This document shows positions 1-64,000 of a stretch of DNA of 64,000 bases, piece by piece. The stretch covers positions 110,961 through 174,960 of the forward strand of contig NZ_MPCX01000006.1 of NCBI RefSeq assembly GCF_001874145.1. The letters are read 5' to 3'. The translations under genes and the position numbers were made by a program. Every line of letters begins with the position of its first letter. Position 1 is the stretch's first letter. Source of the DNA: Lacinutrix sp. MedPE-SW. GTDB lineage: Bacteria; Bacteroidota; Bacteroidia; Flavobacteriales; Flavobacteriaceae. Under the pieces are notes generated by a model. The model searched no databases and was not told the origin of the DNA. It saw only the letters and a program-made list of their open reading frames with translations.

Positions 1-35
1 GCCTCTGTAGTTTCTGTACTTGGGTTGTAAAAGGT

Positions 36-665
36 TTAAAAATACGTAATATCTCTTGTTATTATTTTTTTACTATTTGTGTTAGTAAAGCTTTTTTGTA
101 AAGTTATGCAATTACCATTTGCATCCATTTTTAAGCATTGTAATTGTACAGTATTTATAGTATCCTTAGCTTTATTTAAAACAATAATAGTTTCTAAAAG
201 GTTGGTTTTAGCATTGTAATTGTATAATCTGGTATTAAAGTCTGTAAAATTGTCTTCGGTTTTATTTAAAGTTCCATCTGGGTTGTAATAAGCTATATAT
301 TCGTTTACTTTATATTGCTTTTGGGTATAACAACTTATACGTTCTCTTTGTTTAGGTTTCCATCTGGTTTTACAGTAATAAGCTTCTTTATTTGGGAATG
401 AGCGTTTGTTAAAAAAAAGTTTCTTTTCTATGGTTTCAATACGTGTATTTTCTGCATTGTAAACTTCAGCATAATTTATGCGTCCGTTATTAGTTAATTG
501 CATTTTGGTAGTTTCAACCAATTTTTTGTTACCATTAGTTTCAAGGTAAGTTGTTTTTGTTATGCTTTTTATAGCGCCTGTAAGTTGCTTTTTGTTTACA
601 TATTTTTTTGTAGCACAAGACTGTACCAAAGCGAGTAGAAGTATATATTTTAAAACAGTTTTCAA
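36..665 (-). CDS. putative lipoprotein, unknown function
   Basis: N-terminal signal peptide with lipobox-like LALVQSC; no recognisable catalytic motif. Confidence 0.55.
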   Translation of the reverse strand: MKTVLKYILLLALVQSCATKKYVNKKQLTGAIKSITKTTYLETNGNKKLVETTKMQLTNNGRINYAEVYNAENTRIETIEKKLFFNKRSFPNKEAYYCKTRWKPKQRERISCYTQKQYKVNEYIAYYNPDGTLNKTEDNFTDFNTRLYNYNAKTNLLETIIVLNKAKDTINTVQLQCLKMDANGNCITLQKSFTNTNSKKIITRDITYF

Positions 666-698
666 AATTATAGAATTGCTTGTTTTAAAGATACAAAT

Positions 699-1382
699 TT
701 ATTTGTTTTCAATATTAAAGTATGAAATATCCTGATGCTTTTTAATTGCTTTTCTAGACAATAAAATAGCTACTATTAAAGAGACTATTGCACCAATCCA
801 AATACCTGGTACAAAATCTATAAATAAGAAAAAGTCGTAAGCACCATGAAATAAAATTGCTAAGCCTAAACCAGCCATATTAAGTATAAATCTATTATTA
901 GAAAACTTTGCTTTACCCATAAAATATCCCATAAGAATACCAAAGGTTGCATGAGCAGGAATGGCAGTAAAAGCTCTTAAAACTGCTGTAGAAATACCAC
1001 TTTCCATTACGTACATAATATTTTCTGTTGCAGCAAAACCCATTGATACCATTACGGCGTAAACAATACCATCAAAAGGTTCGTTAAACTCTTTATTGCG
1101 TTGTGCAAAAAAGAATACAATAAGATATTTACTTAATTCTTCTGTAAAACCAACAACAAAAAAAGCTTGTACAAACTGTTGCCCAATGCTTAAACTATTA
1201 GTTAGCGGTAAGACAATATCAAAAACACCATATAAAATTAAAGCTAGTATAACACTAACAATAGCTCCTAAAATAAAAGATAGTATTAAAAGTTTTTTTG
1301 GCTCTTTTTCATATTTATCTTTAAAATAAATATAGAATATTACTGCGGCAACAGGAGCAAGTGCATAAAGAATTAAATCCAT
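699..1382 (-). CDS. PrsW-family intramembrane protease
   Basis: Polytopic membrane protein with FTEELSKY, HATFG and HGAYD motifs typical of the PrsW family. Confidence 0.7.
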   Translation of the reverse strand: MDLILYALAPVAAVIFYIYFKDKYEKEPKKLLILSFILGAIVSVILALILYGVFDIVLPLTNSLSIGQQFVQAFFVVGFTEELSKYLIVFFFAQRNKEFNEPFDGIVYAVMVSMGFAATENIMYVMESGISTAVLRAFTAIPAHATFGILMGYFMGKAKFSNNRFILNMAGLGLAILFHGAYDFFLFIDFVPGIWIGAIVSLIVAILLSRKAIKKHQDISYFNIENK

Positions 1383-1400
1383 AAAACGAATGTAGATAAA

Positions 1401-1949
1401 TTATAGCACTTTTTTTATGCTGTTTAAAACAATCTCATAATACGCTTTATTTGATGCTACAAAATGACCATTTGTTTGCGAGTGGTTTAATAGGTTTTGA
1501 AAAGTTTCAGTTGAAACTAATTTTAAAGCTTCAACCTCTTCTTTTTGAGGTGTAAGTTTATTTATATCTACTTTTAATTGGGCTATATAAGTATGATGAA
1601 ATTCATTATCTATAATACCATTATCATATTTTTTAAAGCATTTAAAAGTGCCAATTTTTGTTAAATCATCTTCGCAAATAGATAATCCAATTTCTTCTTC
1701 TATTTCTCTAGTAGCTCCTTTTTTTAAAGTTTCTCCTGCATCTATATGTCCTGCAACACTAACATCCCAAAGTAATGGACAAATAGCTTTTGTTGCAGCA
1801 CGTTGTTGTAATAAAATTTGTCCTGTAGTTGTATAAAACCAAATGTGAACGGTGTTATGGTATAAACCTTTACTATGTATAACGCTTTTTAGAGCAGTTT
1901 TTCCTGTTGTTTCTCCTGTATTGGAAACAATGTCTATAAGTTCGTCCAT
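1401..1949 (-). CDS. NUDIX hydrolase
   Basis: Nudix box GHIDAGETLKKGATREIEEEIGL. Confidence 0.8.
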   Translation of the reverse strand: MDELIDIVSNTGETTGKTALKSVIHSKGLYHNTVHIWFYTTTGQILLQQRAATKAICPLLWDVSVAGHIDAGETLKKGATREIEEEIGLSICEDDLTKIGTFKCFKKYDNGIIDNEFHHTYIAQLKVDINKLTPQKEEVEALKLVSTETFQNLLNHSQTNGHFVASNKAYYEIVLNSIKKVL

Positions 1950-3110
1950 TTAATTGTTATTAATAACAGATTTTATGCAATTAACTAATTTTTTAAAATG
2001 TCTTTCTGTATTAAAATAATGGCAAGACAAACGTATGTATTTTCCTCTAAAGGAAACATAAATTTTTTGTTTAGTTAATTTTGTTTTTAAAAGGTCTATG
2101 TCTATTGTTTTTGGTAATTCTACACCAAATAAGTGATGCGATCTATAGTGATCATCATCAATAAAACAACCAAGATCTTTTAAAGTGTTTACAGCTTCTT
2201 TAGTAATTAGTTTACAATAATTTTGTATGTCTAGTGGCGACCAATTTAATACTTGTTCTAGCGCTTTAATTTGCATGTTTACGTAAATAAAACTTGCATG
2301 TTCTCCAGCGCAATATCTATTTGCTAATGGTTTATATTGGTTTTGATATTGTGTTAATTGCGATAAGTTTTCGCTATTTAATCTATTAGACCAATTTTCT
2401 TCTATAGGTTCTCCATTATCAAAATAAGCACCAAAATAAGCGTAAGCACAACCATAAGGTCCAAATAACCATTTGTATCCTGCACAAATAACGGCATCTG
2501 GATTTATTTCTTTTACCGAAAAAGGCAAAGCACCAATAGATTGGCTACCATCTATAATAAGTAGGCTATTATTCGCTTTTGCTTTTTTACTAATTGCTTT
2601 TAAATTAAAAAGTGAACCGTTAGACCAATGTATATTTCCCATAGCAATTACAGCAGTATTACTAGAAATACTATTTAGTATTAAGGTGTTCCAGTCTCTT
2701 GCACGGTTTTGTTGTGCTTGAGGCATTGTAACTGTTTTAATTGTTGCATTATTTTGGTCTGCAAGTTTTTGCCAAGCATAATAGTTACTAGGAAATTGCT
2801 CACCAATAATTAATATTTCGTCTTCAGGATTTAATGTAATGTTTTTAGTAACAGTTGCTATACCATAAGAAACCGAAGGAATTGTTGCTATACGGTTATA
2901 ATTATCAACATCAATAACTTTAGCAAACAGTTGTTTTAATTTGGTAACAGGCTCAAAATAATTTGACGTTGGTATAGTAAACGGTCTTGATTTTTGTAAA
3001 ACAGATTCTAATCCTGCAATTTCACTAGTTTTTAAAGATGGTGATAAGCTTGCTGTATTTAAGTAGCTAACATCTTCTGGAATATCAAATAAATGTTGTT
3101 GGTGCATCAT
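1950..3110 (-). CDS. class V aminotransferase-fold PLP-dependent enzyme
   Basis: 386 aa; overall resemblance to the aminotransferase class V / cysteine desulfurase-like fold; exact activity not assignable. Confidence 0.55.
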   Translation of the reverse strand: MMHQQHLFDIPEDVSYLNTASLSPSLKTSEIAGLESVLQKSRPFTIPTSNYFEPVTKLKQLFAKVIDVDNYNRIATIPSVSYGIATVTKNITLNPEDEILIIGEQFPSNYYAWQKLADQNNATIKTVTMPQAQQNRARDWNTLILNSISSNTAVIAMGNIHWSNGSLFNLKAISKKAKANNSLLIIDGSQSIGALPFSVKEINPDAVICAGYKWLFGPYGCAYAYFGAYFDNGEPIEENWSNRLNSENLSQLTQYQNQYKPLANRYCAGEHASFIYVNMQIKALEQVLNWSPLDIQNYCKLITKEAVNTLKDLGCFIDDDHYRSHHLFGVELPKTIDIDLLKTKLTKQKIYVSFRGKYIRLSCHYFNTERHFKKLVNCIKSVINNN

Positions 3111-3130
3111 GAGATTAAAAGTATAAAAAA

Positions 3131-3149
3131 AGCCTCTAAAAAAGAGGCT
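3131..3149 (-). terminator. rho-independent terminator after the M42 peptidase gene
   Basis: AGCCTCT-AAAAA-AGAGGCT with a T-run on the minus strand. Confidence 0.7.
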
Positions 3150-3185
3150 TAAAAATAATTTGTTTTATTAAACGTAACCGTGTTT

Positions 3186-4274
3186 TTATTTAAAATAAGA
3201 AAATGTTTCACCATCTTCAATTTTTAAAAGTGTTTCGTAAATTAATTTAATTACATTTTCTACATCATCTTTATGTACAGTTTCTACTGTAGTATGCATA
3301 TAGCGTAGCGGTAAAGAGATTAAAGCAGAAGCAACACCACCATTACTGTAAGCAAAAGCATCTGTATCTGTTCCTGTTGCACGAGAACATGCTGCACGCT
3401 GAAATGGTATTTTTTTCTCCTCGGCAGTATCTGTAATTAAATCTCTTAATTTTTGTTGTACGGCAGGAGCATAAGCCACTACAGGACCTTTACCATTTTC
3501 TACATGGCCTTGTACTTTTTGGTTAATCATTGGAGTAGTAGTATCATGTGTAACATCTGTAACAATAGCTACGTTAGGCTTAATACGATCTGTAATCATT
3601 TGTGCGCCACGTAATCCTATTTCTTCTTGTACAGAGTTTGTTATGTATAATCCAAAAGGTAATTCCTTTTTATTTTCTTTTAGTAAACGTGCTACTTCGG
3701 CAATCATAAAACCACCCATTCTATTATCTAAAGCACGACATACAAAGTTGTTTTTATTTAAAATGTGAAACTCATCTGGATATGTTATTACACATCCTAC
3801 ATGTACACCAAGTTTTTCTACTTCTTCTTTAGTAGTACAACCACAATCTATAAAAATATTGTCTTGTTTTGGCGCTTCTTCTTTAGACTTGTTTCTGGTG
3901 TGTATAGCTGGCCAGCCAAAAACACCTTTTACAATACCATTTTTTGTGTGGATATTTACAATTTTACTAGGTGCAATTTGGTGATCACTACCACCGTTTC
4001 TAATAACAGAAATTAATCCATTATCACTTATGTAATTAACATACCACGAAATCTCATCGGCGTGACCTTCAATAACAACTTTATACTTAGCATCTGGATT
4101 TATAACACCAACGGCAGTACCGTAAGTATCTGTAATAAATGTATCTACATAAGGTTTTAGGTAATCCATCCATATTTTTTGTCCTTCCCACTCGTAACCT
4201 GTTGGAGCTGCGTTATTTAAATATTTTTCTAAAAAGTCCATAGACTTTTTGTTTAGTATGCTTTGTTTTGCCAT
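3186..4274 (-). CDS. M42 family metallopeptidase (glutamyl aminopeptidase/FrvX-like)
   Basis: 362 aa; GHADE, DNRMG and EEIGLRGA motifs typical of M42 peptidases. Confidence 0.75.
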   Translation of the reverse strand: MAKQSILNKKSMDFLEKYLNNAAPTGYEWEGQKIWMDYLKPYVDTFITDTYGTAVGVINPDAKYKVVIEGHADEISWYVNYISDNGLISVIRNGGSDHQIAPSKIVNIHTKNGIVKGVFGWPAIHTRNKSKEEAPKQDNIFIDCGCTTKEEVEKLGVHVGCVITYPDEFHILNKNNFVCRALDNRMGGFMIAEVARLLKENKKELPFGLYITNSVQEEIGLRGAQMITDRIKPNVAIVTDVTHDTTTPMINQKVQGHVENGKGPVVAYAPAVQQKLRDLITDTAEEKKIPFQRAACSRATGTDTDAFAYSNGGVASALISLPLRYMHTTVETVHKDDVENVIKLIYETLLKIEDGETFSYFK

Positions 4275-4398
4275 CTGTTTTTAATTTTGCACTAAAATAA
4301 CAATATTCGAGTATAATTAATAGTTAGCATAAAGTTAATTAGTAATTTTATGCTACTAATAAATTAAATTTTGGAATGATTTTAGCATTTAAGTAATT

Positions 4399-5067
4399 AT
4401 GAAAAAGCGATTTTATTTTATTTTATTTTTTCCGTTGGTTTTTTGGGCACAACAAGATGAAGTGGTTCAAGATTCTACAATGATAGAATATATGATAATT
4501 GACGGTGATTCTATTCCGCGTGAAGCGATAGATTTACAAGAAGTCATGATTTTACATAAGCTGAAATTTTCTAGTAAAGAAGATAGACGAACGTATTTAA
4601 TTTTAAGGCGAAAAACTAAAAAAGTCTATCCGTATGCCAAGTTAGCAGCCGAACGTTTAGAGAGTTTGACTGAAAGATTAGAGTCTTTAGAAAATAAAAG
4701 GCAAAAACGACGTTACTCGAGGAAAATTCAAAAATATATTGAAGGAGAATTTTCTGATGAACTTAAAAAGCTTACAAAAACCGAAGGACAAATACTTATT
4801 AAATTAGTACACAGGCAAACTGGCGAAACTACTTTTGATTTGGTAAAAAACCTAAGAAATGGTTGGCGTGCCTTTTGGTTTAATAACACCGCTAAACTTT
4901 TTAATATAGATTTAAAGCGTGAATATGACCCAGAAAATGTTAAAGAAGATTATTTAATTGAAGATATTTTACAACGCAATTTTCAAAATGGCTCATTAAA
5001 ACGACAGAAATCTGTAATTGATTACGATTTTTATGCGCTTACTAATAAATGGATTAATAAAAAGTAG
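4399..5067 (+). CDS. secreted DUF4294-like protein
   Basis: Signal peptide; conserved Bacteroidota hypothetical protein, assigned from memory. Confidence 0.45.
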   Translation: MKKRFYFILFFPLVFWAQQDEVVQDSTMIEYMIIDGDSIPREAIDLQEVMILHKLKFSSKEDRRTYLILRRKTKKVYPYAKLAAERLESLTERLESLENKRQKRRYSRKIQKYIEGEFSDELKKLTKTEGQILIKLVHRQTGETTFDLVKNLRNGWRAFWFNNTAKLFNIDLKREYDPENVKEDYLIEDILQRNFQNGSLKRQKSVIDYDFYALTNKWINKK

Positions 5068-5072
5068 AGCAG

Positions 5073-5699
5073 ATGCGTATACAAACACCATTTGAAGAAA
5101 AATGGAATACCATTACTCATGCCTTTGGTGCTGTGTTTGGTATTGTTGGTTTAATACTTTTAATATTAAAAGATACGAATAAAACCGAATGGAGTTTTTT
5201 TAGCGTTACCACTTACGGTATTACTTTTATCGTTTTATTTTTAGCTTCTGCTTTGTACCATTACGTGAGTCATGAAAAGTACAAACACTATTTTAGAATT
5301 GCCGATCATATAAATATTTATTTTTTAATTGCAGGTACCTATTCGCCAATAACACTTATTACTTTAGAGCAAAGTTTAGGCTGGACTTTATTTACAATAG
5401 TTTGGTCTATTGCAGCTTTTGGTATCGTTTTAAAATTGTTTTTTACTGGTAGGTTTGAAATTTTATCTTTGGCTTTATACTTAATTATGGGCTGGCTTAT
5501 AGTGTTTGATTATAGTGCTTTACAAGCAGCAATGCCACAAGAAGGCGTTTGGCTTTTAATGGCTGGCGGTTTATTTTATACGCTTGGTGTGGTTTTTTAT
5601 GCTATTGAAAAAATACCTTATAACCATGTTATTTGGCACATTTTTGTTTTGGCTGGTGCTGTTAGCCACTTTTTTATGGTGTACTTTTTTGTGGTTTAG
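5073..5699 (+). CDS. hemolysin III / PAQR family membrane protein
   Basis: 7-TM protein with N-terminal TH, SALYH and C-terminal HxFVLAG motifs. Confidence 0.8.
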   Translation: MRIQTPFEEKWNTITHAFGAVFGIVGLILLILKDTNKTEWSFFSVTTYGITFIVLFLASALYHYVSHEKYKHYFRIADHINIYFLIAGTYSPITLITLEQSLGWTLFTIVWSIAAFGIVLKLFFTGRFEILSLALYLIMGWLIVFDYSALQAAMPQEGVWLLMAGGLFYTLGVVFYAIEKIPYNHVIWHIFVLAGAVSHFFMVYFFVV

Positions 5700-5716
5700 T
5701 GTAAGTGATTTTTTTA

Positions 5717-6145
5717 CTAAGCTTTTATAAAATCTTCATATTCAAAATAAAATGCTTCAAAAGCGGCCATTTTTTCATTAAAAAAGGTCATGACTTGTTG
5801 CCAGTGATTTTTGTTGTGTATATTCACTTTCTCGTCTAATTGCACATAAATTCTAGAAATTTCTTTACCATTTTCTAAAAAATATTCTTCTTCAAAAATA
5901 GCATCTGGTAAAAAATCGTCTAATAATATACTTTTTAGCTGTCCAAGTTTTTCCCAGTAATTAATACGGTTTTCTAAATCATCTTCAAGATCTAAAGCAA
6001 CTAATGCTTTTTTATTATCAAAATGAAATTTAAAACTAAAGCCTTTTATTTTGGTATCGTATTTAATCCATTTTCTAGGAAACGATTTTCCAAAACTAGT
6101 CCAGAATAACTGCTTTATTTTTTTAGATTCTTCTCTGCTAAACAC
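5717..6145 (-). CDS. DUF4268-like hypothetical protein
   Basis: 142-aa soluble ORF with clean boundaries; family assigned from memory only. Confidence 0.4.
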   Translation of the reverse strand: MFSREESKKIKQLFWTSFGKSFPRKWIKYDTKIKGFSFKFHFDNKKALVALDLEDDLENRINYWEKLGQLKSILLDDFLPDAIFEEEYFLENGKEISRIYVQLDEKVNIHNKNHWQQVMTFFNEKMAAFEAFYFEYEDFIKA

Positions 6146-6155
6146 TTGATAGTTT

Positions 6156-6830
6156 TTATATAAAATATGCTAATATTATAGCTGCTACAATAGTTAATAA
6201 CTTAGTTATATTAAATTTATGACCTTCGTTACTTTCAAATAAAATAGTAGTAGATATGTGTAAGAAAATACCAATTACTACTGCCGAAATTTCTTGAAAA
6301 TATGTTTCTAATATAGGAATATTTGTAGATAAAAACACGCCTAAAGGCGTCATTAAAGCAAATAAAAGTAAAAATAGAAACGTTTTACTTTTACTCATTT
6401 TTGAAGCTACAAAAAATGTTGCTAGAATAATCGCTACTGGTAATTTATGTATAATTATGCCGTAAATTAAGCTATGGTGTCCATGAATTGGGATACCTTC
6501 TAAAACACTATGAATACTTAAACTTATAAATAATAACCACGGGAATGTAACGGTGTTTTTATCTAAATGTACGTGTCCATGTTCTGCTCCTTTAGAGAAA
6601 AACTCTAAAATTATTTGCAGTAAAATACCAACCATAATAAACAAACCAATATTGCTATTGTTAGTTTTATATACTTCTGGTAAAAAATTAAATACTGTTA
6701 TAGACAGTAAAAAAGCACCACTAAAAGCTAGTAATAGTTTAAGGTTTCTATTTTGCTTAGGTTTAAATAATAAAACTATGGCAAAACCAATTACTACAGA
6801 TATAATTGGAAGAATTATATTTAAAATCAT
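6156..6830 (-). CDS. ZIP family metal cation transporter
   Basis: Polytopic; His-rich AEHGHVH loop and HSVLEGIPIHGHH motif. Confidence 0.7.
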   Translation of the reverse strand: MILNIILPIISVVIGFAIVLLFKPKQNRNLKLLLAFSGAFLLSITVFNFLPEVYKTNNSNIGLFIMVGILLQIILEFFSKGAEHGHVHLDKNTVTFPWLLFISLSIHSVLEGIPIHGHHSLIYGIIIHKLPVAIILATFFVASKMSKSKTFLFLLLFALMTPLGVFLSTNIPILETYFQEISAVVIGIFLHISTTILFESNEGHKFNITKLLTIVAAIILAYFI

Positions 6831-7567
6831 TATTTAAAAATCAAGATTAAACGCTCACTCTGTTTTCTCATGTATTTACTTAATTTATAGTCTCCAAAAA
6901 CATCTAGTAAATACACACCAGCTTTTTCAAACAGTGCTTCAAAATCTTCTAAAGTAAATGCTCGTACACGTTCTTGAAATTCATAATCCTTACCATCTAC
7001 AGTAAAAGAAATGTCTTTAATTATAAAACCATCTTCTACACGACGTTTTTGGTAAAAATCTATACCATCAACAGTTTTTACATTTTCTGGTACTAAATTT
7101 TCAATAACATACTCACTGTTCATAAAATCTATAACTCCAAAACCAGTTTCGTTTAAATCTGCTTTTATGGCTTCAATTGTCTTTAGGTTATCTTCTAGAT
7201 TATCAAAATAACCAAAGCTTGTAAATAAATTAAAAACGGCATCAAAAGTATCACTATAAGGTTTACACATGTCGTGCACCTCAAAATTTAGTGTTTCGTT
7301 TTCAAATTGTTTTGCATGTGCAATACTATTTGCAGATAAATCTACACCGGTAACGTTATAGCCTAAAGTATTTAAATAAACCGAATGGCGACCTTTACCA
7401 CAAGCTAAATCTAAAATTTTTCCGTGTTCAGGAATGTTTAAATAGTTGGTAAGATTACACATAAACGTTTCAGCTTCAGCATAATCTCTGTCTTTATATA
7501 AAATGTGATAAAATGGTGTATCAAACCATGATGCAAACCAAGTAGTCTCTTCTTTTGTCATATTCAT
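6830..7567 (-). CDS. class I SAM-dependent methyltransferase
   Basis: SAM motif I ILDLACGKGRH. Confidence 0.8.
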   Translation of the reverse strand: MNMTKEETTWFASWFDTPFYHILYKDRDYAEAETFMCNLTNYLNIPEHGKILDLACGKGRHSVYLNTLGYNVTGVDLSANSIAHAKQFENETLNFEVHDMCKPYSDTFDAVFNLFTSFGYFDNLEDNLKTIEAIKADLNETGFGVIDFMNSEYVIENLVPENVKTVDGIDFYQKRRVEDGFIIKDISFTVDGKDYEFQERVRAFTLEDFEALFEKAGVYLLDVFGDYKLSKYMRKQSERLILIFK

Positions 7568-7682
7568 TTCCTATTAAAAAAGGAATGTAATTTTAGTTTA
7601 TTAGATTTATATCACTTTCTTTAATAGTAATTACTAGTAGTAAATGATTTTAGCGCAAAAATAGATTATTTTTGTAACCTAT

Positions 7683-8867
7683 TTGTCGAAAAGTATGGAA
7701 GATAATTTCAAAATGGTAGCCAAAACCTTATTTGGATTTGAAGATTTATTAGCACGAGAGCTTACTCAATTGGGAGCAATGCAGGTTAAAACTGGTGTGC
7801 GTAATGTTAGTTTTGTTGGCGATAAAGGTTTTATGTACAAAGCAAATCTTGCAATACGTACTGCAATTAAAATTTTAAAGCCTATAAGAACTTTTAAAGT
7901 AAGTAGTGAAAAAGATTTGTATTCTCAAGTCTATAAAATGAATTGGTCTAAATACTTAAAATCTTCTGGTTCTTTAGCAATAGATGCTACTGTACACTCT
8001 AAAGTGTTTACACATTCGCAATACACTGCATTAAAAGTAAAAGATGCGATTGTAGATAAGTTTAGAGATGAAACTGGTGAGCGCCCAAATGTAGATTTAC
8101 GTTTTCCAGATTTAAAAATTAATGTTCATATAGACCGTTCTATATGTACTATTTCTTTAGATACTTCTGGAGAATCTTTACACAAGCGTGGTTATAAAAC
8201 GGCTACAAATATAGCTCCTATAAACGAAGTGCTTGCAGCAGGAATGATTATGCTTTCTGGTTGGGATGGACAATCTGATTTTATGGATCCCATGTGTGGT
8301 AGTGGTACTGTTTTAGCAGAAGCTGCTATGATTGCTTGTAATATTCCACCAAATTTAATGCGTAAAGAGTTTGCTTTTGAGCGTTGGAATGATTGGGATG
8401 TTGAGTTATTTGAAAAAATTGAAGAATCGCTTCTTAAAAAAACCAGAGATTTTCATTATAAAATTTTAGGTTACGATAAATCGCCAAGTGCTGTAGCAAA
8501 AGCAAAGGATAATGTTAAAAATGCACATTTAGATGAGTTTATTACTATAAAGCACGAAGACTTCTTTAAAACTCAAAAAGCAGGAGACAATAAACTACAT
8601 ATGGTTTTTAATCCGCCATACGGTGAGCGTTTAGATATAGAAATGGAAAGTTTTTATAAAAACATTGGCGATACTTTAAAACAAGGATATCCAAATACAA
8701 ATGCTTGGTTTATTACCTCTAATTTAGATGCCATAAAACATGTTGGTTTACGTCCGTCACGAAAAATAAAATTAATGAATGCGAAATTAGAATCTCGTTT
8801 AGTAAAATACGAGATGTATGCAGGAAGTAAAAAAGCAAAGTATAAGAATAATAACACTCTTGATTAA
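7683..8867 (+). CDS. THUMP-domain class I SAM-dependent RNA methyltransferase (RlmL/K-like)
   Basis: DPMCGSGT SAM motif and NPPYGERL catalytic motif. The ORF-track start is TTG; ATG at 7695 is the likelier start. Confidence 0.8.
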   Translation: MSKSMEDNFKMVAKTLFGFEDLLARELTQLGAMQVKTGVRNVSFVGDKGFMYKANLAIRTAIKILKPIRTFKVSSEKDLYSQVYKMNWSKYLKSSGSLAIDATVHSKVFTHSQYTALKVKDAIVDKFRDETGERPNVDLRFPDLKINVHIDRSICTISLDTSGESLHKRGYKTATNIAPINEVLAAGMIMLSGWDGQSDFMDPMCGSGTVLAEAAMIACNIPPNLMRKEFAFERWNDWDVELFEKIEESLLKKTRDFHYKILGYDKSPSAVAKAKDNVKNAHLDEFITIKHEDFFKTQKAGDNKLHMVFNPPYGERLDIEMESFYKNIGDTLKQGYPNTNAWFITSNLDAIKHVGLRPSRKIKLMNAKLESRLVKYEMYAGSKKAKYKNNNTLD

Positions 8868-10479
8868 ACACTTATTTAAACAAATACAATCTATATTAAG
8901 CTTAGTATGTTTACTAAGTTTACCATTGCTTGTCATTATTGTTTTGGGCTGGTTTGTAATGCCTTTTACTTACGTTTATTTAAAAGAAGTTATTGCATTT
9001 GGTTTTTTAACAGCGATATTTAGTAGTATTTTCCTTTTTTTTAAATCTGAAAAATTACGTAAATGGTATTTGCTATTTTCAGTTATTTTATTAAGCGTTT
9101 TAGCAGTAATAAAATTAAGTTTTTATATTAATTATGGTGTTAAAATTAGTTCTTCAATTTTGTTTGTAATTTTTGAAACAAATAGGAGTGAAGCATCAGA
9201 TTTTCTTTCTAATTATTTTAATGTAAAAATTATAGGTTTAATTCTGTTTTTTATAGCATTAGTAGGCTTTTCTGTTGTATTTTTAAAACAAAAAAAACTA
9301 AAAAATTTACAGTTTTCATTTCCTATTAAGGCTTTAGGGTTAGTAAGTATTTTAATAGCATTATTTTTTATTTTTACACGTTTTAATAATGAAAACTTAC
9401 TGTATACAACTATTACTTCTTATGAAGATTATACAATAGCAAAAGCAAATTTAAAGGCGGCTTTAGCTAAAGAAAACACAAAAACAATTACTGTAACTAA
9501 CACTTTAAATATACCACAAACGTATGTTGTAGTTATTGGCGAGTCTACCTCAAGCTGGCACATGCAGTTGTATGGTTATGATAGAGAAACAAACCCAAAA
9601 TTAAAAGCCATAGAGAAAGAATTAGTAGTGTTTGATAGTGTTATTACGCCTAATGTACATACTATAGTTGCTTTAGAAAAAATATTAACCTTAGCAGATT
9701 ATAATGCTCCAAAACTAAAAGACAATGCATCAATTGTGCAATTAGCAAACAATGCAGGATTTGAAACGTTTTGGATATCAAATCAAAAACCAGTGGGTTT
9801 GCATGAAAGTATTCCTACACTTATAGGTAATGCTGCAAAAAATAAAAATTTTGTAACAACCGAGCATAGTGCTTATAATATTTATGACGAAGCATTGCTG
9901 CCTTACTTAAAAAAAGCGTTAGATGATAAAGCAAAAAAGAAGATGATTTTTTTACATTTAATAGGAAATCATAGTGCTTACAAAAGGCGTTATCCAGAGC
10001 AATTTAATAAGTTTAAGAATAATAAAAAGAATACAAAAGCCAATAATATTGACGCTTTAGAAAGTATTAATTTTTATGATAATGCTACTTTATACAACGA
10101 TTATATTATAAGAGAAGTTATTGAAGCGGTAAGAGCCAAAAATACCAATAGTTTTGTTTTATACTTATCAGATCATGGAGATGAAGTTTTTGATACTATA
10201 AGTTTAGTTGGACATAACGAGTTTCATGCCACAAGACCAATGTACGAGGTGCCATTTATAGTATGGTTTTCTAAGGCATATAAAAGCTCAAACAAAGATC
10301 TTTTTACTATTAAGGGTTTAAAAAACAGGCCTTATATGTTAGATGATTTTTTTCATAGTTTTTCAGATTTAAGTCGTATTAATTTTGAAGGCTTTAATCC
10401 TGAAAAAAGTATTTTTAATAAAAGGTTTAAAAAGAAAGAAAGATTGATTAAAAAAGGAATTAATTATGACAAAAGGTAA
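8818..10479 (+). CDS. phosphoethanolamine transferase (sulfatase superfamily, EptA-like)
   Basis: N-terminal multi-TM region plus sulfatase domain (VVIGESTSSWH, HLIGNHSAY, SDHGDE). Start uncertain because it overlaps the upstream gene by 50 nt; TTG at 8860 is possible. Confidence 0.7.
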   Translation: MQEVKKQSIRIITLLIKHLFKQIQSILSLVCLLSLPLLVIIVLGWFVMPFTYVYLKEVIAFGFLTAIFSSIFLFFKSEKLRKWYLLFSVILLSVLAVIKLSFYINYGVKISSSILFVIFETNRSEASDFLSNYFNVKIIGLILFFIALVGFSVVFLKQKKLKNLQFSFPIKALGLVSILIALFFIFTRFNNENLLYTTITSYEDYTIAKANLKAALAKENTKTITVTNTLNIPQTYVVVIGESTSSWHMQLYGYDRETNPKLKAIEKELVVFDSVITPNVHTIVALEKILTLADYNAPKLKDNASIVQLANNAGFETFWISNQKPVGLHESIPTLIGNAAKNKNFVTTEHSAYNIYDEALLPYLKKALDDKAKKKMIFLHLIGNHSAYKRRYPEQFNKFKNNKKNTKANNIDALESINFYDNATLYNDYIIREVIEAVRAKNTNSFVLYLSDHGDEVFDTISLVGHNEFHATRPMYEVPFIVWFSKAYKSSNKDLFTIKGLKNRPYMLDDFFHSFSDLSRINFEGFNPEKSIFNKRFKKKERLIKKGINYDKR

Positions 10480-11221
10480 AAAAAGAAACCTTTTTATTTT
10501 TGCAATACTTTTAATAATACTTGCAGCACTTTTATATAGCTATCAATATACTGTAAAGCGATTAGAGTTTTTAGGTTATTACAATAAAGTCTATGCACAT
10601 AGAGTGAATAGTATAGAAAAATTAAACCAAGCTTTAAAACATTTTAAAGGTGTTGAGTTAGATTTAGTATACAATGTAAACACCGATAAGTTTGATGTAA
10701 ACCATCCGCCAGCAGAATCAATAAATTTATCTTTTGAAAGTTATTTATCTGCTATAAAAACAGATACTTTACCTTTTTTATGGTTAGATATTAAAAATTT
10801 AGAGTCTAAAAACAGTTATAAAATACTATCAAAACTAGAATTTTTAGTAAATAAATTTAATTATCCAAAAGATAAATTATTAGTAGAATCGTTAGTTCCT
10901 GTGGCGTTACGGCCTTTTAATGGTTCTGGTTTTAAAACAAGTTACTACTTGAAACCAAAACTATATTTACATGATAGTTTAAATTTAAAAACAGAAATAA
11001 AAAATATAAGAACGGTTTTAAAAAATCAACCGTATTTAGCAATTTCTGCTAGTTATGAGAATTATGATTTAATAAATAAATATTTCCCTAAAGAAACTAA
11101 ATATATGTGGGCAATAACACCTGCATATCATTTTAAACAATTAAAAATACGTGAGGTATTAAAAGATAGTACAGTTGCCATACTATTAAGTAATTTTAAA
11201 GCAAAAAAAGGAAATCGCTAA
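10466..11221 (+). CDS. membrane-anchored PLC/GDPD-like phosphodiesterase (tentative)
   Basis: AHRVNS...GVELDL...VNHPP resembles the PLC-like phosphodiesterase core; translationally coupled to the EptA-like gene. Confidence 0.35.
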   Translation: MTKGKKRNLFIFAILLIILAALLYSYQYTVKRLEFLGYYNKVYAHRVNSIEKLNQALKHFKGVELDLVYNVNTDKFDVNHPPAESINLSFESYLSAIKTDTLPFLWLDIKNLESKNSYKILSKLEFLVNKFNYPKDKLLVESLVPVALRPFNGSGFKTSYYLKPKLYLHDSLNLKTEIKNIRTVLKNQPYLAISASYENYDLINKYFPKETKYMWAITPAYHFKQLKIREVLKDSTVAILLSNFKAKKGNR

Positions 11222-11332
11222 TAGTTTTTAAAGTATATTTTAATGATGATTTTTAAGTTATGAGGTTTAAATTATAACTTTATAAACTGGCCTTTTACCC
11301 ACAACATGCTTTGGTGGAAAAAAGTTTTTTAA

Positions 11333-12076
11333 TTACTTAGCTTTTTTAAATATAGGAATTAGATAAGAAATAGTATAACCATATCCAACTCCAATTCTGC
11401 CACTATCAAACGTTTTATTAAATCCAGGAATAAAAAGATTTTCAAAATTATTAGGTTGATCTTGAGTAATGTTACCTTTTAATTGAAAATTAAGTCCTAA
11501 AAACAAATTGTTTAATACTTCGGTTTTAATACCAAATTGTAGTTCAATCCATACTGCAGAAAGGCCTTTAACTTCAAGTGCTTCGGTAGAAGTAAACTGC
11601 GGTGTAAAAAATTGATCTTGTGCATAAACAGTAAAACTATTTCTAGTTTGAGAAAAGGTACTTGTTCCTAATCTAAATCCGCTATAAATCATATTTTCCA
11701 TACCTAACCAGTTGGAATATAGGTTGTAATCTGCTCCGGCTTTAAGGTAGCTACCTTTGGCAGTAACACTTAAAAAATCGTTAGTAGTCGTTTTTTCTTC
11801 GTTACCAAGTTCTGCAGCTAAGTACCAATTTTTAGTAATTCTATAATCTCCGCTAACTTCAAAACCTTTATAATCATCATCTATCGCGGTGCGTACAAGT
11901 TTACTTATATCTGCCCCAAAACGAATACCATATTTTTGTTTAATTTTTATAGAATCAGTTATAGTTGTTGTTTCTTCTTCTATTTCATTTTGTGCATAGA
12001 TAGTGCTGTAACACAAAAACAAACAAAAAAGAAGACTAGTGTAAAAGGTTAAAGTGTGTTGTTGATTCATCTTCAA
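11333..12076 (-). CDS. outer-membrane beta-barrel protein (DUF6048-like)
   Basis: Signal peptide, alternating beta-strand pattern, aromatic C-terminus. Confidence 0.5.
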   Translation of the reverse strand: MKMNQQHTLTFYTSLLFCLFLCYSTIYAQNEIEEETTTITDSIKIKQKYGIRFGADISKLVRTAIDDDYKGFEVSGDYRITKNWYLAAELGNEEKTTTNDFLSVTAKGSYLKAGADYNLYSNWLGMENMIYSGFRLGTSTFSQTRNSFTVYAQDQFFTPQFTSTEALEVKGLSAVWIELQFGIKTEVLNNLFLGLNFQLKGNITQDQPNNFENLFIPGFNKTFDSGRIGVGYGYTISYLIPIFKKAK

Positions 12077-12554
12077 TAGATTGATTTACGTTAACAGGTT
12101 CTATTAGGTTTATCCAATTATCAGTGTCATTCTCCACTGCAATGGTTACATTTTTAAAAATAGTTTTATAACCACAGGCTCTAGAAACATATATTTCTTC
12201 GGTTTCATAAGTTATTATAACACTATCAGGATTTCCATTAATAACAGTTCCATCTGTATCTTCTTCATAATCTTTATAAAAAACAAAACTAGTTTCGTTT
12301 TCAGAAGTTTTTAATGGTAAAATTATATTAGAAACTGTTGTGTCTCCTTGGTAATCTTCAATAACCATTTCTGGATTATCTGTTACTTCAACTCGAAAAT
12401 TAGCAGCACTTTTTACAATATCTTCATTCTGTAAATCTAAAAAGTCTATAATTAACCTTGGTGTTGTTGGTGTACTTTCTGGACAAATATCATCACGTTC
12501 GCAACTAAAAGCAATACATGATAATACTAGGAGTATAGTAATATATTTATTCAT
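12036..12554 (-). CDS. lipoprotein (DUF6452-like)
   Basis: Lipobox LVLSCIAFSC; overlaps the downstream barrel gene. Confidence 0.45.
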   Translation of the reverse strand: MNKYITILLVLSCIAFSCERDDICPESTPTTPRLIIDFLDLQNEDIVKSAANFRVEVTDNPEMVIEDYQGDTTVSNIILPLKTSENETSFVFYKDYEEDTDGTVINGNPDSVIITYETEEIYVSRACGYKTIFKNVTIAVENDTDNWINLIEPVNVNQSIEDESTTHFNLLH

Positions 12555-12556
12555 AA

Positions 12557-13969
12557 TTAACGTTTCTCTAAAAGTACAATATTTTCTACATGAAATGTTT
12601 GCGGAAACATATCTACAGCTTGTACTTTTGTTACTTTATACATGGCATCCATAAGTTGTAAATCTCTTGCTTGAGTTGCACTATTACAACTTACATATAC
12701 CACTTTTTGTGGTGCAATATTTAATATTTGCTGTACAACATCCTTGTGCATACCATCTCTTGGAGGATCTGTAATAATAACATCTGGTTGACCATGAGTA
12801 TTTATAAACTCTTGATTAAATACATTTTTCATGTCACCCACAAAAAAAGAAACGTTATCTATACCATTTAATTGTGCATTTTCTTTAGCAGCAGTTATAG
12901 CGTCTGGTACAGCTTCTACACCTACAACTTTTTTGGCTTGTTTTGCTACAAATTGCGCAATGGTTCCTGTTCCTGTATATAAATCGTAAACTAGTTCGTC
13001 TCCTTTTAAACCTGCAAAAGTTCTTGTTAATTTATATAACTCGTAGGCTTGTTTTGAGTTGGTTTGATAAAAAGATTTGGCATTAATTTTAAATTTTAAG
13101 CCTTCCATTTCTTCAAATATATGGTCGTTTCCTTTGTAGCAAATAACCTCTTGATCGTAAATAGTGTCGTTAGCTTTACCATTAATTACATATTGTAATG
13201 AGGTAACTTGTGGAAATTCTTCAGCAATAAAATCTAATAGTAATTCTCTTTTTGCCTTATCTTCTTTAAAAAACTGAACCAATACCATAATATCTCCTGT
13301 TGTAGAGGTTCTAATCATTAAGGTTCTAAGTAATCCAGTTTGATTTCTGGTATTAAAAAACTCTAAATTATTTTTAACAGCAAACGCTTTAATACTATTT
13401 CTTATAGCGTTTGAAGGATCTGCTTGTAAGTGACATGTATTAAGGTCTAAAATTTTATCCCACATTCCCGGAATATGGAAACCTAAAGCGTTTCTATCTC
13501 CTAAATCTTTATCGCTTTGTATTTCTTCTAGCGTTAACCAACGTGAGTCGCTAAAAGAAAATTCCATTTTATTACGGTAGTAATATTGCTCGGCAGCGCC
13601 TAAAATAGGTGTAACTTCAGGCAGTTCTATATGCCCAATCCTTACTAGATTATTTGTAACTTCTTTTTGTTTATAAAACAATTGATGCTCGTAGGCCATA
13701 CTTTGCCATTTACAACCACCACAAACACCAAAATGCTCGCAAAGCGGTTGCGTACGTTTATCGCTTAATGTATGAAAAACGGTAGCTTTACCTTCGTAGT
13801 AAGCTTTACGTTTTTTAAAAGTTTGCACATCTACAACATCTCCAGGTACAGCATTAGGCAAAAAAATCACTTTTCCGTCTGGTGCTTTTGCAACAGTTTT
13901 TCCTTTTGCTGCAGCATCTATAACTTCAACATTAGTGAAAACCTTCTTTCTATTTTTACTTCTTCCCAT
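12557..13969 (-). CDS. rlmD: 23S rRNA (uracil-C5)-methyltransferase RlmD/RumA
   Basis: TRAM domain, Fe-S Cys cluster CEHFGVCGGCKWQ, DPPRDG and VSCN motifs. Confidence 0.85.
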   Translation of the reverse strand: MGRSKNRKKVFTNVEVIDAAAKGKTVAKAPDGKVIFLPNAVPGDVVDVQTFKKRKAYYEGKATVFHTLSDKRTQPLCEHFGVCGGCKWQSMAYEHQLFYKQKEVTNNLVRIGHIELPEVTPILGAAEQYYYRNKMEFSFSDSRWLTLEEIQSDKDLGDRNALGFHIPGMWDKILDLNTCHLQADPSNAIRNSIKAFAVKNNLEFFNTRNQTGLLRTLMIRTSTTGDIMVLVQFFKEDKAKRELLLDFIAEEFPQVTSLQYVINGKANDTIYDQEVICYKGNDHIFEEMEGLKFKINAKSFYQTNSKQAYELYKLTRTFAGLKGDELVYDLYTGTGTIAQFVAKQAKKVVGVEAVPDAITAAKENAQLNGIDNVSFFVGDMKNVFNQEFINTHGQPDVIITDPPRDGMHKDVVQQILNIAPQKVVYVSCNSATQARDLQLMDAMYKVTKVQAVDMFPQTFHVENIVLLEKR

Positions 13970-14141
13970 AGCTGCAAAAGTAGTTTGTTTTTTTGCATGA
14001 TAAAAATTTTAATTAGCACTTTATATTTAGTAATTTGCAAGCCTTAGGGATGATTTCTTTCCCACGCTGAATTTTCGACACTTCGAAAGGAAAAAGGTAG
14101 ATAAGGAATGGCTTTTTTATTCACTAATAAACATTATTAAA

Positions 14142-15422
14142 ATGGCTGTTTTAGAACATTTAACATCGCAACAAGCGATAGATTTAGAAAACAAATACGG
14201 AGCACACAACTATCATCCGTTACCAGTAGTATTAAGTAAAGGCGAAGGCGTTCATGTTTGGGACGTAGAAGGAAAAAAGTATTACGATTTCCTATCGGCT
14301 TATTCTGCTGTAAACCAAGGACATTGTCACCCAAAAATTGTTGGAGCAATGACGAGTCAAGCACAAACACTTACATTAACATCTCGAGCTTTTTATAACG
14401 ATATGTTAGGAAAGTTTGAAAAGTATGCAAGCGAAACTTTTAATTACGATAAGTTATTACCAATGAATACTGGTGCAGAAGCTGTAGAAACAGCTTTAAA
14501 ACTTTGTAGAAAATGGGCTTATGAAGTAAAAGGAATAGATGAAAATGAAGCAGAGATTATTGTTTGCGAAAACAATTTTCATGGTAGAACAACAACAATT
14601 ATTTCTTTTTCTAATGATCCTGTAGCACGTAAAAACTTTGGTCCTTATACAAAAGGATTTATTAAAATTGAATACGATAATTTGCAAGCTTTAGAAGAAG
14701 CTTTAAAAAACAACAAAAATGTTGCAGGATTTTTAGTAGAACCTATTCAAGGTGAAGCTGGAGTTTATGTACCTAGCGAAGGATATTTAGCAGCAGCAAA
14801 AGCTTTATGTGAAAAACATAATGTACTATTTATTGCAGACGAAGTACAAACAGGTATTGCAAGAACAGGCCGTTTATTAGCTACTTGCGGAAATTGCTCT
14901 TGTGATAATAAACATTGCTCTGGTACACCAGAAGTAAAAGCAGATATTTTAATTTTAGGTAAAGCCTTATCTGGTGGAGCATATCCTGTATCTGCAGTTT
15001 TAGCTAACGATGCTATAATGAATGTTATAAAACCTGGTAATCATGGTAGTACTTTTGGTGGAAATCCTGTAGCAGCAGCAATTGGTATTGCGGCTTTAGA
15101 GGTTATTAAAGATGAAAAATTGGCCAATAATGCTCAAGAATTAGGAGAGGTTTTTAGAACTGAACTTTCAAAATATATAGAAAACTCTACTATTGTTAAT
15201 GGGGTTAGAGGTAAAGGTTTATTAAACGCTATATTAATTAACGATACTGAAGACAGTGATACGGCATGGAACATTTGTATAGCTTTAAGAGATAATGGTT
15301 TATTGGCTAAACCTACTCATGGAAACATTATACGTTTTGCGCCACCTTTAGTAATGACTAAAGAGCAATTGCTAGACTGTGTATCTATAATAACTAAAAC
15401 ATTAAAACAATTTGAAAAGTAA
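14142..15422 (+). CDS. rocD: ornithine aminotransferase
   Basis: Class III aminotransferase; [14 protein letters not shown] and GSTFGGNP motifs. Confidence 0.85.
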
Positions 15423-15446
15423 AATTGTTTAATTTATTTTATAAAA

Positions 15447-15476
15447 AAAGCCTTTCAAGAAATTGAAAGGCTTTTT
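15447..15476. terminator. bidirectional terminator between convergent rocD and the CCC-motif gene
   Basis: AAAGCCTTTCAA / TTGAAAGGCTTT stem flanked by A- and T-runs. Confidence 0.75.
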
Positions 15477-15497
15477 TAATTTTAATAATTTATAAAC

Positions 15498-15827
15498 TTA
15501 CTCAGCAGTTTGAGTTTGGTATTGCTCCATCATTTGTCTAGATTGCTCCATCATCTCATCCCAACCAACAGTTGAAATTTGGTAAATAGTCCAGGCTAAG
15601 TATAAAACATTAATAATCATGATTACTAAGGCAACAGTTTTTGCCGTTTGCATTGCTTTTGTATCTCCTTCATAAGCATCTGGATTTAACTGCGCTGCTT
15701 TAATTTGGTTAGCAGCAATAAAATATGCTGGTGCAGATAATAATACTCCTGAGCCACCTATACAGCAGCAAAATAAGCCAATAATTGATAATACATAAAC
15801 TAAAGTTGGGTTCAGTTTTTTCTTCAT
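15498..15827 (-). CDS. CCC-motif membrane protein
   Basis: Two TM segments with the FCCCIGG motif. Confidence 0.5.
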   Translation of the reverse strand: MKKKLNPTLVYVLSIIGLFCCCIGGSGVLLSAPAYFIAANQIKAAQLNPDAYEGDTKAMQTAKTVALVIMIINVLYLAWTIYQISTVGWDEMMEQSRQMMEQYQTQTAE

Positions 15828-15839
15828 AAGTTGGTTGGT

Positions 15840-16163
15840 TTAAATTAATTGTTTGACTATAAAACTAATAATTATTATTAATACTGAAGCTATTGCTAAG
15901 CCATTAATAATTTTATTGATGTTTTTAAATTTATAAAAAAAAGAAGTAACTATTAATAAACCTAAAGGTATTAGGGTGAAAATAGCAGGATACATTTTAA
16001 ATGCTTCAATTATTTCGCCATGAAATAAAAAACTCAAACTACGTTGTAAACCACAGCCCATACAATCAAAACCAAAAAGTTTTTTGTTTAAACAAGGCAA
16101 CATGTATTCTTGTAAGTTTTGCATAAAAATGTTTAAAACAAATGTATATAAAAAAGTAGGCAA
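15840..16163 (-). CDS. DUF2752 membrane protein
   Basis: CxxxxxxGxxCxGCGxxR motif (CLNKKLFGFDCMGCGLQRS). Confidence 0.55.
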   Translation of the reverse strand: MPTFLYTFVLNIFMQNLQEYMLPCLNKKLFGFDCMGCGLQRSLSFLFHGEIIEAFKMYPAIFTLIPLGLLIVTSFFYKFKNINKIINGLAIASVLIIIISFIVKQLI

Positions 16164-16170
16164 AAAAAAA

Positions 16171-16191
16171 GTTGATACTTATTGTATCAAC
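16171..16191 (-). terminator. terminator after the T9SS-CTD protein gene
   Basis: GTTGATAC-TTATT-GTATCAAC followed by T9 on the minus strand. Confidence 0.7.
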
Positions 16192-16216
16192 TTTTCTTTT
16201 AAATTACATAGTACAA

Positions 16217-18010
16217 TTAATTATTTACAATAATTTTTTTGGTTTGTACTGTGTTATCTTTAAATGTTACATTAACTATGTAAACACCAGTACTTAAAGA
16301 TTTAGTAGAAAACTCATATTGAGGTTTTGTATTTAAGTCTGTCTTATTTAAAATTTGTTTGCCAGAAACATCTGTAATTGTTACAGTGTTTATTTGTTTT
16401 GCATTTGGATTATAAATTTCTAGTTGAGAGCGCTTGTTATTTTGAAAAATATTAAAATTAGAATCTTCAAAGGCTTCAGTAGTTAAAGTATTAGTGTTAT
16501 TAAATACAATTTCAAAGCGATTATCGTAAATACCTGCTTCTAAATTTGTTTCAAAGTTTAATACTGTTAAATCGTAATAAACATCTGTTTCTTTATCATG
16601 TAAGTATATAGGTTGATTATCTAAATTTTGAATATCGTACACTTTAACAGCAACAGGCATATTTTGTTCTATTTTTAATACTAAAGGTATTTTTAAATCT
16701 ATATCAAAGTTATGTGCTTGAGTAACATAAGGTACATCTTGTAATATAAAGTAAGCATCTGTAGGAGCTGTTTCATTATTGGCAGATTCTAATCCAAAAT
16801 CAAAACCATTTGTAGCTGTTGGATGAAAATTATGTAATAAAGGTCTTGTAAACGCATTGTTAAAATTTACATTTAACCTAAAACGTTTATAAGGGTTTGG
16901 TAAAATTTGACCATGATCATTATAATTGTAAATATCCTGCTCTTCGTTAGTAAATTTTTGAGTTTGAGATGCTGTTTTATAAAACTCACTATTAGGATCG
17001 GTTTGTTTGTAATAAGCTCTATGCTCATTTTTAAATTGCAAATTCCCGTCTGCCGTAGCTTCTACCATGAATCCTTGACCTACTGCAATGTACCTATATA
17101 TTCTTTTGCCCGAAGTTGATGCAGAACCAATACCACTTGGAAATCCATTTGCATCTGGTGAAGAGAAAATTGGTGCATTCCATGATTGCATTAAACCATC
17201 AGCAGAAATTGTGTACATACCATAACCACCAATATAGTCTGCTGTTTGATGAGAGCTAACACTTAAATCATGTTCCCAAAATAAAAGTGTTCCATCAAAA
17301 AGAGCATTATTATTTGGGTCGTGAATAAAAGCAGCAGTATCTAAAGCACTTGGGTATGGGTTTCCTGCAAGTGTACTTTGGCCATTTAAAACAGCTACAT
17401 TAATAGTACCTGTGTTAGGTTTCCCTCTAAAGTCATATAATTGTCCTGTAGATCCAGTAATACCTTTCATTGTAAAACCATAACCACTAGCTAAGTTGCC
17501 AGATTCACCAATGTGATCCCAATCTGAATATTGTGTACCAGGATTATAACTGTATAACCAATAGCTAGATATTGTTAATGGAGTACTTGTACCATCAAGA
17601 CTTCCTGTAAAAGAAACAGGTATACTTGTAATTTCATTTAATAGTGGATCTACGTTTCCAATCCACTCATAAAAATTAGTATTTGGCCTAAAATCACTAT
17701 TTCCAGCAAAATCTGTATCTACATTACCAACTGGTGATGCCCAAAAATTATAAGCGTAATTGTGTACTGTTCCCGATTGAAATATACTTAATTTACCTAA
17801 TCCAGAATTTCCAGTCACTCCAGTACCTTGTACAAGTTGTGCATCGTTTCGTAAATATAGAGATGAAGCAGATTCTTTTAAATTAACATCGTCTTCAACA
17901 AATAAAACTTGATCATTAGCGTAAAGAAAAGCGTTATTTCTAACTGTTAATTGGGCAAAACTAGTTGTAACTAGTAATGAAAATAGAAAAAATGATAGGA
18001 TTTTTTTCAT
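16217..18010 (-). CDS. secreted protein with T9SS C-terminal sorting domain
   Basis: Signal peptide; C-terminal ~80 aa (ITDVSGKQIL...GVYIVNV...TKKIIVNN) is typical of the T9SS CTD. Confidence 0.6.
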   Translation of the reverse strand: MKKILSFFLFSLLVTTSFAQLTVRNNAFLYANDQVLFVEDDVNLKESASSLYLRNDAQLVQGTGVTGNSGLGKLSIFQSGTVHNYAYNFWASPVGNVDTDFAGNSDFRPNTNFYEWIGNVDPLLNEITSIPVSFTGSLDGTSTPLTISSYWLYSYNPGTQYSDWDHIGESGNLASGYGFTMKGITGSTGQLYDFRGKPNTGTINVAVLNGQSTLAGNPYPSALDTAAFIHDPNNNALFDGTLLFWEHDLSVSSHQTADYIGGYGMYTISADGLMQSWNAPIFSSPDANGFPSGIGSASTSGKRIYRYIAVGQGFMVEATADGNLQFKNEHRAYYKQTDPNSEFYKTASQTQKFTNEEQDIYNYNDHGQILPNPYKRFRLNVNFNNAFTRPLLHNFHPTATNGFDFGLESANNETAPTDAYFILQDVPYVTQAHNFDIDLKIPLVLKIEQNMPVAVKVYDIQNLDNQPIYLHDKETDVYYDLTVLNFETNLEAGIYDNRFEIVFNNTNTLTTEAFEDSNFNIFQNNKRSQLEIYNPNAKQINTVTITDVSGKQILNKTDLNTKPQYEFSTKSLSTGVYIVNVTFKDNTVQTKKIIVNN

Positions 18011-18191
18011 AATTAAGTGGTTTATAAAAGTAAATTCGGGTGTACAAATATACTGATTTTAAGAGAGTTGCAAAACAATTAATTTTAATTTTATGAACTG
18101 TAAACGTTTTTTTTGTTCTTTATTAAAATACCATAGGCAATAATTTAGAGATAATATAATATTCAAGTTATGTTTTATTAGTTTTGTAATA

Positions 18192-18401
18192 ATGAATAAG
18201 AGTAATATTATTAGTTATTTATCTATACTAATTGGAGGTGTTGTAGCTATCTACGCAAATGCCAATAGCCAACAAAATGTGTACTTACTTATACTAGGTA
18301 TTTTTATGCTTATGTTTGGTGGCTTTAGGTTAAATTCTAAGCTTAGTAGTAAAGTAAAAAATAAAAAGGAAAAAAATTATTTTACAGGAGAAGAGGAGTG
18401 A
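18192..18401 (+). CDS. small two-TM membrane protein
   Basis: 69 aa; stop overlaps the start of the Smr gene (coupled). Confidence 0.4.
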   Translation: MNKSNIISYLSILIGGVVAIYANANSQQNVYLLILGIFMLMFGGFRLNSKLSSKVKNKKEKNYFTGEEE

Positions 18402-18961
18402 GTTTTAAAGTAGGAGATAAGGTTTTTGTTTTAGATGAAGCACTTTCAGGACAGGTAATAAAAGTTCTAAAAGATAGTGTTGTAATTGAAGATACCAATG
18501 GGTTTGAACTAACTTTTGGCTTTACCGAAGTTGTAAAACAAGAAGATTCTACATTAAAAAATGAAGCTTTTTCTAAAAAAAGCGCACATCAAGTTGCTTT
18601 AGAAAAAGCATCTAAAAAAAGAAAACAAACACCTAAAGTTAAGCCTAAAGAACGTTTTCAGCCTACAATGGAAGTCGATTTGCATATTCACCAATTAGTA
18701 AAATCTGAACGTGGTATGACTAGCCACGAAAAAAAGTTACTTCAATTAGACACAGCAAAACATAAATTAGAGTTTGCTATGAAAAAGAAAATACAAAAAG
18801 TAGTATTTATACATGGTGTAGGTGAAGGTACTTTAAAAATTGAATTACAATACTTATTTGGCAGATATAATAATGTTAAATACTACGATGCCGACTATAG
18901 AAAATATGGGCAAGGAGCTACAGAGGTTTATATATATCAAAATGTAAAACCAGAGTATTAA
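18398..18961 (+). CDS. Smr-domain protein (MutS2 C-terminal-like)
   Basis: C-terminal Smr signature VDLHIH ... VVFIHGVGEGTLK. Confidence 0.6.
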   Translation: MSFKVGDKVFVLDEALSGQVIKVLKDSVVIEDTNGFELTFGFTEVVKQEDSTLKNEAFSKKSAHQVALEKASKKRKQTPKVKPKERFQPTMEVDLHIHQLVKSERGMTSHEKKLLQLDTAKHKLEFAMKKKIQKVVFIHGVGEGTLKIELQYLFGRYNNVKYYDADYRKYGQGATEVYIYQNVKPEY

Positions 18962-19920
18962 AACTCTGGAGTTACTTGTCGAGAGGTTATATTAACGTTT
19001 GCATCATCTGTTAAGGTACCAAATTCTAATACATCTTGATTAATTGTTGGTAATGCCAAATCAAATATTGTTAAAGATAATGTGAATGTTTGGTTTATAT
19101 TATGCTCACTGTATTCTGTAGTATCAACACTATTTACAATTAATGGATTTCGGTAATCTGGTAATGCGCCACCATCTGTAAAGTCATCTGTAGGATCTAG
19201 ATTTTCATTTTCAGTATCTTCATTAATTGTTAAAATACCATCATTGTCATCATCATTATCTAAATAATCAGGAATTAAGTTATCTGGATCTTCACTTTCT
19301 TCATCTGTATTTCTAGCAGTTAAAGTTTCAGTGTCAGCATCATAAACAATACCTTCATCTATTGTTTTAACGTTATCACCATCATCATCATCATCAAGAT
19401 AGTTTGGTAAACCATCGCCATCTGTATCATCATCATCAAGAATTCCGTTGTTATTTATATCTTCCAATTCAGCAGGAATACCATCGTTATCATCTTCAAT
19501 TAAACCTACGGTAAAAACTGCAGTTCCACCAGTAGCAATAGCATCGTTAGTTATACTAACACTTGATTGTGGTATTGCAGTACAAAAAACATTACTAGGG
19601 TCTGCATTATAAGTTCTATAATTAAAAGCGTTAGAACTATTTATAGCAATACTAACATTTTCATCGTTTACTAAATTAACAAGCAAATCATTATCAGGAT
19701 CAATAGTAGTTGCAAATAATTCTGCTAAAGTTCTGTCACCAATAAAAGAAAGCGATTCAAAAGGATCTGTTTTAGTTTTATATACAGTAAAATTATCGTT
19801 AGAGTTTAAATCGCAAGCATTAAAAGTATCATCAAATTCTAAAGATTCAGTAATAATATCACCATCGTTACAAGAGTAAAAAAGAAAAGATATGGCTAAA
19901 AGAGATAAAATGTTTTTCAT
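18958..19920 (-). CDS. lipoprotein with Asp-rich thrombospondin type-3-like calcium-binding repeats
   Basis: Lipobox FLFYSC; repeated DxDxDGxxD motifs (DDNDGIPAE, DTDGDGLPNYLDDDDDGD, DNDDDNDGI). Confidence 0.55.
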   Translation of the reverse strand: MKNILSLLAISFLFYSCNDGDIITESLEFDDTFNACDLNSNDNFTVYKTKTDPFESLSFIGDRTLAELFATTIDPDNDLLVNLVNDENVSIAINSSNAFNYRTYNADPSNVFCTAIPQSSVSITNDAIATGGTAVFTVGLIEDDNDGIPAELEDINNNGILDDDDTDGDGLPNYLDDDDDGDNVKTIDEGIVYDADTETLTARNTDEESEDPDNLIPDYLDNDDDNDGILTINEDTENENLDPTDDFTDGGALPDYRNPLIVNSVDTTEYSEHNINQTFTLSLTIFDLALPTINQDVLEFGTLTDDANVNITSRQVTPEF

Positions 19921-20052
19921 ATAAATTATAGAATTTCAAACAAAAATAATGGAAATGTATAAATGATAACGCAGCTTTATACAATTAATTTTATTTGGGT
20001 TATTTTTGAAGTTTGAAAGCGACTATAAAAAATAGTCTAGAATTTTTAATAA

Positions 20053-21195
20053 ATGAATAAACCGGTATATTTTGATAATGCTGCAACAACACAAATTCGT
20101 GATGAAGTTGTAAAACAGATAACCAAAATAATGCAAGAAAATTATGGGAATGCTTCGTCTTCTCATAGTTTTGGGCGTGCATCTAAGGCTTTAGTAGAGA
20201 ATGCAAGAAAATCTATAGCAAAGCATTTAAATGTATCTGCTGGTGAAATAGTATTTACTGCAGGAGGAACTGAAGCAGATAATTTAGTATTAAGAAGTGC
20301 TGTTAAAGATTTAGGTGTAACCGAAATTATTACAAGTAAAATAGAACACCATGCGGTGTTACATACTGTAGAAGCATTACAAAAAGAATTTAATTTAAAA
20401 GTTAAGTACGTTAACTTAAATGCATCGGGTGATATAGATTATTCTCATTTAGAGACACTTTTACAATCTACCAATAAGCAACTTGTAAGCTTAATGCATA
20501 TTAATAATGAAATTGGTAATATTTTAGATATTAAAAGAGTAGGTGAGTTATGTTTAGCAAATAATGCTCTATTTCATAGTGATACAGTACAATCTGTTGG
20601 GCATTATAAATTAGATTTAAAAAATATATCTATTGATTTCATGGCAGTGAGTGCACATAAGTTTCATGGTCCAAAAGGTGTTGGTTTTGCTTATATAAAA
20701 AAGAATTCTGGATTAAAACCTTTAATAATTGGTGGCGAACAAGAACGCGGATTAAGAGCAGGAACAGAATCTATACACAATATAGTTGGTATGGCAGAAG
20801 CTTTAAATTGTGCGTATAAAAATTTAGAAGCAGAAAGTAATTATATAAAACACTTAAAACACTATTTTATTAATAGTATTAAATCTCATTTGCCTAATGC
20901 TAGTTTTAATGGAAATTCTGGAAACCTTGAAAAAAGCACCTACACAATAATTAATGTTTGTTTACCTTTCTCTGTAGCCTTAACATCTACAATATTATTT
21001 CAATTAGACTTAAAAGGTATTGCGTGCTCTAGAGGTAGCGCATGCCAAAGCGGAAGCATTAAACCATCACACGTTTTAGCACAAATTTTAAATGCTGAAG
21101 ATCAAAAAAAACCATCTTTGCGCTTTTCATTAAGTAAGTTTAACACAAAAGATGAAATAGACTATGTTGTTAATGTTTTAAAAGAATTTGCATAA
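20053..21195 (+). CDS. cysteine desulfurase (NifS/IscS family)
   Basis: PLP-lysine motif SAHKFHGPKG and catalytic Cys loop SRGSACQSG. Confidence 0.85.
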   Translation: MNKPVYFDNAATTQIRDEVVKQITKIMQENYGNASSSHSFGRASKALVENARKSIAKHLNVSAGEIVFTAGGTEADNLVLRSAVKDLGVTEIITSKIEHHAVLHTVEALQKEFNLKVKYVNLNASGDIDYSHLETLLQSTNKQLVSLMHINNEIGNILDIKRVGELCLANNALFHSDTVQSVGHYKLDLKNISIDFMAVSAHKFHGPKGVGFAYIKKNSGLKPLIIGGEQERGLRAGTESIHNIVGMAEALNCAYKNLEAESNYIKHLKHYFINSIKSHLPNASFNGNSGNLEKSTYTIINVCLPFSVALTSTILFQLDLKGIACSRGSACQSGSIKPSHVLAQILNAEDQKKPSLRFSLSKFNTKDEIDYVVNVLKEFA

Positions 21196-21977
21196 TGCTT
21201 AATTATACTACATACAAGCATAAATCAGCTAAACAATGGGTAACTTTTGTTCATGGAGCAGGAGGAAGTTCTTCAATTTGGTACAAACAAATTCGCAGTT
21301 TTAGCTCACAATTTAATATACTAGTTTTAGATTTACGTGGTCATGGAGCTAGCAAGCCAGGTTTAAAAGATACTTTTAATAAAAAATATACATTTAACTC
21401 TATAACTAATGATATTGTTGAAGTTATTGATTTTTTAGAAATTAAAAAATCTCATTTTGTTGGCATATCTTTAGGTACAATTTTAATTAGAAACCTAGCT
21501 GAAAAATATCCAGAGAGAGTACTAAGTATGATTATGGGAGGCGCAATAATGAAATTAAACTTTAGGTCTCAAGTACTTATAAAATTAGGTGTTATATTTA
21601 AATCTGTAGTGCCGTATATGTTATTATATAAGTTTTTTGCATTTGTTATAATGCCTAAAAAAAACCATAAAAACTCAAGACTACTTTTTGTAAATGAAGC
21701 TAAAAAATTATATCAAAAAGAGTTTGTACGTTGGTTTAAATTAACATCAGAAATTAATCCATTATTAAAATTCTTTAGGACAAAAGATATTAAAATACCT
21801 ACATTATATGTAATGGGTGAAGAAGATCATTTATTTTTACCATCTATAAAACAAGTAACAGCAAGACATGCATTATCTAAGTTGTTTATAATAGAAAAAT
21901 GTGGTCATGTGGTTAATGTAGATCAACCAGAGGTGTTTAATAATCAATCAATAAGTTTTATAAAAAATATTATTTAA
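21195..21977 (+). CDS. alpha/beta hydrolase
   Basis: HGAGGS oxyanion region, nucleophile elbow GISLGT, C-terminal GH. Confidence 0.75.
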   Translation: MLNYTTYKHKSAKQWVTFVHGAGGSSSIWYKQIRSFSSQFNILVLDLRGHGASKPGLKDTFNKKYTFNSITNDIVEVIDFLEIKKSHFVGISLGTILIRNLAEKYPERVLSMIMGGAIMKLNFRSQVLIKLGVIFKSVVPYMLLYKFFAFVIMPKKNHKNSRLLFVNEAKKLYQKEFVRWFKLTSEINPLLKFFRTKDIKIPTLYVMGEEDHLFLPSIKQVTARHALSKLFIIEKCGHVVNVDQPEVFNNQSISFIKNII

Positions 21978-22177
21978 TTAGATTTTAAACTTTCAATTTG
22001 TTGTAATACTATATCAGCTTCTGCTTGTTTTTTATCACTTTCTCTTCTGCTTGTAAATGAGAGTTTGTAAGACTCTTCTAATAAACGTCTATACTCGTCT
22101 TGTAACTTATCAATTTTACTTTTCTTTTTAAATAATTTGAACATAACTTTTTTATGCAAATGTAGCGTGTAACTCAA
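21974..22177 (-). CDS. Lacal_2735-family small protein
   Basis: 67-aa helical protein with the FKKKSKIDKLQDEYRRLLEE pattern seen in flavobacterial small proteins. Confidence 0.5.
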   Translation of the reverse strand: MSYTLHLHKKVMFKLFKKKSKIDKLQDEYRRLLEESYKLSFTSRRESDKKQAEADIVLQQIESLKSN

Positions 22178-22277
22178 GTTTAAATTTTTAATAATTTGTT
22201 AATTATAACTTATTTAACTTTAAAAGCTATTTTTTTCATTCTCTACTTTATTAATAATCAATTTGATACATTTTTCT

Positions 22278-22356
22278 ATTTAGATTTAGTCTAAATAAAG
22301 TTTGTAGATTTAGTTCTGGCTACTATATTTGCATCTTATTTAAAACAAATCTAAAT
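22278..22356 (+). promoter_or_regulatory. Bacteroidota promoter (TTTG 22301-22304, N19, TATATTTG 22324-22331) interleaved with ATTTAGA/TCTAAAT heptamer repeats
   Basis: Exact TTTG-N19-TAnnTTTG match 33 nt upstream of the receptor ATG. Heptamer copies lie at 22278-84, 22290-96, 22306-13 and 22349-56. Confidence 0.55.
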
Positions 22357-22363
22357 AACAATC

Positions 22364-24742
22364 ATGTTAAGAAATATAACTTTTATAGTATTATTAGCTA
22401 TTCAATTTTCGTTTTCACAATCTAAAATAAGTGGAACGGTAACAAACAATTTAAATGATATTATACCTTTTGCTTCGGTTATGTTAGAAGGCACTAATAA
22501 AGGTGTATCTGCAAACGAAAACGGGTATTTTGAATTTACTAATTTACCAGAAGGTTCTTATAATATTAAAGTATCTTCTGTGGGATATAAATCACAAACA
22601 AACACAATTAAATTAAACAATAACGAGAGTGTAACTGTCACATTTAAGCTTCAAAGTGATGCCGATTTAGAAGAGGTTGAAGTATTTGGAAATCGTTTTA
22701 AACATCCAGATAAAATTGAAGCCTTAACACGTTTACCGTTGGCGCCTTACGAGCAAATTCAAAGTATCTCTATAATTTCAGATAAATTAATAGAGCAACA
22801 AGGTAATTTAACAATATCAGACGCTACAAAAAATGTTCCTGGTGTTTATACATTTGCTACTTATGGTAATAGAAGAGAAAGCCTATCATCTCGTGGGTTT
22901 AGAGGAATTCCTATTTTAAAAAATGGTGTTCGTGTGCATTCAGATTTTAGAGGTCAAGGTATATTAACAGACATGCAAGGTGTAGACAATATACAAGTAC
23001 TTAAAGGTGCTGCTTCTATAACACAAGGTGTTGCAACAGATTTAGGTAGTCCAGGTGGTGTTATTAACTTAGTTACAAAAACACCTAAGTATATTTTTGG
23101 TGGTAATGTGTCTATACGTGGTGGTAGTTACGGGCAAGCTAGAACAACTTTTGATGTTTATGGGCCTTTAACTAAAACAAATAATACAGCCTTTAGAATT
23201 AACGGTGCTTTAGAGCGAGCAGATAGTTATAGAAGCGGAATTGATTCTGACCGTTTTTATATTAATCCTTCATTCGAGTGGAAAGCAGATGAGAAAACTA
23301 CATTTACTTTTGAATTAGATTATTTTGAAGATAGCCGTACTACAGATCTTGGTACCGTAAATCTTGGAGAAAATGATGAAAATTTAATTTACGATTTGCC
23401 TTATGATCAGTTTTTAGGGTTTAAAGATGATAAGTCTTTAACAACAAACACAACCTATGCTATAAGAGTAGATAGAGAATTAACAAATAAACTAAGTCTT
23501 AAAGGTGCTTTATATAAATCAGATTTAGAGTTAGATGGTAAAAGTGCTAGTTTAGGTGGTGTTGTAAACAATGATTTAGGAGAACCAATATATAATCAAA
23601 GAAAAAGAGGTTACTCTGTAACTACTAGAGAAGATAATAATAGTGTTATACAATTCGATTTAGTTGGAGATGATATTAAAACAGGAAAAATTTCTCACAC
23701 ATTTCAAGTAGGTTTCGATTACCGTACTAATAACTATAATACAACGTCACAACGTGCTGCAACTGTAGATACTATTAATGTATTTACTAACAACACAAAT
23801 AGCTTACCAGACGATGTGAATTTTGCAGCAAAAACAAGATTAGCAGCAAAAACTAAAGCATTAGGTTTTGTGGCACAAGATGTAATTACATTTAATAAAT
23901 ATTTAAAAACGTTTATTGGCTTACGTTATAGCAAAACAAGAACTATTACAGAAGATGAAACTACCGAGAGTGATGCGTTTAATCCATTAGGAGGAATAAT
24001 TATATCTCCTTTTAAAAATATTAATGTTTTCGCATCATATACAAATAGTTCGTACCCAAGAACAGGAACACGTTTAGATGTTAATGGAGATGAATTAGGA
24101 AACGAACGTTTTGATCAATTTGAAACAGGTATAAAAACCAATTGGTTAAATAGTAGATTACGTTTTAATTTCACTTATTTTAAAATAAACAACAAAGATA
24201 TTAATTTACCAGTATACGATGAAAACTGGGAACAAACAGGCTATTACCAAAAAGGAGGTAACGATGAGCGTAAAGGTATAGAAGTAGAGCTTAGTGGCCG
24301 TATTTTAGAGAACCTTGAAGTTATTACAGGATATTCTTATATAGATGCCCAATATAAAGAGCATACAGCTTATGTCTATGGATCTGCACCATTAAACACA
24401 CCAAAACATACTTTTAATGCTTATGCTAATTATAGCTTTAAACAGCAACTAGAAGGTTTATCAATTGGAGCAGGTGTTTACTATACTGGCGAAAGACCAA
24501 TTAACGACTGGAGTGCTGGAGCAGTAACTCATGAAGGTATTGTACCAAATCAAGAACCATTTAATGTAGACTCATACACACAAGTTAACGCACAAGCCGC
24601 ATATAGGTTTAATAAACACTTTAACTTTAGAGTACTTGTTAATAATGTATTTAATAATATAGGTTATAATGCTTACAGAACAAGCTATATTAACCAAACA
24701 GACCCAAGAAACTTTGCGGGAGTATTAACCTACAGATTTTAA
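22364..24742 (+). CDS. TonB-dependent (siderophore-type) receptor
   Basis: CarboxypepD_reg N-domain, plug, 22-strand barrel length, C-terminal LTYRF. Confidence 0.8.
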   Translation: MLRNITFIVLLAIQFSFSQSKISGTVTNNLNDIIPFASVMLEGTNKGVSANENGYFEFTNLPEGSYNIKVSSVGYKSQTNTIKLNNNESVTVTFKLQSDADLEEVEVFGNRFKHPDKIEALTRLPLAPYEQIQSISIISDKLIEQQGNLTISDATKNVPGVYTFATYGNRRESLSSRGFRGIPILKNGVRVHSDFRGQGILTDMQGVDNIQVLKGAASITQGVATDLGSPGGVINLVTKTPKYIFGGNVSIRGGSYGQARTTFDVYGPLTKTNNTAFRINGALERADSYRSGIDSDRFYINPSFEWKADEKTTFTFELDYFEDSRTTDLGTVNLGENDENLIYDLPYDQFLGFKDDKSLTTNTTYAIRVDRELTNKLSLKGALYKSDLELDGKSASLGGVVNNDLGEPIYNQRKRGYSVTTREDNNSVIQFDLVGDDIKTGKISHTFQVGFDYRTNNYNTTSQRAATVDTINVFTNNTNSLPDDVNFAAKTRLAAKTKALGFVAQDVITFNKYLKTFIGLRYSKTRTITEDETTESDAFNPLGGIIISPFKNINVFASYTNSSYPRTGTRLDVNGDELGNERFDQFETGIKTNWLNSRLRFNFTYFKINNKDINLPVYDENWEQTGYYQKGGNDERKGIEVELSGRILENLEVITGYSYIDAQYKEHTAYVYGSAPLNTPKHTFNAYANYSFKQQLEGLSIGAGVYYTGERPINDWSAGAVTHEGIVPNQEPFNVDSYTQVNAQAAYRFNKHFNFRVLVNNVFNNIGYNAYRTSYINQTDPRNFAGVLTYRF

Positions 24743-24777
24743 TAATCCCATTTTATATTAGTCTAAATTTAAAAAAA

Positions 24778-24799
24778 GTACAACCTGTTTAGGTTGTAC
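24778..24799. terminator. bidirectional terminator
   Basis: GTACAACCT-GTTT-AGGTTGTAC flanked by A7 and T6. Confidence 0.75.
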
Positions 24800-24816
24800 T
24801 TTTTTATTTATAGTAA

Positions 24817-25452
24817 TTATATTTTAAACTCTGTAGTATTATCTTTAGTATCAAAAATATGCGGATAATGTGTTTTTAAATTTTGCTTCATAAAATCTAA
24901 AGGCACATCTTCAAAAAAACCATAATCTTGAGTGTATTCCATAAACAAATTACCATCGCTATTATATGCTTGTAAATAAGAGCTGGTTTTACCATCAAAT
25001 TCTAATGGAGCGACTTTAAATTTCTCACATAAACTAGCATTAAATGCGGGAGACATTTTTAACCAAGTATTATCTAAATATACATCTACCATACCGTGAG
25101 GTGTAAGCTCGTTAGAACCAAATTTTTCAATTAATCTATCTACAGCGATATGGTTTTTTACTTTACCAAGATGCAATCGTGCAGGAATATTTAAACCACG
25201 CAAACAAGAAATTAAAAGTATAGACTTATCTACACAATTACCAGTTTGTTTTTTTGCAATGACACTAGAACGATAATTGTTTTCTTGTAAACTAATATGG
25301 TAAGGGTCGTATTTATAACCATCACGAACTTTGGTGTAAATACCAATAGCTTTTTGGTTAGGTGTTAAATTTTCATTTTTAAATTCTGAAATTAAATTTT
25401 GAATGATTTTAGATTCAAAATCAAGAAAATATGAAGATTCTAAATACGTCAT
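24817..25452 (-). CDS. transglutaminase-like cysteine protease-fold protein
   Basis: GNCVDKS nucleophile motif with downstream His/Asp. Confidence 0.65.
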   Translation of the reverse strand: MTYLESSYFLDFESKIIQNLISEFKNENLTPNQKAIGIYTKVRDGYKYDPYHISLQENNYRSSVIAKKQTGNCVDKSILLISCLRGLNIPARLHLGKVKNHIAVDRLIEKFGSNELTPHGMVDVYLDNTWLKMSPAFNASLCEKFKVAPLEFDGKTSSYLQAYNSDGNLFMEYTQDYGFFEDVPLDFMKQNLKTHYPHIFDTKDNTTEFKI

Positions 25453-25559
25453 AAAGGGCTTTTAAAATTAAAAAAACAAGATAATAAATATGAAGCAACC
25501 TTATTATTAATTCATTTTAATTAACATAAATGTTACTTCATAATTATTGTGCTTTTAGG

Positions 25560-26072
25560 CTATTTTTGATAAGCTCCAGAGGAGTATGTTAACTCATAAC
25601 TGTGTGTGTAAATTTCAAATACAATACCAAAAGGATCTTCTACATAACACATTTTAAATGGTTTATCTTCTGGATAGTATTCACGAATAGGCATGCGTTG
25701 TTTACCACCATAAGAAACTATTTTTTCAATTAAATCTTCAATGTTTGGATCTTGAATACAAAAATGAAATAGGCCAGTATTAAAAGGGTTGAATTCTGGA
25801 GCTTCTTTTTTGCCTTGCGGAAAAGAAAATAATTCTACACCAATGCCATCTGAAGTTGCTAAGTGTGCAATTTCAAACGTTGTCCAGTCATCACCAAAAA
25901 CATCAATACACATTTGGCCAATTGCTGTTTCGCTTTCTTTTTTTATTGTTGAAGGTTCCATGATTATATACCAACCCATAACTTCAGAATAAAACTTGAC
26001 AGCTTCGTTTATATCTGGTACTGTTAAACCAATATGTGAAAATGATTTTGGATAATTTTTATTTGTTTTCAT
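25560..26072 (-). CDS. VOC (glyoxalase/bleomycin-resistance) family protein
   Basis: Paired beta-alpha-beta-beta-beta modules; HIGLTV and FEIY motifs. Confidence 0.7.
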   Translation of the reverse strand: MKTNKNYPKSFSHIGLTVPDINEAVKFYSEVMGWYIIMEPSTIKKESETAIGQMCIDVFGDDWTTFEIAHLATSDGIGVELFSFPQGKKEAPEFNPFNTGLFHFCIQDPNIEDLIEKIVSYGGKQRMPIREYYPEDKPFKMCYVEDPFGIVFEIYTHSYELTYSSGAYQK

Positions 26073-26192
26073 AACATTTTATTTAGAAGACAAAAATAAT
26101 CTATATTTGCCTAGTAGGCAATAACTTACTAAAAAGTAGTATAGTTACTTAAAGGAGTAAAATACTGATTATTAATATAATATATTTTAATT

Positions 26193-26504
26193 TTGAATAA
26201 AGAAAACGCTTGCCCTTTAAATTACACAATGAATTTAATAGGTACTAAATGGAAACCGTTAATTTTATTTCATTTGTTAGATGGTGCTTTACGTTCTGGT
26301 GTTTTACAAAAGCACATACCAGGAATTTCTAATAAAATGTTTACGCAAACGGTAAGGGAATTAGAAAAAGATAAATTAATTTCTAGAAAAGTCTATCCTG
26401 TTGTTCCTCCAAAAGTAGAATACATGTTAACCAAAAGAGGACAATCTCTTGAGGATATTTTAAAAAGCTTAGATGCATGGGGAATTGAAGATGCTAAACA
26501 GTAA
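26193..26504 (+). CDS. HxlR-family transcriptional regulator
   Basis: CPLNYTMNLIGTKWK N-terminus and winged-helix core; divergent from the VOC gene. Confidence 0.8.
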   Translation: MNKENACPLNYTMNLIGTKWKPLILFHLLDGALRSGVLQKHIPGISNKMFTQTVRELEKDKLISRKVYPVVPPKVEYMLTKRGQSLEDILKSLDAWGIEDAKQ

Positions 26505-26516
26505 TTACAATAAAAA

Positions 26517-26548
26517 AGCGTTTTAAAATACTACTATTCTAAAACGCT
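26517..26548. terminator. bidirectional terminator between the HxlR gene and the PLP-enzyme gene
   Basis: AGCGTTTTA ... TAAAACGCT stem with a 14-nt loop. Confidence 0.55.
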
Positions 26549-26571
26549 TTATTATATTTATTTAAACTGTA

Positions 26572-28446
26572 TTATAACGTTTCTACAAATTTTAAAAATA
26601 CAGCTTTATGCTGCTCTAAATCTAAATTTGCAGATAGTGATGCTCTTACAATATAATCTTTATCACCTTCTTTTGTAGTACCTTGTGTTGAGGTTGCAGG
26701 AATGGTCCAGTAACATCCTTTTAATTGTCCGTAGCTCACACAAAATTTACTTTCGTTAGGAATTTCGGTAATCATTAAATTAATTAATCTAAGGTTTAAT
26801 TCGCGTTTATATGCTTCTTTTTCGTCTTCAGTATTTCCTTTTGTTGGAAGATCTAACGAAAAAACCGATGGTGTAAAACCTTGTGAGGCTAATTCTCTTG
26901 AAACAAAATTTATTTTAGCTTCTGGTAACGCTTCATTAATAAACGTTACAAACTCACGTGTGTTTGTATAAGCATCTGCAATACGTTGATTCATAGATGG
27001 CAATTGTAATGCTAATATGTTATACTGTAATGCTGTTGCTTCGTTATCGCAAATTGTTAAGTGTGTTTCTATGTTATTAATTAAGTCTTTAGCTTTTTCA
27101 TTAGCAACACAATATCCGGCAGTACATTTTCCTCCGCTAGGAAATTTAGAGCCACTTACATAAGAAATGGTTCGTACTGTAGATAAAATATCATTTTCGC
27201 CTAAAAACTGAACATTTGGACAAAATGTTTGGTCTAAAATAAAAACAGGATCAATGGCAACTGTACCGTTTGGTGTTTTACGAGGTTTGCTTAGCGCTTC
27301 TTTTAATTTAATAAGATCTGGCACTTCAACTCTTGGATTTGTAGGTATTTCTGCAATAATATATGGTACTGCATCTTGGCTAGCAATGGTGTTTAAAACA
27401 CTATCTATACTAGTGACCATATCGTTATCTCCATCAACCGGTAAATCTACAATATCTACATTATCTAAACATGCAGCAACTCGTCTAGCTTGGTCGTTGG
27501 TACCACCATAACAGTTTGGCGGTACTACAATTTTTATTGCTTTTCCTTTATGGTTTATTTGAGCATCATGTATTAATCCCATCATGATTGCGTATTGCAT
27601 AGATAAACCACTTGATGCTACAATAGCTTTTGAGCTTGAGTTTGTAATTTTTTTAATTGATGCTAAAACTGAAGCTTTATCTTCTACAATAGTATTTGTC
27701 TTAAATTTAAAAGGCTTCATAGCAGCCAATGCTTGTAAGGCAACTAAGGCATTAGCAGGCGTCATTGCAATAGTTTCTCTTCGTCTTACGTGTTGAATAT
27801 GAGAAATATAATTATTGTTTTTTTCTCCATTTATTATAATAACACTTCCTAAATCACTATGTAAATTAACTAAAAAATCTATGTTAGTATTTTTAGAAGC
27901 TATAGTATTAATAGTGTTTTGTGAGCTTATATAAATTGTAGAACCATTAAAAGTTTCAATAGCTTCTGGAGTGTCAACTTGTTTTAAATCAAAATTATAA
28001 CCGTAAACTTGTTTTATAATTTCAGGATTAAAGTTACTTGGTAATGCTCCTGTATAATTTATTTGAGTGTTTTTATTTTCTAATAAATTTTGTCTTAAAA
28101 CAGCTAAAACTGGTGTGGTTTTAGACCCAAAACTAATTACATTTTGTGCGTCTATAGTATTAAGCTTTGCAATAGCCCATTCTAAAACACAAGATAGTGG
28201 GTGACCTAATCTAATATAGTCGTAAGCCGTTGGTAAATTTTCTAAAGCAGCTGGCGTCGCATTATCATTTTCAAATAAATTTTCAAACTGCTCTAAAAAC
28301 TGAACTTTTGCTAATTCTTCATTATAAATATCTAAACGGTGAGTTGTTATATTTAACCAGCCAATTGGCATATTATCAATAACATTTTTTATATAGTTTA
28401 TTACTTTAGTCTCTTGCATAATTAATTTTTCGAAATAAGAACGCAA
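26572..28446 (-). CDS. large fold-type-I PLP-dependent enzyme (Cys/Met-metabolism-like), atypical
   Basis: YDYIRLGHP, SSGLSMQYA, EIPTNPRVEVPDL and SGSKFPSGG (candidate PLP Lys) resemble the cystathionine gamma-synthase family, but the protein is 624 aa with extra N-terminal and internal regions. Confidence 0.45.
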   Translation of the reverse strand: MRSYFEKLIMQETKVINYIKNVIDNMPIGWLNITTHRLDIYNEELAKVQFLEQFENLFENDNATPAALENLPTAYDYIRLGHPLSCVLEWAIAKLNTIDAQNVISFGSKTTPVLAVLRQNLLENKNTQINYTGALPSNFNPEIIKQVYGYNFDLKQVDTPEAIETFNGSTIYISSQNTINTIASKNTNIDFLVNLHSDLGSVIIINGEKNNNYISHIQHVRRRETIAMTPANALVALQALAAMKPFKFKTNTIVEDKASVLASIKKITNSSSKAIVASSGLSMQYAIMMGLIHDAQINHKGKAIKIVVPPNCYGGTNDQARRVAACLDNVDIVDLPVDGDNDMVTSIDSVLNTIASQDAVPYIIAEIPTNPRVEVPDLIKLKEALSKPRKTPNGTVAIDPVFILDQTFCPNVQFLGENDILSTVRTISYVSGSKFPSGGKCTAGYCVANEKAKDLINNIETHLTICDNEATALQYNILALQLPSMNQRIADAYTNTREFVTFINEALPEAKINFVSRELASQGFTPSVFSLDLPTKGNTEDEKEAYKRELNLRLINLMITEIPNESKFCVSYGQLKGCYWTIPATSTQGTTKEGDKDYIVRASLSANLDLEQHKAVFLKFVETL

Positions 28447-28521
28447 TTTACGTTAATTTGAGAGATTTTAAATGCAAATACACTAGGTTTAGCTATCTAT
28501 TAACTAAGATTTAAGATTGTT

Positions 28522-29568
28522 TTATACCTTAGCTTTAGTAAAGTATTTTTTTCTAAACCAAAAAGAAACTTTTACTAATAAAATTAAAGCAGGCACTTCT
28601 ACTAATGGTCCAATAACACCTGTAAAAGCTTGGCCAGAATTTAAACCAAATACAGCAATAGCTACAGCGATTGCTAACTCAAAATTATTACCTGCAGCAG
28701 TAAATGCTACAGCTGTAGTTTTATCGTAATCTGCACCAGTAGCTTTTGTAAAAAAGAAACCAATTATAAACATTAATGTAAAGTATATAAGTAATGGTAT
28801 GGCAATAATTACAACATCCATTGGTATTTCTACAATTAATTCTCCTTTTAAAGAAAACATTATTACAATTGTAAATAGTAATGCGATTAAAGTTATTGGA
28901 GAAATAGTAGGAATAAACTTTTTTGTATACCACGTTTCTCCTTTTATTTTTACTAAAATTAAACGACTTAAAATACCCATTGCAAACGGTATACCTAGAT
29001 AAATAGCTACGCTTTCTGCAATTGTACCAATAGAAATATCTACAATAGCACCTTCAAAACCAAAATAGGGTGGAAGTACTGTAATAAATAACCAAGCGTA
29101 AAAACTATAAGCAAATACTTGAAAAATACTATTTAATGCTACTAAACCTGCACCATATTCGCTACTGCCTTCGGCTAAATCATTCCAAACTAGAACCATA
29201 GCAATACATCTTGCTAAACCTATTAATATAAGACCAACCATATATTCTGGATAATCACTTAAAAATATAATGGCTAGTATAAACATTAAAACAGGACCAA
29301 TTATCCAATTTAAAATTAAAGAGATTGAAAGTATTTTGGTGTTTTTAAATACTTTTGGTAGCAATGCATAATTAACTTTTGCAAGTGGTGGATACATCAT
29401 TAAAATTAAACCAATAGCAATAGGTATATTGGTTGTGCCACTATTAAATGAGTTTATAAAGTTTGGAAAATTAGGAGCAAAATAACCTATTGAAACACCA
29501 ATTGCCATAGCAACAAAAATCCACAGTGTTAGATTTTTATCTAGAAAACTTAATTTTTTCTTACTCAT
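28522..29568 (-). CDS. acr3: ACR3-family arsenite efflux transporter
   Basis: 10-TM protein with the ARCIAMV motif (conserved Cys) and overall ACR3 pattern. Confidence 0.85.
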
Positions 29569-29684
29569 TGTAAACTAATTTAAAATTATTGTTTAATTAT
29601 TACATTGCAATATTACGATTAATATGGTTTTAAAACAAATTTATACCAAATAGCTTTTAAGTATTTTAGCTACTATAAATTTGT

Positions 29685-30239
29685 TTAAAATTTATAGCCT
29701 AAAGCAATTTGAAAAACGCTGTTTTTTACGTCTGGATTTTCAGATATGGTTGTAATGCCATAATTGTAACGTGTCTGTACAAACATATGTGTAGTCACAT
29801 CGTATTCAAACCCAAAATTTAAACCAAAATCAAAACTAGAGGCATCGGTTTCTGCATCTGGAGTAGTGTTGTCGCTAAATTCTATTTTATCATTAACTAA
29901 AAACGAAAATTGTGGTCCTGCTTCAACGCTAAATTTATCAAACAAATAATATTTTGCTAAAACAGGAATAGCCAAATAATCTATTTTAACTTTTAATGTA
30001 TTTTCTACTTCACTACCTTGTTTTGTGTACAATAGTTCTGGTTGAATTGAAAGTTTTTCATTTAGTGTAAATTCCGCAAAGCCACCAATATGAAAATTAA
30101 ATAAGTTGTTTCTATCGACATCTCCACCAGTTATATTAGAAATATTTAGACCTCCTTTTATTCCAAAATTTGGATCTTGTGCTTGCATAATGTTTATAAT
30201 GCTAGAGAAAGTAATAATTAAAACGATTAGTTTTTTCAT
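29685..30239 (-). CDS. porin-family outer-membrane beta-barrel protein
   Basis: Signal peptide; GGLNISNITG, YLAIPVLAKYY and C-terminal ALGYKF. Confidence 0.7.
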   Translation of the reverse strand: MKKLIVLIITFSSIINIMQAQDPNFGIKGGLNISNITGGDVDRNNLFNFHIGGFAEFTLNEKLSIQPELLYTKQGSEVENTLKVKIDYLAIPVLAKYYLFDKFSVEAGPQFSFLVNDKIEFSDNTTPDAETDASSFDFGLNFGFEYDVTTHMFVQTRYNYGITTISENPDVKNSVFQIALGYKF

Positions 30240-30428
30240 TTTTAAATTGTTTTAAATTTTAAATAAAGACAGTTAACATATAACTAAATTAATAAAAACT
30301 TTAACTCTGTTATAGATTGAGATTTGTAAATAACAGTGAAAGCGCTCCAATTAATACCGATATTATGGTTATTATAATAACAAAGGTCCATCTTTTCTTG
30401 TCTGTCATATTTTTTGTTTTTAATATTT

Positions 30429-30682
30429 GACAAATGTTTCGCTTATAATTTTATTTAGTATTTAAGCAACTAATTTAGCAAATATAAATAGGAAATACGA
30501 TAGAATTTTAATGATTAGCGACTTTAAAAAATAATAAAAAGATAATAGTTGGTAATGTCTTTTAATATTGCTTAAACAAGACTTTGCTATTACAAAAAGT
30601 GGGTTGTCTTATGATGAAAAATTTGTTTCAAAATTAGCTTAAAATTGCTTTTTTTTTAACTCAGTTCTTTGTTGTAAACAGG
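30429..30682 (-). repeat. two degenerate attC-like repeat copies at the distal end of the array (internal boundary uncertain)
   Basis: 30429-30556 aligns along its length to the 32509-32642 repeat (shared AGCAACTAATTTAGCAAATA) but its central hairpin is disrupted. 30671-30682 GTTGTAAACAGG is the core for cassette 4. Confidence 0.5.
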
Positions 30683-30688
30683 TTTTTC

Positions 30689-31192
30689 TTATTTTATTAT
30701 TCCACTAAAACTTTTCGATTCGCTGTATACATTAATTCCGAAAAGATTCCATTTTAAAATTCCGTTCACCGTATATTCCGCTTGCTTGTTTGGATTCAGA
30801 TTACCGGTTTGAATTGAATTAAATTCCCAAACATAACTGCCAGCAAATCCAGTTAAAACGCTATGACTTGCAGTTGGCATAAATGAATCTCCATCAGCTG
30901 TGTATTTTATTAGTAAAACAATGTCCATTGTTAGATTATCTTCAAGTGTTATTGTTTTCGACATGGAATTATAATTCCCGTTAGTCTTTTCATTTATTAC
31001 AATCATATTGTTTTTCTCTTCTTTATTAGAGGCAGAAATAATTTGAATAATTCCAATAAACATAATTGTAATAGAAACTATTTTAAATTGTGGTCGAAAT
31101 ATTCGTTTTCCAATTGCAATAAAACCAAATATTAAATACAAGAAATAGAAAAAAACAATTCCATTAAGTACTGTCCAAATTAAATATATCAT
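30689..31192 (-). CDS. cassette 4 ORF: membrane-anchored protein of unknown function
   Basis: 167 aa with two N-terminal TM helices and a beta-rich C-terminal domain; bounded by attC-like repeats. Confidence 0.5.
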   Translation of the reverse strand: MIYLIWTVLNGIVFFYFLYLIFGFIAIGKRIFRPQFKIVSITIMFIGIIQIISASNKEEKNNMIVINEKTNGNYNSMSKTITLEDNLTMDIVLLIKYTADGDSFMPTASHSVLTGFAGSYVWEFNSIQTGNLNPNKQAEYTVNGILKWNLFGINVYSESKSFSGIIK

Positions 31193-31210
31193 AAGTTTTT
31201 GTGTTTCAAA

Positions 31211-31348
31211 CCTTGTTTATAACGGTCTTGTATATGAAAAGTAGCGGATTTTAAACACTAATTTTTTAGATTATAACTGACCTTTAAATTATTCATTTTC
31301 TTTTGTTTAAGCGATTAAATCGCTATTTTTCATATATGTTGTTGCCAG
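31211..31348 (-). repeat. attC-like inter-cassette repeat 3 (diverged centre)
   Basis: Ends conserved with repeats 1 and 2 (TAACGGTCTTGTATATGA ... TATATGTTGTTGCCAGTAG). The centre carries a different hairpin, GCGAT-TAA-ATCGC. Confidence 0.6.
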
Positions 31349-31367
31349 TAGTTTTTATTCGAATTTA

Positions 31368-31781
31368 TTAATCAAATGGAACCAAATCAGGTTCTAAAAA
31401 TTTCGTTTTGGCTTTATCAGAATTGTAAATGTCAAATCCATAATGATAAGACATTAAATCCTTAAAATTATTTTTCAGTCGTGGGAATTCCGCTATAAAA
31501 TTCTTAAAATTATCAGATTTTGATTTGCGCATAAAATGATAAACTGCTTTTATTGCTGCCAAAGTTAAAGTCACATTGTATTTGTCTTTCGCTCCCACAA
31601 ATTCCACAAAGTTTTTCAATCCGATTTGAATATTTTTTTCAGCTTGTTTGATTCCGTATTTTTTGATGTTAATCCACGCCAATCTCAAGTGAGCTTCGTG
31701 AGTAAAGTGAGATGGGTTTAATTTGCAATTAATAAACTCTTTTTCAAAGACAGAATCAGAAAGTTCAAAATGTTTTTCCAT
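31368..31781 (-). CDS. cassette 3 ORF: small soluble protein of unknown function
   Basis: 137-aa helical ORF bounded by attC-like repeats; no motif recognised. Confidence 0.5.
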   Translation of the reverse strand: MEKHFELSDSVFEKEFINCKLNPSHFTHEAHLRLAWINIKKYGIKQAEKNIQIGLKNFVEFVGAKDKYNVTLTLAAIKAVYHFMRKSKSDNFKNFIAEFPRLKNNFKDLMSYHYGFDIYNSDKAKTKFLEPDLVPFD

Positions 31782-31817
31782 AAAATATATTTTTCAGGTT
31801 TGATTTTGTTCAAATTA

Positions 31818-31950
31818 CTGCCAACGTGTTTGTGTAAGATTAGTTGCGTGTTTAAGTATTAAAGTTAGCAAATAAATCATAACTAGAAAATCCGCAAGGA
31901 TTTTAAGAAGTAGACGAGAACAAGCAATTACTTATAGCCATTGTTGTGGT
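31818..31950 (-). repeat. attC-like inter-cassette repeat 2
   Basis: About three-quarters identical by eye to 32509-32642 over the full length. Terminal cores are CTGCCAAC and GTTGTGG; central hairpin AAAATCC-GCAA-GGATTTT. Confidence 0.7.
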
Positions 31951-32465
31951 TAGTTTTTTATTCGTTCAAATTCATAATTGCTAATTCCTCCATAATCTCC
32001 TGCCATAAAAATAAACCAAGCTCCATTTTTATATCCACGAGTTAAGTTCAGATTTCCGTTTTTATTATTTCCCAAAATTGTTTTCCTTTCACGATGAAAA
32101 AATAGAGCAGGAATGGGAACTAAAATCATTTTTTTCTTAATTGAGAAATAATTATCTACAATTTCCCCATCAAATAACATGCTTTTTGTAATCGAATCAT
32201 TTTCGATTAAACTTGCTTTTAATTCCGTATTACTTATCAGTTCAACTTTTACAAATGAGTTTTTAGTGGCTGCTGTTGTGTCTCCTTTAAAAGTTTTATT
32301 ATCAGCAAGAATATTCCAAAGCCCAGTTTTACCATTATCTCCAATTTTGTTGCGGTAAACTCCATTTATATTTTCAGCCGAAAACTCAGTTGATTTATTT
32401 TCACTTTCGGCAATCAATTTCTTTGTTGAAAAGCAACTCGTCAGAGTCAGTGAAATAATTAGCAA
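31950..32465 (-). CDS. cassette 2 ORF: putative lipoprotein, unknown function
   Basis: Lipobox LTLTSC. The annotated TTG start truncates an upstream in-frame signal-peptide-like stretch (see findings). Confidence 0.5.
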   Translation of the reverse strand: MLIISLTLTSCFSTKKLIAESENKSTEFSAENINGVYRNKIGDNGKTGLWNILADNKTFKGDTTAATKNSFVKVELISNTELKASLIENDSITKSMLFDGEIVDNYFSIKKKMILVPIPALFFHRERKTILGNNKNGNLNLTRGYKNGAWFIFMAGDYGGISNYEFERIKN

Positions 32466-32508
32466 TATTAATTTTAATGTTTTCAGAATGTTCTTTTTTT
32501 TTAATTAA

Positions 32509-32642
32509 CCACAACGTGTTTGTGTATGATTTCGTTGCGTGTTTGAGCAACTAATTTAGCAAATACAGACCGAATAGAAAATCCGCGAGGATTTTCGTAA
32601 GTAGGCGAGTACTAGCCATTAATTTTATACGTTGTTGTACGT
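32509..32642 (-). repeat. attC-like inter-cassette repeat 1
   Basis: Starts 7 nt after the stop of the 474-aa ORF. Terminal cores CCACAACG and CGTTGTTGTACGT are partly inverted; perfect hairpin GAAAATCC-GCGA-GGATTTTC at 32577-32596. Confidence 0.7.
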
Positions 32643-32648
32643 AGTTTT

Positions 32649-34073
32649 TTAATAATCGAAATTATATTCTTTAATTAATTCTTCCCGTGATTTGGCTCCT
32701 GCAATCCATTTTCTAATGCTAATTACGTGCTTTTTCGCATTTTTTATATTAATGTCTACAATTTCATCATATTGCGTATCTAAATCTAAATGTTTTATTG
32801 AATTTAGTTCACTTGGAAATGTATAGAAAGGCATCCAGTCTTCTTCAGTCAAAACTTTAATTGGATTAATTTTTGACATTGAATTTAATTCATTAAAGTA
32901 TTTTCCATTTATTTTTTTTGCGGTTACATCAACATCAAGGAATGAAAATAGTTTATGAAAGAAAAAAGATTCACCTATAAATAATTCTTTTAAATCTTCT
33001 ATTTCATATAATGTAGGACAAGAGTTTTTTTCATTTCCTAAATTATTATAATCAATAAATTGTGTGCTGAATTTTGGTATGCAAATAACATCTAAATGTT
33101 CATAAATGGCTTCAATTGGATTATTCCCATAAAAGGTGGAAATATGTTTTGATATGAGTTTTTTTGACAAGGTACTTTTAAATGCAAAAATACCTTTAAA
33201 GAAAGGTGTTGAGCTCATACCTTTTTCTGTAATCATTTCAATACCTTCAAGTGATTCTTTTAGTGTTTTAGCATTGAGTGTAGATTTTATTTCAATAACA
33301 GCAATAACTGATTCTTTTTTCACAACTACTAAATCATCATCTCTGAAAGTTGGTATATAGTTATGTTGGTCATAAATAATTATATCAATTTGCTTACTGA
33401 TTCCTTCTATGAAACCAGTAGCTATGTGGAATTTTTTAGGAATATATTTTGATAAAACAGAAGTAAACAATTTTTCTCTGTAATTACCTACTGTTTGACC
33501 GTGACCAATTACATAATCAATACGATTACTTTGGCTTCTAATTTCATCTGAAATTGATGATAAATATCGTTTTTTGTTTTCGAATTCTTCAAGTTCTTTA
33601 GATAGTGTAATATACTCTCCTGATTTTAATTTTTCAAATTTGAATTTATCAGACCCAACTATATTTATTTTGATAAAAGCTTCTGCAATATCTTTTGTAA
33701 CGTTTAATTTTTTTTGAATGACTTTAATACAGTCTTTAATTTTTAATCGGCGTTTGTCTGATTCATAAATATGATTTATAACTAAATGCCAATTATTTAA
33801 TTTTTTTTGGATTTCTAAATGTTCTTTTTTTTGGTAAGTCTTATATGTGTTGAATAATAGAAATGGCTTAACTTCTATCTCGAAATCTTCAATCTTATAT
33901 TTTTTAAGTCCATTTTCATTTGTTGAATTTTCATTTGAAATCCATAAAATTTCGACGTCATCTTTGTAAATTTTTATTACTTGACCAAATGCTGTTTCTA
34001 TGTAATCGTCATTTAGATTAACGAATAAATGTCTATTGTTAAATGCGTAATTTAAAAACTTTTTGACTTCCAT
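32649..34073 (-). CDS. cassette 1 ORF: 474-aa protein with PD-(D/E)xK-like (DUF6602-like) nuclease core
   Basis: HGQTVGNYRE...SKQIDIIIYD...ESVIAVIEIKS gives a D...E-x-K arrangement with flanking hydrophobic strands; N- and C-terminal regions are unassigned. Confidence 0.55.
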   Translation of the reverse strand: MEVKKFLNYAFNNRHLFVNLNDDYIETAFGQVIKIYKDDVEILWISNENSTNENGLKKYKIEDFEIEVKPFLLFNTYKTYQKKEHLEIQKKLNNWHLVINHIYESDKRRLKIKDCIKVIQKKLNVTKDIAEAFIKINIVGSDKFKFEKLKSGEYITLSKELEEFENKKRYLSSISDEIRSQSNRIDYVIGHGQTVGNYREKLFTSVLSKYIPKKFHIATGFIEGISKQIDIIIYDQHNYIPTFRDDDLVVVKKESVIAVIEIKSTLNAKTLKESLEGIEMITEKGMSSTPFFKGIFAFKSTLSKKLISKHISTFYGNNPIEAIYEHLDVICIPKFSTQFIDYNNLGNEKNSCPTLYEIEDLKELFIGESFFFHKLFSFLDVDVTAKKINGKYFNELNSMSKINPIKVLTEEDWMPFYTFPSELNSIKHLDLDTQYDEIVDINIKNAKKHVISIRKWIAGAKSREELIKEYNFDY

Positions 34074-34099
34074 TTTTGAAATTTCAATTTTTATATATG

Positions 34100-34200
34100 A
34101 TTTGCTCTAAATTACGTACAACTATTATATATACCAAACATAATCATTTTGTACCGGTTAGCAAACTAATTTGTAGGAATATACCAACTTTTGTTAAAGT
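34100..34200 (-). other. attI-like junction region (core GTTGTACGT on minus strand at 34122..34114)
   Basis: The 10-nt TACGTACAAC here is repeated as its reverse complement at the distal end of cassette 1 (32634-32643). Also shares AGCAA(A)CTAATTT with the attC-like repeats. Confidence 0.55.
34135..34165 (-). promoter_or_regulatory. candidate cassette promoter (Pc-like): TTTG-N19-TATGTTTG on minus strand
   Basis: Minus-strand TTTG (34165-34162), 19-nt spacer, TATGTTTG (34142-34135). The predicted start lies just upstream of the cassette junction core. Confidence 0.5.
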
Positions 34201-34218
34201 TTGTATATATTTGATTTT

Positions 34219-35058
34219 ATGGCAGATATCGCAACTTTTTTAGACTTTCAGAAGCTTTTAAAAATTAAAAGATATAGTGAAAATAGTATAAACACTTATT
34301 TGGGTTTAATAAAATCGTTTCATAAATATGTTGGTTTTCAAATAGATTTAGAAAGCCTTGAAAACAAACAATTACTTGCTATTATTATACAAGTTGTTCA
34401 AGATAAAAACCTCGCTTATACTACTCACAAACAATTATGTGCAGCATTAAAACTTTTTTATAAAGAAATGTACGGTAGAGATATAGATTTTTCACCGGTT
34501 TATCCCACAAGGCGTCCAAGTCCCTTACCAAATATTATTTCTACTAAAGAGGTTAAGACTATTTTAGAAAGTCATAATAATATTAAACATAAAACTATGC
34601 TTACAGCCATTTATGCGTTGGGTTTAAGAAGCGGCGAATTAATTAATATTAAAATTGAAGATATAAATAGTGATAGAAATCAAATTTTTATTCGCTCTGG
34701 TAAAGGTAGAAAGGATCGCGTTTTACCATTGCCTAATTCTCTAAGATTTTTATTTAGAGAGTATTACTTACAATATAGACCTAAAAACTATTTGTTTTGT
34801 GGTAGAAATGGTGATAAATATGCTCCAGAAAGCTTACGCAAAGTGTTTAAAATGGCCGTATTTAAAGCTGGAATAAATAAACATATTACATTACATAGTT
34901 TGCGCCATGCGTATGCCACACATTTAATGGATAGAGGTACAGATGTTAGAATTATAAAAGAGTTACTTGGTCACAGTTCTATTAAAACCACACTTATTTA
35001 TACACATGTGACACAAAAAACTTTAGAAAACATACCAAGTCCAATAGATTTTCTTTAA
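34219..35058 (+). CDS. tyrosine site-specific recombinase, IntI-like but Xer-length
   Basis: R..(GKGRKDR)..HSLRHAYATH..LLGHSSIKTTLIYTHV catalytic set and C-terminal SPID tail. ATG at 34219 preferred over the ORF-track TTG at 34201. Confidence 0.85.
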   Translation: MADIATFLDFQKLLKIKRYSENSINTYLGLIKSFHKYVGFQIDLESLENKQLLAIIIQVVQDKNLAYTTHKQLCAALKLFYKEMYGRDIDFSPVYPTRRPSPLPNIISTKEVKTILESHNNIKHKTMLTAIYALGLRSGELINIKIEDINSDRNQIFIRSGKGRKDRVLPLPNSLRFLFREYYLQYRPKNYLFCGRNGDKYAPESLRKVFKMAVFKAGINKHITLHSLRHAYATHLMDRGTDVRIIKELLGHSSIKTTLIYTHVTQKTLENIPSPIDFL

Positions 35059-37514
35059 AATCTAGATGTTAATCGAACATTAAATACTCTGGGTGTTAAA
35101 TAATTTGGTATTGCATATTGACGTTTACTATAAACATCACGCACCCATGTATTGGTAATTGAATTTTGGTTATTAAATACATTAAAAATTTCGAAACCTA
35201 AACTTAACGATTTAAAAGGTTTTTTCCAGCCGCTACTAAATTGTTTATTTTCATCTACTAAAACAAACTGAAAACCAATATCTGCACGTCTATAATCTGG
35301 TAATCTGTTTTGGTAATCGTAAGGATCTGCATAACTTGGAGAACCACCTGGCAATCCTGTATTATAAACAAGGTTTAAATACATTTTAAAGTTTGGTAAA
35401 TTTGGTACATAATCTTGAAATAAAGCAGCAAATTTTAAACGTTGATCTGTTGGTCTAGCAATATAACCGCGGTCGTTAATATTTTCTTCGGTTTTTAAAT
35501 ATCCAAAACTAAACCAGCTCTCGGTTCCTGGAACAAACGCTCCGTTTAAACGCATATCTAAACCATAGGCATAAGCTTTAGCATTATTATTCGCTGCATA
35601 GCGTATTCTTACATTTTCAACAGTATATGGGTTGACGTCTGATAGTTTTTTGTAATACGCCTCAGTAGTTAATTTAAATGGGCGATCCCACATTTTAAAA
35701 CTATAATCATTTCCTAATACTAAGTGTATAGATTTTTGTGCTTTTACGTTTAATTGTACGTCGCCATTTGCGTCTCGTAATTCTCTGTAAAATGGAGGCT
35801 GAAAGTATAAACCACCACTTACTCTAAAAAGCATATCTTTTTCCCAATTTGGTTTTATTGCAAATTGTGCTCTTGGGCTTATTACTGTTTGAAAATCACC
35901 ACTAACTCCATTGTTTTTTACTTGCCAGTTATGGGCACGAACTCCTGCATTATACCAAACATCTGCATCGCCAATTGTACTGCGTTTACTCCATTGTAAA
36001 TAGGCTTGTATCCTATTAATTTGTGTGTTGTTTCGCGACTGTACATTTGTAAATGCAGTTAATGGAAACTCGTCTGGTGCATATGGCTCATCATTAAATC
36101 CTGCGCCTGGAGGATTTATAGAGAATCCTGCCGAATCTATAACTTCCCATTCTATTAAACGGTCGCGAATATCTTCATTTGTATATTTAACAGACCATTT
36201 TATCTCGTTGTCTTCTACTGTTGCAGTTCCTTTATGCTCTATTGTTGTTATTAAAGCATCTAAATCATTTCTACCATGACTTAATTGACTGCCTATACCT
36301 TCAGAAAATTCTACTTCACCTAAATCTTCATCTCCTATATTACTGTTTACTTCTCCTAAACGGTATTGTGCTAAAATATCAAAATGTTCTTCTTCTGTAG
36401 TGTGATATGTAGAAGCTACTAAATTTAAATTAATATTATCATTTAAATTATAACGTGCTTGTAATGCTCCAAAAAGTGTTTGGTAACTGTCACGCTCTTG
36501 GCCTTGATAAACCACTAATAAAGCTAATGGGTTTTCTAATGTTCCAAAATTTGTTTGTCTTGTTTGTGGCTCGTAACGGTATTTATTTAACGAGGCATTA
36601 CCTAAAAAACTTAACTCTAACTTATCTGTAAACTTATAGGTTAAATAAGTTTGTGCATCTATAAAAGTAGGGTCGTAGTTAGTTTCTGTTTCTTTTGCAT
36701 CTACTAGTAAACTGTTATCTCTATAACGTACACCTGTAATGGATGTGAATTTTGAGTCTTTACTTGCTGTTTCTAAAGTAAGGCTTCCGCCTAATAAGCT
36801 TAAATCTAAAGCGACACCAAAATCTACGGGTTTTTTATATGTAATATCTAAAACTGAAGATAGTTTGTCTCCATATTTGGCTTGAAATCCACCTGCCGAA
36901 AAATCTACATTTTGTACCATGTCGCTGTTTACAAAACTTAAACCTTCTTGTTGTCCAGACCTAACTAAAAATGGTCTGTAAATTTCAATACCATTGACAT
37001 ATACAAGGTTTTCATCAAAATTACCACCACGTACATTATACTGTGTGCTTAACTCATTATTACCACTTACTCCAGGTAAGGTTTTTAAAATATTTTCTAC
37101 ACCAGCTTGTGCACCAGGAATTTTTCTAATAACAGCTGGAGCTATTGTTGTAACGCCTTCTACATCTTTACGTTTTTTTCCGCTAATAACTACTGTAGAA
37201 ATTTGCTCAACATCAGTTTTCATTACTGGATTAAACTCAAAAACTTCTCCGTTTTTTAAATTTACTTTAATGGATACTTTTTTATGGGATACGTGAGAGT
37301 AGTTTATAGAAACCTCTGTATTGTTTTCTATTTTTAGTTCGTAAAAACCATCACGATTTGTGGTAGTTCCACTTGCATTAGCTTTAATATTTACACCTTC
37401 TATAGGTGTATTGTTTTCGTTTAAAATAACGCCGGTAACTGTTGCAGATTGTGCCAGAGCAAAAAAGGGCAGAAGCAAGGCTGTAAAATAAAATAGAATG
37501 GTTTTTTTAGTCAA
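35055..37514 (-). CDS. TonB-dependent receptor
   Basis: Signal peptide, CarboxypepD_reg domain, plug, long barrel, C-terminal RLTSRF. Confidence 0.8.
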   Translation of the reverse strand: MTKKTILFYFTALLLPFFALAQSATVTGVILNENNTPIEGVNIKANASGTTTNRDGFYELKIENNTEVSINYSHVSHKKVSIKVNLKNGEVFEFNPVMKTDVEQISTVVISGKKRKDVEGVTTIAPAVIRKIPGAQAGVENILKTLPGVSGNNELSTQYNVRGGNFDENLVYVNGIEIYRPFLVRSGQQEGLSFVNSDMVQNVDFSAGGFQAKYGDKLSSVLDITYKKPVDFGVALDLSLLGGSLTLETASKDSKFTSITGVRYRDNSLLVDAKETETNYDPTFIDAQTYLTYKFTDKLELSFLGNASLNKYRYEPQTRQTNFGTLENPLALLVVYQGQERDSYQTLFGALQARYNLNDNINLNLVASTYHTTEEEHFDILAQYRLGEVNSNIGDEDLGEVEFSEGIGSQLSHGRNDLDALITTIEHKGTATVEDNEIKWSVKYTNEDIRDRLIEWEVIDSAGFSINPPGAGFNDEPYAPDEFPLTAFTNVQSRNNTQINRIQAYLQWSKRSTIGDADVWYNAGVRAHNWQVKNNGVSGDFQTVISPRAQFAIKPNWEKDMLFRVSGGLYFQPPFYRELRDANGDVQLNVKAQKSIHLVLGNDYSFKMWDRPFKLTTEAYYKKLSDVNPYTVENVRIRYAANNNAKAYAYGLDMRLNGAFVPGTESWFSFGYLKTEENINDRGYIARPTDQRLKFAALFQDYVPNLPNFKMYLNLVYNTGLPGGSPSYADPYDYQNRLPDYRRADIGFQFVLVDENKQFSSGWKKPFKSLSLGFEIFNVFNNQNSITNTWVRDVYSKRQYAIPNYLTPRVFNVRLTSRF

Positions 37515-37525
37515 GGTAGCAAGTA

Positions 37526-39211
37526 TTATTTTCTATAAAAAATCGTTTCAAATGTAGTGCTATTTCCAACATTATCTGTAACAATTACTTTTAAATTGTT
37601 TTTGGTTTCGGTACTTACAGCATCATTAAAATCGTAAGTTAATGTTTTTCTTTTGTAATCATATTCCATTAAAATCCATTTACCATTAATGGTAGCACGG
37701 TAATTAGAGATACCAGTATTTTTATCTTCAATTTTTAATTTTAAAAAGCGGTATTTGCTTAGCCAAGATCCGTTTTTAAATTTTAAAGGTTTTATGGTTG
37801 GTGCAATGGTATCTCTTGCTAAAACGTAGGTGCCTAGGTCTTTAGTACGTGTGCTTAAAATATTTCCTTTTCTTTTTGTTGACGAATAGCTTGGCCAGTT
37901 ATTCCAACCAACTAATTCTGCAATATAAAGCTGGTCTGTGTTTTCTTCTTTATAGTTGGAAATATCATAGCTTATTGTAAAATTCTTTTTTACAGGAATT
38001 ATAGGTTTATGGAGTGTTAGTGTATCATTATTAACACTAAAATCTATAAAAAAATCATCATAGAAGGTATCTTTATAAAATTTAACTTTAACGTTACCTT
38101 CTTCTAATTCGGCTTCAAGGTCGTGTTGAATGTAATGCTGTAAAACCTTTTCTTCCTCAACATCTTTTGGTGGTATGTTTAAACCTTGAATATCTATTTC
38201 TACAGTTGTTTCATTACCTTTAAAATCGTTTATTTTCACCTTATATACCGATGCAGTTTCGTCAAAAATTGAAATAAAACCATCGTCAATAATATTATTA
38301 TATAAGCTTAATGGGTTGTTGGGCTCTAAAAATAACTTTTGAAGCTTTTGCTTGTTAGTTTTATAATGTTCGTAATCTATTAAACGGTTTAAATGTTTAG
38401 TTTCAGCAAAAGAAAAACGCCTAAAATCTATTTCAAAATTTTCTATACCATTATGAAATGTTTTTATATTATAAACACCATTTTTATTAGCTGCTAAATC
38501 TTGCCTATCTATGGTTTGTATAGCAAAACCAATTCTTCCAAAAGCTTTTAAGTTTTCAATTTTATAATCACCGTTAGCTTTAGGTATTAAACGTAATTTT
38601 TGCTTTTTATTAGACCCATTTATGTGTGATTTTTCACCAATAGGATAAGCATAAACATTAGAGACTATTGGTTTTTTTGTGTCTTTAACATCATAACCAA
38701 AAAGCATTGGGTTTATAGGGCGTTCGGCATTATCGCGTATTTCAAAATGCAAATGTGGCCCAGAAGAACTTCCTGTGTTTCCGCTATAAGCAATAATATC
38801 TCCTTTTTTAATTTTAAGCTGGTTTGGAGTTGGAAAAAGTTCTATTTCAAAAGATTCTTTTTCATATTGTTTCGCTTTAATGAATTTTTCAATTTCTGGT
38901 CCAAATTTTTGTAAGTGCGCATAAACACTAGTGTAACCATTTGGATGTGTTACGTATAATGCTTTTCCATATCCAAAATGAGCTATTTTAATTCTACTTA
39001 CATAACCATCTGCAATGCCATAAACTTTTAAACCTTCTACGCGTTTTGTTTTAATATCTAACCCAGAGTGAAAATGATTAGAACGTAACTCTGCAAAAGT
39101 TCCTGCTAATACAATTGGAATATCTAAAGGAGATCTAAAATAATCTTGAGGGTAACCGTTTTGAGATAAAACGGGCATACTTATTAAAAATAAGAAAAGT
39201 AGTATGCGCAT
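37526..39211 (-). CDS. M23 family metallopeptidase
   Basis: HFHSGLDI and GPHLHFEI zinc motifs. Confidence 0.8.
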   Translation of the reverse strand: MRILLFLFLISMPVLSQNGYPQDYFRSPLDIPIVLAGTFAELRSNHFHSGLDIKTKRVEGLKVYGIADGYVSRIKIAHFGYGKALYVTHPNGYTSVYAHLQKFGPEIEKFIKAKQYEKESFEIELFPTPNQLKIKKGDIIAYSGNTGSSSGPHLHFEIRDNAERPINPMLFGYDVKDTKKPIVSNVYAYPIGEKSHINGSNKKQKLRLIPKANGDYKIENLKAFGRIGFAIQTIDRQDLAANKNGVYNIKTFHNGIENFEIDFRRFSFAETKHLNRLIDYEHYKTNKQKLQKLFLEPNNPLSLYNNIIDDGFISIFDETASVYKVKINDFKGNETTVEIDIQGLNIPPKDVEEEKVLQHYIQHDLEAELEEGNVKVKFYKDTFYDDFFIDFSVNNDTLTLHKPIIPVKKNFTISYDISNYKEENTDQLYIAELVGWNNWPSYSSTKRKGNILSTRTKDLGTYVLARDTIAPTIKPLKFKNGSWLSKYRFLKLKIEDKNTGISNYRATINGKWILMEYDYKRKTLTYDFNDAVSTETKNNLKVIVTDNVGNSTTFETIFYRK

Positions 39212-39445
39212 AAATGTAATTTTGAATGTTTAAAATTTAGAAGTGTATTTGCTAAAATATACATTTGGCAACAATTATACCAAATGAATTTTAAATGATT
39301 AGTTAGTAAAAGCCATTATGTTGATTATGAGTGTGCAATATTTAAAAGATTATACAAGACGTTTAAAATTAAAAATTTATGCTAAAACAATTGTAAAATA
39401 GGTTCGGTTCTGTTAACTTTGTAAGATAAGTATTGATATTTGTAA

Positions 39446-39736
39446 ATGAGTAATATTGAAGCTATTGTAGATAATCTTGAGAATAAAGTTAACAAAGTTT
39501 TACGCAAACAACGCCTTTTAGAAGCGGCTAACAATAAATTATCGCAAGAATTAGAACAATCTCAATCTACTATTCAAAACCAAGAAGAAGAAATTTTAAC
39601 TTGGAAAGAAAAGTACGAAACACTTAAAATGGCCAATACAATACTTGGCAGTGACGATGATAAACGAGAAACAAAACTCAAAATAAACGCATTAATAAGA
39701 GAAATAGATCATTGTATTGGTCAACTATCTGAATAA
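39446..39736 (+). CDS. coiled-coil protein (ZapB-like position upstream of zapA)
   Basis: 96-aa heptad-rich protein. Confidence 0.45.
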   Translation: MSNIEAIVDNLENKVNKVLRKQRLLEAANNKLSQELEQSQSTIQNQEEEILTWKEKYETLKMANTILGSDDDKRETKLKINALIREIDHCIGQLSE

Positions 39737-39751
39737 TGTTATATAGCATAT

Positions 39752-40045
39752 ATGGCAGAAACGCTTAAAATAAAGCTTTCAATAGCTAATAGAGTATATC
39801 CTTTAACAATTCCGCCAAGTCAGGAAGAAGGATTAAGAAAAGCGGCTAAAAATATAGATGCTATGATAAAACAGTTTGAGCAAAGTTATTCTGTTAGAGA
39901 TAAACAAGATGTTTTAGCGATGTGCGCATTACAGTTTGCCTCTCAAGTAGAACAAAAAAGCTTAGACAAAGAACATGTAAATGAACATGTAGAAGAAAAG
40001 CTAAAAGCTTTAAATCTTGTGTTACAAGAGCATTTAAGTTCTTAA
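39752..40045 (+). CDS. zapA: cell division protein ZapA
   Basis: 97 aa; IANRVYPLTIPPSQEE N-terminal pattern typical of ZapA. Confidence 0.65.
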   Translation: MAETLKIKLSIANRVYPLTIPPSQEEGLRKAAKNIDAMIKQFEQSYSVRDKQDVLAMCALQFASQVEQKSLDKEHVNEHVEEKLKALNLVLQEHLSS

Positions 40046-40069
40046 TAAACGTTCATATAAATAAAATTA

Positions 40070-40279
40070 GGTTACTGCCTACATTAATTATTTTTTTGAT
40101 AAACTCAACGTTAATTCTTTAAAAAGGGTGAGTTTAAGTTGTAAAAGCGTGCTGCTAATGGTGTATTTCTGAATTCAGTTTCAGTTACCATTCGGGCAGA
40201 TACTTGATCAGCTTGTTAACCCTAAACTTGTTTTTAAGGAGTTTATACAAAACCAAAATTAGTGTAGGCTTTTTTTTTG
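40070..40279 (+). ncRNA. structured rod-like small RNA, 6S-like candidate
   Basis: The 5' arm (40077-40150) pairs with the 3' arm (40205-40269) in consecutive helices: GCCTACATTAATT/AATTAGTGTAGGC, ATAAACTC/GAGTTTAT, CTTTAAAAA/TTTTTAAGG and AGTTTA/TAAACT. An apical stem AATGGT/ACCATT follows, and the element ends in a T9 run. Confidence 0.5.
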
Positions 40280-40314
40280 TAACCAAAACAAATAACAATC
40301 AAAACTAACTAAAA

Positions 40315-41886
40315 ATGGATAATATAATTTTAATTGTTGCAGGTGTTGCTATAGGCGCTATAATAGGTTTCGTTATAGCAAAGGTGATGGAGAAAAATAA
40401 CGCCTCAAAATTGATAAAAAATGCAAAAAAAACAGCCTCTGCAATTTTAAGAGAGGCTAATAATGAAGGAGAAAGTATAAAAAAAGACAAAATACTTCAA
40501 GCTAAAGAAAAATTTATTGAGCTAAAAGCTGAGCATGAAAAAGTAATACTTTCTCGCGATAAAAAAATATCTGATGCAGAAAAACGTACTAGAGATAAAG
40601 AGTCTCAAGTATCTAATGAGTTATCTAAAAACAAAAAGCTTAATGCATCTTTAGAATCTAAAGACAAAGACTTCAACCATAAATTAGATATTTTAGAGAA
40701 AAAACAAAAAGAACTTGACAGGCTACATAAAAGTCAAGTAGAACAGTTAGAAGTAATTTCTAGTTTATCTGCAGAAGAAGCAAAATCTCAATTAATAGAA
40801 TCACTTAAAAGCGAAGCAAAAAGCGACGCAATGGCTTATGTTCAAGATAAGTTAGAAGAAGCTAAGTTAACAGCACAACAAGACGCAAAGAAAATAATAA
40901 TAAATACAATACAACGCATTGGTACAGAAGAAGCTGTAGATAATTGTGTTTCTGTATTTAATATTGAAAGTGACGATGTTAAAGGTAGAATTATTGGTCG
41001 TGAAGGACGTAACATTAGAGCAATTGAAGCTGCAACTGGTGTAGAAATTATTGTAGACGATACTCCAGAAGCCATTATTTTATCATGTTTTGATTCTGTA
41101 AGACGTGAAATCGCACGTTTATCGCTTCATAAATTAGTAACAGATGGTAGAATACATCCTGCTAGAATTGAAGAGGTTGTAAAGAAAACACAAAAACAAA
41201 TAGAACAAGAGATTATAGAAGTAGGAAAACGTACTGTTATAGACTTAGGTATTCATGGCTTACATCCAGAGCTTATAAAAATGGTTGGTAGAATGAAATA
41301 TCGCTCATCTTACGGTCAAAACTTACTACAACACTCACGTGAAGTTGCTAAACTTTGTGGTATAATGGCTGCAGAGTTAGGTTTAAACTCTAAACTCGCA
41401 AAGCGTGCCGGATTATTACACGATATTGGTAAAGTGCCAGATGCTGAGTCTGATATGGAAACGCCTCACGCAATTTTAGGAATGCAATGGGCAGAAAAAT
41501 ATGGTGAAAAAGCAGAAGTGTGTAATGCCATTGGTGCTCACCACGATGAAATAGAAATGACTTCACTTTTATCTCCAGTAATACAAGTTTGTGATGCCAT
41601 TTCTGGAGCAAGACCAGGAGCAAGACGTCAAGTTTTAGATTCTTATATACAACGATTAAAAGATTTAGAAGATGTTGCTTTTGGATTTAATGGTGTTAAA
41701 AAAGCATATGCAATTCAAGCAGGTAGAGAATTACGAGTAATTGTAGAAAGCGAAAAGGTAAACGATCAAAATGCAGCCGATTTATCGTTTAATATATCGC
41801 AAAAAATTCAAACAGATATGACCTATCCTGGACAAGTAAAAGTAACAGTTATTAGAGAAACAAGAGCTGTTAATATTGCTAAATAG
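40315..41886 (+). CDS. rny: ribonuclease Y
   Basis: N-terminal TM, coiled coil, KH domain ([12 protein letters not shown]), HD domain (LLHDIGK). Confidence 0.9.
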
Positions 41887-41907
41887 AAAAGCAAAAAGTA
41901 TAAAAAA

Positions 41908-41933
41908 AAGCCAATTATTAATTTAATTGGCTT
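41908..41933. terminator. bidirectional terminator between rny and the histidine kinase gene
   Basis: AAGCCAATTA / TAATTGGCTT 10-bp stem flanked by A8 and T7. Confidence 0.75.
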
Positions 41934-43050
41934 TTTTTAATGTCATTAAAATTTTAAAAGTAGTACCAACACCAACGTCACTTTCTACTTCAATTTTTCC
42001 ACCAAAAGATTCAACTTGATTTTTTACTAAATATAAACCAACACCTTCGGCATTAGCATTATTATGAAAAGTTTTGTAGAGCCCAAAAATATCTTTCCCA
42101 AAACGTTTTAAATCTATACCACGACCATTATCTTTAAAGCATAGTGTTAATTTGTTATCTTCAACTTTAGATGAAATTATAATTATTGGCTTTCTATCTG
42201 GATGTTTATATTTAATAGCATTTGTAAGTAAATTTAAAATGATGCTTTCTAGATATGCAGAATGGTAATTAATATGTATTTCACTATCAACTTTATTAAT
42301 TATTAATGCTTCACTTTTAACAATTACAATATCTAAAAGTTTTAACGTTTCTTCAATAAAAGTATGAATATTTAAAAGCTCTGAAGTCTTATCAACGTTA
42401 GATTGAACAGATACAATTTGATTTAAGTTTTGAATCGTTCTATCTAATGATTTAGAAATATTTTTTAAATGACCAATAATTTCTTCCTTTTCACTATCGT
42501 CTTCTGCATCATCATAAAATTCTAATAGACTTTCAAAATTTCCAGAATATTGCTTAAGGTTATGTGTAACTATATGTGCAAAATTTTTAAGCTTATTGTT
42601 TTGTTTTGTTGCTATAGTTAAAGCATTGTCTACCTTAGTTTTATTATTAACTTGCTGTGTAATATCTATATGTGTGCCAACAAAATGTATGTAACCGTCT
42701 TTAATAGGGTTATTAATAATTTGACCTTGATCTAATATCCATTTATATTTTCCATTCTTGCATTTAACGCGATGTCTATTAATGTAAATATTAGTAACGC
42801 CTTTAATACGGTCGTTAAAATCTTTGAAATATTGTTCTTTATCCTCTTCGTGAACTAAATCGTTCCAATCGTCAATATTATTACCAAAAGAAGCATCATC
42901 TTCATAACCAATAATTGCTTTAGAAGATTTCGAAAAATAGACACGGTTTAGTTTTTCATTATAACTCCAAACGCCAATTTTTGAAATTTCTAATGCAGCT
43001 TGTAATTGCTCTAAACTAGATTCTGGTGAGGTTATTTCCATTATTAACAA
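41923..43050 (-). CDS. PAS-domain sensor histidine kinase
   Basis: PAS region, H-box FAHIVTHNLK, N-box LLTNAIKY, G-boxes DNGRGID and GVGLYL. Confidence 0.8.
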   Translation of the reverse strand: MLIMEITSPESSLEQLQAALEISKIGVWSYNEKLNRVYFSKSSKAIIGYEDDASFGNNIDDWNDLVHEEDKEQYFKDFNDRIKGVTNIYINRHRVKCKNGKYKWILDQGQIINNPIKDGYIHFVGTHIDITQQVNNKTKVDNALTIATKQNNKLKNFAHIVTHNLKQYSGNFESLLEFYDDAEDDSEKEEIIGHLKNISKSLDRTIQNLNQIVSVQSNVDKTSELLNIHTFIEETLKLLDIVIVKSEALIINKVDSEIHINYHSAYLESIILNLLTNAIKYKHPDRKPIIIISSKVEDNKLTLCFKDNGRGIDLKRFGKDIFGLYKTFHNNANAEGVGLYLVKNQVESFGGKIEVESDVGVGTTFKILMTLKKAN

Positions 43051-43179
43051 TCTTATATATTATAAAATACATAAGATTTTGATAGTTTTTGAGGGAGATT
43101 AATAAAAAAAAGCTTCTTTTTTTTCAAATATAAAATATTTATAGTTAAGAACATCAATTGTAAAATAAAATATTAAGTG

Positions 43180-44076
43180 TTATTGTCTTGGATGAAACGT
43201 TTGCATAACCTCTTTTAAGTGGCTTTTATCCACGTGCATATAAATTTCTGTTGTGGTAATGCTTTCGTGACCAAGCATAAGTTGTATGGCTCTTAAATCT
43301 GCTCCATTTTCTAATAAGTGCGTGGCAAATGAATGACGAAATGTATGAGGTGAGATTGTTTTACCTAAATTAATTTTAGTAGCTAAATCTTTAACTATAG
43401 TAAAAATCATAGCTCTTGTAAGCTGCTTTCCTCGTCGGTTTAAAAAAAGAGTGTCTTTAAATTCACTAGCAATAACCATGTGATTTCTAACTTCGTTTCT
43501 ATAAATATTTATATATTTTTGGGTAGCAGGAACAATAGGTACAAACCTTTGTTTATCTCCTTTACCAGTTACTTTAATAAAACCTTCGTCGAAAAATAAA
43601 TCTGAAATTTTTAAATGCGTCAATTCGCTTACACGTAAACCACAACCATATAACACTTCAAGAATGCAACGGTTTCTCTCGCCTTGTGGTTTACTTAAAT
43701 CTACAGCATTAATAAGGCTATTAATTTCTACTTCGCTTAAAGTATCTGGAAGTTTTCTCCCAATTTTTGGTGCGTCAATAGTATCTAAAGGATTATCGGT
43801 TCTATAATCTTCAAAAACTAAAAAATTAAAAAAACCTTTTAAACCAGATATTAATCGTGATTGAGAACGTGCATTTACGGTTTTAGATACACTATATATA
43901 AACTCTTGTAATGTTTGTTTATCTATAGCTATTGGCGAAACAGATATATTGTTTTCTTCAAGATATCGTATTAATTTTTTTATATCAAAGCTATAATTAT
44001 CAATAGAGTTAATAGATAATCCTCTTTCAATTTTTAAGTATAATGTATAATCCTGTAAAGCTTGTTTCCATACCAT
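43180..44076 (-). CDS. xerD: site-specific tyrosine recombinase XerD
   Basis: 298 aa; GLRVSE, GKGDKQR, HTFRHSFATHLL and LGHESITTTEIYMHV. Confidence 0.8.
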   Translation of the reverse strand: MVWKQALQDYTLYLKIERGLSINSIDNYSFDIKKLIRYLEENNISVSPIAIDKQTLQEFIYSVSKTVNARSQSRLISGLKGFFNFLVFEDYRTDNPLDTIDAPKIGRKLPDTLSEVEINSLINAVDLSKPQGERNRCILEVLYGCGLRVSELTHLKISDLFFDEGFIKVTGKGDKQRFVPIVPATQKYINIYRNEVRNHMVIASEFKDTLFLNRRGKQLTRAMIFTIVKDLATKINLGKTISPHTFRHSFATHLLENGADLRAIQLMLGHESITTTEIYMHVDKSHLKEVMQTFHPRQ

Positions 44077-44259
44077 AAGATGCTAAATATATAAAATTTG
44101 TTAACTTAAAAATAATATTGTTTGTAAGTCGTTGAGTTTAATATAATAGCATAAAAACCCACCTTAACAAATGTTAACGTCTTGTTAAAAACTAATAAAT
44201 GTTAGTTAAATTTTAAGTAGTTTCGCCCATATTAATCAAAACTAAAAAACTTATTTATT

Positions 44260-44910
44260 ATGAAAAAACTATTTACAATTGCAGCATTTGCTGTATTAGG
44301 AATTACAAGTGTAAACGCACAAGAAGTAAATTTTGGAGCTAAAGCCGGAGTTAACTTTGCTACAATAACTGGAGATGATACTGACGGTATTGATTCTAAA
44401 ACTGGCTTTCATGTTGGTGCGGTTGCAGAAATCATGATTTCAGAAAAATTCTCAATACAACCAGAATTAGTATATTCTTCTCAGGGAGCTAAAGATTCTG
44501 AAACTGAAACCGAAACATTCAACGGAGAAACAGTATTTTTTAAAAGTGAAGCTAAAAGAAAATCTGATTATATTAATTTACCTATAATGGCTAAATTTTA
44601 TGTAGCTGATGGATTTAGTCTTGAAGCTGGACCACAAGTAGGATTTTTAGTTAATTCTGAAGCTGAACTTGAATATACTGAATCTTATGAAGGTGAAACT
44701 TATTCTGAAAAAGAAACTGTAGATTTAAAAGATTTCACAAGTAGTATTGACTTTGGTGTAAACTTTGGATTAGGTTATAAATTAGATAATGGTTTAAACT
44801 TTGGAGCTAGATATAATTTAGGACTTTCTAATATTAACGATGGAGAAGGTTCTGATAATTTTAAAAATCAAAACTCAGTTATACAAGTTTCTGTTGGATT
44901 TTTCTTCTAA
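44260..44910 (+). CDS. porin-family outer-membrane beta-barrel protein
   Basis: Signal peptide; paralogue of 29685..30239 and 45602..46240 (GVNFATITGDD, YINLPIMAKFY, C-terminal VGFFF). Confidence 0.7.
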   Translation: MKKLFTIAAFAVLGITSVNAQEVNFGAKAGVNFATITGDDTDGIDSKTGFHVGAVAEIMISEKFSIQPELVYSSQGAKDSETETETFNGETVFFKSEAKRKSDYINLPIMAKFYVADGFSLEAGPQVGFLVNSEAELEYTESYEGETYSEKETVDLKDFTSSIDFGVNFGLGYKLDNGLNFGARYNLGLSNINDGEGSDNFKNQNSVIQVSVGFFF

Positions 44911-44933
44911 TTGAAAAAACAATAATATTTTAA

Positions 44934-44955
44934 AGCCGAAGCCTATGCTTCGGCT
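44934..44955 (+). terminator. terminator after the porin-family gene
   Basis: AGCCGAAGC-CTAT-GCTTCGGCT followed by T7. Confidence 0.8.
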
Positions 44956-44988
44956 TTTTTTATACCATAACTTTTGTACTTTTACATT

Positions 44989-45405
44989 ATGAAAAAACTT
45001 ATTATTATAAATGGACCTAACCTAAACTTATTAGGAAAAAGAGAACCTAATGTATACGGTAATTTATCGTTTACAGAGTTTTTTGATACAGTTAAGGCTA
45101 AATATCCAGAAACTGTTTTAGAGCATTTTCAATCTAACATAGAAGGCGAGATAATAGATAAACTTCAAGAATGTGGTTTTACTTACGATGGTATTATTTT
45201 AAACGCTGCGGCTTACACGCATACATCTGTAGGAATTGGCGATGCGGTTAAAGCTATTGAAACTCCTGTAATAGAAGTGCATATTTCTAATACTTTTGGT
45301 AGAGAAGAGTTTAGGCACCAATCTTATATATCAGCAAATGCTAAAGGTGTTATTTTAGGTTTTGGATTACAGAGTTACGAATTAGCCATACAAAGCTTTT
45401 TATAG
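44989..45405 (+). CDS. aroQ: type II 3-dehydroquinate dehydratase
   Basis: INGPNLNLLGKREP, NAAAYTHTS and EVHISN motifs; ATG at 44989 preferred to the TTG at 44974. Confidence 0.9.
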   Translation: MKKLIIINGPNLNLLGKREPNVYGNLSFTEFFDTVKAKYPETVLEHFQSNIEGEIIDKLQECGFTYDGIILNAAAYTHTSVGIGDAVKAIETPVIEVHISNTFGREEFRHQSYISANAKGVILGFGLQSYELAIQSFL

Positions 45406-45601
45406 TTTTAAGGTACTTACTGGTATTTTAAACAGACTACCACAATAAATTTTCTTAAAAAAAAATTAATGTTTTTGGGCTAACTTACGTGTTTTATTAA
45501 AATGAGTTAAAAAACAGAATATAGCTGTTAAACCCTGTTAATAGGACATCTTTTTTTGTTTACAGTTCGTAATTTCGATGTAATAACCAAAAAAAGTAAA
45601 C

Positions 45602-46240
45602 ATGAAAAAATTAATTTTAAGTACAGTAGTATTCGTATCTGGATTAGCATTTTTAAATGCACAATCAGATTCAAAACAAATTCAATTAGGTGTTAAAGGT
45701 GGAGTGAATTCATCTACTATTAGTGGAGACGATTTTGGAGATCCAGATTCTAGAACAAGTTTTAATGCAGGTTTAGTGGCTGAAATTCCAATTTCTGAGC
45801 GTTTATCTTTTCAACCAGAGGTATTTTATTCTGGCCAAGGTTTTGATGTACAAGAAATAGATCAAGACAATGCTTTTGATACAGATGATAATATTGAATA
45901 CCAATTAGATTATATTCAAGTACCATTATTATTAAAGGCTTATGTGGTTAAAGGTTTAAGTGTTGAAGCAGGACCACAATTTGGATTTAAAATTCATGAA
46001 GAGTTCGATTCTCAGCCAACAAGTGATGGTGGAGATATTGAAATTGACTCAGACGATTCTTACGTGAAAGATTTTGATACTAGTGTTGCCGTTGGTGCTT
46101 CTTACAAATTTGATAATGGCTTTTTCTTAAGTGGCCGTTATAATATTGGAGTAACAGATATTTTTGATGATGGTACACCATTTGAAGGTGTAGATGCTAA
46201 AAATAATGTATGGCAATTTGGAGTAGGTTTTATGTTTTAA
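45602..46240 (+). CDS. porin-family outer-membrane beta-barrel protein
   Basis: Signal peptide; same architecture as 44260..44910; C-terminal VGFMF. Confidence 0.7.
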   Translation: MKKLILSTVVFVSGLAFLNAQSDSKQIQLGVKGGVNSSTISGDDFGDPDSRTSFNAGLVAEIPISERLSFQPEVFYSGQGFDVQEIDQDNAFDTDDNIEYQLDYIQVPLLLKAYVVKGLSVEAGPQFGFKIHEEFDSQPTSDGGDIEIDSDDSYVKDFDTSVAVGASYKFDNGFFLSGRYNIGVTDIFDDGTPFEGVDAKNNVWQFGVGFMF

Positions 46241-46264
46241 AACTTGTAAATATTAAACAAAAAA

Positions 46265-46286
46265 AGTTCCAGAATATTCTGGAACT
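46265..46286. terminator. bidirectional terminator between the porin-family gene and lpdA
   Basis: Palindrome AGTTCCAGAATATTCTGGAACT flanked by A- and T-runs. Confidence 0.75.
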
Positions 46287-46319
46287 TTTTTTTGTTTTAA
46301 ACTTAATGTTTAATTTTTT

Positions 46320-47696
46320 TTATAAATGTATTACCTCATCGTAAGCATCTGCTACAGCTTCCATTACCGCTTCACTCATAGTTGGGTGTGGATGTATAGC
46401 TTTTAATACTTCGTGACCTGTAGTTTCTAATTTACGGCCCAAAACAGCTTCGGCAATCATATCTGTAACACCAGCACCAATCATGTGGCATCCTAACCAT
46501 TCACCATATTTAGCATCAAAAATTACTTTTACAAAACCTTCTTTATTTCCTCCAGCACTTGCTTTACCAGAAGCAGAGAAAGGGAATTTACCAACTTTAA
46601 TATCGTAACCTTTTTCTTTAGCTTGTTTCTCTGTTAAACCAACACTAGCAATCTCTGGAGTACAGTAAGTACAACCTGGTACATTACCGTAATCTATAGC
46701 TTCAACATGCATTCCTGCAATTTTTTCAACACATAAAATAGCTTCAGCCGATGCTACGTGTGCTAATGCTTGGCCTGGAGTAATATCTCCAATGGCATAG
46801 TAACCAGGAATATTTGTTTGGTAATAGTTATTTACTAATACTTTATCTCTATCTACTGCAATACCAACATCTTCAAGGCCAATATTTTCTATATTAGATT
46901 TAATTCCGACAGCCGATAATACAATATCAGCTTCTAATACTTCTTCACCTTTTTTAGTTTTTACAGTAGCTTTAACGCCATCACCAGAAGTGTCTACACT
47001 AGTAACTTCTGCAGATGTCATTACTTTAATACCGTTTTTCTTGAAAGAACGCTCTAATTGCTTAGAAACATCATCATCTTCAACAGGTACAATTCTATCT
47101 AAATATTCTACAATTGTTACTTCTGTACCCATAGAGTTATAGAAGTATGCAAATTCAACACCAATGGCACCAGAACCTACAACAATAATCTTTTTTGGTT
47201 GTTTTGGTAAAGACATTGCTTGTCTATAACCAATTACTTTTTCACCATCTTGTGGTAAACTTGGTAATTCTCTAGAACGTGCACCAGTTGCAATAATAAT
47301 ATGGTCTGCACTATATTCTTTACCATCTACATCAACTTTCTTTCCTGTTTTTAACTTTCCAAAACCATCAATAACATCGATTTTGTTTTTTTTCATTAAA
47401 AACTTTACACCATTACTCATACCTTCAGCAACACCACGACTACGCTTTACAACAGCATTAAAATCTTTATCGTATTCTTTTACTGAAAGGCCATAATCTT
47501 CAGCATGCTTTAAATATTCAAAAACCTGCGCAGATTTTAGTAGCGCTTTTGTAGGTATACATCCCCAATTTAAACATATTCCACCAAGACTTTCTTTTTC
47601 AATAATTGCTGTTTTAAACCCTAATTGAGAAGCTCTAATGGCAGCTACGTAGCCTCCAGGACCACTACCAAGTACAATAATATCGTATTTACTCAT
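46320..47696 (-). CDS. lpdA: dihydrolipoyl dehydrogenase
   Basis: GSGPGGY FAD motif, redox-active CLNWGCIPTK, C-terminal HPHPTMSE. Confidence 0.9.
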   Translation of the reverse strand: MSKYDIIVLGSGPGGYVAAIRASQLGFKTAIIEKESLGGICLNWGCIPTKALLKSAQVFEYLKHAEDYGLSVKEYDKDFNAVVKRSRGVAEGMSNGVKFLMKKNKIDVIDGFGKLKTGKKVDVDGKEYSADHIIIATGARSRELPSLPQDGEKVIGYRQAMSLPKQPKKIIVVGSGAIGVEFAYFYNSMGTEVTIVEYLDRIVPVEDDDVSKQLERSFKKNGIKVMTSAEVTSVDTSGDGVKATVKTKKGEEVLEADIVLSAVGIKSNIENIGLEDVGIAVDRDKVLVNNYYQTNIPGYYAIGDITPGQALAHVASAEAILCVEKIAGMHVEAIDYGNVPGCTYCTPEIASVGLTEKQAKEKGYDIKVGKFPFSASGKASAGGNKEGFVKVIFDAKYGEWLGCHMIGAGVTDMIAEAVLGRKLETTGHEVLKAIHPHPTMSEAVMEAVADAYDEVIHL

Positions 47697-47814
47697 TGTG
47701 TATTTTTTTGTCGTTTTAAGAAGTTACGAAGTTACAAAACCAAAATTTAATAAAGAATCTAGAATCTTAAAAAAAATATATCTTTTACTACCTTTGTAGA
47801 GCAAGTTAAATAAT

Positions 47815-49098
47815 ATGAACATACCTAAGTCTAGTTTTCCACGAGTTATAATTATTGGTGGAGGTTTTGCTGGCATTGCTTTAGCAAAAAAATTATCTAA
47901 ACAAGAAGTACAAGTTGTACTTTTAGATAAACACAATTACCATACGTTTCAACCTTTATTATATCAAGTGTCTACAGGTGGTTTAGAGCCAGACTCTATT
48001 GCTTACCCAATACGTAAAGTGTTACAGGATTTCCCTAATTTCTTTTTTAGACTCGCAAATGTTTTAGAGATAGATACCAAAAACAATACTGTTATCACCA
48101 ATATAGGTGACTTAAAGTTTGATTATTTGGTAGTAGCTTCTGGATCTAAAACCAATTATTTTGGTAATACATCCATTAAAGAAAATAGTATGGAGATGAA
48201 AACCGTACCGCAAGCTTTAAACTTAAGAAGTTTAATTCTTGAAAATTTTGAGGATGCATTATTAACATCAGATTTAAACGAGAGAAATGCTTTAATGAAT
48301 TTTGTAATTGTTGGAGCAGGACCAACAGGAGTAGAACTTGCTGGTGCTTTAGCCGAAATTAAAAAAGGAATATTGCCTAAAGATTACCCAGATTTAGATA
48401 CGCGTCTAGCGCAAATTAATTTAATTCAGTCTGGAGATAAAATTTTAAAAACCATGAGTGCCAAAGCTTCTAAAAAGGCAGAAGATTTTTTAGAGAATTT
48501 AGGAGTTCATGTTTGGAAAAATATTAGAGTTACAGGATACGATGGAAAAACAGTTACTACAAATAGCGATTTAACTTTTGATGCTGCTACGGTAGTTTGG
48601 GCGGCTGGTGTAAAAGGCGCAACTATTAAAGGCTTAGATGCAGAACAGTTTGTAACTAGAGGAAATAGAATTATTGTAAATGAATTTAATCAAGTAAAAG
48701 GGTGTGATAACGTTTTTGCAATTGGCGATGTAGCACAAATGGAAACAGAAACTGTACCATTTGGTCACCCAATGATGGCACAACCGGCGATACAACAAGG
48801 TAAATTATTAGGAGAAAATTTATTAAAGTTGTTAGAAAGTAAACCTATGACACCTTTTGTGTATAATGATAAAGGTTCTATGGCAACAATAGGCAGAAAC
48901 AAGGCTGTTGTAGATTTGCCAAAATTTAAATTTCAAGGTGTTTTTGCTTGGTTTGTATGGATGTTTGTACACCTGTTTTTTTTAATAGGTTTTAGAAACC
49001 GAATGGTTGTTTTTATAAATTGGGTTTATAATTATATTAGGTTTGATAGAGAAGCACGCTTAATAATTAGGCCGTTTAAAAAGGAATTAAAATCTTAA
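47815..49098 (+). CDS. ndh: type II NADH:quinone oxidoreductase (NDH-2)
   Basis: Two dinucleotide motifs (IIGGGFAG, VGAGPTGVE) and a C-terminal membrane-anchor helix. Confidence 0.8.
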   Translation: MNIPKSSFPRVIIIGGGFAGIALAKKLSKQEVQVVLLDKHNYHTFQPLLYQVSTGGLEPDSIAYPIRKVLQDFPNFFFRLANVLEIDTKNNTVITNIGDLKFDYLVVASGSKTNYFGNTSIKENSMEMKTVPQALNLRSLILENFEDALLTSDLNERNALMNFVIVGAGPTGVELAGALAEIKKGILPKDYPDLDTRLAQINLIQSGDKILKTMSAKASKKAEDFLENLGVHVWKNIRVTGYDGKTVTTNSDLTFDAATVVWAAGVKGATIKGLDAEQFVTRGNRIIVNEFNQVKGCDNVFAIGDVAQMETETVPFGHPMMAQPAIQQGKLLGENLLKLLESKPMTPFVYNDKGSMATIGRNKAVVDLPKFKFQGVFAWFVWMFVHLFFLIGFRNRMVVFINWVYNYIRFDREARLIIRPFKKELKS

Positions 49099-49101
49099 GT
49101 T

Positions 49102-49632
49102 TTATTGTTTTGGTTTGCTGAATTTTTCTGCATTAAATTGGTCTGATTGTCCTTTGGGTATAGATAAACTCTGCCATGATTCATTTTTAATTTGCTTTCC
49201 AATATGTGCTATTTGCCCAATATGGTAACTATAATGCCCTAATTGTCTAAAAATAGCTTCGGCTACCAAATGACTTTCATTTCTAATATAAACTGTTTTA
49301 TTTAAATCGTCGTTGTTTAAAGGCGTAATTGCATTAAAAAGGCAAGTCCATCCTTTATTCCAATCGGCTAATAATTGTTCTTTTGTAGTATAAGTAGCTT
49401 GAAATTCCTGCTCACGTTGTCTCCAGGTTTTTTCGCCATCTTCGGTTAAAAAATTAGTCCAACGGCTTAACATATTACCAACCATGTGTTTTACTATTAT
49501 TGAAACACTGTTAGAATTGTCGTGAGATTGCCAGTTTATTTCATTAAAAGACAACTGCTGGAGAGTTTTATCTCCAGCAGTTTTATAATAGTTAAACTGT
49601 TTTATTATACTGGTTATATAGTTGTTATTCAT
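49102..49632 (-). CDS. DinB/DUF1572-family protein
   Basis: Four-helix-bundle-like protein with conserved His residues (HMVGN, HYSYHIGQ). Confidence 0.55.
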   Translation of the reverse strand: MNNNYITSIIKQFNYYKTAGDKTLQQLSFNEINWQSHDNSNSVSIIVKHMVGNMLSRWTNFLTEDGEKTWRQREQEFQATYTTKEQLLADWNKGWTCLFNAITPLNNDDLNKTVYIRNESHLVAEAIFRQLGHYSYHIGQIAHIGKQIKNESWQSLSIPKGQSDQFNAEKFSKPKQ

Positions 49633-50020
49633 TTTTAAAATCTACACTAGCGCTATTTACACAAAATCTTGTTCCGGTTTCTGTAGGACCATCGTTAAAA
49701 ACATGACCTAAATGTCCGCCACAATTTGAGCATACAATCTCGGTTCTAATCATGCCATGGCTTTTATCTAGAATATTTGTAATACTACCAGGAATAGCTT
49801 CATCAAAACTTGGCCAACCACAATTTGATTCAAATTTACTATCGCTTTCAAATAGCTGTTGGTTACAAGCTGCACAATGGTAAGCTCCAGACTCAAAATG
49901 CAAATTGTATTTTCCTGTATGTGGCATTTCGGTGCCTTTTTTTCTTAAAATACGATATTGCTCATCTGTTAGCTCTTTACGCCATTGCTCTTCAGTTTTA
50001 TTTACTTTAAATTCTTTCAT
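49625..50020 (-). CDS. msrB: peptide-methionine (R)-S-oxide reductase MsrB (cytoplasmic form)
   Basis: Two CxxC zinc motifs (CAAC, CSNC), GHLGHVF and catalytic RFCVNS. Confidence 0.9.
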   Translation of the reverse strand: MKEFKVNKTEEQWRKELTDEQYRILRKKGTEMPHTGKYNLHFESGAYHCAACNQQLFESDSKFESNCGWPSFDEAIPGSITNILDKSHGMIRTEIVCSNCGGHLGHVFNDGPTETGTRFCVNSASVDFKNE

Positions 50021-50499
50021 TATTTTTCTGGTATAAAATTTAATGCCACGCCATTAATACAATGTCTTTTTCCGGTAGTGTCTCTAGGACCGTCGTTAAA
50101 TACATGTCCTAAGTGACCACCACATGTTGCACAATGCTCTTCGGTTCTAGCATGACCTAGTTTGTAATCTACAGAAAAATCTACATTTCCTTTAATTTCT
50201 CTATCAAAACTTGGCCAACCGGTACCAGAATCAAATTTATGTTCACTTTTAAATAATGGTGTTTCACAAGCAGCACAAACATAAGTTCCTGCTCTGTATT
50301 CTTTATTTAATTTACTAGAAAAAGGTCTTTCGGTTCCAGCTTCTCTTAGTACTTTAAATTCACTTTCTGTTAATTCATTCTTCCATTCCTGTTCAGTTTT
50401 AGAAACTTCGTAAACTTTATTTTCTTTGGTTTTGTCTTGGGCAGTGCCATTACAATTAAATAGGATAACAGAAATGGCAAGTAATAACAATTTTTTCAT
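50020..50499 (-). CDS. msrB: MsrB paralogue with signal peptide (exported form)
   Basis: N-terminal signal peptide then a complete MsrB domain (CAAC, CATC, GHLGHVF, RHCING). Confidence 0.85.
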   Translation of the reverse strand: MKKLLLLAISVILFNCNGTAQDKTKENKVYEVSKTEQEWKNELTESEFKVLREAGTERPFSSKLNKEYRAGTYVCAACETPLFKSEHKFDSGTGWPSFDREIKGNVDFSVDYKLGHARTEEHCATCGGHLGHVFNDGPRDTTGKRHCINGVALNFIPEK

Positions 50500-50664
50500 A
50501 ATAACTTTAAATTAGTTTAAATTATTAGTCGTTAAATAAATAAAATCTTAATGTAGAATGCGTTAATCATTTCATAATTTTTTAAAAACTTATTATATTT
50601 TACTTTTTTCTGTACTAATTATTTAAATTAGTAGTCCAACTACAATTTTATATAAAAAACCAGA

Positions 50665-52068
50665 ATGAACATATTTCACATTAGCGCAGAGTGTTACCCA
50701 ATTGCAAAAATAGGTGGTCTGGCCGATGTTGTTGGAGCACTACCAAAATATCAAGCTAATAAAAATGTAAGTGCAAGTGTTTTAATGCCATTTTATAACA
50801 ATACTTTTACACAAGCACATACATTTACTTCAATTTATAATGGCACGATTACTTTAGGTTATGAAGAATTTGATTTTAGAGTATTAAAGGTAAATGAAGA
50901 TGTTTTAGAGTTTCCTGTTTGCTTTGTGGATGTTCCAGAATTACTTTACAAAAGCTTTGTTTATTCTTATGATGATGCTAAGCGTTTTTTAGCTTTTCAA
51001 ATAGCATGCTTAGATTGGATGCTAACTTTGGATAATAGACCAACAATTATACATTGTCATGATCACCATACTGGACTAATTCCATTTATGGCTCAAGAAT
51101 GTTATAAATATGAAGAATTAAATACTATTCCTGTAATTACAACCATACATAACGCACAATACCAAGGTTGGTTTAATTATGATAAATTTCACCTCATTCC
51201 AAAATTTAATAACGAAAATTCTGGTCTTTTAGATTGGGACGGACAAATAAATCCTCTTGCTGCTGCTATTAAATGCGCATGGCGAGTGACCACTGTATCT
51301 CCAACTTATATGGAGGAATTAAAACAGAATGCAAATGGATTAGAAACCTTACTTAATAACGAAAGGAATAAATGTATTGGTATTTTAAACGGAATTGATA
51401 CTAAGGTGTGGAATCCTGAAACTGATAGTTTTATAGTTGAAAATTTTAGTAAAACTACTGTGCAGTCTGGAAGAGCGGCAAATAAAAAATGGATTTGTGA
51501 TACTTATAACTTAGATATTAATAAACCATTATTTGCTTTTATTGGTAGGCTAGTAGGTGAAAAAGGAGCAGATTTATTACCTGAAGCTCTAAAAATAGCT
51601 CTAGAATCTAAACAATGTAATGTTTTGGTTTTAGGTTCTGGAGAAAAACAAAGAGAAGAAGCGTTAGAGGCTATAAAAGTAAATAACAAAGGGTTTTATA
51701 ATACTTATATAGGTTATGATGAAAAACTTTCACATATAATTTATGCTGGAACAGATTTTTTATTAATGCCATCTCGTGTAGAACCTTGTGGTTTAAACCA
51801 AATGTATGCACTTAGATATGGCGCAATACCAATTGTAAGAAGTATTGGAGGTTTAAAAGATACTGTAATAGATATATCTAATAATGGTTTTGGTATATGC
51901 TTTAATACACTTACTGTTAAAAATATAGTAGATAGTATTTTTAGAGGTATTGCACTTTACGAAAACCAAAATAAATTTAAAGACATTAGAAAATCCATAA
52001 TGACTATTGATCATTCATGGGATAAATCGGCAAAAGACTATTTAAACCTATACCAATCCATAAACTAA
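50665..52068 (+). CDS. glgA: glycogen synthase
   Basis: GT5 N-terminus ISAECYPIAKIGGLADVV and C-terminal SRVEPCGLNQMYALRYG. Confidence 0.85.
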   Translation: MNIFHISAECYPIAKIGGLADVVGALPKYQANKNVSASVLMPFYNNTFTQAHTFTSIYNGTITLGYEEFDFRVLKVNEDVLEFPVCFVDVPELLYKSFVYSYDDAKRFLAFQIACLDWMLTLDNRPTIIHCHDHHTGLIPFMAQECYKYEELNTIPVITTIHNAQYQGWFNYDKFHLIPKFNNENSGLLDWDGQINPLAAAIKCAWRVTTVSPTYMEELKQNANGLETLLNNERNKCIGILNGIDTKVWNPETDSFIVENFSKTTVQSGRAANKKWICDTYNLDINKPLFAFIGRLVGEKGADLLPEALKIALESKQCNVLVLGSGEKQREEALEAIKVNNKGFYNTYIGYDEKLSHIIYAGTDFLLMPSRVEPCGLNQMYALRYGAIPIVRSIGGLKDTVIDISNNGFGICFNTLTVKNIVDSIFRGIALYENQNKFKDIRKSIMTIDHSWDKSAKDYLNLYQSIN

Positions 52069-52074
52069 AAAACT

Positions 52075-53340
52075 ATGATTAATGACAAAGTACTCTCAAT
52101 TATTCTAGGTGGTGGCCAAGGCTCAAGATTGTATCCATTAACCGAAGCGCGCTCTAAACCAGCCGTGCCAATTGCAGGTAAATACCGTTTGGTAGACATA
52201 CCAATATCTAATTGTATAAATTCAGATATTAAGCGCATGTTTGTATTAACACAATTTAATTCGGCGTCATTAAATAGGCATATTAAAAATACGTTTCATT
52301 TTAGTTTTTTTAGTTCGGCATTTGTAGATGTATTAGCAGCAGAACAAACACCAGAAAATAAAGGTTGGTTTCAAGGAACAGCAGATGCTGTTAGGCAAAG
52401 TATGCATCATTTTTTAAGGCATGATTTTGAGTATGCTTTAATACTCTCTGGAGATCAATTATATCAAATGGATTTTAATGATATGATAAATGCTCATATA
52501 GAGGCTAATGCCAAAATATCTATAGCAACAATACCTGTAAATGAAAAAGATGCAACCTCTTTTGGAATTTTAAAAACCGATGAAAATAATATTATAACCT
52601 CATTTATAGAAAAACCAGATGCTTCATTGCTTCCAGATTGGACGTCGCAAACTAGTGAAGACATGCAAAAACAAGGTAAAAACCATTTAGCATCAATGGG
52701 AATTTATATTTTTAACAGAGATTTGTTAGTTGATTTAATGAATGATGAATCAACCATAGATTTTGGTAAAGAAATCATTCCACAATCCATTAAAGAACAT
52801 AAAACATTAAGCTACCAATTTGAAGGATATTGGACAGATATAGGAAACATAGACTCCTTTTTTGAAGCTAATCTTGGACTAACAGATGAGATTCCAAAAT
52901 TTAACCTTTACGATGTAGCACAAAGAGTGTATACAAGAGCGAGAATTTTACCAACATCTAAAATATCTGGAACAGCTTTAGATAGAGCAGTAATAGCAGA
53001 AGGTTGTATTATTCATGCAGCAAAAATAGAAAAATCTGTAATTGGTATTCGATCTCGAATTGGAAAAGAATCTACGGTTATTAATACCTACATGATGGGT
53101 AATGATAAATATGAAACCTTAAATGAAATTGAAGCATCTAAAATAGAAACACTAATAGGTATTGGAGAACGCTGCTTTATAAAAAACTGCATTATAGATA
53201 AAAATGTAAAAATAGGTGATGATGTTAGAATTAACGGCGGTAGCCATTTAGAAGATATGGAAACCGATAAAGTGTTTATAAAAGAAGGAATAGTAGTTGT
53301 TAAAAAAGGAGCAATAATTCCAAAAGGATTCGTAATATAA
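52075..53340 (+). CDS. glgC: glucose-1-phosphate adenylyltransferase
   Basis: ILGGGQGSRLYPLT, KPAVP and FQGTADAV motifs plus a left-handed beta-helix C-terminus. Confidence 0.85.
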   Translation: MINDKVLSIILGGGQGSRLYPLTEARSKPAVPIAGKYRLVDIPISNCINSDIKRMFVLTQFNSASLNRHIKNTFHFSFFSSAFVDVLAAEQTPENKGWFQGTADAVRQSMHHFLRHDFEYALILSGDQLYQMDFNDMINAHIEANAKISIATIPVNEKDATSFGILKTDENNIITSFIEKPDASLLPDWTSQTSEDMQKQGKNHLASMGIYIFNRDLLVDLMNDESTIDFGKEIIPQSIKEHKTLSYQFEGYWTDIGNIDSFFEANLGLTDEIPKFNLYDVAQRVYTRARILPTSKISGTALDRAVIAEGCIIHAAKIEKSVIGIRSRIGKESTVINTYMMGNDKYETLNEIEASKIETLIGIGERCFIKNCIIDKNVKIGDDVRINGGSHLEDMETDKVFIKEGIVVVKKGAIIPKGFVI

Positions 53341-53344
53341 ACCT

Positions 53345-55252
53345 ATGGATAACGTATTAAACCATAGTCTTTTTACAGAGTTTGATGTTAATTTATTTAA
53401 AAGCGGAAAGCATTATAATTTATATAATAAGTTTGGCTCGCATATAATAACAAAAAATGGAGTAGAAGGCACCTACTTTTCTGTATGGGCTCCAAGTGCA
53501 AAGCAAGTTTCTGTAATAGGAGATTTTAATTTCTGGCAGGAAGGTGAACACAAATTAAATGTACGCTGGGACGAAAGTGGAATTTGGGAAGGTTTTATAC
53601 CTAATATTGGAAAAGGCACTACCTATAAATATAAAATTGAAAGTCATAACCAAGGTATTAAAACCGAAAAAGCAGATCCTTATGCACGTCGCTATGAGCA
53701 CAATCCTAAAACAGCATCAATTGTTTGGGAAGATAATTATAGCTGGAAAGACAAACAATGGCTATCTAACAGAAAACAAGTAAATGCTCTTAATGCGCCA
53801 TTCTCTGTATACGAAGTACACTTAGGTTCATGGAAAAAACAAATTGAAGAAAATAGGTTTTTATCATACTTAGAATTAGCAGAGCAATTAGTTACTTACG
53901 TAAAAGAAATGAACTTTACACATGTAGAGTTTATGCCAATTATGGAGTTTCCGTACGATCCTAGTTGGGGATATCAAATTACAGGATATTTTGCACCAAC
54001 TTCGCGTTTTGGTTATCCTGAAGAGTTTAAAGTATTAATAGATAAACTGCATCAAAATAATATAGGTGTAATTCTAGATTGGGTACCATCACACTTTCCA
54101 GAAGATGCACACGGCTTAGGTTTTTTTGATGGTACATGTTTATACGAGCATCCAGACAAGCGTAAAGGCTATCATCAAGACTGGAAAAGTTTAATATTTA
54201 ATTATGGCAGAAACGAAGTAAAGTCGTTTTTAATAAGTAATGCTATTTTTTGGTTAGAGCAATTTCATGTTGATGGTTTACGTGTAGATGCAGTAGCATC
54301 AATGTTGTTTTTAGATTATTCTAGAAAAGATGGCGAATGGGAACCTAATAAATTTGGAGGTCGAGAAAACTTAGAAGCTATTGCCTTTTTACAAGAAATG
54401 AACGAAGCAGTTTATAAATCTTTTCCAGATGTACAAACTATAGCCGAAGAATCTACATCGTTTCCAGGAGTTTCAAAACCTGTTTTCTTAGGAGGATTAG
54501 GTTTTGGTATGAAATGGATGATGGGATGGATGCACGATACCTTACAATATTTTGAAAAAGAGCCTATATATAGAAAACACCATCAAAACGATTTAACGTT
54601 TTCAATGACTTATGCATTTTCTGAAAACTTTATGCTACCACTTTCACATGATGAGGTTGTATATGGAAAACGCTCAATTTTAAGGCGTCAACCTGGAGAC
54701 GAGTGGCAAAGTTTTGCAAACTTAAGACTATTATATAGTTATATGTTTACACATCCAGGAACTAAATTATTGTTTCAAGGTGCAGAATTTGGTCAAAGTG
54801 AAGAATGGGATTTTCAAAATAGTTTAGATTGGCATTTAACACAATACAAACCACATAAAGGTGTACAACAGCTTATTAAAAATTTAAACACTTTTTATAA
54901 AACAGAACCAGCATTATATCAAAAACAATTTAGTAATGATGGGTTTGAGTGGATAGATTATAACGATGCAGAAAACTCGGTATTGGTATATATAAGAAAA
55001 GGAGAAGCAGAAAAAGAAAACTTAATTATTGTTTGTAACATGACGCCAATACCTCGAGAAAACTACCGTATTGGTCTACCAAAAAAAGGAAAACTAAAAG
55101 AAGTTTTTAATAGTGATAACTTAGAGTATTTTGGCTCAGGAAATTTTAAAAATAAAACACTTACTTCTCAAGCCATAACATCACATTTTAAAAAACATTC
55201 GGTAGCAATAATTATACCTCCATTAGCCATGATTGCTTTAAAATATTCTTAA
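53345..55252 (+). CDS. glgB: 1,4-alpha-glucan branching enzyme
   Basis: GH13 motifs DWVPSHF, GLRVDAVAS, AEEST and SHDEV. Confidence 0.9.
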   Translation: MDNVLNHSLFTEFDVNLFKSGKHYNLYNKFGSHIITKNGVEGTYFSVWAPSAKQVSVIGDFNFWQEGEHKLNVRWDESGIWEGFIPNIGKGTTYKYKIESHNQGIKTEKADPYARRYEHNPKTASIVWEDNYSWKDKQWLSNRKQVNALNAPFSVYEVHLGSWKKQIEENRFLSYLELAEQLVTYVKEMNFTHVEFMPIMEFPYDPSWGYQITGYFAPTSRFGYPEEFKVLIDKLHQNNIGVILDWVPSHFPEDAHGLGFFDGTCLYEHPDKRKGYHQDWKSLIFNYGRNEVKSFLISNAIFWLEQFHVDGLRVDAVASMLFLDYSRKDGEWEPNKFGGRENLEAIAFLQEMNEAVYKSFPDVQTIAEESTSFPGVSKPVFLGGLGFGMKWMMGWMHDTLQYFEKEPIYRKHHQNDLTFSMTYAFSENFMLPLSHDEVVYGKRSILRRQPGDEWQSFANLRLLYSYMFTHPGTKLLFQGAEFGQSEEWDFQNSLDWHLTQYKPHKGVQQLIKNLNTFYKTEPALYQKQFSNDGFEWIDYNDAENSVLVYIRKGEAEKENLIIVCNMTPIPRENYRIGLPKKGKLKEVFNSDNLEYFGSGNFKNKTLTSQAITSHFKKHSVAIIIPPLAMIALKYS

Positions 55253-55371
55253 TATAATCTATTAATTTTGAGAATATTACAATTACATCGTTTTCGTTAA
55301 TAAATCAGTGTAACAATTATATATTTTAATAAGTTTTCCGTTTTTTTGTTATACCAAAAACCTCTATTTAT

Positions 55372-57777
55372 ATGATTGTAAATACCGAACTTGAACAAAA
55401 AGGAAATCTATTTCCTTCTAAAATAATAGCATTTAATAAAGATGTAGATACCTTATATTTTTCAACCGAAAATAGTGTAGTACTTCAGCTTACTATTTTT
55501 AGAGATAGTGTACTTCGTTTTAGGTATACAACCACAGGAACTTTTGAGAACGATTTTTCTTATGCTATTACAAAATATGCCAGTAAAGGGTACAATCATT
55601 TAGAAATTACAGAAAATGACGCTTACTATATTATAAGAACATCAAAACTTATTTGTAATGTAGCTAAGGCAAATTTAAGAATTTCAATCTATGATATTAT
55701 TGATGGCACTTTACTAAATGAAGATGAAATAGGTTTTCATTGGGAAGAAAGCTATGAGTATGGCGGTAATATTGTAAAAATGAGTAAAACCATTAATGAG
55801 CGTGAAAGCTATTTTGGTTTGGGTGATAAACCAGAACATTTAAATTTAAAAGGAAAACGTTTTGAAAACTGGGTGACAGACTCCTATGCGTTTGGTAAAG
55901 AAACAGATCCTATTTACAAGGCCATTCCTTTTTTTACAGGATTACACCATAATAAAGCATACGGTATCTTTTTCGATAATAGTTTTAGGTCATTTTTCGA
56001 TTTTGGGCAAGAACGAAGAAACGTAACAAGTTTTTGGGCACAAGGTGGAGAAATGAATTATTACTTTATTTATGGTCCAAAAATGAAAGATGTTGTAGAG
56101 AATTATACAGACCTAACAGGAAAGCCTCACCAACTGCCACCATTATGGGCTTTGGGCTTTCACCAATGTAAATGGAGCTATTATCCAGAAGCAAATGTAA
56201 AAGAAGTCACTAAAAAATTTAGAGATTTACAAATACCATGCGATGCTATATATTTAGATATAGATTATATGGATGGTTTTAGATGTTTTACATGGAATAA
56301 AGAATACTTTCCAGACCCTAAACGTATGGTTAAAGAACTGGCAGACGATGGTTTTAAAACCGTAGTAATTATAGATCCTGGTATTAAAATAGATAAAGAT
56401 TACGATGTTTTTGCAGAAGCTTTAGAGAAAGACTACTTCTGTCGTCGTGCAGATGGACCATACATGAAAGGAAAAGTTTGGCCAGGTGATTGTTATTTTC
56501 CAGACTTCACTAAACCAGAAGTTAGAGAATGGTGGGCAGGATTATTTAAAGAACTTATTGAGGAAATTGGTGTTAAAGGCGTATGGAATGATATGAACGA
56601 ACCAGCGGTTATGGAAGTGCCAAATAAAACATTTCCAAACGATGTAAGGCATGATTATGATGGTAACCCATGTAGCCATAGAAAAGCTCATAATGTTTAT
56701 GGAATGCAAATGGCTAGAGCCACATATCAAGGTTTAAAAAAGTTTAACTACCCTAAACGACCATTTGTAATTACAAGAGCAGCATATTCAGGAACACAAC
56801 GCTACACATCAACCTGGACAGGAGATAATGTTGCAACATGGGAACACTTATGGATTGCAAACGTACAAGCGCAACGTATGGCAATGTCTGGCTTTAGTTT
56901 TGCCGGAAGTGATATTGGTGGATTTGCAGAGCAGCCACAAGGCGAGTTATTTACACGTTGGATACAATTAGGTGTATTTCATCCGTTTTGCCGTGTACAT
57001 TCTTCTGGAGATCATGGTGATCAAGAACCTTGGGCTTTCGATGATGACGTAACAGATGTGGTTAGAAAGTTTATAAACCTACGTTATCAATTATTACCAT
57101 ATTTATATACTGCTTTTTGGAATTTAGTAGAACATGGAACACCAATTCTACAATCACTAGTACTTTTCGATCAAGAAGATAGCCAAACACATTATAGAAC
57201 AGACGAGTTTATATATGGAGATAAAATATTAGTATGTCCAATTCAAGAGCCAAATGCCAAAGGAAGACGTATGTATATTCCAAGAGGAAAATGGTATAAC
57301 TTATGGACAGATGAGGTAGTAGAAGGAGGCAAAGAAAAATGGGTTGATGCCGAAATAGATAGTATGCCAATTTTTATTAAAGAAGGTGCGGTAATACCAA
57401 AATACCCAATACAACAATATACAGGTGAAAAGAAAATAGAAGAGTTAACATTAGATGTGTATTATAAAGAAGGAAAAGAAAACTCTGAATTATATGATGA
57501 TGCACATGATGGATACGATTATACAAAAGGGCGTTATAGTTATAGAACCTTTAATTTAACAGGTAAAACTGAAGAATTAATAATACAGCAACATAAACAA
57601 GGTAAATTTATAACAGAGTATTCAACATTTAAAATAAACATACATGGTTTACCATTTGAAATAGGAGAAATACAAATAGATAATGTAACTGTTCCAATAC
57701 ATCAATTAATTATAAACGGAACCAGTGCTATGAGTATAGATAAAAACTTTACAGAAATACATATTATCGGTAAATAA
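55372..57777 (+). CDS. GH31 alpha-glucosidase
   Basis: GVWNDMNEP nucleophile motif and WTGDN motif. Confidence 0.85.
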   Translation: MIVNTELEQKGNLFPSKIIAFNKDVDTLYFSTENSVVLQLTIFRDSVLRFRYTTTGTFENDFSYAITKYASKGYNHLEITENDAYYIIRTSKLICNVAKANLRISIYDIIDGTLLNEDEIGFHWEESYEYGGNIVKMSKTINERESYFGLGDKPEHLNLKGKRFENWVTDSYAFGKETDPIYKAIPFFTGLHHNKAYGIFFDNSFRSFFDFGQERRNVTSFWAQGGEMNYYFIYGPKMKDVVENYTDLTGKPHQLPPLWALGFHQCKWSYYPEANVKEVTKKFRDLQIPCDAIYLDIDYMDGFRCFTWNKEYFPDPKRMVKELADDGFKTVVIIDPGIKIDKDYDVFAEALEKDYFCRRADGPYMKGKVWPGDCYFPDFTKPEVREWWAGLFKELIEEIGVKGVWNDMNEPAVMEVPNKTFPNDVRHDYDGNPCSHRKAHNVYGMQMARATYQGLKKFNYPKRPFVITRAAYSGTQRYTSTWTGDNVATWEHLWIANVQAQRMAMSGFSFAGSDIGGFAEQPQGELFTRWIQLGVFHPFCRVHSSGDHGDQEPWAFDDDVTDVVRKFINLRYQLLPYLYTAFWNLVEHGTPILQSLVLFDQEDSQTHYRTDEFIYGDKILVCPIQEPNAKGRRMYIPRGKWYNLWTDEVVEGGKEKWVDAEIDSMPIFIKEGAVIPKYPIQQYTGEKKIEELTLDVYYKEGKENSELYDDAHDGYDYTKGRYSYRTFNLTGKTEELIIQQHKQGKFITEYSTFKINIHGLPFEIGEIQIDNVTVPIHQLIINGTSAMSIDKNFTEIHIIGK

Positions 57778-57879
57778 TAGCCTTTTATAGAATAAATTTA
57801 TTGTATTTCGTTTTTAAAAATTAAGTTTTTAGTTAACTTTTACTAACTTGTAACAAACAATTATAAAATTAAAATTAAA

Positions 57880-58710
57880 ATGAAATTTAAATCAAGTATA
57901 ACTTTATTATTAACTGTAGGAATTTTTTTCTCATGTGCTACTAATCCGTTTACTGGAAAGAGTACATTAGCTTTAGTTGGTAATTCTCAGTTATTTCCAA
58001 CTGCTTTTGCACAATACAACCAGTTTTTAAGTGAAAATAATGTCGTTACAGGAACAAAAGAATCTGAAATGATTTCAAGAGTTGGACAACGTATAGCAGT
58101 AGCTGCAGAACGTTGGTTAAATGCCAATGGTCAACAAGGGTATTTAAACGATTATAAATGGGAGTATAATTTAGTTCAAGATAATACGGTAAATGCCTGG
58201 TGTATGCCAGGAGGAAAAATTGTATTCTATACAGGAATACTACCAGTAGCAGAAAATGAAGCTGCAATAGCTGCAATAATGGGACATGAAGTAGCTCATG
58301 CTTTAGCAAACCATGGTCAACAACGTATGAGTGCTGGAATTTTACAGCAAGTTGGAGGTGTAGCAGGTAATGTATTAATTAAAGATCAACAAACCTTAAA
58401 TATATTTAATCAAGCTTATGGTATTGGTTCTCAAGTAGGAGTCATGTTACCATTTAGTAGAAGTCATGAAACAGAAGCAGATAGAATAGGTTTAATATTA
58501 ACAGCATTAGCAGGTTATAATCCAGATGAAGCCGCAAATCTATGGAGAAGAATGGGAGAAGCTAGTGGCGGTCAAGCACCACCAGAATTTTTAAGTACAC
58601 ATCCAGCAACAACAACTAGAATAGCTAATTTAGAGGCTTTAGCACCAACAGCAAAAGAGGAAGCTAGAAAATTTGGAGTACAATCTTTTAGACCTATTAC
58701 TAAGTTTTAA
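57880..58710 (+). CDS. M48 family metallopeptidase (lipoprotein)
   Basis: Lipobox FFSC; HEVAHAL zinc motif with downstream E. Confidence 0.8.
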   Translation: MKFKSSITLLLTVGIFFSCATNPFTGKSTLALVGNSQLFPTAFAQYNQFLSENNVVTGTKESEMISRVGQRIAVAAERWLNANGQQGYLNDYKWEYNLVQDNTVNAWCMPGGKIVFYTGILPVAENEAAIAAIMGHEVAHALANHGQQRMSAGILQQVGGVAGNVLIKDQQTLNIFNQAYGIGSQVGVMLPFSRSHETEADRIGLILTALAGYNPDEAANLWRRMGEASGGQAPPEFLSTHPATTTRIANLEALAPTAKEEARKFGVQSFRPITKF

Positions 58711-58741
58711 CAATAAGTCATTTATTATTATTATTTTCGAA

Positions 58742-58763
58742 GCCACTTACCAAAATAAGTGGC
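58742..58763 (+). terminator. terminator after the M48 peptidase gene
   Basis: GCCACTTA-CCAAAA-TAAGTGGC followed by T7. Confidence 0.75.
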
Positions 58764-58773
58764 TTTTTTTATT

Positions 58774-60075
58774 ATGGAAACATTACAAAAAGGAAGTAAA
58801 AAACTTCTTAACGCATGGGCGTTTTACGATTGGGCAAACTCAGTATATACTCTTACAATTGCATCTTCAATTTTTCCATTGTTTTATGGAACGTTATTTA
58901 CTTCAGAAAATGAAACTATTTCAGCATTTGGTTTTATTATGAAGCCAACTGTTTTAATTTCTATAATTACAGCATTTACATTTTTGGTAGTTGCATTCAC
59001 ATCTCCAATTTTATCTGGTATAGCAGATTATGTAGGAAACAAAAAGAATTTCATGAAGTTCTTTTGCTACATTGGTAGTTTAGGTTGTATAGGTTTATTT
59101 TGGTTTTCTAAAGAGCGAATACACTTAAGTCTTTTGTTTTATTTTATGGGACTTATTGGTTATTGGGGAAGTCTAGTATTTTATAATTCTTATTTGCCAG
59201 ATATAGCATTCGATGAGCAACAAGATAGTATTAGTGCAAAAGGATTCTCTTTAGGTTATATAGGTAGTGTAATTTTACTAGTTATAAACCTAGGTATGGT
59301 AATGAGTCAAGACACTGGAGCAGAGAAAGTAGAGATGATGAGGTATGCTTTTGTAACCGTAGGTTTATGGTGGTTAATATTCAGTCAGTATACATTTTAT
59401 ATATTACCAAAAGGTGTTTCTAACGGTCATAAAGTAACCAAAGCAGTTATATTTAACGGTTTTAAAGAGTTAAAAATGGTTTGGGCTCAACTAAAACAAA
59501 ACTTAAGATTAAAACGTTACCTGTATGCATTCTTTGTATTTAGTATGGCTGTTCAAACCATTATGCTAATGGCAGTATACTTTGGAGAAAAGGAAATCTC
59601 TTGGATAGATAACGATCAAAAAACACAAGGCTTAATTGTAAGCATATTAGTTATACAAATTGTAGCAATAATTGGTGCTATACTTACTTCGAAAGCTTCG
59701 GCTAAATTTGGAAATATAAAAACACTAATAATAGTAAATGCTATATGGATGTTACTATGTTTTTATGCTTACTTTATGGTAACACCAGTTCAATTTTATG
59801 TAGCAGCAGGATTTGTTGGTTTAGTTATGGGTGGTGTACAATCTTTAGCACGATCAACTTATTCAAAGTTTTTACCTGAAAACACAGAAGACACAACATC
59901 GTATTTTAGCTTTTTTGATGTAGCCGAAAAAATAGGCATTGTTATAGGTATGACTATTTTTGCGGTTGTAGATCAAATAAGTACAATGCGCTACGCAATA
60001 TTATTTTTATTCGTATTTTTCCTTTTCGGAATAATATTATTATTTAGAGTACCCAAACAATCAACAGCAAATTAA
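58774..60075 (+). CDS. MFS transporter (UMF1/Atg22-like)
   Basis: ~12 TM segments. ATG at 58774 preferred, because the ORF-track GTG at 58759 lies inside the upstream terminator hairpin. Confidence 0.7.
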   Translation: METLQKGSKKLLNAWAFYDWANSVYTLTIASSIFPLFYGTLFTSENETISAFGFIMKPTVLISIITAFTFLVVAFTSPILSGIADYVGNKKNFMKFFCYIGSLGCIGLFWFSKERIHLSLLFYFMGLIGYWGSLVFYNSYLPDIAFDEQQDSISAKGFSLGYIGSVILLVINLGMVMSQDTGAEKVEMMRYAFVTVGLWWLIFSQYTFYILPKGVSNGHKVTKAVIFNGFKELKMVWAQLKQNLRLKRYLYAFFVFSMAVQTIMLMAVYFGEKEISWIDNDQKTQGLIVSILVIQIVAIIGAILTSKASAKFGNIKTLIIVNAIWMLLCFYAYFMVTPVQFYVAAGFVGLVMGGVQSLARSTYSKFLPENTEDTTSYFSFFDVAEKIGIVIGMTIFAVVDQISTMRYAILFLFVFFLFGIILLFRVPKQSTAN

Positions 60076-60111
60076 AGTTAAATTTATTATGTTTGCTTAA
60101 ATTACTTAATT

Positions 60112-61263
60112 ATGAAAAATTTAAAAACATTTCTTTTACTATTATTAATTTCATTAGTCTTTACAGCTTGTGACAACGAACCACTTGAAGGTTTTGAAGA
60201 AAATGGAAACAATCCTTTTGGAAACAGTTTAGTTGGTACTTGGGCATTAGTTGAATTTAATACTACAGTTTCATCTTCTTCAACTGTTGGAGGTATTCCT
60301 TTTGAGTCTAGTACTGTAATAGAAGGTAATAACCCAGATTATAACTTAACATTTACATCTGATGCTTTTTTTACAAGCGGAAATTATGGTTATACCGCAA
60401 CGACTACGATAAATGGAGTGTCAAATACACAAGAAATATTTTTAGAAAACGTAAATGGTGTTGGCACGTATACTGCAACAGATACTGAAATTACAATAGA
60501 TGGTTCTTTCTTTTCTTTAGAATTTGACGGAATGGATTTATCTGAATTTGGAGAAGAACAAGTTATAGCTTACGTAATTTCTAACAACGGACAAACATTA
60601 ACTTTCGACCAAAATACAACAGAAACAACGGCTTTTGGTGGTGAAACAGTTGTATTAACAGCAACAGGAACTTCGGTTTGGACTAAAGTAGAAACTATAG
60701 ACACTTCTTGTGAAGACGCTTCAAGTTTTGTTGATGATGCAGAAAGTGCATATAATAACAATCCAGATAGTATAAACTTATGTAATTCATATAGATCTGC
60801 TTTAGAAGAACTAATAGACTCTTGTGGAGATCCTAGTGGAGAAATACAAGCTGTAATAGATAGTTTAAATAACTGTGAAGAAGACGATACACAGCCAGTA
60901 CCAGAAGTAGAAATTAGCCTAACTGCAGGAACGTTACCAATAGAGTTTGACTTAGTTGAAGTTGTAACGGTTGGTAATACATTACAAATAACAGGTGAAA
61001 CCTCTGCTGCTAACAATTATTCAATTTATTTTGAAGTTGAAGAAGGCGCAACAGGAGTAGACATAATTAATGAGACTTTTGTTTTAACTTTATCAACTAC
61101 AGACCCAGATTATTTTCCTTCTACGCAAGGTTTTGATGATTTTACCTCGACAATCACAGAGAATGGAACAGGTACTCTTGTAGGTTCGTTTGGAGGTGTT
61201 GTAACAAACTCTAGTGGTGGTGATTTAAGCTTAAGTCAAGGCACAATAAGTATTTCATACTAA
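60112..61263 (+). CDS. lipoprotein, unknown function
   Basis: Lipobox LVFTAC; Thr/Ser/Gly-rich beta-type sequence. Confidence 0.5.
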   Translation: MKNLKTFLLLLLISLVFTACDNEPLEGFEENGNNPFGNSLVGTWALVEFNTTVSSSSTVGGIPFESSTVIEGNNPDYNLTFTSDAFFTSGNYGYTATTTINGVSNTQEIFLENVNGVGTYTATDTEITIDGSFFSLEFDGMDLSEFGEEQVIAYVISNNGQTLTFDQNTTETTAFGGETVVLTATGTSVWTKVETIDTSCEDASSFVDDAESAYNNNPDSINLCNSYRSALEELIDSCGDPSGEIQAVIDSLNNCEEDDTQPVPEVEISLTAGTLPIEFDLVEVVTVGNTLQITGETSAANNYSIYFEVEEGATGVDIINETFVLTLSTTDPDYFPSTQGFDDFTSTITENGTGTLVGSFGGVVTNSSGGDLSLSQGTISISY

Positions 61264-61287
61264 AAACAAAATACAGTAATAAAAAAA

Positions 61288-61317
61288 AGCCGCTTTTCTA
61301 AATTTAGAAAAGCGGCT
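61288..61317. terminator. bidirectional terminator
   Basis: 15-bp palindromic stem AGCCGCTTTTCTAAA / TTTAGAAAAGCGGCT flanked by A8 and T6. Confidence 0.8.
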
Positions 61318-61336
61318 TTTTTAGTTTTGCTAACTG

Positions 61337-62068
61337 CTAATTACCAATACTTCCAGAACCAGTTACTTTAGTGTCTTCTTTTCTTGGGTTACCTTTATAT
61401 TCAATATCTCCAGAGCCTGTAACGCGCCCTTTTAAGTTGCCATTACAAATAATCTCTATATCTCCAGATCCTGTTACTTTTGCTTCAACATCATTAGCTT
61501 CTAAATTAAAACCATGAAAATCTCCAGATCCTGTAACGCTAGCTTTTAAATTATCTGTACTACCTATTAAAGTTAGGTCTCCAGAACCAGTAATACCAGC
61601 TTCAATGTTTTTTGCATCTACTTCTAAAATAATATCACCAGAACCCGAAACTTTACTTTCAAAATTATTAGTAATTATTTTATCCATATTTTTAACATCT
61701 CCAGATCCAGATAATGTAACTTCGTCTATATCATTAAAAGGGATAGTAATTTTAATTGTTTTATTACGACTTGGACTTAAATTAATGTTGTTTTCAGTTT
61801 TAATTTTAAGTGTATTCCCATTTACTTCTGTTATAATATAATCTAATAGGTTTTCTTCGCCTTCTATAGTAATATTACCTTCTTTCCCTTTTACTAATAT
61901 AAAATCCATCCATCCGGCACATTTTATAATGTCGTAATCTGGAGTAGACCTTTTAATTGTTGTTACATTACCGTTTCCCTTGATTTTTTTACCGTTCCAT
62001 TGTGCGTTTACACATGAGAAACTAAATAATGTTATCGCTAATACTGTAGCTAATTTTAATGTTTTCAT
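61337..62068 (-). CDS. head GIN-domain (DUF2807) beta-helix repeat protein
   Basis: Signal peptide; about seven repeats of the xVTGSGDI motif. Confidence 0.6.
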   Translation of the reverse strand: MKTLKLATVLAITLFSFSCVNAQWNGKKIKGNGNVTTIKRSTPDYDIIKCAGWMDFILVKGKEGNITIEGEENLLDYIITEVNGNTLKIKTENNINLSPSRNKTIKITIPFNDIDEVTLSGSGDVKNMDKIITNNFESKVSGSGDIILEVDAKNIEAGITGSGDLTLIGSTDNLKASVTGSGDFHGFNLEANDVEAKVTGSGDIEIICNGNLKGRVTGSGDIEYKGNPRKEDTKVTGSGSIGN

Positions 62069-62135
62069 AATAGTTGGTTTTGTTGATTGATTTTTTTAAA
62101 GTTCGTTTTTTAATTGATTTAAATTATAATAATGA

Positions 62136-63227
62136 TTAATTTTTGTAAAAAGAAACACTACCGTAGTCGCTATTTATTTTTACAGTGCTTTTAGAGTTTT
62201 CTGTTTTATGATATCCAGAATAATATTTACCAGAAGATTGTTCTCTTTTTTTAATAAATTCAAACGCATCTTCATCTTTTAAAGAGGCATATTCTAAGTC
62301 AATATCAAAATTAAAAGCTAGTAGTGGATCGTAGCCAATTTTAATACCTACGTAGTCGCTATCTATATAAAGATTCTCAAAACTTTTTTGAAGCTTATCT
62401 ACTCTTATAGAACCGTAGTCTGCATTTATAGAGATACTTTTATAAATATCACCTAATCTCAAAGTTAAATAATCGCCATTGCCTTTAACATTGTTTGCTT
62501 TTTCTATGGTGACTCCTCCATAATCACAATTGTAAGATATATTTTCTGCAATTTCTATTTTAGATTTTGTGTAATCTGCATTAATGTCTAGGTTTTCGGT
62601 TTTAGAAACAGTAAAACCACTATAGTCTGCATCAATTTTTCCGCTCTTTATATATTCAAAATAGCAGTTGTTAGAATAGTCAAAAGAGATTTCGTTGTTA
62701 TCTGCTAATAATTCTTTCGTAGTAATTTTTCCATAGTCGCAGTCTAATATAGCTTTGCCTTCTAGTGTCGCAAGGTTAATGCTACCATAATCATTACTTA
62801 AATCTACATTTCCAGTTATTGGCATTTTTACTATATAGTTAATTTCCATGTTAACATTACTATTGTTACTAGTCCAGCTGCTCCACCAAGATTTGTTTTT
62901 TTCTTTATTAAAGCGTGTTTTTGCTGAAATATAATCGCCTTCTCCAGAAAAATCTATTGTGATTTCGTTTAATTTTTTAGCAACTTTTTCTTCGTCATTA
63001 CCGCTGGTTATTATTTTAATTTCGAAAACAATTTTATTTTCATTCCAGGTTACAATATCTAAATTACCATAGCTATTATCTACTCTTAAAGTGGCATTTT
63101 TACTTACATTAAACGTTTTGTTTATTGTTTTTTCTTTTTTGTATTTTCCTTTACCATTATTGGCTACCATTACTAATGGCAGAAGCATAAAGAGTAAGAA
63201 AATTTTATAGTGTAATTGTAGTTTCAT
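62136..63227 (-). CDS. DUF4097-like beta-strand repeat protein
   Basis: Signal peptide; repeated xDYGxI/V motifs (NSYGNLDI, NDYGSINL, CDYGKIT, CDYGGVTI, ADYGSIRV, SDYGSVSF). Confidence 0.55.
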   Translation of the reverse strand: MKLQLHYKIFLLFMLLPLVMVANNGKGKYKKEKTINKTFNVSKNATLRVDNSYGNLDIVTWNENKIVFEIKIITSGNDEEKVAKKLNEITIDFSGEGDYISAKTRFNKEKNKSWWSSWTSNNSNVNMEINYIVKMPITGNVDLSNDYGSINLATLEGKAILDCDYGKITTKELLADNNEISFDYSNNCYFEYIKSGKIDADYSGFTVSKTENLDINADYTKSKIEIAENISYNCDYGGVTIEKANNVKGNGDYLTLRLGDIYKSISINADYGSIRVDKLQKSFENLYIDSDYVGIKIGYDPLLAFNFDIDLEYASLKDEDAFEFIKKREQSSGKYYSGYHKTENSKSTVKINSDYGSVSFYKN

Positions 63228-63762
63228 TATTAGTTTGTTTTAAGTTTTTTGTTTCTTCTATATTCTCTAAAACCGATTTTAGCAAATCAACCCTATTCAT
63301 AAAGTTGTTAATCATGGCATGAATTACGCGCTTATCATTACCACTATCTGTTAAGTCAATTTTTAGTTGTTTGTATTCTTTTTCTAAAAGTTCTAATTGT
63401 ATTAAGGCATCTTTTATTAATAATTCGGTTTCTGATGTGCGTTTAGTTTTTATTTTTTCTAATTCTTGATTTATAACCGATGTGAAAAAGCTTTGTGTTT
63501 GCGCCATTTCTGGAGATACACTTGCTAAATCTTTAGTTTCGGTATTAGTATTAAAATTAAATACTAGAGTTACAATTAATAGTATTGAGGCTGCAACACC
63601 TAATAAAGGTTTCCAAATACTAGTTTTACTTGTAATACTTTTTGTATTGTTTTGTGCTTCTAATTTGTTTAGAAAATTAGCCTTGTGATTAAGACTTGGT
63701 GTTTCAAAATCAAAATCGTCTTGAAGCTTTTTAAATACCTTATCTATATTATCTTTTTTCAT
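63205..63762 (-). CDS. single-pass membrane protein, candidate anti-sigma factor
   Basis: Lies immediately downstream of an ECF sigma gene, with one central TM helix (WKPLLGVAASILLIVTLVF); assigned by position only. Confidence 0.4.
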   Translation of the reverse strand: MKKDNIDKVFKKLQDDFDFETPSLNHKANFLNKLEAQNNTKSITSKTSIWKPLLGVAASILLIVTLVFNFNTNTETKDLASVSPEMAQTQSFFTSVINQELEKIKTKRTSETELLIKDALIQLELLEKEYKQLKIDLTDSGNDKRVIHAMINNFMNRVDLLKSVLENIEETKNLKQTNNETTITL

Positions 63763-63800
63763 ATTTAATTTTTCCGCGAAAGCGTTATTATTTTAATGTT

Positions 63801-64000
63801 TTAGCTTACTACTGCAAGCATTTTATGTCTTAAACTTTCTTTTGCTCTAGAGATCATTGTGCGACAATTAGCATTAGAGATATTCATAATTTCACTTATT
63901 TCTTCATAATCATAACCTTCTATTAAATGCAATGTGAGAGATACTCTATAATTGTCTTTTAAAAGCGACATACTTTCTATTACTTGTTTTGCTTTTATGC
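63801..64000 (-). CDS. ECF (sigma-70 family) sigma factor, C-terminal fragment running off the window
   Basis: Own translation: ...LLKDNYRVSLTLHLIEGYDYEEISEIMNISNANCRTMISRAKESLRHKMLAVVS*, a region 4.2 helix-turn-helix. Not in the ORF track because it is truncated by the window edge. Confidence 0.7.
   Translation of the reverse strand, partial: IKAKQVIESMSLLKDNYRVSLTLHLIEGYDYEEISEIMNISNANCRTMISRAKESLRHKMLAVVS

Follow-up and report, generated by a model that had tools for sequence, protein, structure and literature searches.

The closest described systems are the sedentary chromosomal integrons, such as the Vibrio cholerae superintegron with its VCR-type attC sites. In these, a recombinase gene lies beside attI and is followed by co-oriented, mostly promoterless single-ORF cassettes, each ended by an imperfectly palindromic site with R''/L''/L'/R' boxes and AAC/GTT cores. 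Crossover takes place at G|TT, and the bases past TT move with the next cassette. The pool of cassettes is vast and for the most part without known function; it includes defence genes and cassettes without an ORF, and assemblies break at the arrays. All of these traits recur in the system described here. It differs from sedentary integrons in its host phylum, Bacteroidota, in a recombinase without the IntI-specific insertion (I2 region) that falls under the IntI cut-offs, and in its sites, which have a fixed length of about 137 nt, carry three conserved A·C-type mismatches and no extrahelical bases, form an R box of 10 private base pairs where integrons have 7 semi-conserved ones, and come in several types that are mixed within arrays and common to different orders. 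The Acinetobacter pdif modules and the IMEX elements also involve a Xer-related recombinase family and small modules between half-sites of alternating orientation; however, their sites are dif-like 28-bp duplexes served by the host XerC/XerD, and there is no dedicated recombinase next to them, no covarying hairpin and no directional array with its attI. Archaeal XerA/dif (Pyrococcus abyssi XerA, PDB 4A8E) offers a recombinase of similar length, again without the I2 insertion, but XerA serves to resolve chromosome dimers, at one dif site and without any cassette array, and the recombinase studied here scores under the XerA family cut-off.

We consider it probable that this locus is a chromosomal gene-cassette capture platform, integron-like in its working and of separate lineage, and our analysis supports the integron-like reading given in a preliminary description. 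We found no published description of the system. Relatives of the platform are widespread in marine Bacteroidota, a phylum reported as almost empty by integron surveys.

Layout of the locus and its recombinase

In the window (the whole 64-kb stretch of DNA that was analysed), a tyrosine recombinase gene on the plus strand (34219..35058), kin of Xer and IntI, is divergent from four minus-strand cassettes, each composed of one ORF and a structured repeat. The preliminary description had already recognised this arrangement, and its ORFs, coordinates and end sequences all proved correct on direct reading. The ATG at 34219 gives a protein of 279 aa, in agreement with homologue lengths, and translation is unlikely to begin at the TTG at 34201. 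An attI-like region, read from the sequence, lies between the recombinase and cassette 1 (34113..34218, minus strand), with its G|TT insertion point at 34122|34121 on the minus strand and a TATATA box just upstream. Facing the array is a motif made of TTTG (34162-34165), a 19-nt spacer and TATGTTTG (34135-34142), which we take to be a Bacteroidetes-type promoter solely by its match to the published consensus, and which may be a working promoter. The layout TAnnTTTG, TATATA, 3-5 nt, GTTR is kept upstream of orthologous recombinases.

Cassette 1 (32515..34121, minus strand, 1607 nt) carries g1 (32649-34073, minus strand, 474 aa), with Pfam DUF6602, a PD-(D/E)xK NucC-like nuclease domain and PADLOC matches to PD_DExK and NucC, followed by attC-like repeat 1 (32506-32643, minus strand; covariance-model match of 128.8 bits). 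Its private ends, TACGTACAAC at 34113-34122 and GTTGTACGTA at 32634-32643, match at 10/10 positions; read as start GTTGTACGTA and end TACGTACAAC, they are complementary at 10/10. Cassette 2 (31825..32514, minus strand, 690 nt) holds g2 (31950-32465, minus strand, 171 aa, without family match), whose stop codon falls within the R'' box of repeat 2 (31816-31952, minus strand; 117.1 bits); its ends, TAACCACAAC at 32506-32515 and GTTGTGGTTA at 31943-31952, again match at 10/10 and, read as start GTTGTGGTTA and end TAACCACAAC, are complementary at 10/10. Cassette 3 (31223..31824, minus strand, 602 nt) consists of g3 (31368-31781, minus strand, 137 aa, without family match) and repeat 3 (31214-31350, minus strand; 85.9 bits), whose minimum-energy fold is an element closed by a long stem. 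Here the ends (31812-31825 and 31341-31354) match at 12/14 positions, and the start GTTGGCAGTA and the reverse complement of the end GTTGCCAGTA agree in 6/7 private bases. At the distal end of the array, cassette 4 (30434..31222, minus strand, 789 nt) contains g4 (30689-31192, minus strand, 167 aa), a predicted membrane protein without family match; its matched ends lie at 31211-31223 and 30671-30682, with start GTTATAAACA and end TGTTTACAAC. Its terminal repeat (about 30425-30682, minus strand, ~255 nt) is degenerate: the R' box reads TTTG, the 5' half is disrupted, the 3' half aligns to the repeat family with TATTTGCTAAATTAGTTGCT exact, and the covariance model gives no match at E < 0.01. 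The repeat following each ORF closely, as first proposed, is thus borne out, with gaps of 0-17 nt; its length, however, is 137 rather than ~134 nt, and only three copies are intact. Nor is identity between the window repeats high, as had been claimed, but moderate (74% for repeats 1 and 2, lower for the more divergent repeat 3). Neither motif nor covariance-model searches found the repeat motifs elsewhere in the window.

The recombinase combines Pfam Phage_integrase with an N-terminal SAM-like domain. Its closest NCBIfam model is NF040815 (PGAP name 'site-specific tyrosine recombinase/integron integrase') and its nearest solved relative archaeal XerA, PDB 4A8E (134 bits). It remains below cut-off for XerA_Arch (203 versus 220 bits), XerD (170 bits), XerC (162 bits), the integron integrase TIGR02249 (186 versus 265 bits, in two separate stretches) and a second IntI family model (124 versus 435 bits). 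The window also encodes a separate bona fide XerD at 43180-44076 (331 bits, over the XerD cut-off; 134 bits with TIGR02249), and judged by these profile scores the array recombinase is distinct from the housekeeping Xer. Its orthologues, at 40-84% identity, adjoin similar arrays.

The enzyme could be a divergent true IntI acting on ordinary attC sites, the host being the only novelty. TIGR02249 indeed scores it higher than do XerD and XerC, and higher than the housekeeping XerD; IntI1 and IntI2 are its commonest plasmid matches (28.6-32% identity); the R boxes YAAC/GTTR resemble RYYYAAC/GTTRRRY; 137 nt falls in the attC length range; and a recombinase classification describes the IntI insertion as 'not fully conserved' in its integron-like subgroup (PMC8138268). 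We nevertheless judge a canonical integron quite unlikely. About 40 IntI-specific residues have no counterpart in the recombinase, because the alignment to VchIntIA (PDB 2A3V; recombinase residue 181 versus 179, residue 176 versus 220) leaves them unmatched, in keeping, as are the family scores, with the missing insertion proposed in the preliminary description. Both IntI cut-offs are missed, and the repeat hairpin has no extrahelical bases. Moreover, IntegronFinder surveys recorded in Bacteroidetes only In0 elements and one complete integron, in Salinibacter (PMC9024848), a 2024 preprint lists Bacteroidota among the clades earlier found without integrons, and integron surveys pick IntI by its additional domain (PMC2426708).

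Exchange point and folding of the repeats

In 145 of 182 cassettes, the 7 nt that follow GTT at the start and the 7 nt that precede AAC at the end are reverse complements of each other (44/64 and 101/118 in two sets of related arrays), counting 6-7 of 7 bases as a match; random pairings of the same boxes give a chance rate of 2.6%. The two boxes of one integrated repeat, in contrast, match at 2.4-2.6 of 7 positions, which is the random level. The integrated R box is complementary at YAAC/GTTR only, a point against the platform reading. By their matching across the cassette, the private bases are part of the cassette and not of the repeat, which on this sequence pattern places the crossover at G|TT, within the GTTG core where it had been anticipated. 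At one locus (L043) the final G of an upstream unit is replaced by A, while the next cassette keeps its TT-N7.

From R'' box to R' box the repeats measure 137 nt (range 134-141 nt, about 360 copies), and covariation supports their predicted folding into an attC-like hairpin. In the L stem, aligned with MAFFT, both partners vary in 9/16 pairs and 87% of cells show pairing, versus 30-43% in slid controls; the outer pairs (98 copies) covary in 9/10 and are paired in 93% of cells. Homologous cassettes in different genera have differing N7, with compensating changes at both ends. Since its hairpin has no extrahelical bases, the repeat resembles attC without being a canonical one. A·C is near-invariant at two positions (A 91/98 versus C 91/98; A 98/98 versus C 94/98), R-box position 11 is C·A in 123/144 cassettes, and the remaining non-Watson-Crick cells are A·C (45) and G·T (10). 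The bottom strand is more stable than the top in 58/71 copies. All of these figures on strand asymmetry are inflated by the common ancestry of the copies. Within every repeat, a hairpin with a GC stem precedes a T-rich stretch; should it act as a transcription terminator, expression from a promoter at attI would be limited to the first cassette, which would count against the platform reading.

We propose that the 279-aa recombinase, which its co-location with the sites suggests as the catalyst, acts on folded single-stranded sites. A cassette would comprise TT-N7, the ORF, N7'-AAC, a hairpin module of ~117 nt and a final G. In the excised circle, N7'-AAC would pair with GTT-N7 to give a 10-bp R box that adjoins the 16-position L stem with its two invariant A·C mismatches; after the R box would come the conserved C·A mismatch and a further 3 base pairs. 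All three mismatches are G·T wobbles on the bottom strand, so that this strand would fold better and is the proposed substrate. Strand exchange would fall between G and TT. Cassettes would be inserted at attI, beside the recombinase and just downstream of the putative promoter reading into the array, and excised via recombination between two repeats; circular intermediates and resolution by replication are presumed steps.

Cassette mobility

Entire cassettes are found duplicated. L001 carries two copies of one cassette, with boundaries exactly from GTT to GTT and one copy at attI, and L010 has three identical ORF-less cassettes, one of them at attI; the duplicated units at both loci contain the downstream hairpin. 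L004 and L006 share an identical recombinase and attI but differ in their first cassettes, diverging exactly after GTT(R), and the window diverges from L084 (recombinase 97% identical) from the GTT junction onward. Gene content thus varies between close relatives, and does so exactly at the junction, as expected of mobile cassettes in the preliminary description. Maribacter, Aureitalea and Croceitalea share a metal-transporter cassette (89-93% nucleotide identity), which takes differing array positions and carries different hairpin modules in the three genera (at most 59% identity). This last observation counts against our preferred reading, since strict co-travel of a gene with its own attC does not predict it. 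Only 2 homologous pairs occur among the 182 cassettes.

One gene with different hairpin modules, as if two module types assorted independently, would fit modules of the Xer/dif type (IMEX, Acinetobacter pdif), in which Xer-type enzymes, possibly the host XerC/XerD, act on double-stranded sites of alternating orientation around each module. Each gene module is formally bounded by inverted L-spacer-R half-site pairs, and the recombinase is Xer-like, with XerA as both best family and, in 4A8E, best solved relative. Against this, base pairing is indicated by the covariation of the arms, which keep to no fixed binding consensus; each conserved mismatch is of a kind that turns to G·T on one strand; spacer lengths differ (3 nt versus 6 nt); the L001 and L010 units run from GTT to GTT, hairpin included; and a separate XerD exists, the array recombinase lying below the XerC and XerD cut-offs. 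We regard this explanation as improbable and retain that of an integron-like platform.

Distribution of the repeats and cassette cargo

With a covariance model built from 31 copies, we searched relatives for the repeat, as the preliminary description had suggested. In 1.02 Mb around recombinase homologues it detected 98 copies, spread over more than 20 Bacteroidota genomes and all in co-oriented recombinase-adjacent arrays, and gave no match at unrelated recombinase loci within the same 1.02 Mb. Of the 32 Bacteroidota recombinase loci with sufficient flank, 8 yielded no match, which weighs against the platform reading. Another 214 copies lie in 73 marine metagenome contigs, none with mixed orientation, and 49 in a 55-kb array on the Persicobacter plasmid pPP2, with none in 45 kb of the rest of that replicon. 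The family adjoins orthologous recombinases in four orders of Bacteroidota with constant orientation relative to the recombinase, and within each locus all copies are co-oriented. Outside arrays there are a few solitary copies, some of them with no recombinase detectable within 5 kb, again a point against the platform reading, and a partial copy on another replicon of Persicobacter. In many metagenome contigs an array has no recombinase in view, most likely an effect of contig ends; every assembled array end comes with the special recombinase.

Tyrosine recombinases drive inverton- or shufflon-type switches in Bacteroides, and a perfect private inverted repeat of 10-13 bp flanks each gene, as if the recombinase flipped it on and off; this reading is largely refuted and very improbable, given that no element of opposite orientation occurs in more than 100 loci and about 360 repeats, that relatives differ in gene content and not merely in orientation, that duplicated units carry the hairpin module, and that the sole reversed gene, erm(F) on plasmid L208, lies inside a normally oriented cassette. 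Intergenic elements of a selfish or regulatory kind (REP-, MITE- or terminator-like), unrelated to the recombinase, would explain the terminator-like hairpin, the few solitary copies and the partial Persicobacter copy, but are scarcely credible with no off-array copy in the 1.02 Mb of flanks, the remaining ~60 kb of the window or 45 kb of pPP2, with orientation to the recombinase constant across four orders, and with private bases that agree between the two sides of the gene but not between those of the repeat, in other arrays as in this one.

Arrays of the integron-like platform span 4 to at least 48 cassettes, and their cargo includes defence-type genes (NucC-like nuclease, OLD/GajA/AriA-like ATPases, a WYL protein). 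On a mobilizable Flagellimonas plasmid (NZ_CP092416.1), a Tn3-family transposase and a resolvase enclose a homologous platform that carries one cassette with erm(F) and one of the DHFR family. This setting recalls the mobile class 1 integron In2 in the Tn3-family transposon Tn21, from which the Flagellimonas platform differs in its integrase lineage, its site type and the reversal of erm(F) within its cassette.

The array recombinase and its cassettes

We consider it fairly probable that the array in the window belongs to an undescribed, phylum-wide sister system to integrons in marine and other Bacteroidota. Its recombinase would lack the I2 domain, which reads extrahelical bases and is considered essential for attC recombination, and strand choice would be made through mismatches that become G·T wobbles. 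The system would reach superintegron size (at least 48 cassettes, on the Persicobacter psychrovividus plasmid pPP2), store defence genes and exist in a plasmid-borne form with erm(F) beside Tn3-family genes. Full-text searches of papers readable without subscription found no description of this cassette system. IntegronFinder surveys of Bacteroidetes reported only In0 elements and a single complete integron, in Salinibacter (PMC9024848), and a 2024 preprint places Bacteroidota among the clades earlier found without integrons. Integron surveys pick integrases by their additional domain (PMC2426708; PMC9668308); a classification of recombinases calls the insertion "not fully conserved" in an integron-like subgroup and does not describe arrays (PMC8138268). 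With integrons regarded as near-absent from Bacteroidota, a parallel system unseen by IntI-domain surveys would redraw the map of cassette capture, which would then take in the abundant marine Flavobacteriia and Cytophagia.

On direct reading of the sequence, every coordinate and string given for the locus in the preliminary description proved correct, as did the integron-like layout that it proposed. The recombinase gene (window 34219-35058, +; its ATG start gives 279 aa, in line with homologue lengths) is divergent from four single-ORF units on the minus strand: g1 (32649-34073), with a PD-(D/E)xK NucC-like nuclease domain (DUF6602), and the cassette ORFs g2 (31950-32465), g3 (31368-31781) and g4 (30689-31192). 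The gap from each of the four ORFs to its repeat is 0-17 nt. The conserved repeat of ~134 nt, said to follow every ORF, stands for three intact copies of a family 134-141 nt long, but the fourth copy, at the distal end, is degenerate. Repeat motifs sought across the 64-kb window occur nowhere beyond the array. In gene orientation the intergenic elements run N7'-AAC, 3 nt, a 16-nt arm, ~60 variable nt, the complementary arm, 6 nt and GTT-N7, where N7 denotes the seven private bases beside AAC or GTT. Between the degenerate last repeat and the porin gene, a 32-codon ORF (window ~30300-30400, -) is predicted to encode a small hydrophobic peptide (MTDKKRWTFVIIITIISVLIGALSLLFTNLNL); it may be the remnant of a fifth cassette.

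The array recombinase combines a Phage_integrase catalytic domain with an N-terminal SAM-like domain, and scores under every curated NCBIfam cut-off: 203 bits versus 220 for XerA_Arch; 186.2 versus 265 for the integron integrase TIGR02249 and 123.8 versus 435 for NF011946, so that the curated IntI cut-offs are missed; and 169.8 versus 329.6 for XerD and 162.4 versus 335 for XerC, so that neither equivalog cut-off is passed. The TIGR02249 match is split, with query residues 10-182 aligned to model positions 5-176 of 315 and the alignment restarting near model position 239, which leaves ~60 model positions against ~16 residues of the recombinase. Alignment to VchIntIA (2A3V) leaves ~40 residues of the latter (~180-219) unmatched, in agreement with the earlier claim that the IntI-specific insertion is missing. 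Judged by this alignment, the unmatched region is that insertion (the I2 region around patch III), which is absent here. In IntI this insertion, which houses the bases that are extrahelical in attC, is indispensable to integron function (PMC4792948; PMC8138268).

The window also encodes a bona fide XerD (43180-44076, -; 298 aa) that scores 331.1 bits, above the TIGR02225 cut-off, and only 134 bits with the integron model TIGR02249 versus 186 for the array recombinase. With this separate XerD in the genome, the array recombinase is not the housekeeping dimer resolvase. The XerD gene lies ~8 kb from the array recombinase and adjoins a porin-like gene and aroQ, an arrangement kept in Lacinutrix loci. 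Gammaproteobacterial recombinases at 31-35% identity (L063-L081), tried as IntI outgroups, were rejected: they are 275-294 aa long and have neither the insertion nor arrays, no copy of the repeat was found at their loci with the covariance model described below, and they appear to be a different family.

The exchange point and the probable folded site

We compared the 7 nt after GTT at the start of each cassette with the 7 nt before AAC at its end, using consecutive repeats. Reverse complementarity at 6-7 of 7 positions was seen for 44 of 64 cassettes from genomes and for 101 of 118 from metagenomes, a level reached in 2.6% of cases when the same boxes are paired randomly; the two boxes of one integrated repeat match at 2.4-2.6 of 7 positions, which is the random level. 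Since N7 matches across the cassette and is random within the repeat, the bases after GTT are part of the cassette downstream, just as they are in integrons. The crossover proposed at the GTTG core is thereby upheld, with G|TT as the exchange point. Mismatches of N7 fall mostly where a small GC-rich element occupies the junction. At one such junction in Aquimarina (L043) the element ends in A, not G, and the next cassette begins ATT-N7 while its own 3' box implies GTT-N7, which places the crossover between G and TT.

Upstream of the recombinases we found a conserved attI layout, consisting of TAnnTTTG (kept in many attI regions), a TATATA box, 3-5 nt and GTTR. This layout, the divergence of sequences after GTT and the presence of duplicated cassettes at attI together identify an attI adjoining the integrase, with insertion at G|TT. 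Two sources with identical recombinase and attI (L004 and L006) part directly after GTTA, and a locus whose recombinase is 97% identical to that of the window (L084) diverges from it right after GTTGTA. In L. mariniflava (L001) an ORF-less cassette occurs twice (4735-4949 and 6317-6531) with limits exactly from GTT to GTT, one copy standing first at attI and the other mid-array. A Cyclobacteriaceae locus (L010) has three identical ORF-less cassettes of ~205 nt, one at attI; in gene orientation they lie 107, 4662 and 6555 nt upstream of the recombinase start. Such GC-rich elements, eight of which occur within 10 kb in L043, one ahead of almost every gene cassette, measure ~205-215 nt and span exactly one GTT junction to the next, also directly at attI. 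They are built like cassettes, from a body of ~13 nt and a long GC-rich hairpin that is perfect and has symmetric 3/3 spacers, and they have no match in Rfam. They could be a functional module or selfish "empty" cassettes.

The attI of the window contains TTTG-N19-TATGTTTG, facing the array and 12 nt upstream of the GTT junction, which matches the Bacteroidetes -33/-7 promoter consensus and is, as a consensus match only, a candidate promoter. Each repeat has a hairpin with a GC stem and T-rich sequence after it; should this hairpin terminate transcription, attI-driven expression would be limited to the first cassette. A terminator rule applied to the repeat hairpins called none of them. A sigma-70 scan returned 22 sites versus 25.5 expected, with a model that is uninformative for a Bacteroidetes genome.

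The repeats have the attC architecture R''(RYYYAAC)-L''...L'-R'(GTTRRRY), an imperfect palindrome supported by pairing, and the boxes are YAAC and GTTR in ~95% of copies. On the MAFFT alignment, 9 of the 16 L-stem pairs show changes in both partners and 87% of cells pair, compared with 30-43% in slid controls; on a model-fitted alignment of 98 copies, which hence leans towards structure, the ten outer pairs are 93% paired and 9 of them covary. An A·C mismatch occupies each of two L-stem positions almost invariably. When the circle is reconstituted, the R box pairs over 10 Watson-Crick positions, followed by C·A in 123 of 144 cassettes and by three further pairs. Read on the bottom strand, each of the three conserved mismatches is a G·T wobble, and among the remaining non-Watson-Crick cells there are 45 A·C versus 10 G·T. 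The bottom strand gives the more stable fold in 58 of 71 copies, although the copies are related and the p-value is optimistic. Homologous cassettes of different genera differ in N7, with compensating changes at both ends. The covariation, the mismatch pattern, the strand stability and the compensated N7 indicate that selection acts on a single strand in its folded form, and most likely on the bottom strand, as in integrons. The wobbles and the greater stability of the bottom strand give indirect support to its recombination when folded, which would involve replicative resolution and circular cassette intermediates. This structure is clear only through covariation across copies: folded singly, repeat 3 of the window alone closes from end to end, whereas repeats 1 and 2 favour local hairpins.

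The two arms of the repeat are equally long and have no conserved bulge, and hence no extrahelical bases were found. These alignments point to a strand asymmetry coded by mismatches instead. The system would thus provide a natural test of whether the I2 insertion and extrahelical bases are truly needed to handle folded single strands, or whether there is another structural solution. A canonical integron would share with the system the co-oriented array of compact cassettes, the 3' recombination sites, the attI insertion at G|TT and the attC-type boxes, yet here the defining insertion is absent, the family cut-offs are missed and the sites are without extrahelical bases. We therefore classify the system as one that, on its sequence features, would function like an integron and yet lie outside the integron family as currently defined.

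The units could also be Xer/dif or pdif-like modules, recombined by Xer-type enzymes, but this does not explain the data. XerC/XerD dimer resolution uses a single dif-type site of 28 bp, in which a spacer of 6-8 bp separates two arms of ~11 bp. In our arrays both attI and repeat ends have unequal spacers (3 nt versus 6 nt) and variable arms. Besides these spacers, the covariation of the arms, the one-sided mismatches and the units duplicated from GTT to GTT would be left unaccounted for, and a separate XerD is present.

Distribution and cassette content

As the preliminary description had recommended, a covariance model was built from repeat copies (a MAFFT alignment of 31) and searched in relatives, where it recovered an array-confined family: the 1.02 Mb around recombinase homologues contains 98 copies, every one of them in a recombinase-adjacent array, and all are co-oriented. 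In the window it recovers only the three known intact copies. Among 80 marine metagenome contigs retrieved with a 20-nt motif of the repeat, 73 contain a total of 214 copies, in mixed orientation in none; a search for the recombinase on these contigs gave one fragment only (L159), and they are array interiors. A single 55-kb array on pPP2 holds 49 copies, and 45 kb of the remaining replicon none. The length of the repeat is kept at 134-141 nt even where the central sequence differs. An Rfam scan of the window locus and L001 found no RNA family in the repeats, only chance miRNA matches within GC-rich inserts.

Integron-like exchange is favoured over two further explanations. Invertons or shufflons, in which units flip between repeats, are excluded, as no locus among more than 100 has repeats of mixed orientation, and gene content varies. 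Dispersed REP/MITE-type elements, anticipated as an objection to the preliminary description, are likewise excluded, for, a few solitary copies aside, the 1.02 Mb of flanks, the rest of the window and 45 kb of pPP2 gave no copy outside the arrays, and private bases match across cassettes.

Flavobacteriaceae, Cytophagales, Bacteroidales and Saprospiraceae commonly carry homologues of the recombinase, at 40-97% identity. In Lacinutrix the gene keeps its syntenic position, adjoining a TonB-dependent receptor, an M23 peptidase, ZapA and RNase Y, and the content upstream of it is wholly different from one species to the next, L. mariniflava having at least 11 small genes, L. salivirga two genes and then the contig end, and a Logan contig three other genes. 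Homologues of g1-g4 and of the distal flank genes were found in no related locus. Cassette content is variable among relatives, diverging at the GTT junction, and the objection that it might be conserved fails. Arrays hold 4 cassettes in the window and 11 in L001, and pPP2 has 49 sites. A second architecture places the array on the recombinase strand, downstream of the gene (L051 and L052, Bacteroidales; L053, Saprospiraceae; L159); by our ORF extension, the ORF with the recombinase match in L051 and L053 reaches ~100-130 aa further N-terminally, to 381 and 406 aa.

Many assemblies end within 250 nt upstream of the recombinase gene (46-250 nt in the short-read assemblies L006, L013, L014, L015, L019, L020, L028, L039 and L040), as expected where repeat arrays lie. 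The repetition of these breaks makes it likely that such arrays are systematically under-assembled and under-binned in public genomes and MAGs.

A metal-transporter cassette with a heavy-metal-associated domain is common to Maribacter, Aureitalea and Croceitalea at 89-93% nucleotide identity, in differing array positions (L021 ~5360-6220, L031 ~830-1620 and L033 ~880-1745, as gene-orientation offsets). Similarity ends at the R'' box, beyond which the three genera differ in the type of hairpin module, and the private N7 differs and is compensated at both ends. Gene modules may thus be able to reassort with hairpin modules. With only two nucleotide-level homologous pairs among 182 cassettes, the cassette pool must be very large. 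Most cassettes have no family match, and related arrays contain OLD/GajA/AriA-like ATPases and a WYL protein; the pool is largely untapped, nearly all of those sampled being unique and several defence-like.

Plasmid-borne arrays and solitary repeats

The mobilizable Flagellimonas marinaquae plasmid NZ_CP092416.1 (L208, platform at 10809-13724) carries a recombinase homologue at 47% identity, labelled by PGAP "xerA: site-specific tyrosine recombinase/integron integrase". Two properly bounded cassettes contain erm(F), reversed inside its cassette, and a DHFR-family gene. The platform is flanked by a Tn3-family transposase and a serine resolvase, which parallels In2 in Tn21. The system bears on antibiotic resistance, as a mobilizable plasmid already has one such platform, with erm(F), a DHFR-family gene and Tn3-family neighbours.

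Plasmid pPP2 is a closed 404-kb replicon of the P. psychrovividus type strain, with its array at ~348.2-402.6 kb of the record (L209/L210) and many duplicated cassette proteins. Its recombinase gene (~404103-404576, running across the record origin) lies upstream of the array and is co-directional, not divergent; the PLSDB gene table omits it, since the gene spans the start of the record. Cultured, sequenced strains make the system tractable, namely P. psychrovividus NBRC 101262, Lacinutrix mariniflava AKS432 and L. venerupis DSM 28755.

Some observations sit awkwardly with the integron-like model: the differing hairpin modules on the transporter cassette of three genera, the 8 of 32 Bacteroidota recombinase loci with sufficient flank at which the covariance model has no match, and the solitary repeats. 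The latter are found on large metagenome contigs (L089:550-686, L099:4606-4743 and L156:3273-3409), with no second copy or recombinase within ~5 kb. The flank after all three solitary copies is alike, [G/A][T/G]TAAACGAAC, and is related to the end of the L208 plasmid array, ...CATAAAACGAACC, which adjoins the Tn3-family transposase.

Follow-up and report, generated by a model that had tools for sequence, protein, structure and literature searches.

The nuclease NucC (PDB 6p7o, 6p7p, 6q1h, 6uxf, and 7zgv), an effector of type III CBASS and of some type III CRISPR-Cas systems, becomes active when cyclic tri-AMP (cA3) shuts a gate loop over a three-fold pocket and two trimers stack via their N-terminal α0 helices (bioRxiv 10.1101/694703). 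In the same study, the D73N substitution in the active-site motif IDx30EAK abolished both cleavage and immunity, R53 and Y81 were both required for activation by cA3, and the latch residues H136 and Y141 were essential (bioRxiv 10.1101/694703). A second described system, Damona, is a DUF6602 cassette of the sedentary chromosomal integron of Vibrio cholerae N16961 that gives phage resistance when expressed (Darracq et al., bioRxiv 10.1101/2024.07.02.601686; Science 2025). Damona was reported to match Cas PD_DExK and small CBASS endonuclease profiles and to have homologues in Acinetobacter, and the same report describes Shedu systems as common, and toxin-antitoxin cassettes as numerous, in integrons (Shedu in integron cassettes generally, toxin-antitoxin cassettes in sedentary integrons) (bioRxiv 10.1101/2024.07.02.601686).

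Here we describe a 474-residue DUF6602 protein encoded in Lacinutrix sp. MedPE-SW, within a stretch of DNA of 64,000 nucleotides (the window). We think it probable that this protein is a stand-alone, sensor-fused NucC-like anti-phage nuclease carried as an integron-like cassette. Judged against Damona's published description, the gene has DUF6602, the two profile matches, and the one-gene integron cassette in common with Damona but differs in host phylum and integron type. Its family occurs in Acinetobacter too, as Damona homologues reportedly do, and no V. cholerae protein was among the best 120 matches of an Acinetobacter-type query. Shedu (SduA, DUF4263) and similar single-protein defense nucleases join a PD-(D/E)xK nuclease, which acts as an oligomer, to an N-terminal sensor or regulator that is variable. 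The likeness to Shedu is one of design logic and is functional only; the nuclease family differs, and there is no DUF4263 match here. On our best reading, the gene adds a new member to a known kind of defense nuclease.

Nuclease core and domain architecture

The gene was found at exactly the position given in a preliminary description of this DNA, which had omitted the strand (minus), and the peptide quoted there is real, corresponding to residues 191-266 (Table 1). Residue numbers follow the true protein numbering; the full-length structural model and the alignment of relatives start after Met1. The membership in DUF6602 (PF20247) proposed there was correct: a Pfam profile search scored 82.1 bits, well above the cut-off of 27 (E 3.1e-23). 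The D...E-x-K core that had been read from the letters also held up, with the helix glutamate E200, the strand aspartate D230, and E261-x-K263 as its members. We found H191, G196, R199, E200, D230, D235, and K263 to be invariant in 166 full-length relatives, with E261 kept in 165, and the spacing I229-D230-x30-E261-I262-K263 is identical to that of the NucC motif.

Table 1. Coordinates in the window of the coding sequence, its predicted domains and catalytic codons, and the surrounding cassette array.
Feature	Coordinates	Strand	Basis
CDS, sensor-fused NucC-like (DUF6602) nuclease (predicted)	32649..34073	-	474 aa + stop, ATG start
Small beta domain, possibly SH3-like, residues 1-78	33840..34073	-	AlphaFold; fold assignment tentative
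Winged-helix domain, probable DNA/ligand sensor, residues 83-157	33603..33827	-	AlphaFold helix-helix-helix-hairpin layout, Foldseek
Long α0-like helix + complete NucC-like PD-(D/E)xK nuclease domain, residues 159-410	32844..33599	-	Foldseek, hhalign, phmmer
C-terminal helical extension, not in NucC, residues 411-474	32652..32843	-	Model helices 434-456, 462-470
DUF6602 (PF20247) match, catalytic core, residues 188-281	33231..33512	-	Pfam
E200 codon, helix glutamate of PD-(D/E)xK site	33474..33476	-	166/166 relatives; aligns with NucC E39
D230 codon, counterpart of NucC D73	33384..33386	-	166/166 relatives
E261-I262-K263 codons, counterpart of NucC E104-A105-K106	33285..33293	-	E 165/166, K 166/166
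attI-side junction GTTGTACGTA, predicted crossover G/TT, start of cassette 1	34113..34122	-	Reverse complement of 32634-32643
attC-like site of cassette 1, R'' TACGTACAAC ... R' G/TTGTGGTTA (slash, crossover)	32506..32643	-	Repeats homologous in Lacinutrix and Nonlabens arrays
Cassettes 2-4 + attC-like sites, last site degenerate	30430..32505	-	Genes 31950-32465, 31368-31781, 30689-31192
Candidate Bacteroidota-type promoter TTTG-N19-TAnnTTTG in attI, into cassette 1	34135..34165	-	Pattern match to general consensus
Divergent tyrosine recombinase, 285 aa from TTG or 279 aa from ATG at 34219	34201..35058	+	Pfam Phage_integrase + SAM_4

Profile searches related this core to NucC. The best PADLOC match was to a CRISPR-associated PD_DExK model (E 1.8e-28), and the NucC effector model was matched as well (E 1.1e-19). 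When the protein was compared with the PDB by phmmer, NucC was the sole match (E 1e-9 to 1e-5), and hhalign against a NucC alignment gave a probability of 98% over NucC residues 10-162, sequence similarity to NucC being confined to approximately that segment. Conversely, the DUF6602 model is matched with 104 bits by a bona fide CBASS NucC that a Klebsiella plasmid encodes. By sequence comparison, DUF6602 is the catalytic core of NucC, a nuclease that cyclic tri-AMP activates in CBASS and type III CRISPR systems. The single-domain NucC of ~240 residues has a curated NCBI model, whereas the 474-residue protein falls outside it, with no NCBIfam match at E ≤0.1.

Structure prediction extended the likeness beyond the segment that sequence can align. 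In Foldseek searches of the PDB, the AlphaFold full-length model (pLDDT 88.2, pTM 0.80) matched whole NucC structures (6q1h, 6p7p, 6uxf, 7zgv, and 7zgw; E 1e-11 to 2e-8) over 216-258 columns of a ~240-residue protein, with a target TM score of 0.53-0.67, while the next match, Bse634I, reached only E 8e-3. The nuclease fold is thus present in the model, and residues ~286-410 form its second half in the alignment. Residues 1-157 fold confidently as a beta domain and a winged helix. The terminal regions, in which the preliminary description had recognized nothing, are thus recognizable by structure. In the N-terminal model (pLDDT 92.5), the beta domain consists of strands 16-19, 28-35, 39-46, and 55-60; Pfam SH3-C_UBE2O matched it faintly, under the cut-off (E 0.064). 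The winged helix resembled STK19, STIV F93, FoxP, AspA, LOTUS, and ROQ domains in Foldseek with probabilities of 0.9-1.0 but with E values all at or above 0.015 and none reaching 0.001, and in the predicted model it sits immediately N-terminal to the α0-like helix. No Pfam family matched the C-terminal extension (residues 411-474), whose W456 is kept in 162 of 166 relatives. In sum, the protein has DUF6602, the fold of the whole domain, the ID-x30-E-x-K spacing, and an α0-like helix before the core in common with NucC, and it is twice as long (474 residues compared with 241), with an SH3-like domain and a winged helix added at its N-terminus and a helical tail at its C-terminus. Searches for viral counterparts gave no match at E ≤0.001 in a viral structure library, one weak PHROGs family of unknown function, and, among phage genomes, just two Klebsiella prophage-like matches to the core domain.

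The N-terminus is the least conserved part of the protein, with a mean column conservation of 0.27-0.32 compared with 0.71 for the core across the 166 relatives. Low conservation is usual for the sensor domains of defense proteins. Because a variable N-terminus is the usual sensor pattern in such proteins, we assign this region a probable sensor role.

A sensor that reads DNA could also serve a modification-dependent (type IV-like) or a sequence- or structure-specific restriction endonuclease, in which the N-terminal module would read foreign DNA and the nuclease would cut that DNA alone, with no cell suicide. We consider this sub-variant of the defense reading unlikely. It accounts for a single gene without a methyltransferase, for a DNA-reader-like module followed by a PD-(D/E)xK domain, and for the presence of relatives next to restriction-modification genes, and the closest structural neighbors other than NucC are type IIF enzymes such as Bse634I, NucC itself being related to NgoMIV and SgrAI (bioRxiv 10.1101/694703). 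However, no match to an SRA, EVE, YTH, or PUA-like modified-base reader was found with Pfam or Foldseek, and NucC-type enzymes show little sequence preference and are methylation-insensitive (bioRxiv 10.1101/694703). Although the type IIF/IIP enzymes NgoMIV, SgrAI, and Bse634I have the restriction-endonuclease fold and the catalytic motif in common with our protein, no cognate methyltransferase is present here, the structural match is far weaker than that to NucC, and we presume an oligomer of the NucC type, whereas type II enzymes form dimers or tetramers. The present data fit both direct targeting and abortive infection.

Gate loop, ligand pocket, and activating signal

In the hhalign alignment, two gaps make the gate loop shorter than that of NucC by ~9 residues in total, and this subfamily lacks His/Tyr counterparts of the latch residues H136 and Y141. 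NucC R53 corresponds to K214 (Arg or Lys in 164 of 166 relatives) and Y81 to Y239 (aromatic in 165 of 166); the T226/V227 region of NucC, which also contacts cA3, is not alignable by sequence. Because the counterparts of these two cA3-contacting residues are conserved, a ligand pocket may persist, and a small-molecule signal could still be needed. Genuine NucC loci encode a cyclase plus Cap6/Cap7. Whereas NucC systems come with CD-NTase, HORMA/TRIP13, or Cas10 partners, none lies beside the 474-residue gene: CD-NTase and Cas10 models matched none of the other ORFs of at least 100 residues in the window, and no cyclase or Cas10 was found beside the relatives in the gene contexts inspected.

Retention of the pocket residues would suit an orphan second-messenger effector, in which the protein, still able to bind cA3 or a related cyclic oligonucleotide at a three-fold pocket like that of NucC, is activated in trans by CBASS or type III CRISPR encoded elsewhere in the host genome, and the N-terminal domains merely tune DNA binding. 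Retention of the entire NucC fold and a best PADLOC match to a CRISPR-associated model point the same way, and the Vibrio-type subfamily keeps a stretch, GG-x-[FY]-x-P-x-x-P, that by eye resembles the NucC gate loop. We nevertheless judge this reading improbable. The shortened gate loop and missing latch residues of this subfamily argue against it, as do gene neighborhoods free of a cyclase or Cas10 in the window and beside the inspected relatives; moreover, a matching signal generator could not be expected in every host of a cassette that passes among Vibrio, Bacteroidota, and Pseudomonadota, and the integron defense cassettes studied to date are autonomous. In the sensor-fused nuclease that we favor, which has a truncated gate loop and no accompanying cyclase gene, activation would be independent of a second messenger.

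Cassette array and recombinase

The limits of the cassette were set by its sites. The attI-side sequence GTTGTACGTA (34122-34113) and the sequence TACGTACAAC (32643-32634), which lies directly past the stop codon, are exact reverse complements of each other. This complementarity between R'' and the cassette's own start is exact over 10 nt for cassettes 1 and 2, takes the form of near-matches for cassettes 3 and 4, and follows the same rule in another Lacinutrix array (L101). At the equivalent upstream site, the TATATAA(N2)GTT context is similar, by eye, in that array and in Aequorivita (L103). An ORF scan found no second sense-strand ORF of at least 50 residues in cassette 1, bearing out the earlier remark that neither a methyltransferase nor an antitoxin partner lies in the cassette. 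The proteins of cassettes 2-4 gave no convincing family, defense, or phage match in Pfam, PADLOC, NCBIfam, or PHROG. The window is identical in sequence to a metagenome scaffold (ENA ERZ23497579, LOPE16-1 scaffold_15). Breaks around the gene in SRR3646240 were considered as a possible cassette polymorphism, and this was rejected; the break points lie off the crossover sites.

Alignment of 12 attC-like sites from three genomes revealed a 13-pair long-range stem with eight compensatory pairs (91% paired), which none of 500 shuffles matched and which slid controls approached to at most 49% paired. This structure is visible via covariation across the aligned sites and not via single-site folding; a single hairpin for attC1 and attC2 was rejected (z-scores of just -2.2 and -0.7, with no end-to-end stem). 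As in classical integrons, the cassettes are promoterless, point one way, and diverge from a tyrosine recombinase, with a GTT core, structured sites, and different cassettes occupying a conserved locus. However, the sites here are ~140 nt long with a branched interior, whereas a classical attC is a simple imperfect hairpin.

Against TIGR02249 and NF011946, the models for integron integrases, the recombinase (closest relative in Lacinutrix, 76-77% identity) scored under the cut-off. Its alignment to VchIntIA (2a3v) skips chain residues ~180-220, indicating that the IntI-specific I2 segment is absent. The innovation that defines IntI is the I2 helix, and because the recombinase is without this segment, we do not class it as a canonical integron integrase. 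The carrier array thus shows structured attC-like sites yet a recombinase without the integron-specific I2 segment. In IntegronFinder surveys, complete integrons are essentially unreported from Bacteroidetes other than Salinibacter.

The preliminary description had placed the gene in the first cassette of an integron. Its place as first cassette stands by the junction logic (a GTT core and an R'' complementary to the cassette's own start), but the carrier recombinase, which lacks I2, is not that of a canonical integron. The cassette next to attI is the position normally transcribed in integrons, and cassette 1 may be expressed from it. The pattern TTTG-N19-TAnnTTTG is the consensus of Bacteroides and Flavobacterium promoters. 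Lying upstream of the junction, 62 nt ahead of the ATG, the candidate promoter is placed as a cassette promoter would be, although the seven matches to the pattern in the window, compared with six expected, are indistinguishable from chance. A sigma-70 promoter scan (11 sites compared with 14.6 expected) was uninformative, as was an intrinsic terminator scan, which found none.

Relatives and function

The family is patchy, forming 85 clusters at 50% identity (E ≤1e-30) among 1.84 billion representatives, and no copy above 55% identity was found among GTDB species representatives (best match 55%). Some of its members lie on mobile islands that also hold restriction, Lamassu, Gabija, and PARIS-like genes. 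In V. parahaemolyticus, a relative (P0026) is a superintegron cassette with canonical VPR attC sites on its flanks, its array position differs between strains, and ParE/Phd pairs adjoin it. In Dysgonomonas, the relative is part of a conjugative element that also carries LmuB and a restriction-modification gene of type IIG, and a relative from Flavobacteriaceae shares an integrase island with methyltransferase, HATPase_c_3, HNH, and Eco57I genes. The Acinetobacter relative is flanked by a protein of 985 residues, by eye a putative PHP-type ATPase, and one of 910 residues, by eye a putative UvrD-like helicase. Among 84 neighbors from 16 other genomes, models for AriA, GajA, PtuA, LmuB, Old, AbiLi, and mad each matched three to six proteins; the models overlap, so that these counts are not additive, and they are raw counts without a matched background. 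When the integrase of the window was searched by tblastn against the loci of 88 relatives, an integrase was found near the family gene in V. parahaemolyticus only, and the family is therefore not tied to the carrier platform.

These contexts bear on whether the gene is a defense gene or a toxin, between which the preliminary description had not chosen. Single-gene defense is supported by the PADLOC matches, the NucC fold, the occurrence of relatives in the Vibrio superintegron and in defense or mobile islands, and the Damona precedent. A regulated defense nuclease is more likely than a toxin pure and simple. We regard as very unlikely a toxin or addiction gene that stabilizes the array or its host element, that is, a host-directed nuclease with no anti-phage role. 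Such a role would be in keeping with a predicted DNase, with the wealth of toxin-antitoxin cassettes in sedentary integrons, and with the ParE/Phd pairs beside the V. parahaemolyticus relative, but the cassette holds no antitoxin ORF and none is conserved beside the inspected relatives, an unregulated 474-residue nuclease in an expressed first position would kill, and a multi-domain layout with a variable N-terminus fits a sensor-effector and not a small toxin. A housekeeping or element-maintenance enzyme of DNA repair or recombination with no conflict function is extremely unlikely, for although PD-(D/E)xK domains and winged helices are frequent in repair proteins and DUF6602 is distantly related to RmuC (Darracq et al., bioRxiv 10.1101/2024.07.02.601686), the data show the opposite of a gene kept in synteny throughout a genus, the distribution is patchy and the relatives' contexts mobile or defense-related, the syntenic locus of Lacinutrix mariniflava has entirely different cassettes, and the GC content of the gene is 25.6% compared with 30.1% for the window.

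For the sensor-fused anti-phage nuclease, we propose the following mechanism. The full NucC-type restriction-endonuclease-fold domain would cut DNA via a metal site formed by E200, D230, E261, and K263. The SH3-like and winged-helix module, fused to the α0-like helix, would replace the second-messenger input and would keep the nuclease off until it meets a phage cue, which might be phage DNA, modified or structured DNA, or a phage protein. Upon this cue, an active oligomer would assemble, DNA would be degraded, and the infection would be stopped, possibly at the cell's cost. The gene would move as a promoterless single-gene cassette, here the first, next to attI.

A more far-reaching account, which we put forward tentatively as a possibility, is that the protein is a second-messenger-independent NucC descendant: the cyclic-trinucleotide gate would have been lost and the trimer-stacking α0 helix fused to an SH3-like and winged-helix sensor, so that sensing and DNA destruction are combined in one cassette-sized protein. 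It would be carried on a previously unrecognized, widespread flavobacterial platform with folded, covarying attC-like sites and an Xer-sized recombinase without the I2 helix thought essential for reading such sites. If the reading as a sensor-fused defense nuclease is right, a two-part signaling defense (cyclase and NucC) would have been streamlined into one gene of integron-cassette size, with the effector's oligomerization helix wired straight to a sensor, and the protein would offer a tractable system for the activation of a NucC-type nuclease without a nucleotide signal. The idea of integrons as banks of defense genes would then reach from Vibrio to marine Flavobacteriaceae. The carrier element, with its covarying folded sites and I2-less recombinase, may outweigh the gene in importance, and it would bear on the evolution of integron integrases from Xer-like ancestors.

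DUF6602 and its relation to NucC

The preliminary description placed a 474-aa ORF with a PD-(D/E)xK nuclease-like core in this window, assigned it to DUF6602, and proposed PADLOC and structural searches as checks. The ORF is present on the minus strand, which had been left unstated, and the plus-strand reading of the same interval, when translated, contains many stops. The peptide originally quoted corresponds to residues 191–266, and the motif was located at E200 (helix), D230 (strand), and E261-x-K263 (strand). Pfam confirmed DUF6602 membership (82.1 bits against a cut-off of 27), PADLOC matched the protein to a CRISPR-associated PD_DExK model (E 1.8e-28) and to two NucC effector models (E 1e-19 and 2e-16), and the NCBIfam models gave zero matches. 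A phmmer search of all PDB sequences returned only NucC, the cA3-activated nuclease of CBASS and type III CRISPR systems (E 1e-9 to 1e-5; query 169–288 on NucC residues ~8–140). We found that a genuine Klebsiella plasmid NucC, whose operon also encodes a CBASS cyclase, Cap7, and Cap6, matches the same Pfam DUF6602 model at 104 bits. A Rhizobium plasmid NucC that adjoins a HORMA protein and a CBASS cyclase (86% identical to that of P. aeruginosa across a compared stretch of 118 residues) bears only the label "DUF6602 domain-containing protein," and NucC is thus under-called in public annotation. Because genuine NucCs match the DUF6602 model or carry its name, we conclude that DUF6602 is the catalytic core of NucC and no unknown domain.

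An AlphaFold model built from an alignment of the protein with its relatives (31 sequences; alignment and model start without Met1) had a mean pLDDT of 88.2 and a pTM of 0.80. Foldseek against the PDB bore out the nuclease fold, returning fourteen NucC chains (E 1e-11 to 2e-8, target-normalised TM 0.53–0.67) followed by the type IIF enzyme Bse634I (E 8e-3). Since the NucC alignments (216–258 columns on targets of ~240 residues) cover whole chains, the model predicts a complete NucC-like domain at residues ~159–410, beyond the 100-residue Pfam core.

NucC has the active site IDx30EAK (D73, E104, K106), contacts cA3 through R53, Y81, T226, and V227, has a gate loop with H136 and Y141 as latch, and forms hexamers through its alpha0 helices (Lau et al., bioRxiv 10.1101/694703). 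The cassette protein has I229-D230-x30-E261-I262-K263 in place of IDx30EAK. All 166 full-length relatives have D230 and K263, and 165 have E261; at position 214, the counterpart of R53, 164 carry R or K, and at position 239, that of Y81, 165 carry an aromatic residue. In a profile–profile alignment to three NucC sequences (98% probability, NucC 10–162), the gate-loop region contains two gaps totalling nine residues, the latch residues have no counterpart, and the T226/V227 region does not align. With the motif kept and the gate loop gapped and without its latch residues, the alignments argue for an intact catalytic machinery and a second-messenger gate that is at least remodelled.

The N- and C-terminal regions, initially considered unrecognisable, are structured domains in the predicted models. 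A separate model of residues 1–165 (pLDDT 92.5) shows a small beta domain (residues 1–78, with a faint SH3-like hint in Pfam, below cut-off) and a helix-helix-helix-hairpin unit (residues 83–157). The latter gave many winged-helix matches in Foldseek (STK19, STIV F93, FoxP, AspA, LOTUS, ROQ) with probabilities of 0.9–1.0 but E ≥0.015, and is a probable winged helix. Residues 411–474 are modelled as helices and match no known domain, and no viral predicted structure resembled the protein. These structured termini most likely include a sensor module joined to the helix mediating activation in NucC.

Cassette structure and first position

Read on the minus strand, GTTGTACGTA exactly reverse-complements TACGTACAAC, which lies directly 3' of the nuclease stop codon. 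At the next junction, GTTGTGGTTA is in turn perfectly complementary to the sequence that follows the second gene; the rule extends to cassettes 3 and 4, where one or two differences occur. Such an arrangement is the hallmark of integron cassettes: crossover at G|TT leaves the 3' portion of a recombination site to head the following cassette. The first-cassette claim of the preliminary description fits this rule, and the evidence for a cassette platform establishes that the nuclease gene is a mobile cassette in first position. The nuclease gene is the only sense-strand ORF of ≥50 aa between the two recombination sites that flank it, making this a single-gene cassette and agreeing with the partner gene's reported absence. 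The gene has a GC content of 25.6%, against 30.1% for the window. Upstream of the junction, one stretch fits the Bacteroidota promoter consensus TTTG-N19-TAnnTTTG, a candidate only, as such matches occur in the window as often as by chance.

The proteins of cassettes 2–4 belong to no Pfam, NCBIfam, PADLOC, or PHROG family; by eye, the 171-aa protein is lipoprotein-like and the 167-aa protein membrane-protein-like, and the sole trace is a weak PADLOC PDC-S09 match of the 137-aa protein (E 0.016). After cassette 4, a degenerate attC-like repeat keeps TATTTGCTAAATTAGTTGCT and lacks the ACGTTG end, and an ORF of ~32 codons, hydrophobic by eye, lies between it and an outer-membrane beta-barrel gene; together they are probably the decayed end of the array.

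Coordinates of the features in the window and in three other loci
Feature	Locus	Position	Strand	Details
Nuclease CDS (cassette 1)	window	32649-34073	minus	474 codons, ATG start (ORF listing)
Cassette 2	window	31950-32465	minus	171 aa
Cassette 3	window	31368-31781	minus	137 aa
Cassette 4	window	30689-31192	minus	167 aa
Junction GTTGTACGTA	window	34122-34113	minus	
Junction TACGTACAAC	window	32643-32634	minus	
Junction GTTGTGGTTA	window	32515-32506	minus	
Promoter consensus match	window	34165-34135		candidate
Array end (degenerate attC-like repeat, ~32-codon ORF)	window	30310-30406	minus	
Array end (degenerate attC-like repeat, ~32-codon ORF)	window	30407-30484		
Cassette array of the platform	window	30430-34122		
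Divergent tyrosine recombinase	window	34201 or 34219 to 35058	plus	Phage_integrase + SAM-like domains (Pfam)
Second tyrosine recombinase	window	43180-44076	minus	298 aa, Phage_int_SAM_1 + Phage_integrase
Non-coding cassette, two copies	L. mariniflava (L101)	447-1056; 9372-10000		~480 bp, starts GTTATCTATAAGTTACTCACC
Inserted elements (examples)	L. mariniflava (L101)	4707-5053; 6315-6624		~200 nt, long inverted repeats
ATPase cassette	L. mariniflava (L101)	6625-8385		586 aa, AAA_15/AAA_21
Plasmid NucC	Rhizobium (L100)	1462-2184		
Integron integrase, two ORFs	V. parahaemolyticus (L005)	4039-5001		230 + 79 aa

The recombinase and a flavobacterial cassette platform

The divergent tyrosine recombinase did not reach the cut-off of either integron-integrase model. 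In an alignment to VchIntIA (2a3v), query 14–187 corresponds to chain residues 7–179 and query 183–283 to 221–318; because the alignment jumps from 179 to 221, ~40 VchIntIA residues are without counterpart, a stretch expected to hold the I2 helix. I2 is described as the acquisition that defines integron integrases and enables the reading of folded attC sites, and Xer proteins lack it. The second tyrosine recombinase, 8 kb away and conserved in position in Lacinutrix, is probably the housekeeping XerC/D, which would make the cassette-associated enzyme an extra paralogue.

Homologues of the latter (50–77% identity, 274–279 aa) are common in Lacinutrix, Nonlabens, Aquimarina, Maribacter, Croceitalea, Aequorivita, and Dokdonia. 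That of Lacinutrix mariniflava occupies the same chromosomal site as in the window and faces at least 11 one-way small genes without Pfam matches; the cassettes at this shared site differ. Nonlabens arenilitoris and Aequorivita have the same array layout at other chromosomal sites. The intergenic repeats of these loci are homologous to attC1 and attC2, the recombination sites of window cassettes 1 and 2, and keep the junction rule. Taken singly, sites do not fold into one convincing hairpin; when twelve of them, drawn from three genomes, are aligned, they support a long-range stem of 13 pairs, eight of them compensatory, plus an internal hairpin. Pairing in the stem is 91%, a value matched by 0 of 500 shuffles, with slid controls at ≤49%.

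IntegronFinder surveys report complete Bacteroidetes integrons in Salinibacter only, and our literature search found no paper describing integrons of Flavobacteriaceae. The cassette setting initially proposed stands, with the refinement that the recombinase is non-canonical. The platform looks to be a type of flavobacterial integron not recognised before, with an Xer-sized recombinase without the I2 segment, ORFan cassettes, and ~140-nt covarying attC-like sites, and is worth its own study.

We additionally observed that L. mariniflava carries a non-coding cassette twice, once directly at attI and once deep in the array, so its cassettes have been duplicated or shuffled; some junctions there hold an inserted element. 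Another of its cassettes encodes an AAA_15/AAA_21 ATPase, of a family typical of defence systems, which suggests that other cassettes of the platform are also defence genes.

Relatives, the Damona precedent, and probable function

A word-indexed search found 66 relatives, mostly 450–500 aa and mostly from Bacteroidota, with further ones from Vibrio, Pseudomonas, Paraburkholderia, and Mariprofundus. When 1.84 billion cluster representatives were scanned exhaustively with HMMER, the yield was 2307 proteins at E ≤1e-3, 381 at 1e-10, and 85 at 1e-30, counts that point to a full-length architecture that is rare yet widespread. The best match among GTDB species representatives is only 55% identical, which makes the gene strain- or population-specific.

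The V. parahaemolyticus relative sits in the superintegron with canonical VPR attC repeats on both sides, as the fourth gene after the integrase in one strain and, in others, deep in the array among ParE/Phd, acetyltransferase, and glyoxalase cassettes. In one V. parahaemolyticus locus the integrase by the array is called as two ORFs, suggesting a frameshifted or interrupted intI. A relative in a Bacteroidota MAG has a short attC-like hairpin with bulged bases 3' of the gene (read by eye) and cassette-like genes nearby. Elsewhere, relatives occur in a Dysgonomonas conjugative element, adjoining a type IIG restriction-methylase and LmuB; at the end of an integrase-bounded Flavobacteriaceae island with methyltransferase, HATPase_c_3, HNH, and Eco57I; and, in Acinetobacter haemolyticus, between 985-aa and 910-aa proteins that by eye resemble a PHP-type ATPase and a UvrD-like helicase. 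Pooled over 84 neighbours from 16 further genomes, PADLOC matched 3–6 proteins for each of the AriA, GajA, PtuA, LmuB, Old, AbiLi, and mad models, as raw counts that overlap between models and have no matched background. A cyclase was absent from every relative's context inspected. The other 57 window ORFs of ≥100 aa matched no CD-NTase or Cas10 model, and the few PADLOC matches among the window's other ORFs were generic housekeeping look-alikes.

In the literature searched, DUF6602 is mentioned only by Darracq et al., who expressed 88 unknown-function cassettes from the integron of V. cholerae N16961, 16 of which conferred phage protection. Among the 16 is Damona, which "harbors a domain DUF6602," matches the "Cas PD_DExK" and "CBASS_Endonuc_small" profiles, could be moved to first position, and has homologues mainly in Acinetobacter (Darracq et al.). 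Compared by its published description, Damona shares the same pair of defence-profile matches with our protein. Most likely the protein serves as a Damona-type anti-phage nuclease that works autonomously, acting by direct cleavage or by abortive infection, a reading that we hold with moderate confidence. The original observation and its interpretation are upheld with three refinements: the NucC fold, the structured termini, and the non-canonical recombinase. We regard it as a probable single-gene nuclease defence cassette, a known kind, with a specific, testable twist relative to NucC.

Follow-up and report, generated by a model that had tools for sequence, protein, structure and literature searches.

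The window, that is, the whole 64,000-nt stretch of DNA analyzed here, contains a tyrosine recombinase gene that is divergent from an attI-like site and four co-oriented gene cassettes, each of which is closed by an attC-like imperfect palindrome of about 130 nt. The features of the locus are as follows.

34219..35058, plus strand: cassette-array tyrosine recombinase, with an N-terminal SAM-like core-binding domain and a catalytic domain, and without the IntI insertion
34113..34188, minus strand: attI-like site between the divergently oriented genes, with a direct repeat, a simple site and the crossover GTT
32513..34119, minus strand: cassette 1, with ORF 32649..34073 (474 aa) and flanks GTT/GTACGTA … TACGTAC/AAC (7/7)
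32513..32643, minus strand: site A, the attC-like site of cassette 1, stem 13/16 pairs
31823..32512, minus strand: cassette 2, with ORF 31950..32465 (171 aa) and flanks GTT/GTGGTTA … TAACCAC/AAC (7/7)
31823..31952, minus strand: site B, of cassette 2, stem 12/16 pairs, arms chimeric
31221..31822, minus strand: cassette 3, with ORF 31368..31781 (137 aa) and flanks GTT/GGCAGTA … TACTGGC/AAC (6/7)
31221..31350, minus strand: site C, of cassette 3, stem 16/16 pairs, long hairpin fold
30432..31220, minus strand: cassette 4, with ORF 30689..31192 (167-aa predicted membrane protein) and flanks GTT/ATAAACA … TGTTTAC/AAC (6/7)
30432..30680, minus strand: site D, of cassette 4, terminal and degenerate, 3′ core decayed to TTT
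30240..30431, minus strand: array tail, with a 33-codon ORF (30306..30407) and without a closing site
29685..30239: chromosomal outer-membrane beta-barrel gene, beyond the array tail

In the attI-like site, the direct repeat GTTGGTATAT is located at 34179-34188 and the simple site TTTGGTATATATAATAGTT at 34120-34138; the latter includes the crossover GTT (34120-34122), which is directly followed by the 7-nt sequence GTACGTA of cassette 1 (34113-34119). This architecture, TATAYA, 5-6 nt and GTT, preceded by one or two direct repeats that would bind the recombinase, is found about 95-110 nt upstream of the recombinase gene in more than 25 loci. The cassette 1 protein harbors a DUF6602/PD-(D/E)xK NucC-like nuclease domain; no family match was obtained for the 171-aa and 137-aa proteins of cassettes 2 and 3, and altogether three of the four window cassettes are without one. 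The GC content of the array is 27.2%, compared with 30.1% for the window, and arrays of this type generally have a lower GC content than their flanks. Downstream of the recombinase gene, a TonB-dependent-receptor-like protein is encoded on the other strand, and no phage genes or IS91 transposase are present near the recombinase. The stems of sites A and B are among the worst of 81 sites, and site D was missed by the full site model. With two partly decayed sites and mostly uncharacterized cargo, the window array may be poorly active.

The recombinase ORF encodes 279 aa and is terminated by a stop codon; an alternative start, TTG, is located upstream at 34201. Pfam detects Phage_integrase (8.4e-38) and an N-terminal SAM-like domain in the protein. 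The initial annotation, which was made from the sequence alone, had ascribed to it the full catalytic set of tyrosine recombinases, and the R-K-H-R-H-Y residues (R137, K162, H226, R229, H252, and Y261) are indeed present and invariant in the family alignment (A1, 13 members). It had also counted 58 residues between KDR and HSLRH, against roughly 100 in IntI1, and the measured intervals from KDR (165-167) to H226 are 58 residues in the recombinase and 100 in IntI1. The additional domain specific to IntI is an insertion of about 35-40 aa between the KDR strand and HxLRH, and is held to permit recombination of folded single-stranded attC sites. Its proposed absence is borne out by the MAFFT alignment and the phmmer match to VchIntIA (PDB 2a3v), residues 180-219 of which are left unaligned to the recombinase.

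The IntI1 sequence used for comparison is 100% identical to annotated intI1, and the four IntI1 strings given in the initial annotation are correct, but the shared patches are not specific to IntI; they are general to Xer-like recombinases, and archaeal XerA reaches an equal or higher score. The best HMM for the recombinase is XerA_Arch (203 bits), followed by the IntI HMM (186 bits). Among proteins of known structure, its sequence is closest to archaeal XerA (4a8e, 7.6e-38; 5hxy), and its best structural matches are VchIntIA and XerA. Scoring against IntI-specific HMMs, which had been suggested as a check, places the protein below both cutoffs (TIGR02249, 186.2 bits, cutoff 265; NF011946, 123.8 bits, cutoff 435), and both matches are split into two stretches. 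The scores for XerC (TIGR02224, 162.4 bits, cutoff 335) and XerD (TIGR02225, 169.8 bits, cutoff 329.6) are also below their cutoffs. The gene at 43180..44076 on the minus strand, which had been named as a canonical XerD, passes the TIGR02225 cutoff with 331.1 bits and is the sole other tyrosine recombinase within the window. Relatives of the recombinase are labeled XerD or integrase in public annotations, and a search for further strains with an identical recombinase gave only the source metagenome scaffold and one short contig.

In a distance-based neighbor-joining tree, the recombinase is placed in a separate clade (94% bootstrap) comprising short and long array-associated forms, outside both the IntI clade (100%) and the Xer clade (95%). 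The tree contains few IntI sequences, namely IntI1, three close relatives and VchIntIA; because the final homology search gave only near-IntI1 sequences, the IntI diversity represented is thin. Gammaproteobacterial relatives (L059-L077) considered as IntI references were dropped, as they are without the insertion and have IS91 transposases downstream. The branch that bears on whether the array-recombinase clade is nearer to IntI or to Xer has 47% support in this tree. IS91-associated recombinases form the sister clade of the array recombinases (65% bootstrap), with about 33% identity, and the window recombinase is 42% identical to an array recombinase from a Bacteroidales metagenome-assembled genome (MAG; L047). 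No B. fragilis-named match is present among the best 120 matches listed. The phylogenetic placement, the scores below the XerC, XerD and IntI cutoffs, and the arrays that adjoin its orthologues agree with the original suggestion that this is an additional, dedicated recombinase.

The linkage to arrays is general. An iterated nhmmer profile of the window repeats detects 103 homologous site copies in 30 sources, all on the recombinase-proximal side, and the sites flank orthologous recombinases in Flavobacteriia, Cytophagia and Bacteroidia. A survey of orthologues beside repeat arrays, as originally proposed, yields a consistent linkage across three classes. In Flavobacteriia and Cytophagia the sites are located upstream of the recombinase on the opposite strand, and in Bacteroidales MAGs they are located downstream on the same strand; many assemblies end 100-250 bp upstream of the recombinase gene. 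All 95 chromosomal cassette ORFs are co-oriented (95/95). The heterogeneity of the cargo equals that of chromosomal integrons, and no immunity-protein family is found among the 25 most frequent of the 85 Pfam families in 96 cassette proteins. Because only three pairs of cassette proteins are common to several arrays in a BLASTP comparison within the sample, turnover is deduced from few cases; one of the shared proteins is 96% identical between genera, yet its cassette ends differ.

Some sites are followed by GC-rich stretches that start with GTGCG. They resemble group II introns of the attC-targeting kind, but no such intron was detected with Rfam, and mini-cassettes that have no ORF and carry a second, GC-rich type of palindromic site are the better interpretation.

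The cassettes are bounded by GTT/7 nt … 7 nt′/AAC, as in integrons. In 46 of 68 consecutive pairs of sites, the 7 nt that follow the GTT of one site match the reverse complement of those that precede the AAC of the next at 6/7 positions or more. Mean complementarity is 5.19 for consecutive pairs, compared with 2.28 for random pairs, 2.7% of which reach 6/7, and 2.24 within the same site; the ends of window cassettes 1-4 match at 7/7, 7/7, 6/7 and 6/7. Evidence that the crossover occurs at the GTT comes from three natural sequence comparisons. In one locus (L003), a second copy of the attI-proximal cassette is present at a distance of 9 kb (90.9% identity over 494 nt), and the identity begins directly behind one GTT and stops at the next. 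Two plasmids that are 99.99% identical over 10,905 nt split exactly past the attI sequence ending in CCAGTAGTT and continue into different cassettes. Finally, the synteny of the window with two Lacinutrix genomes ends at attI. Cleavage would be positioned at or next to the GTT, with the resolution of the comparisons ending at (C)GTT.

The sites share a plan of 5′ n6-Y-AAC (R′′), a 3-nt spacer, a 16-nt L′′ arm, a variable center, the L′ arm, a 6-nt spacer and GTT-R-n6 (R′), and are about 130 nt, sometimes about 200-270 nt, in length. In the 16-bp stem, 85.3% of the pairs are standard, 12 pairs are altered on both sides, and the covariation score is 0.384, compared with 0.086 in shuffles (0/500). 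The non-Watson-Crick pairs of the stem, read on the coding strand, comprise 126 A·C and 1 G·T (25 and 1 without the two fixed positions); therefore, the bottom strand is 97.7% paired and the fold is kept there, as for attC. The RNAalifold value of the bottom strand is −21.3, compared with −9.1 for the top strand, and in 55 of 68 sites the bottom strand forms the more stable DNA fold. At its two invariant positions, the stem of the bottom strand has G·T wobbles, and the consensus stem, which has 16 contiguous pairs without a bulge, contains no conserved extrahelical bases. A mode of site recognition unlike that of classical IntI, as had been predicted, is in line with a site that fits the attC plan but has two fixed wobbles in place of such bases. 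Single-sequence DNA folding of the window sites gives weak signals (z of −1.3 to −2.6), and the long stem of sites A and B is unused in the minimum-energy fold. Single-sequence folding was therefore set aside as evidence, and the case for the hairpin rests on covariation. The profile alignment does not resolve the AAAATCC…GGATTTT hairpin at the center of the sites, a candidate promoter or terminator. An antisense RNA could likewise account for the bottom-strand signal.

Related arrays on plasmids carry resistance genes as cassettes. On plasmids of Flavobacteriaceae and the Bacteroides group, cassette boundaries of the same kind surround erm(F), blaOXA-347, ere(D), aadS and blaMYO-1. In the Myroides plasmid pMA84474, an array-clade recombinase followed by an IS91 transposase faces an array of resistance cassettes. 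The cassette system is widespread in marine and gut Bacteroidota.

The association of recombinase and array, the cassette boundaries, the position of the crossover, the covariation and the strand asymmetry point to a recombinase that is very probably the site-specific enzyme of an integron-type gene-cassette platform across Bacteroidota. In the mechanism that we infer, which would involve a single-stranded substrate, circular intermediates and present-day activity, two successive sites would recombine at or beside their GTT and thereby release a cassette as a circle. In this circle, the 7-nt cassette ends would become complementary and thereby complete the R box, and recombination of the circle with attI would insert the cassette beside the recombinase. 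The enzyme would recognize the site as a hairpin folded from the bottom strand, opposite the ORFs. The two fixed G·T wobbles would mark the recombinogenic strand, instead of the extrahelical bases that are read by the extra domain of IntI.

The same platform could instead operate on double-stranded core sites at the GTT, like Xer/dif or the pdif sites of Acinetobacter, with the palindrome serving as a terminator, a promoter (the promoter consensus of Bacteroidota differs from the sigma-70 type) or a target for proteins that bind both arms. An enzyme of the simple Xer-like type that lacks the domain for folded attC, an attI that is necessarily used in double-stranded form, and the weak single-sequence folds in AT-rich DNA would all suit this explanation. 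It is nevertheless unlikely. The arms covary freely among the sites that one recombinase serves within one array, which argues for pairing and not for sequence read-out, the A·C to G·T asymmetry is unexplained for duplex DNA, and the R boxes of the same site are non-complementary in the array and become complementary only in the circularized cassette. A different question is whether the window locus is an inactive relic in which, although the family moves cassettes, the array has decayed to fixed accessory genes. Its array has only four cassettes, site D has no core GTT, and the chimeric sites A and B are the expected product of homologous recombination between the conserved centers of two sites. 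On the other hand, the recombinase ORF is intact with all its catalytic residues conserved, attI is intact, site C is fully paired and the cassette flanks are well matched, so that decay to a relic is a serious but less probable explanation of the locus.

The GTT+7 nt … 7 nt′+AAC sequences flank the cassette bodies as inverted repeats, and erm(F) and ere(D) are inverted within their plasmid cassettes. It might be supposed from this that the inverted 10-bp ORF flanks are inversion targets and that the recombinase is a shufflon-like phase-variation invertase. This supposition is very improbable, because it conflicts with the uniform orientation of the chromosomal cassette ORFs, and inversion can produce neither the cassette duplicated at attI nor the differing cassettes on identical plasmid backbones. 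The generic Pfam domains and the XerD or integrase labels of relatives might also suggest that the protein is a housekeeping Xer, or the integrase of a prophage or an island, and that its gene adjoins unrelated repeats by chance. Such an explanation can hardly be entertained: the protein is below the XerC and XerD cutoffs in a window with a true XerD, its surroundings are free of phage genes and IS91 transposases, and chance is refuted by the linkage of gene and repeats in 30 sources of three classes.

The preferred reading, an integron-type cassette platform, can be extended to a proposal whose chances we consider evenly balanced: Bacteroidota may possess a second, phylogenetically separate integron lineage based on a Xer-like recombinase and wobble-marked, folded bottom-strand hairpins. 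This lineage would include rAID-1, the chromosomal arrays of marine Flavobacteriia and Cytophagia, and mobilizable-plasmid and IS91-linked versions that would act as an unrecognized vehicle of resistance genes missed by standard integron finders. If this is true, the same cassette-capture strategy is run by a simpler enzyme, which provides a natural experiment on the minimal needs of hairpin-site recombination, and a mechanistic basis is given to rAID-type arrays, which preprints describe only as "reminiscent of integrons." Because resistance genes lie inside the same cassette bounds, surveillance based on IntI/attC models may miss a route of cassette exchange in Bacteroidota.

Among known systems, XerA, XerC and XerD share the simple two-domain fold of tyrosine recombinases with the window enzyme, but the latter is not a housekeeping enzyme (170 and 162 bits for XerD and XerC, against cutoffs of 330 and 335), and its sites are palindromes of about 130 nt, unlike the 28-bp sites of the dif type used in Xer dif/pdif systems. 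IS91/ISCR-associated recombinases, which are often annotated as xerD, also have no IntI insertion; they differ in that no IS91 (Y2 HUH) transposase lies directly downstream of the window gene.

To our knowledge, classical integrons are rare or absent in Bacteroidota. The window locus resembles them in the recombinase gene divergent from an attI with accessory direct repeats; in the co-oriented, mostly single-ORF cassettes; in the imperfect palindrome of R′′ (…YAAC), L′′, variable center, L′ and R′ (GTTR…) with an unpaired spacer; and in the crossover at the GTT, cassette ends that are complementary only on circularization and the bottom-strand fold. The heterogeneous cargo (defense, toxin-antitoxin, resistance) and the occurrence of chromosomal and plasmid versions are also common to both. 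In contrast, the window recombinase is outside the IntI clade, fails the IntI HMM cutoffs and has no IntI-defining insertion. Sites of the window type have two fixed G·T wobbles without conserved extrahelical bases, the cassette-specific stretch of their R box measures 7 nt, against 4 nt in integrons, and their sequence is conserved across bacterial classes. According to one paper, IntegronFinder detects no integron in genomes with such resistance genes.

The system rAID-1 (recombinase-associated acquired interbacterial defense) of Bacteroidales (Ross et al., 2019, bioRxiv 10.1101/471110; PMC12247911) consists of a XerD-like tyrosine recombinase beside short, low-GC genes with conserved intergenic repeats "reminiscent of integrons" (Ross et al., 2019, bioRxiv 10.1101/471110). 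It was defined by a recombinase with an identity of 44% or more to B. fragilis BF9343_RS08045, at least two co-directional genes downstream, and orphan immunity cargo (Ross et al., 2019). The rAID preprints of 2019 and 2025 report intergenic motifs, and not a folded-site architecture or a crossover point. In two Bacteroidales MAG loci with the rAID-1 layout (L047 and L048), the sites are homologous to those of the window and obey the same GTT/AAC cassette logic, and the window array is likewise low in GC, with intergenic repeats homologous to those of co-directional Bacteroidales loci. The differences are that the window array is upstream and divergent, whereas the rAID-1 array is co-directional and downstream; that the window recombinase is the short form of about 278 aa, without the N-terminal extension of about 100 aa; and that the host is a marine, Lacinutrix-like member of the Flavobacteriaceae. 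Of the systems described, rAID-1 is the closest, and the window locus is a divergent-layout, short-recombinase variant with apparently non-immunity cargo.

The recombinase lies beside an array of four ORFs on the opposite strand, and its features are as follows.

34219..35058, plus strand: tyrosine recombinase gene (279 aa, by translation)
34120-34122, divergent intergenic region: first GTT, within TTTGGTATATATAATAGTT
43180..44076: separate XerD gene

Pfam recognizes Phage_integrase (8.4e-38) and an N-terminal SAM-like domain in the recombinase. The full catalytic set claimed for it in the initial annotation is present: an alignment of 13 family members shows no variation at R137, K162, H226, R229, H252 or Y261. 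The IntI1 strings given for comparison were accurate (the IntI1 used is 100% identical to annotated intI1). The short distance between KDR and HSLRH (58 residues vs 100 in IntI1) was confirmed, as was the absence of the IntI insertion: the phmmer match to VchIntIA (2a3v) is in two pieces, with chain residues 180-219 unaligned. The likeness to IntI is real, yet non-specific, and with an IntI HMM (TIGR02249) the protein falls under the cutoff (see the table below). The XerD that had been named at 43180..44076 exceeds its own cutoff, and it is the sole other tyrosine recombinase in the window.

Matches of the window recombinase to family models and structures
XerA_Arch (NCBIfam): 203 bits, cutoff 220
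IntI TIGR02249: 186 bits, cutoff 265
XerD (NCBIfam): 170 bits, cutoff 329.6
XerC (NCBIfam): 162 bits, cutoff 335
Archaeal XerA, best sequence match among solved structures: E 7.6e-38
VchIntIA, Foldseek match to the AlphaFold model (pLDDT 81.8): E 2.4e-15
XerA, Foldseek match to the same model (pLDDT 81.8): E 3.8e-15

Four minus-strand ORFs (474, 171, 137 and 167 aa) lead away from the recombinase, set apart by intergenic repeats of ~130-250 nt. Every repeat opens with AAAAAC-n7-AAC at the stop codon and finishes with …ACACGTT. After a GTT come 7 nt whose reverse complement stands ahead of the next AAC. A direct repeat, GTTGGTATAT, stands ahead of the first GTT, and together with TTTGGTATATATAATAGTT and its GTT it constitutes an attI-like site.

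Flanks of the window cassettes (slashes mark the cassette ends)
Cassette 1: GTT/GTACGTA…TACGTAC/AAC, 7/7
Cassette 2: GTT/GTGGTTA…TAACCAC/AAC, 7/7
Cassette 3: GTT/GGCAGTA…TACTGGC/AAC, 6/7
Cassette 4: GTT/ATAAACA…TGTTTAC/AAC, 6/7

The linkage of recombinase and repeats, the point of the suggested survey of orthologues, is conserved. With an iterated nhmmer profile, 103 copies of the window repeats were detected in 30 sources. Those from Flavobacteriia and Cytophagia without exception lie upstream of the recombinase, on the opposite strand; in two Bacteroidales MAGs they are on the same strand, downstream of a recombinase of ~380 aa with an N-terminal extension. In >25 loci, ~95-110 nt separate the recombinase start from an attI of common design, in which one or two direct repeats are followed by TATAYA, 5-6 nt and GTT; in co-directional loci attI comes directly past the recombinase stop codon. 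Many isolate and MAG assemblies (L002, L009, L010, L011, L015, L016, L024, L035, L036 and L087) stop shortly upstream of the recombinase, 36-250 bp from its start and often 100-250 bp from it, with the break in attI or slightly beyond. This points to repeats, or to a heterogeneous population, at the first cassette.

In the profile, columns 20-35 pair with columns 128-113, and covariation is abundant (at one pair, TA 36, AT 27, GC 21 and CG 7). Among 53 distinct arm sequences, standard pairs fill 85.3% of stem cells, and the covariation score is 0.384 vs 0.086 in shuffles, none of 500 shuffles scoring as high; control structures slid by 1-3 columns are 23-38% paired. The R box consists of 3 bp, AAC with GTT; its spacers to the stem are unequal (3 and 6 nt), and the centre of the site varies in length. 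On the coding strand two stem positions are A·C (in 88/95 and 94/95 sites), and non-Watson-Crick pairs comprise 126 A·C vs 1 G·T, or 25 vs 1 without these two positions; because of this excess, the complementary strand is 97.7% paired. With RNAalifold the bottom strand reaches -21.3, compared with -9.1 for the top strand, and in DNA folding the bottom strand is the more stable in 55/68 sites. Single-sequence folds of the window sites are weak (z -1.3 to -2.6). The sites look attC-like and are maintained on the bottom strand, the fold of which, judging from covariation and strand asymmetry, is probably the form used in recombination.

Over all arrays, the flanks are complementary at >=6/7 positions in 46/68 consecutive site pairs (mean 5.19), compared with a mean of 2.28 for random site pairs (2.7% reaching 6 of 7) and 2.24 for the two ends of one site. 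The core consensus is Y(98%)-AAC … GTT-R(86%), all 95 cassette ORFs of at least 60 aa share one orientation, and the medians are 824 nt for the cassette interval and 214 aa for the ORF. Three natural comparisons locate the crossover at GTT. In L. mariniflava (L003) the attI-adjacent cassette is present again 9 kb away, with 90.9% identity over 494 nt that opens straight after one GTT and closes at the next. The mobilisable plasmids NZ_CP092416 of Flagellimonas marinaquae and pSMS7 of Arenibacter are 99.99% identical over 10,905 nt and split exactly past attI (…CCAGTAGTT/), with different cassettes beyond. Two Lacinutrix genomes are syntenic with the window from 44096 as far back as ~34100-34125, where the synteny ends at attI; past this nothing but repeats matches. 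By these comparisons the cassettes are discrete units that recombine at GTT.

Aureitalea (L027, 8348-9191) and Croceitalea (L029, 8248-9093) share an attI-proximal gene (96% protein and 90.7% DNA identity) with differing 7-nt cassette ends, and their recombinases are each only ~50% identical to that of the window. A second type of site, rich in GC, comes after a mini-cassette without an ORF (GTT/7 nt, ~21 nt, 7 nt'/AAY, GTGCGGGCGGC…GCCGCCCGCAC, ATT/) at L039 8130-8300 and 9700-9890, L003 ~6490 and ~4910, L006 ~9800, and in L009, L037, L044 and L045. Several genera have it inserted at many junctions and also at attI; none occurs in the window, and it has no Rfam match. This mini-cassette may be parasitic or regulatory.

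In the window itself, sites A, B and C keep 13, 12 and 16 of the 16 stem pairs and site D is without its GTT; 76/81 sites compared retain 15-16. The array may thus be in decay, and its current activity is uncertain. Sites A (32513-32643) and B (31823-31952) are chimeric: in each, the 5′ stem arm is of one sequence type and the 3′ arm of another. Such sites would be expected if two sites had undergone homologous recombination at their conserved centres, with deletion of the intervening cassettes. A 6S-Flavo RNA (RF01685, 97.9 bits) lies at 40103-40244 (+), ~5 kb downstream of the recombinase, and in the syntenic place in L. mariniflava (L003 15982-16123).

Three of the four window cassettes have no family match; cassette 1 encodes a DUF6602 / PD-(D/E)xK NucC-like nuclease domain. 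The cargo of 96 cassette proteins is heterogeneous, including catalase, beta-lactamases, DJ-1, S41 peptidases, cation efflux, erythromycin esterase, Mrr-type and type IV restriction enzymes, Gp49 toxins, PIN, Fic and OLD/Gabija-like ATPases, and the GC of arrays is below that of their flanks. On the F. marinaquae plasmid (L082 7880-9915), which is mobilisable, one of the two attI-adjacent cassettes has erm(F) as its cargo and the other a DHFR-family gene. The erm(F) unit is 1293 nt long and is found, with identical ends, in seven more plasmid records; these belong to Sphingobacterium, Myroides, Bacteroides, Parabacteroides, Riemerella and an uncultured bacterium. In Myroides albus pMA84474 (L084 700-9300) a resistance array is faced by a 301-aa recombinase from the clade of the window recombinase, which in the plasmid is followed by an IS91 transposase.

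Flank matches of resistance cassettes in pMA84474
blaOXA-347: 7/7
erm(F): 6/7
ere(D): 7/7
blaMYO-1: 5/7, canonical site E 1.6e-22
aadS: 7/7

Antibiotic-resistance genes are carried on plasmids in cassettes of this system, an extension of practical weight.

At E <= 1e-20 there are 2815 relatives, mostly of 276-279 aa, in Flavobacteriaceae and Cytophagales. The closest is that of Lacinutrix venerupis (84% aa); its locus (L001 9910-10840) has attI and the recombinase gene alone in common with the window (34128-35058), and because the downstream flank is unrelated, the platform is at a different chromosomal locus there. A phylogeny, as the annotation had advised, was built by neighbour joining from 56 sequences over 274 columns, with 100 bootstraps. 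In it the array-associated Bacteroidota recombinases form a clade (94%) that divides into short (86%) and long (85%) forms, apart from IntI (100%) and XerC/D/A (95%). Its sister (65%) comprises gammaproteobacterial recombinases of ~285 aa, also without the IntI insertion; deeper branching order is supported at 47% only. These nearest relatives outside Bacteroidota (L059-L077; e.g. L064 9968-11816 and L073 9959-11969) are each followed by an IS91-family (Y2 HUH, rolling-circle) transposase, and one genome has two identical recombinase copies.

The original observation is real and its interpretation is supported. Because the protein lacks the insertion, scores below the HMM cutoff and lies outside the IntI clade, it is not an IntI, and the system nevertheless appears to be integron-like in its working. 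We consider it highly probable that the window recombinase is an integron-type cassette recombinase of a non-IntI lineage. In integrons, attC is also recombined as a bottom-strand fold, but the present sites are without conserved extrahelical bases. Among described systems, rAID-1 of Bacteroidales comes closest; there an XerD-like recombinase accompanies co-directional low-GC immunity genes and repeats "reminiscent of integrons" (Ross et al. 2019, bioRxiv 10.1101/471110). In the literature searched, neither the folded-site architecture nor the crossover point is described, nor is a version from Flavobacteriia. The window and rAID-1 differ in layout, in the form of the recombinase and in host, and apparently also in cargo; in the co-directional Bacteroidales loci the sites are homologous to those of the window and the boundaries follow the same logic.
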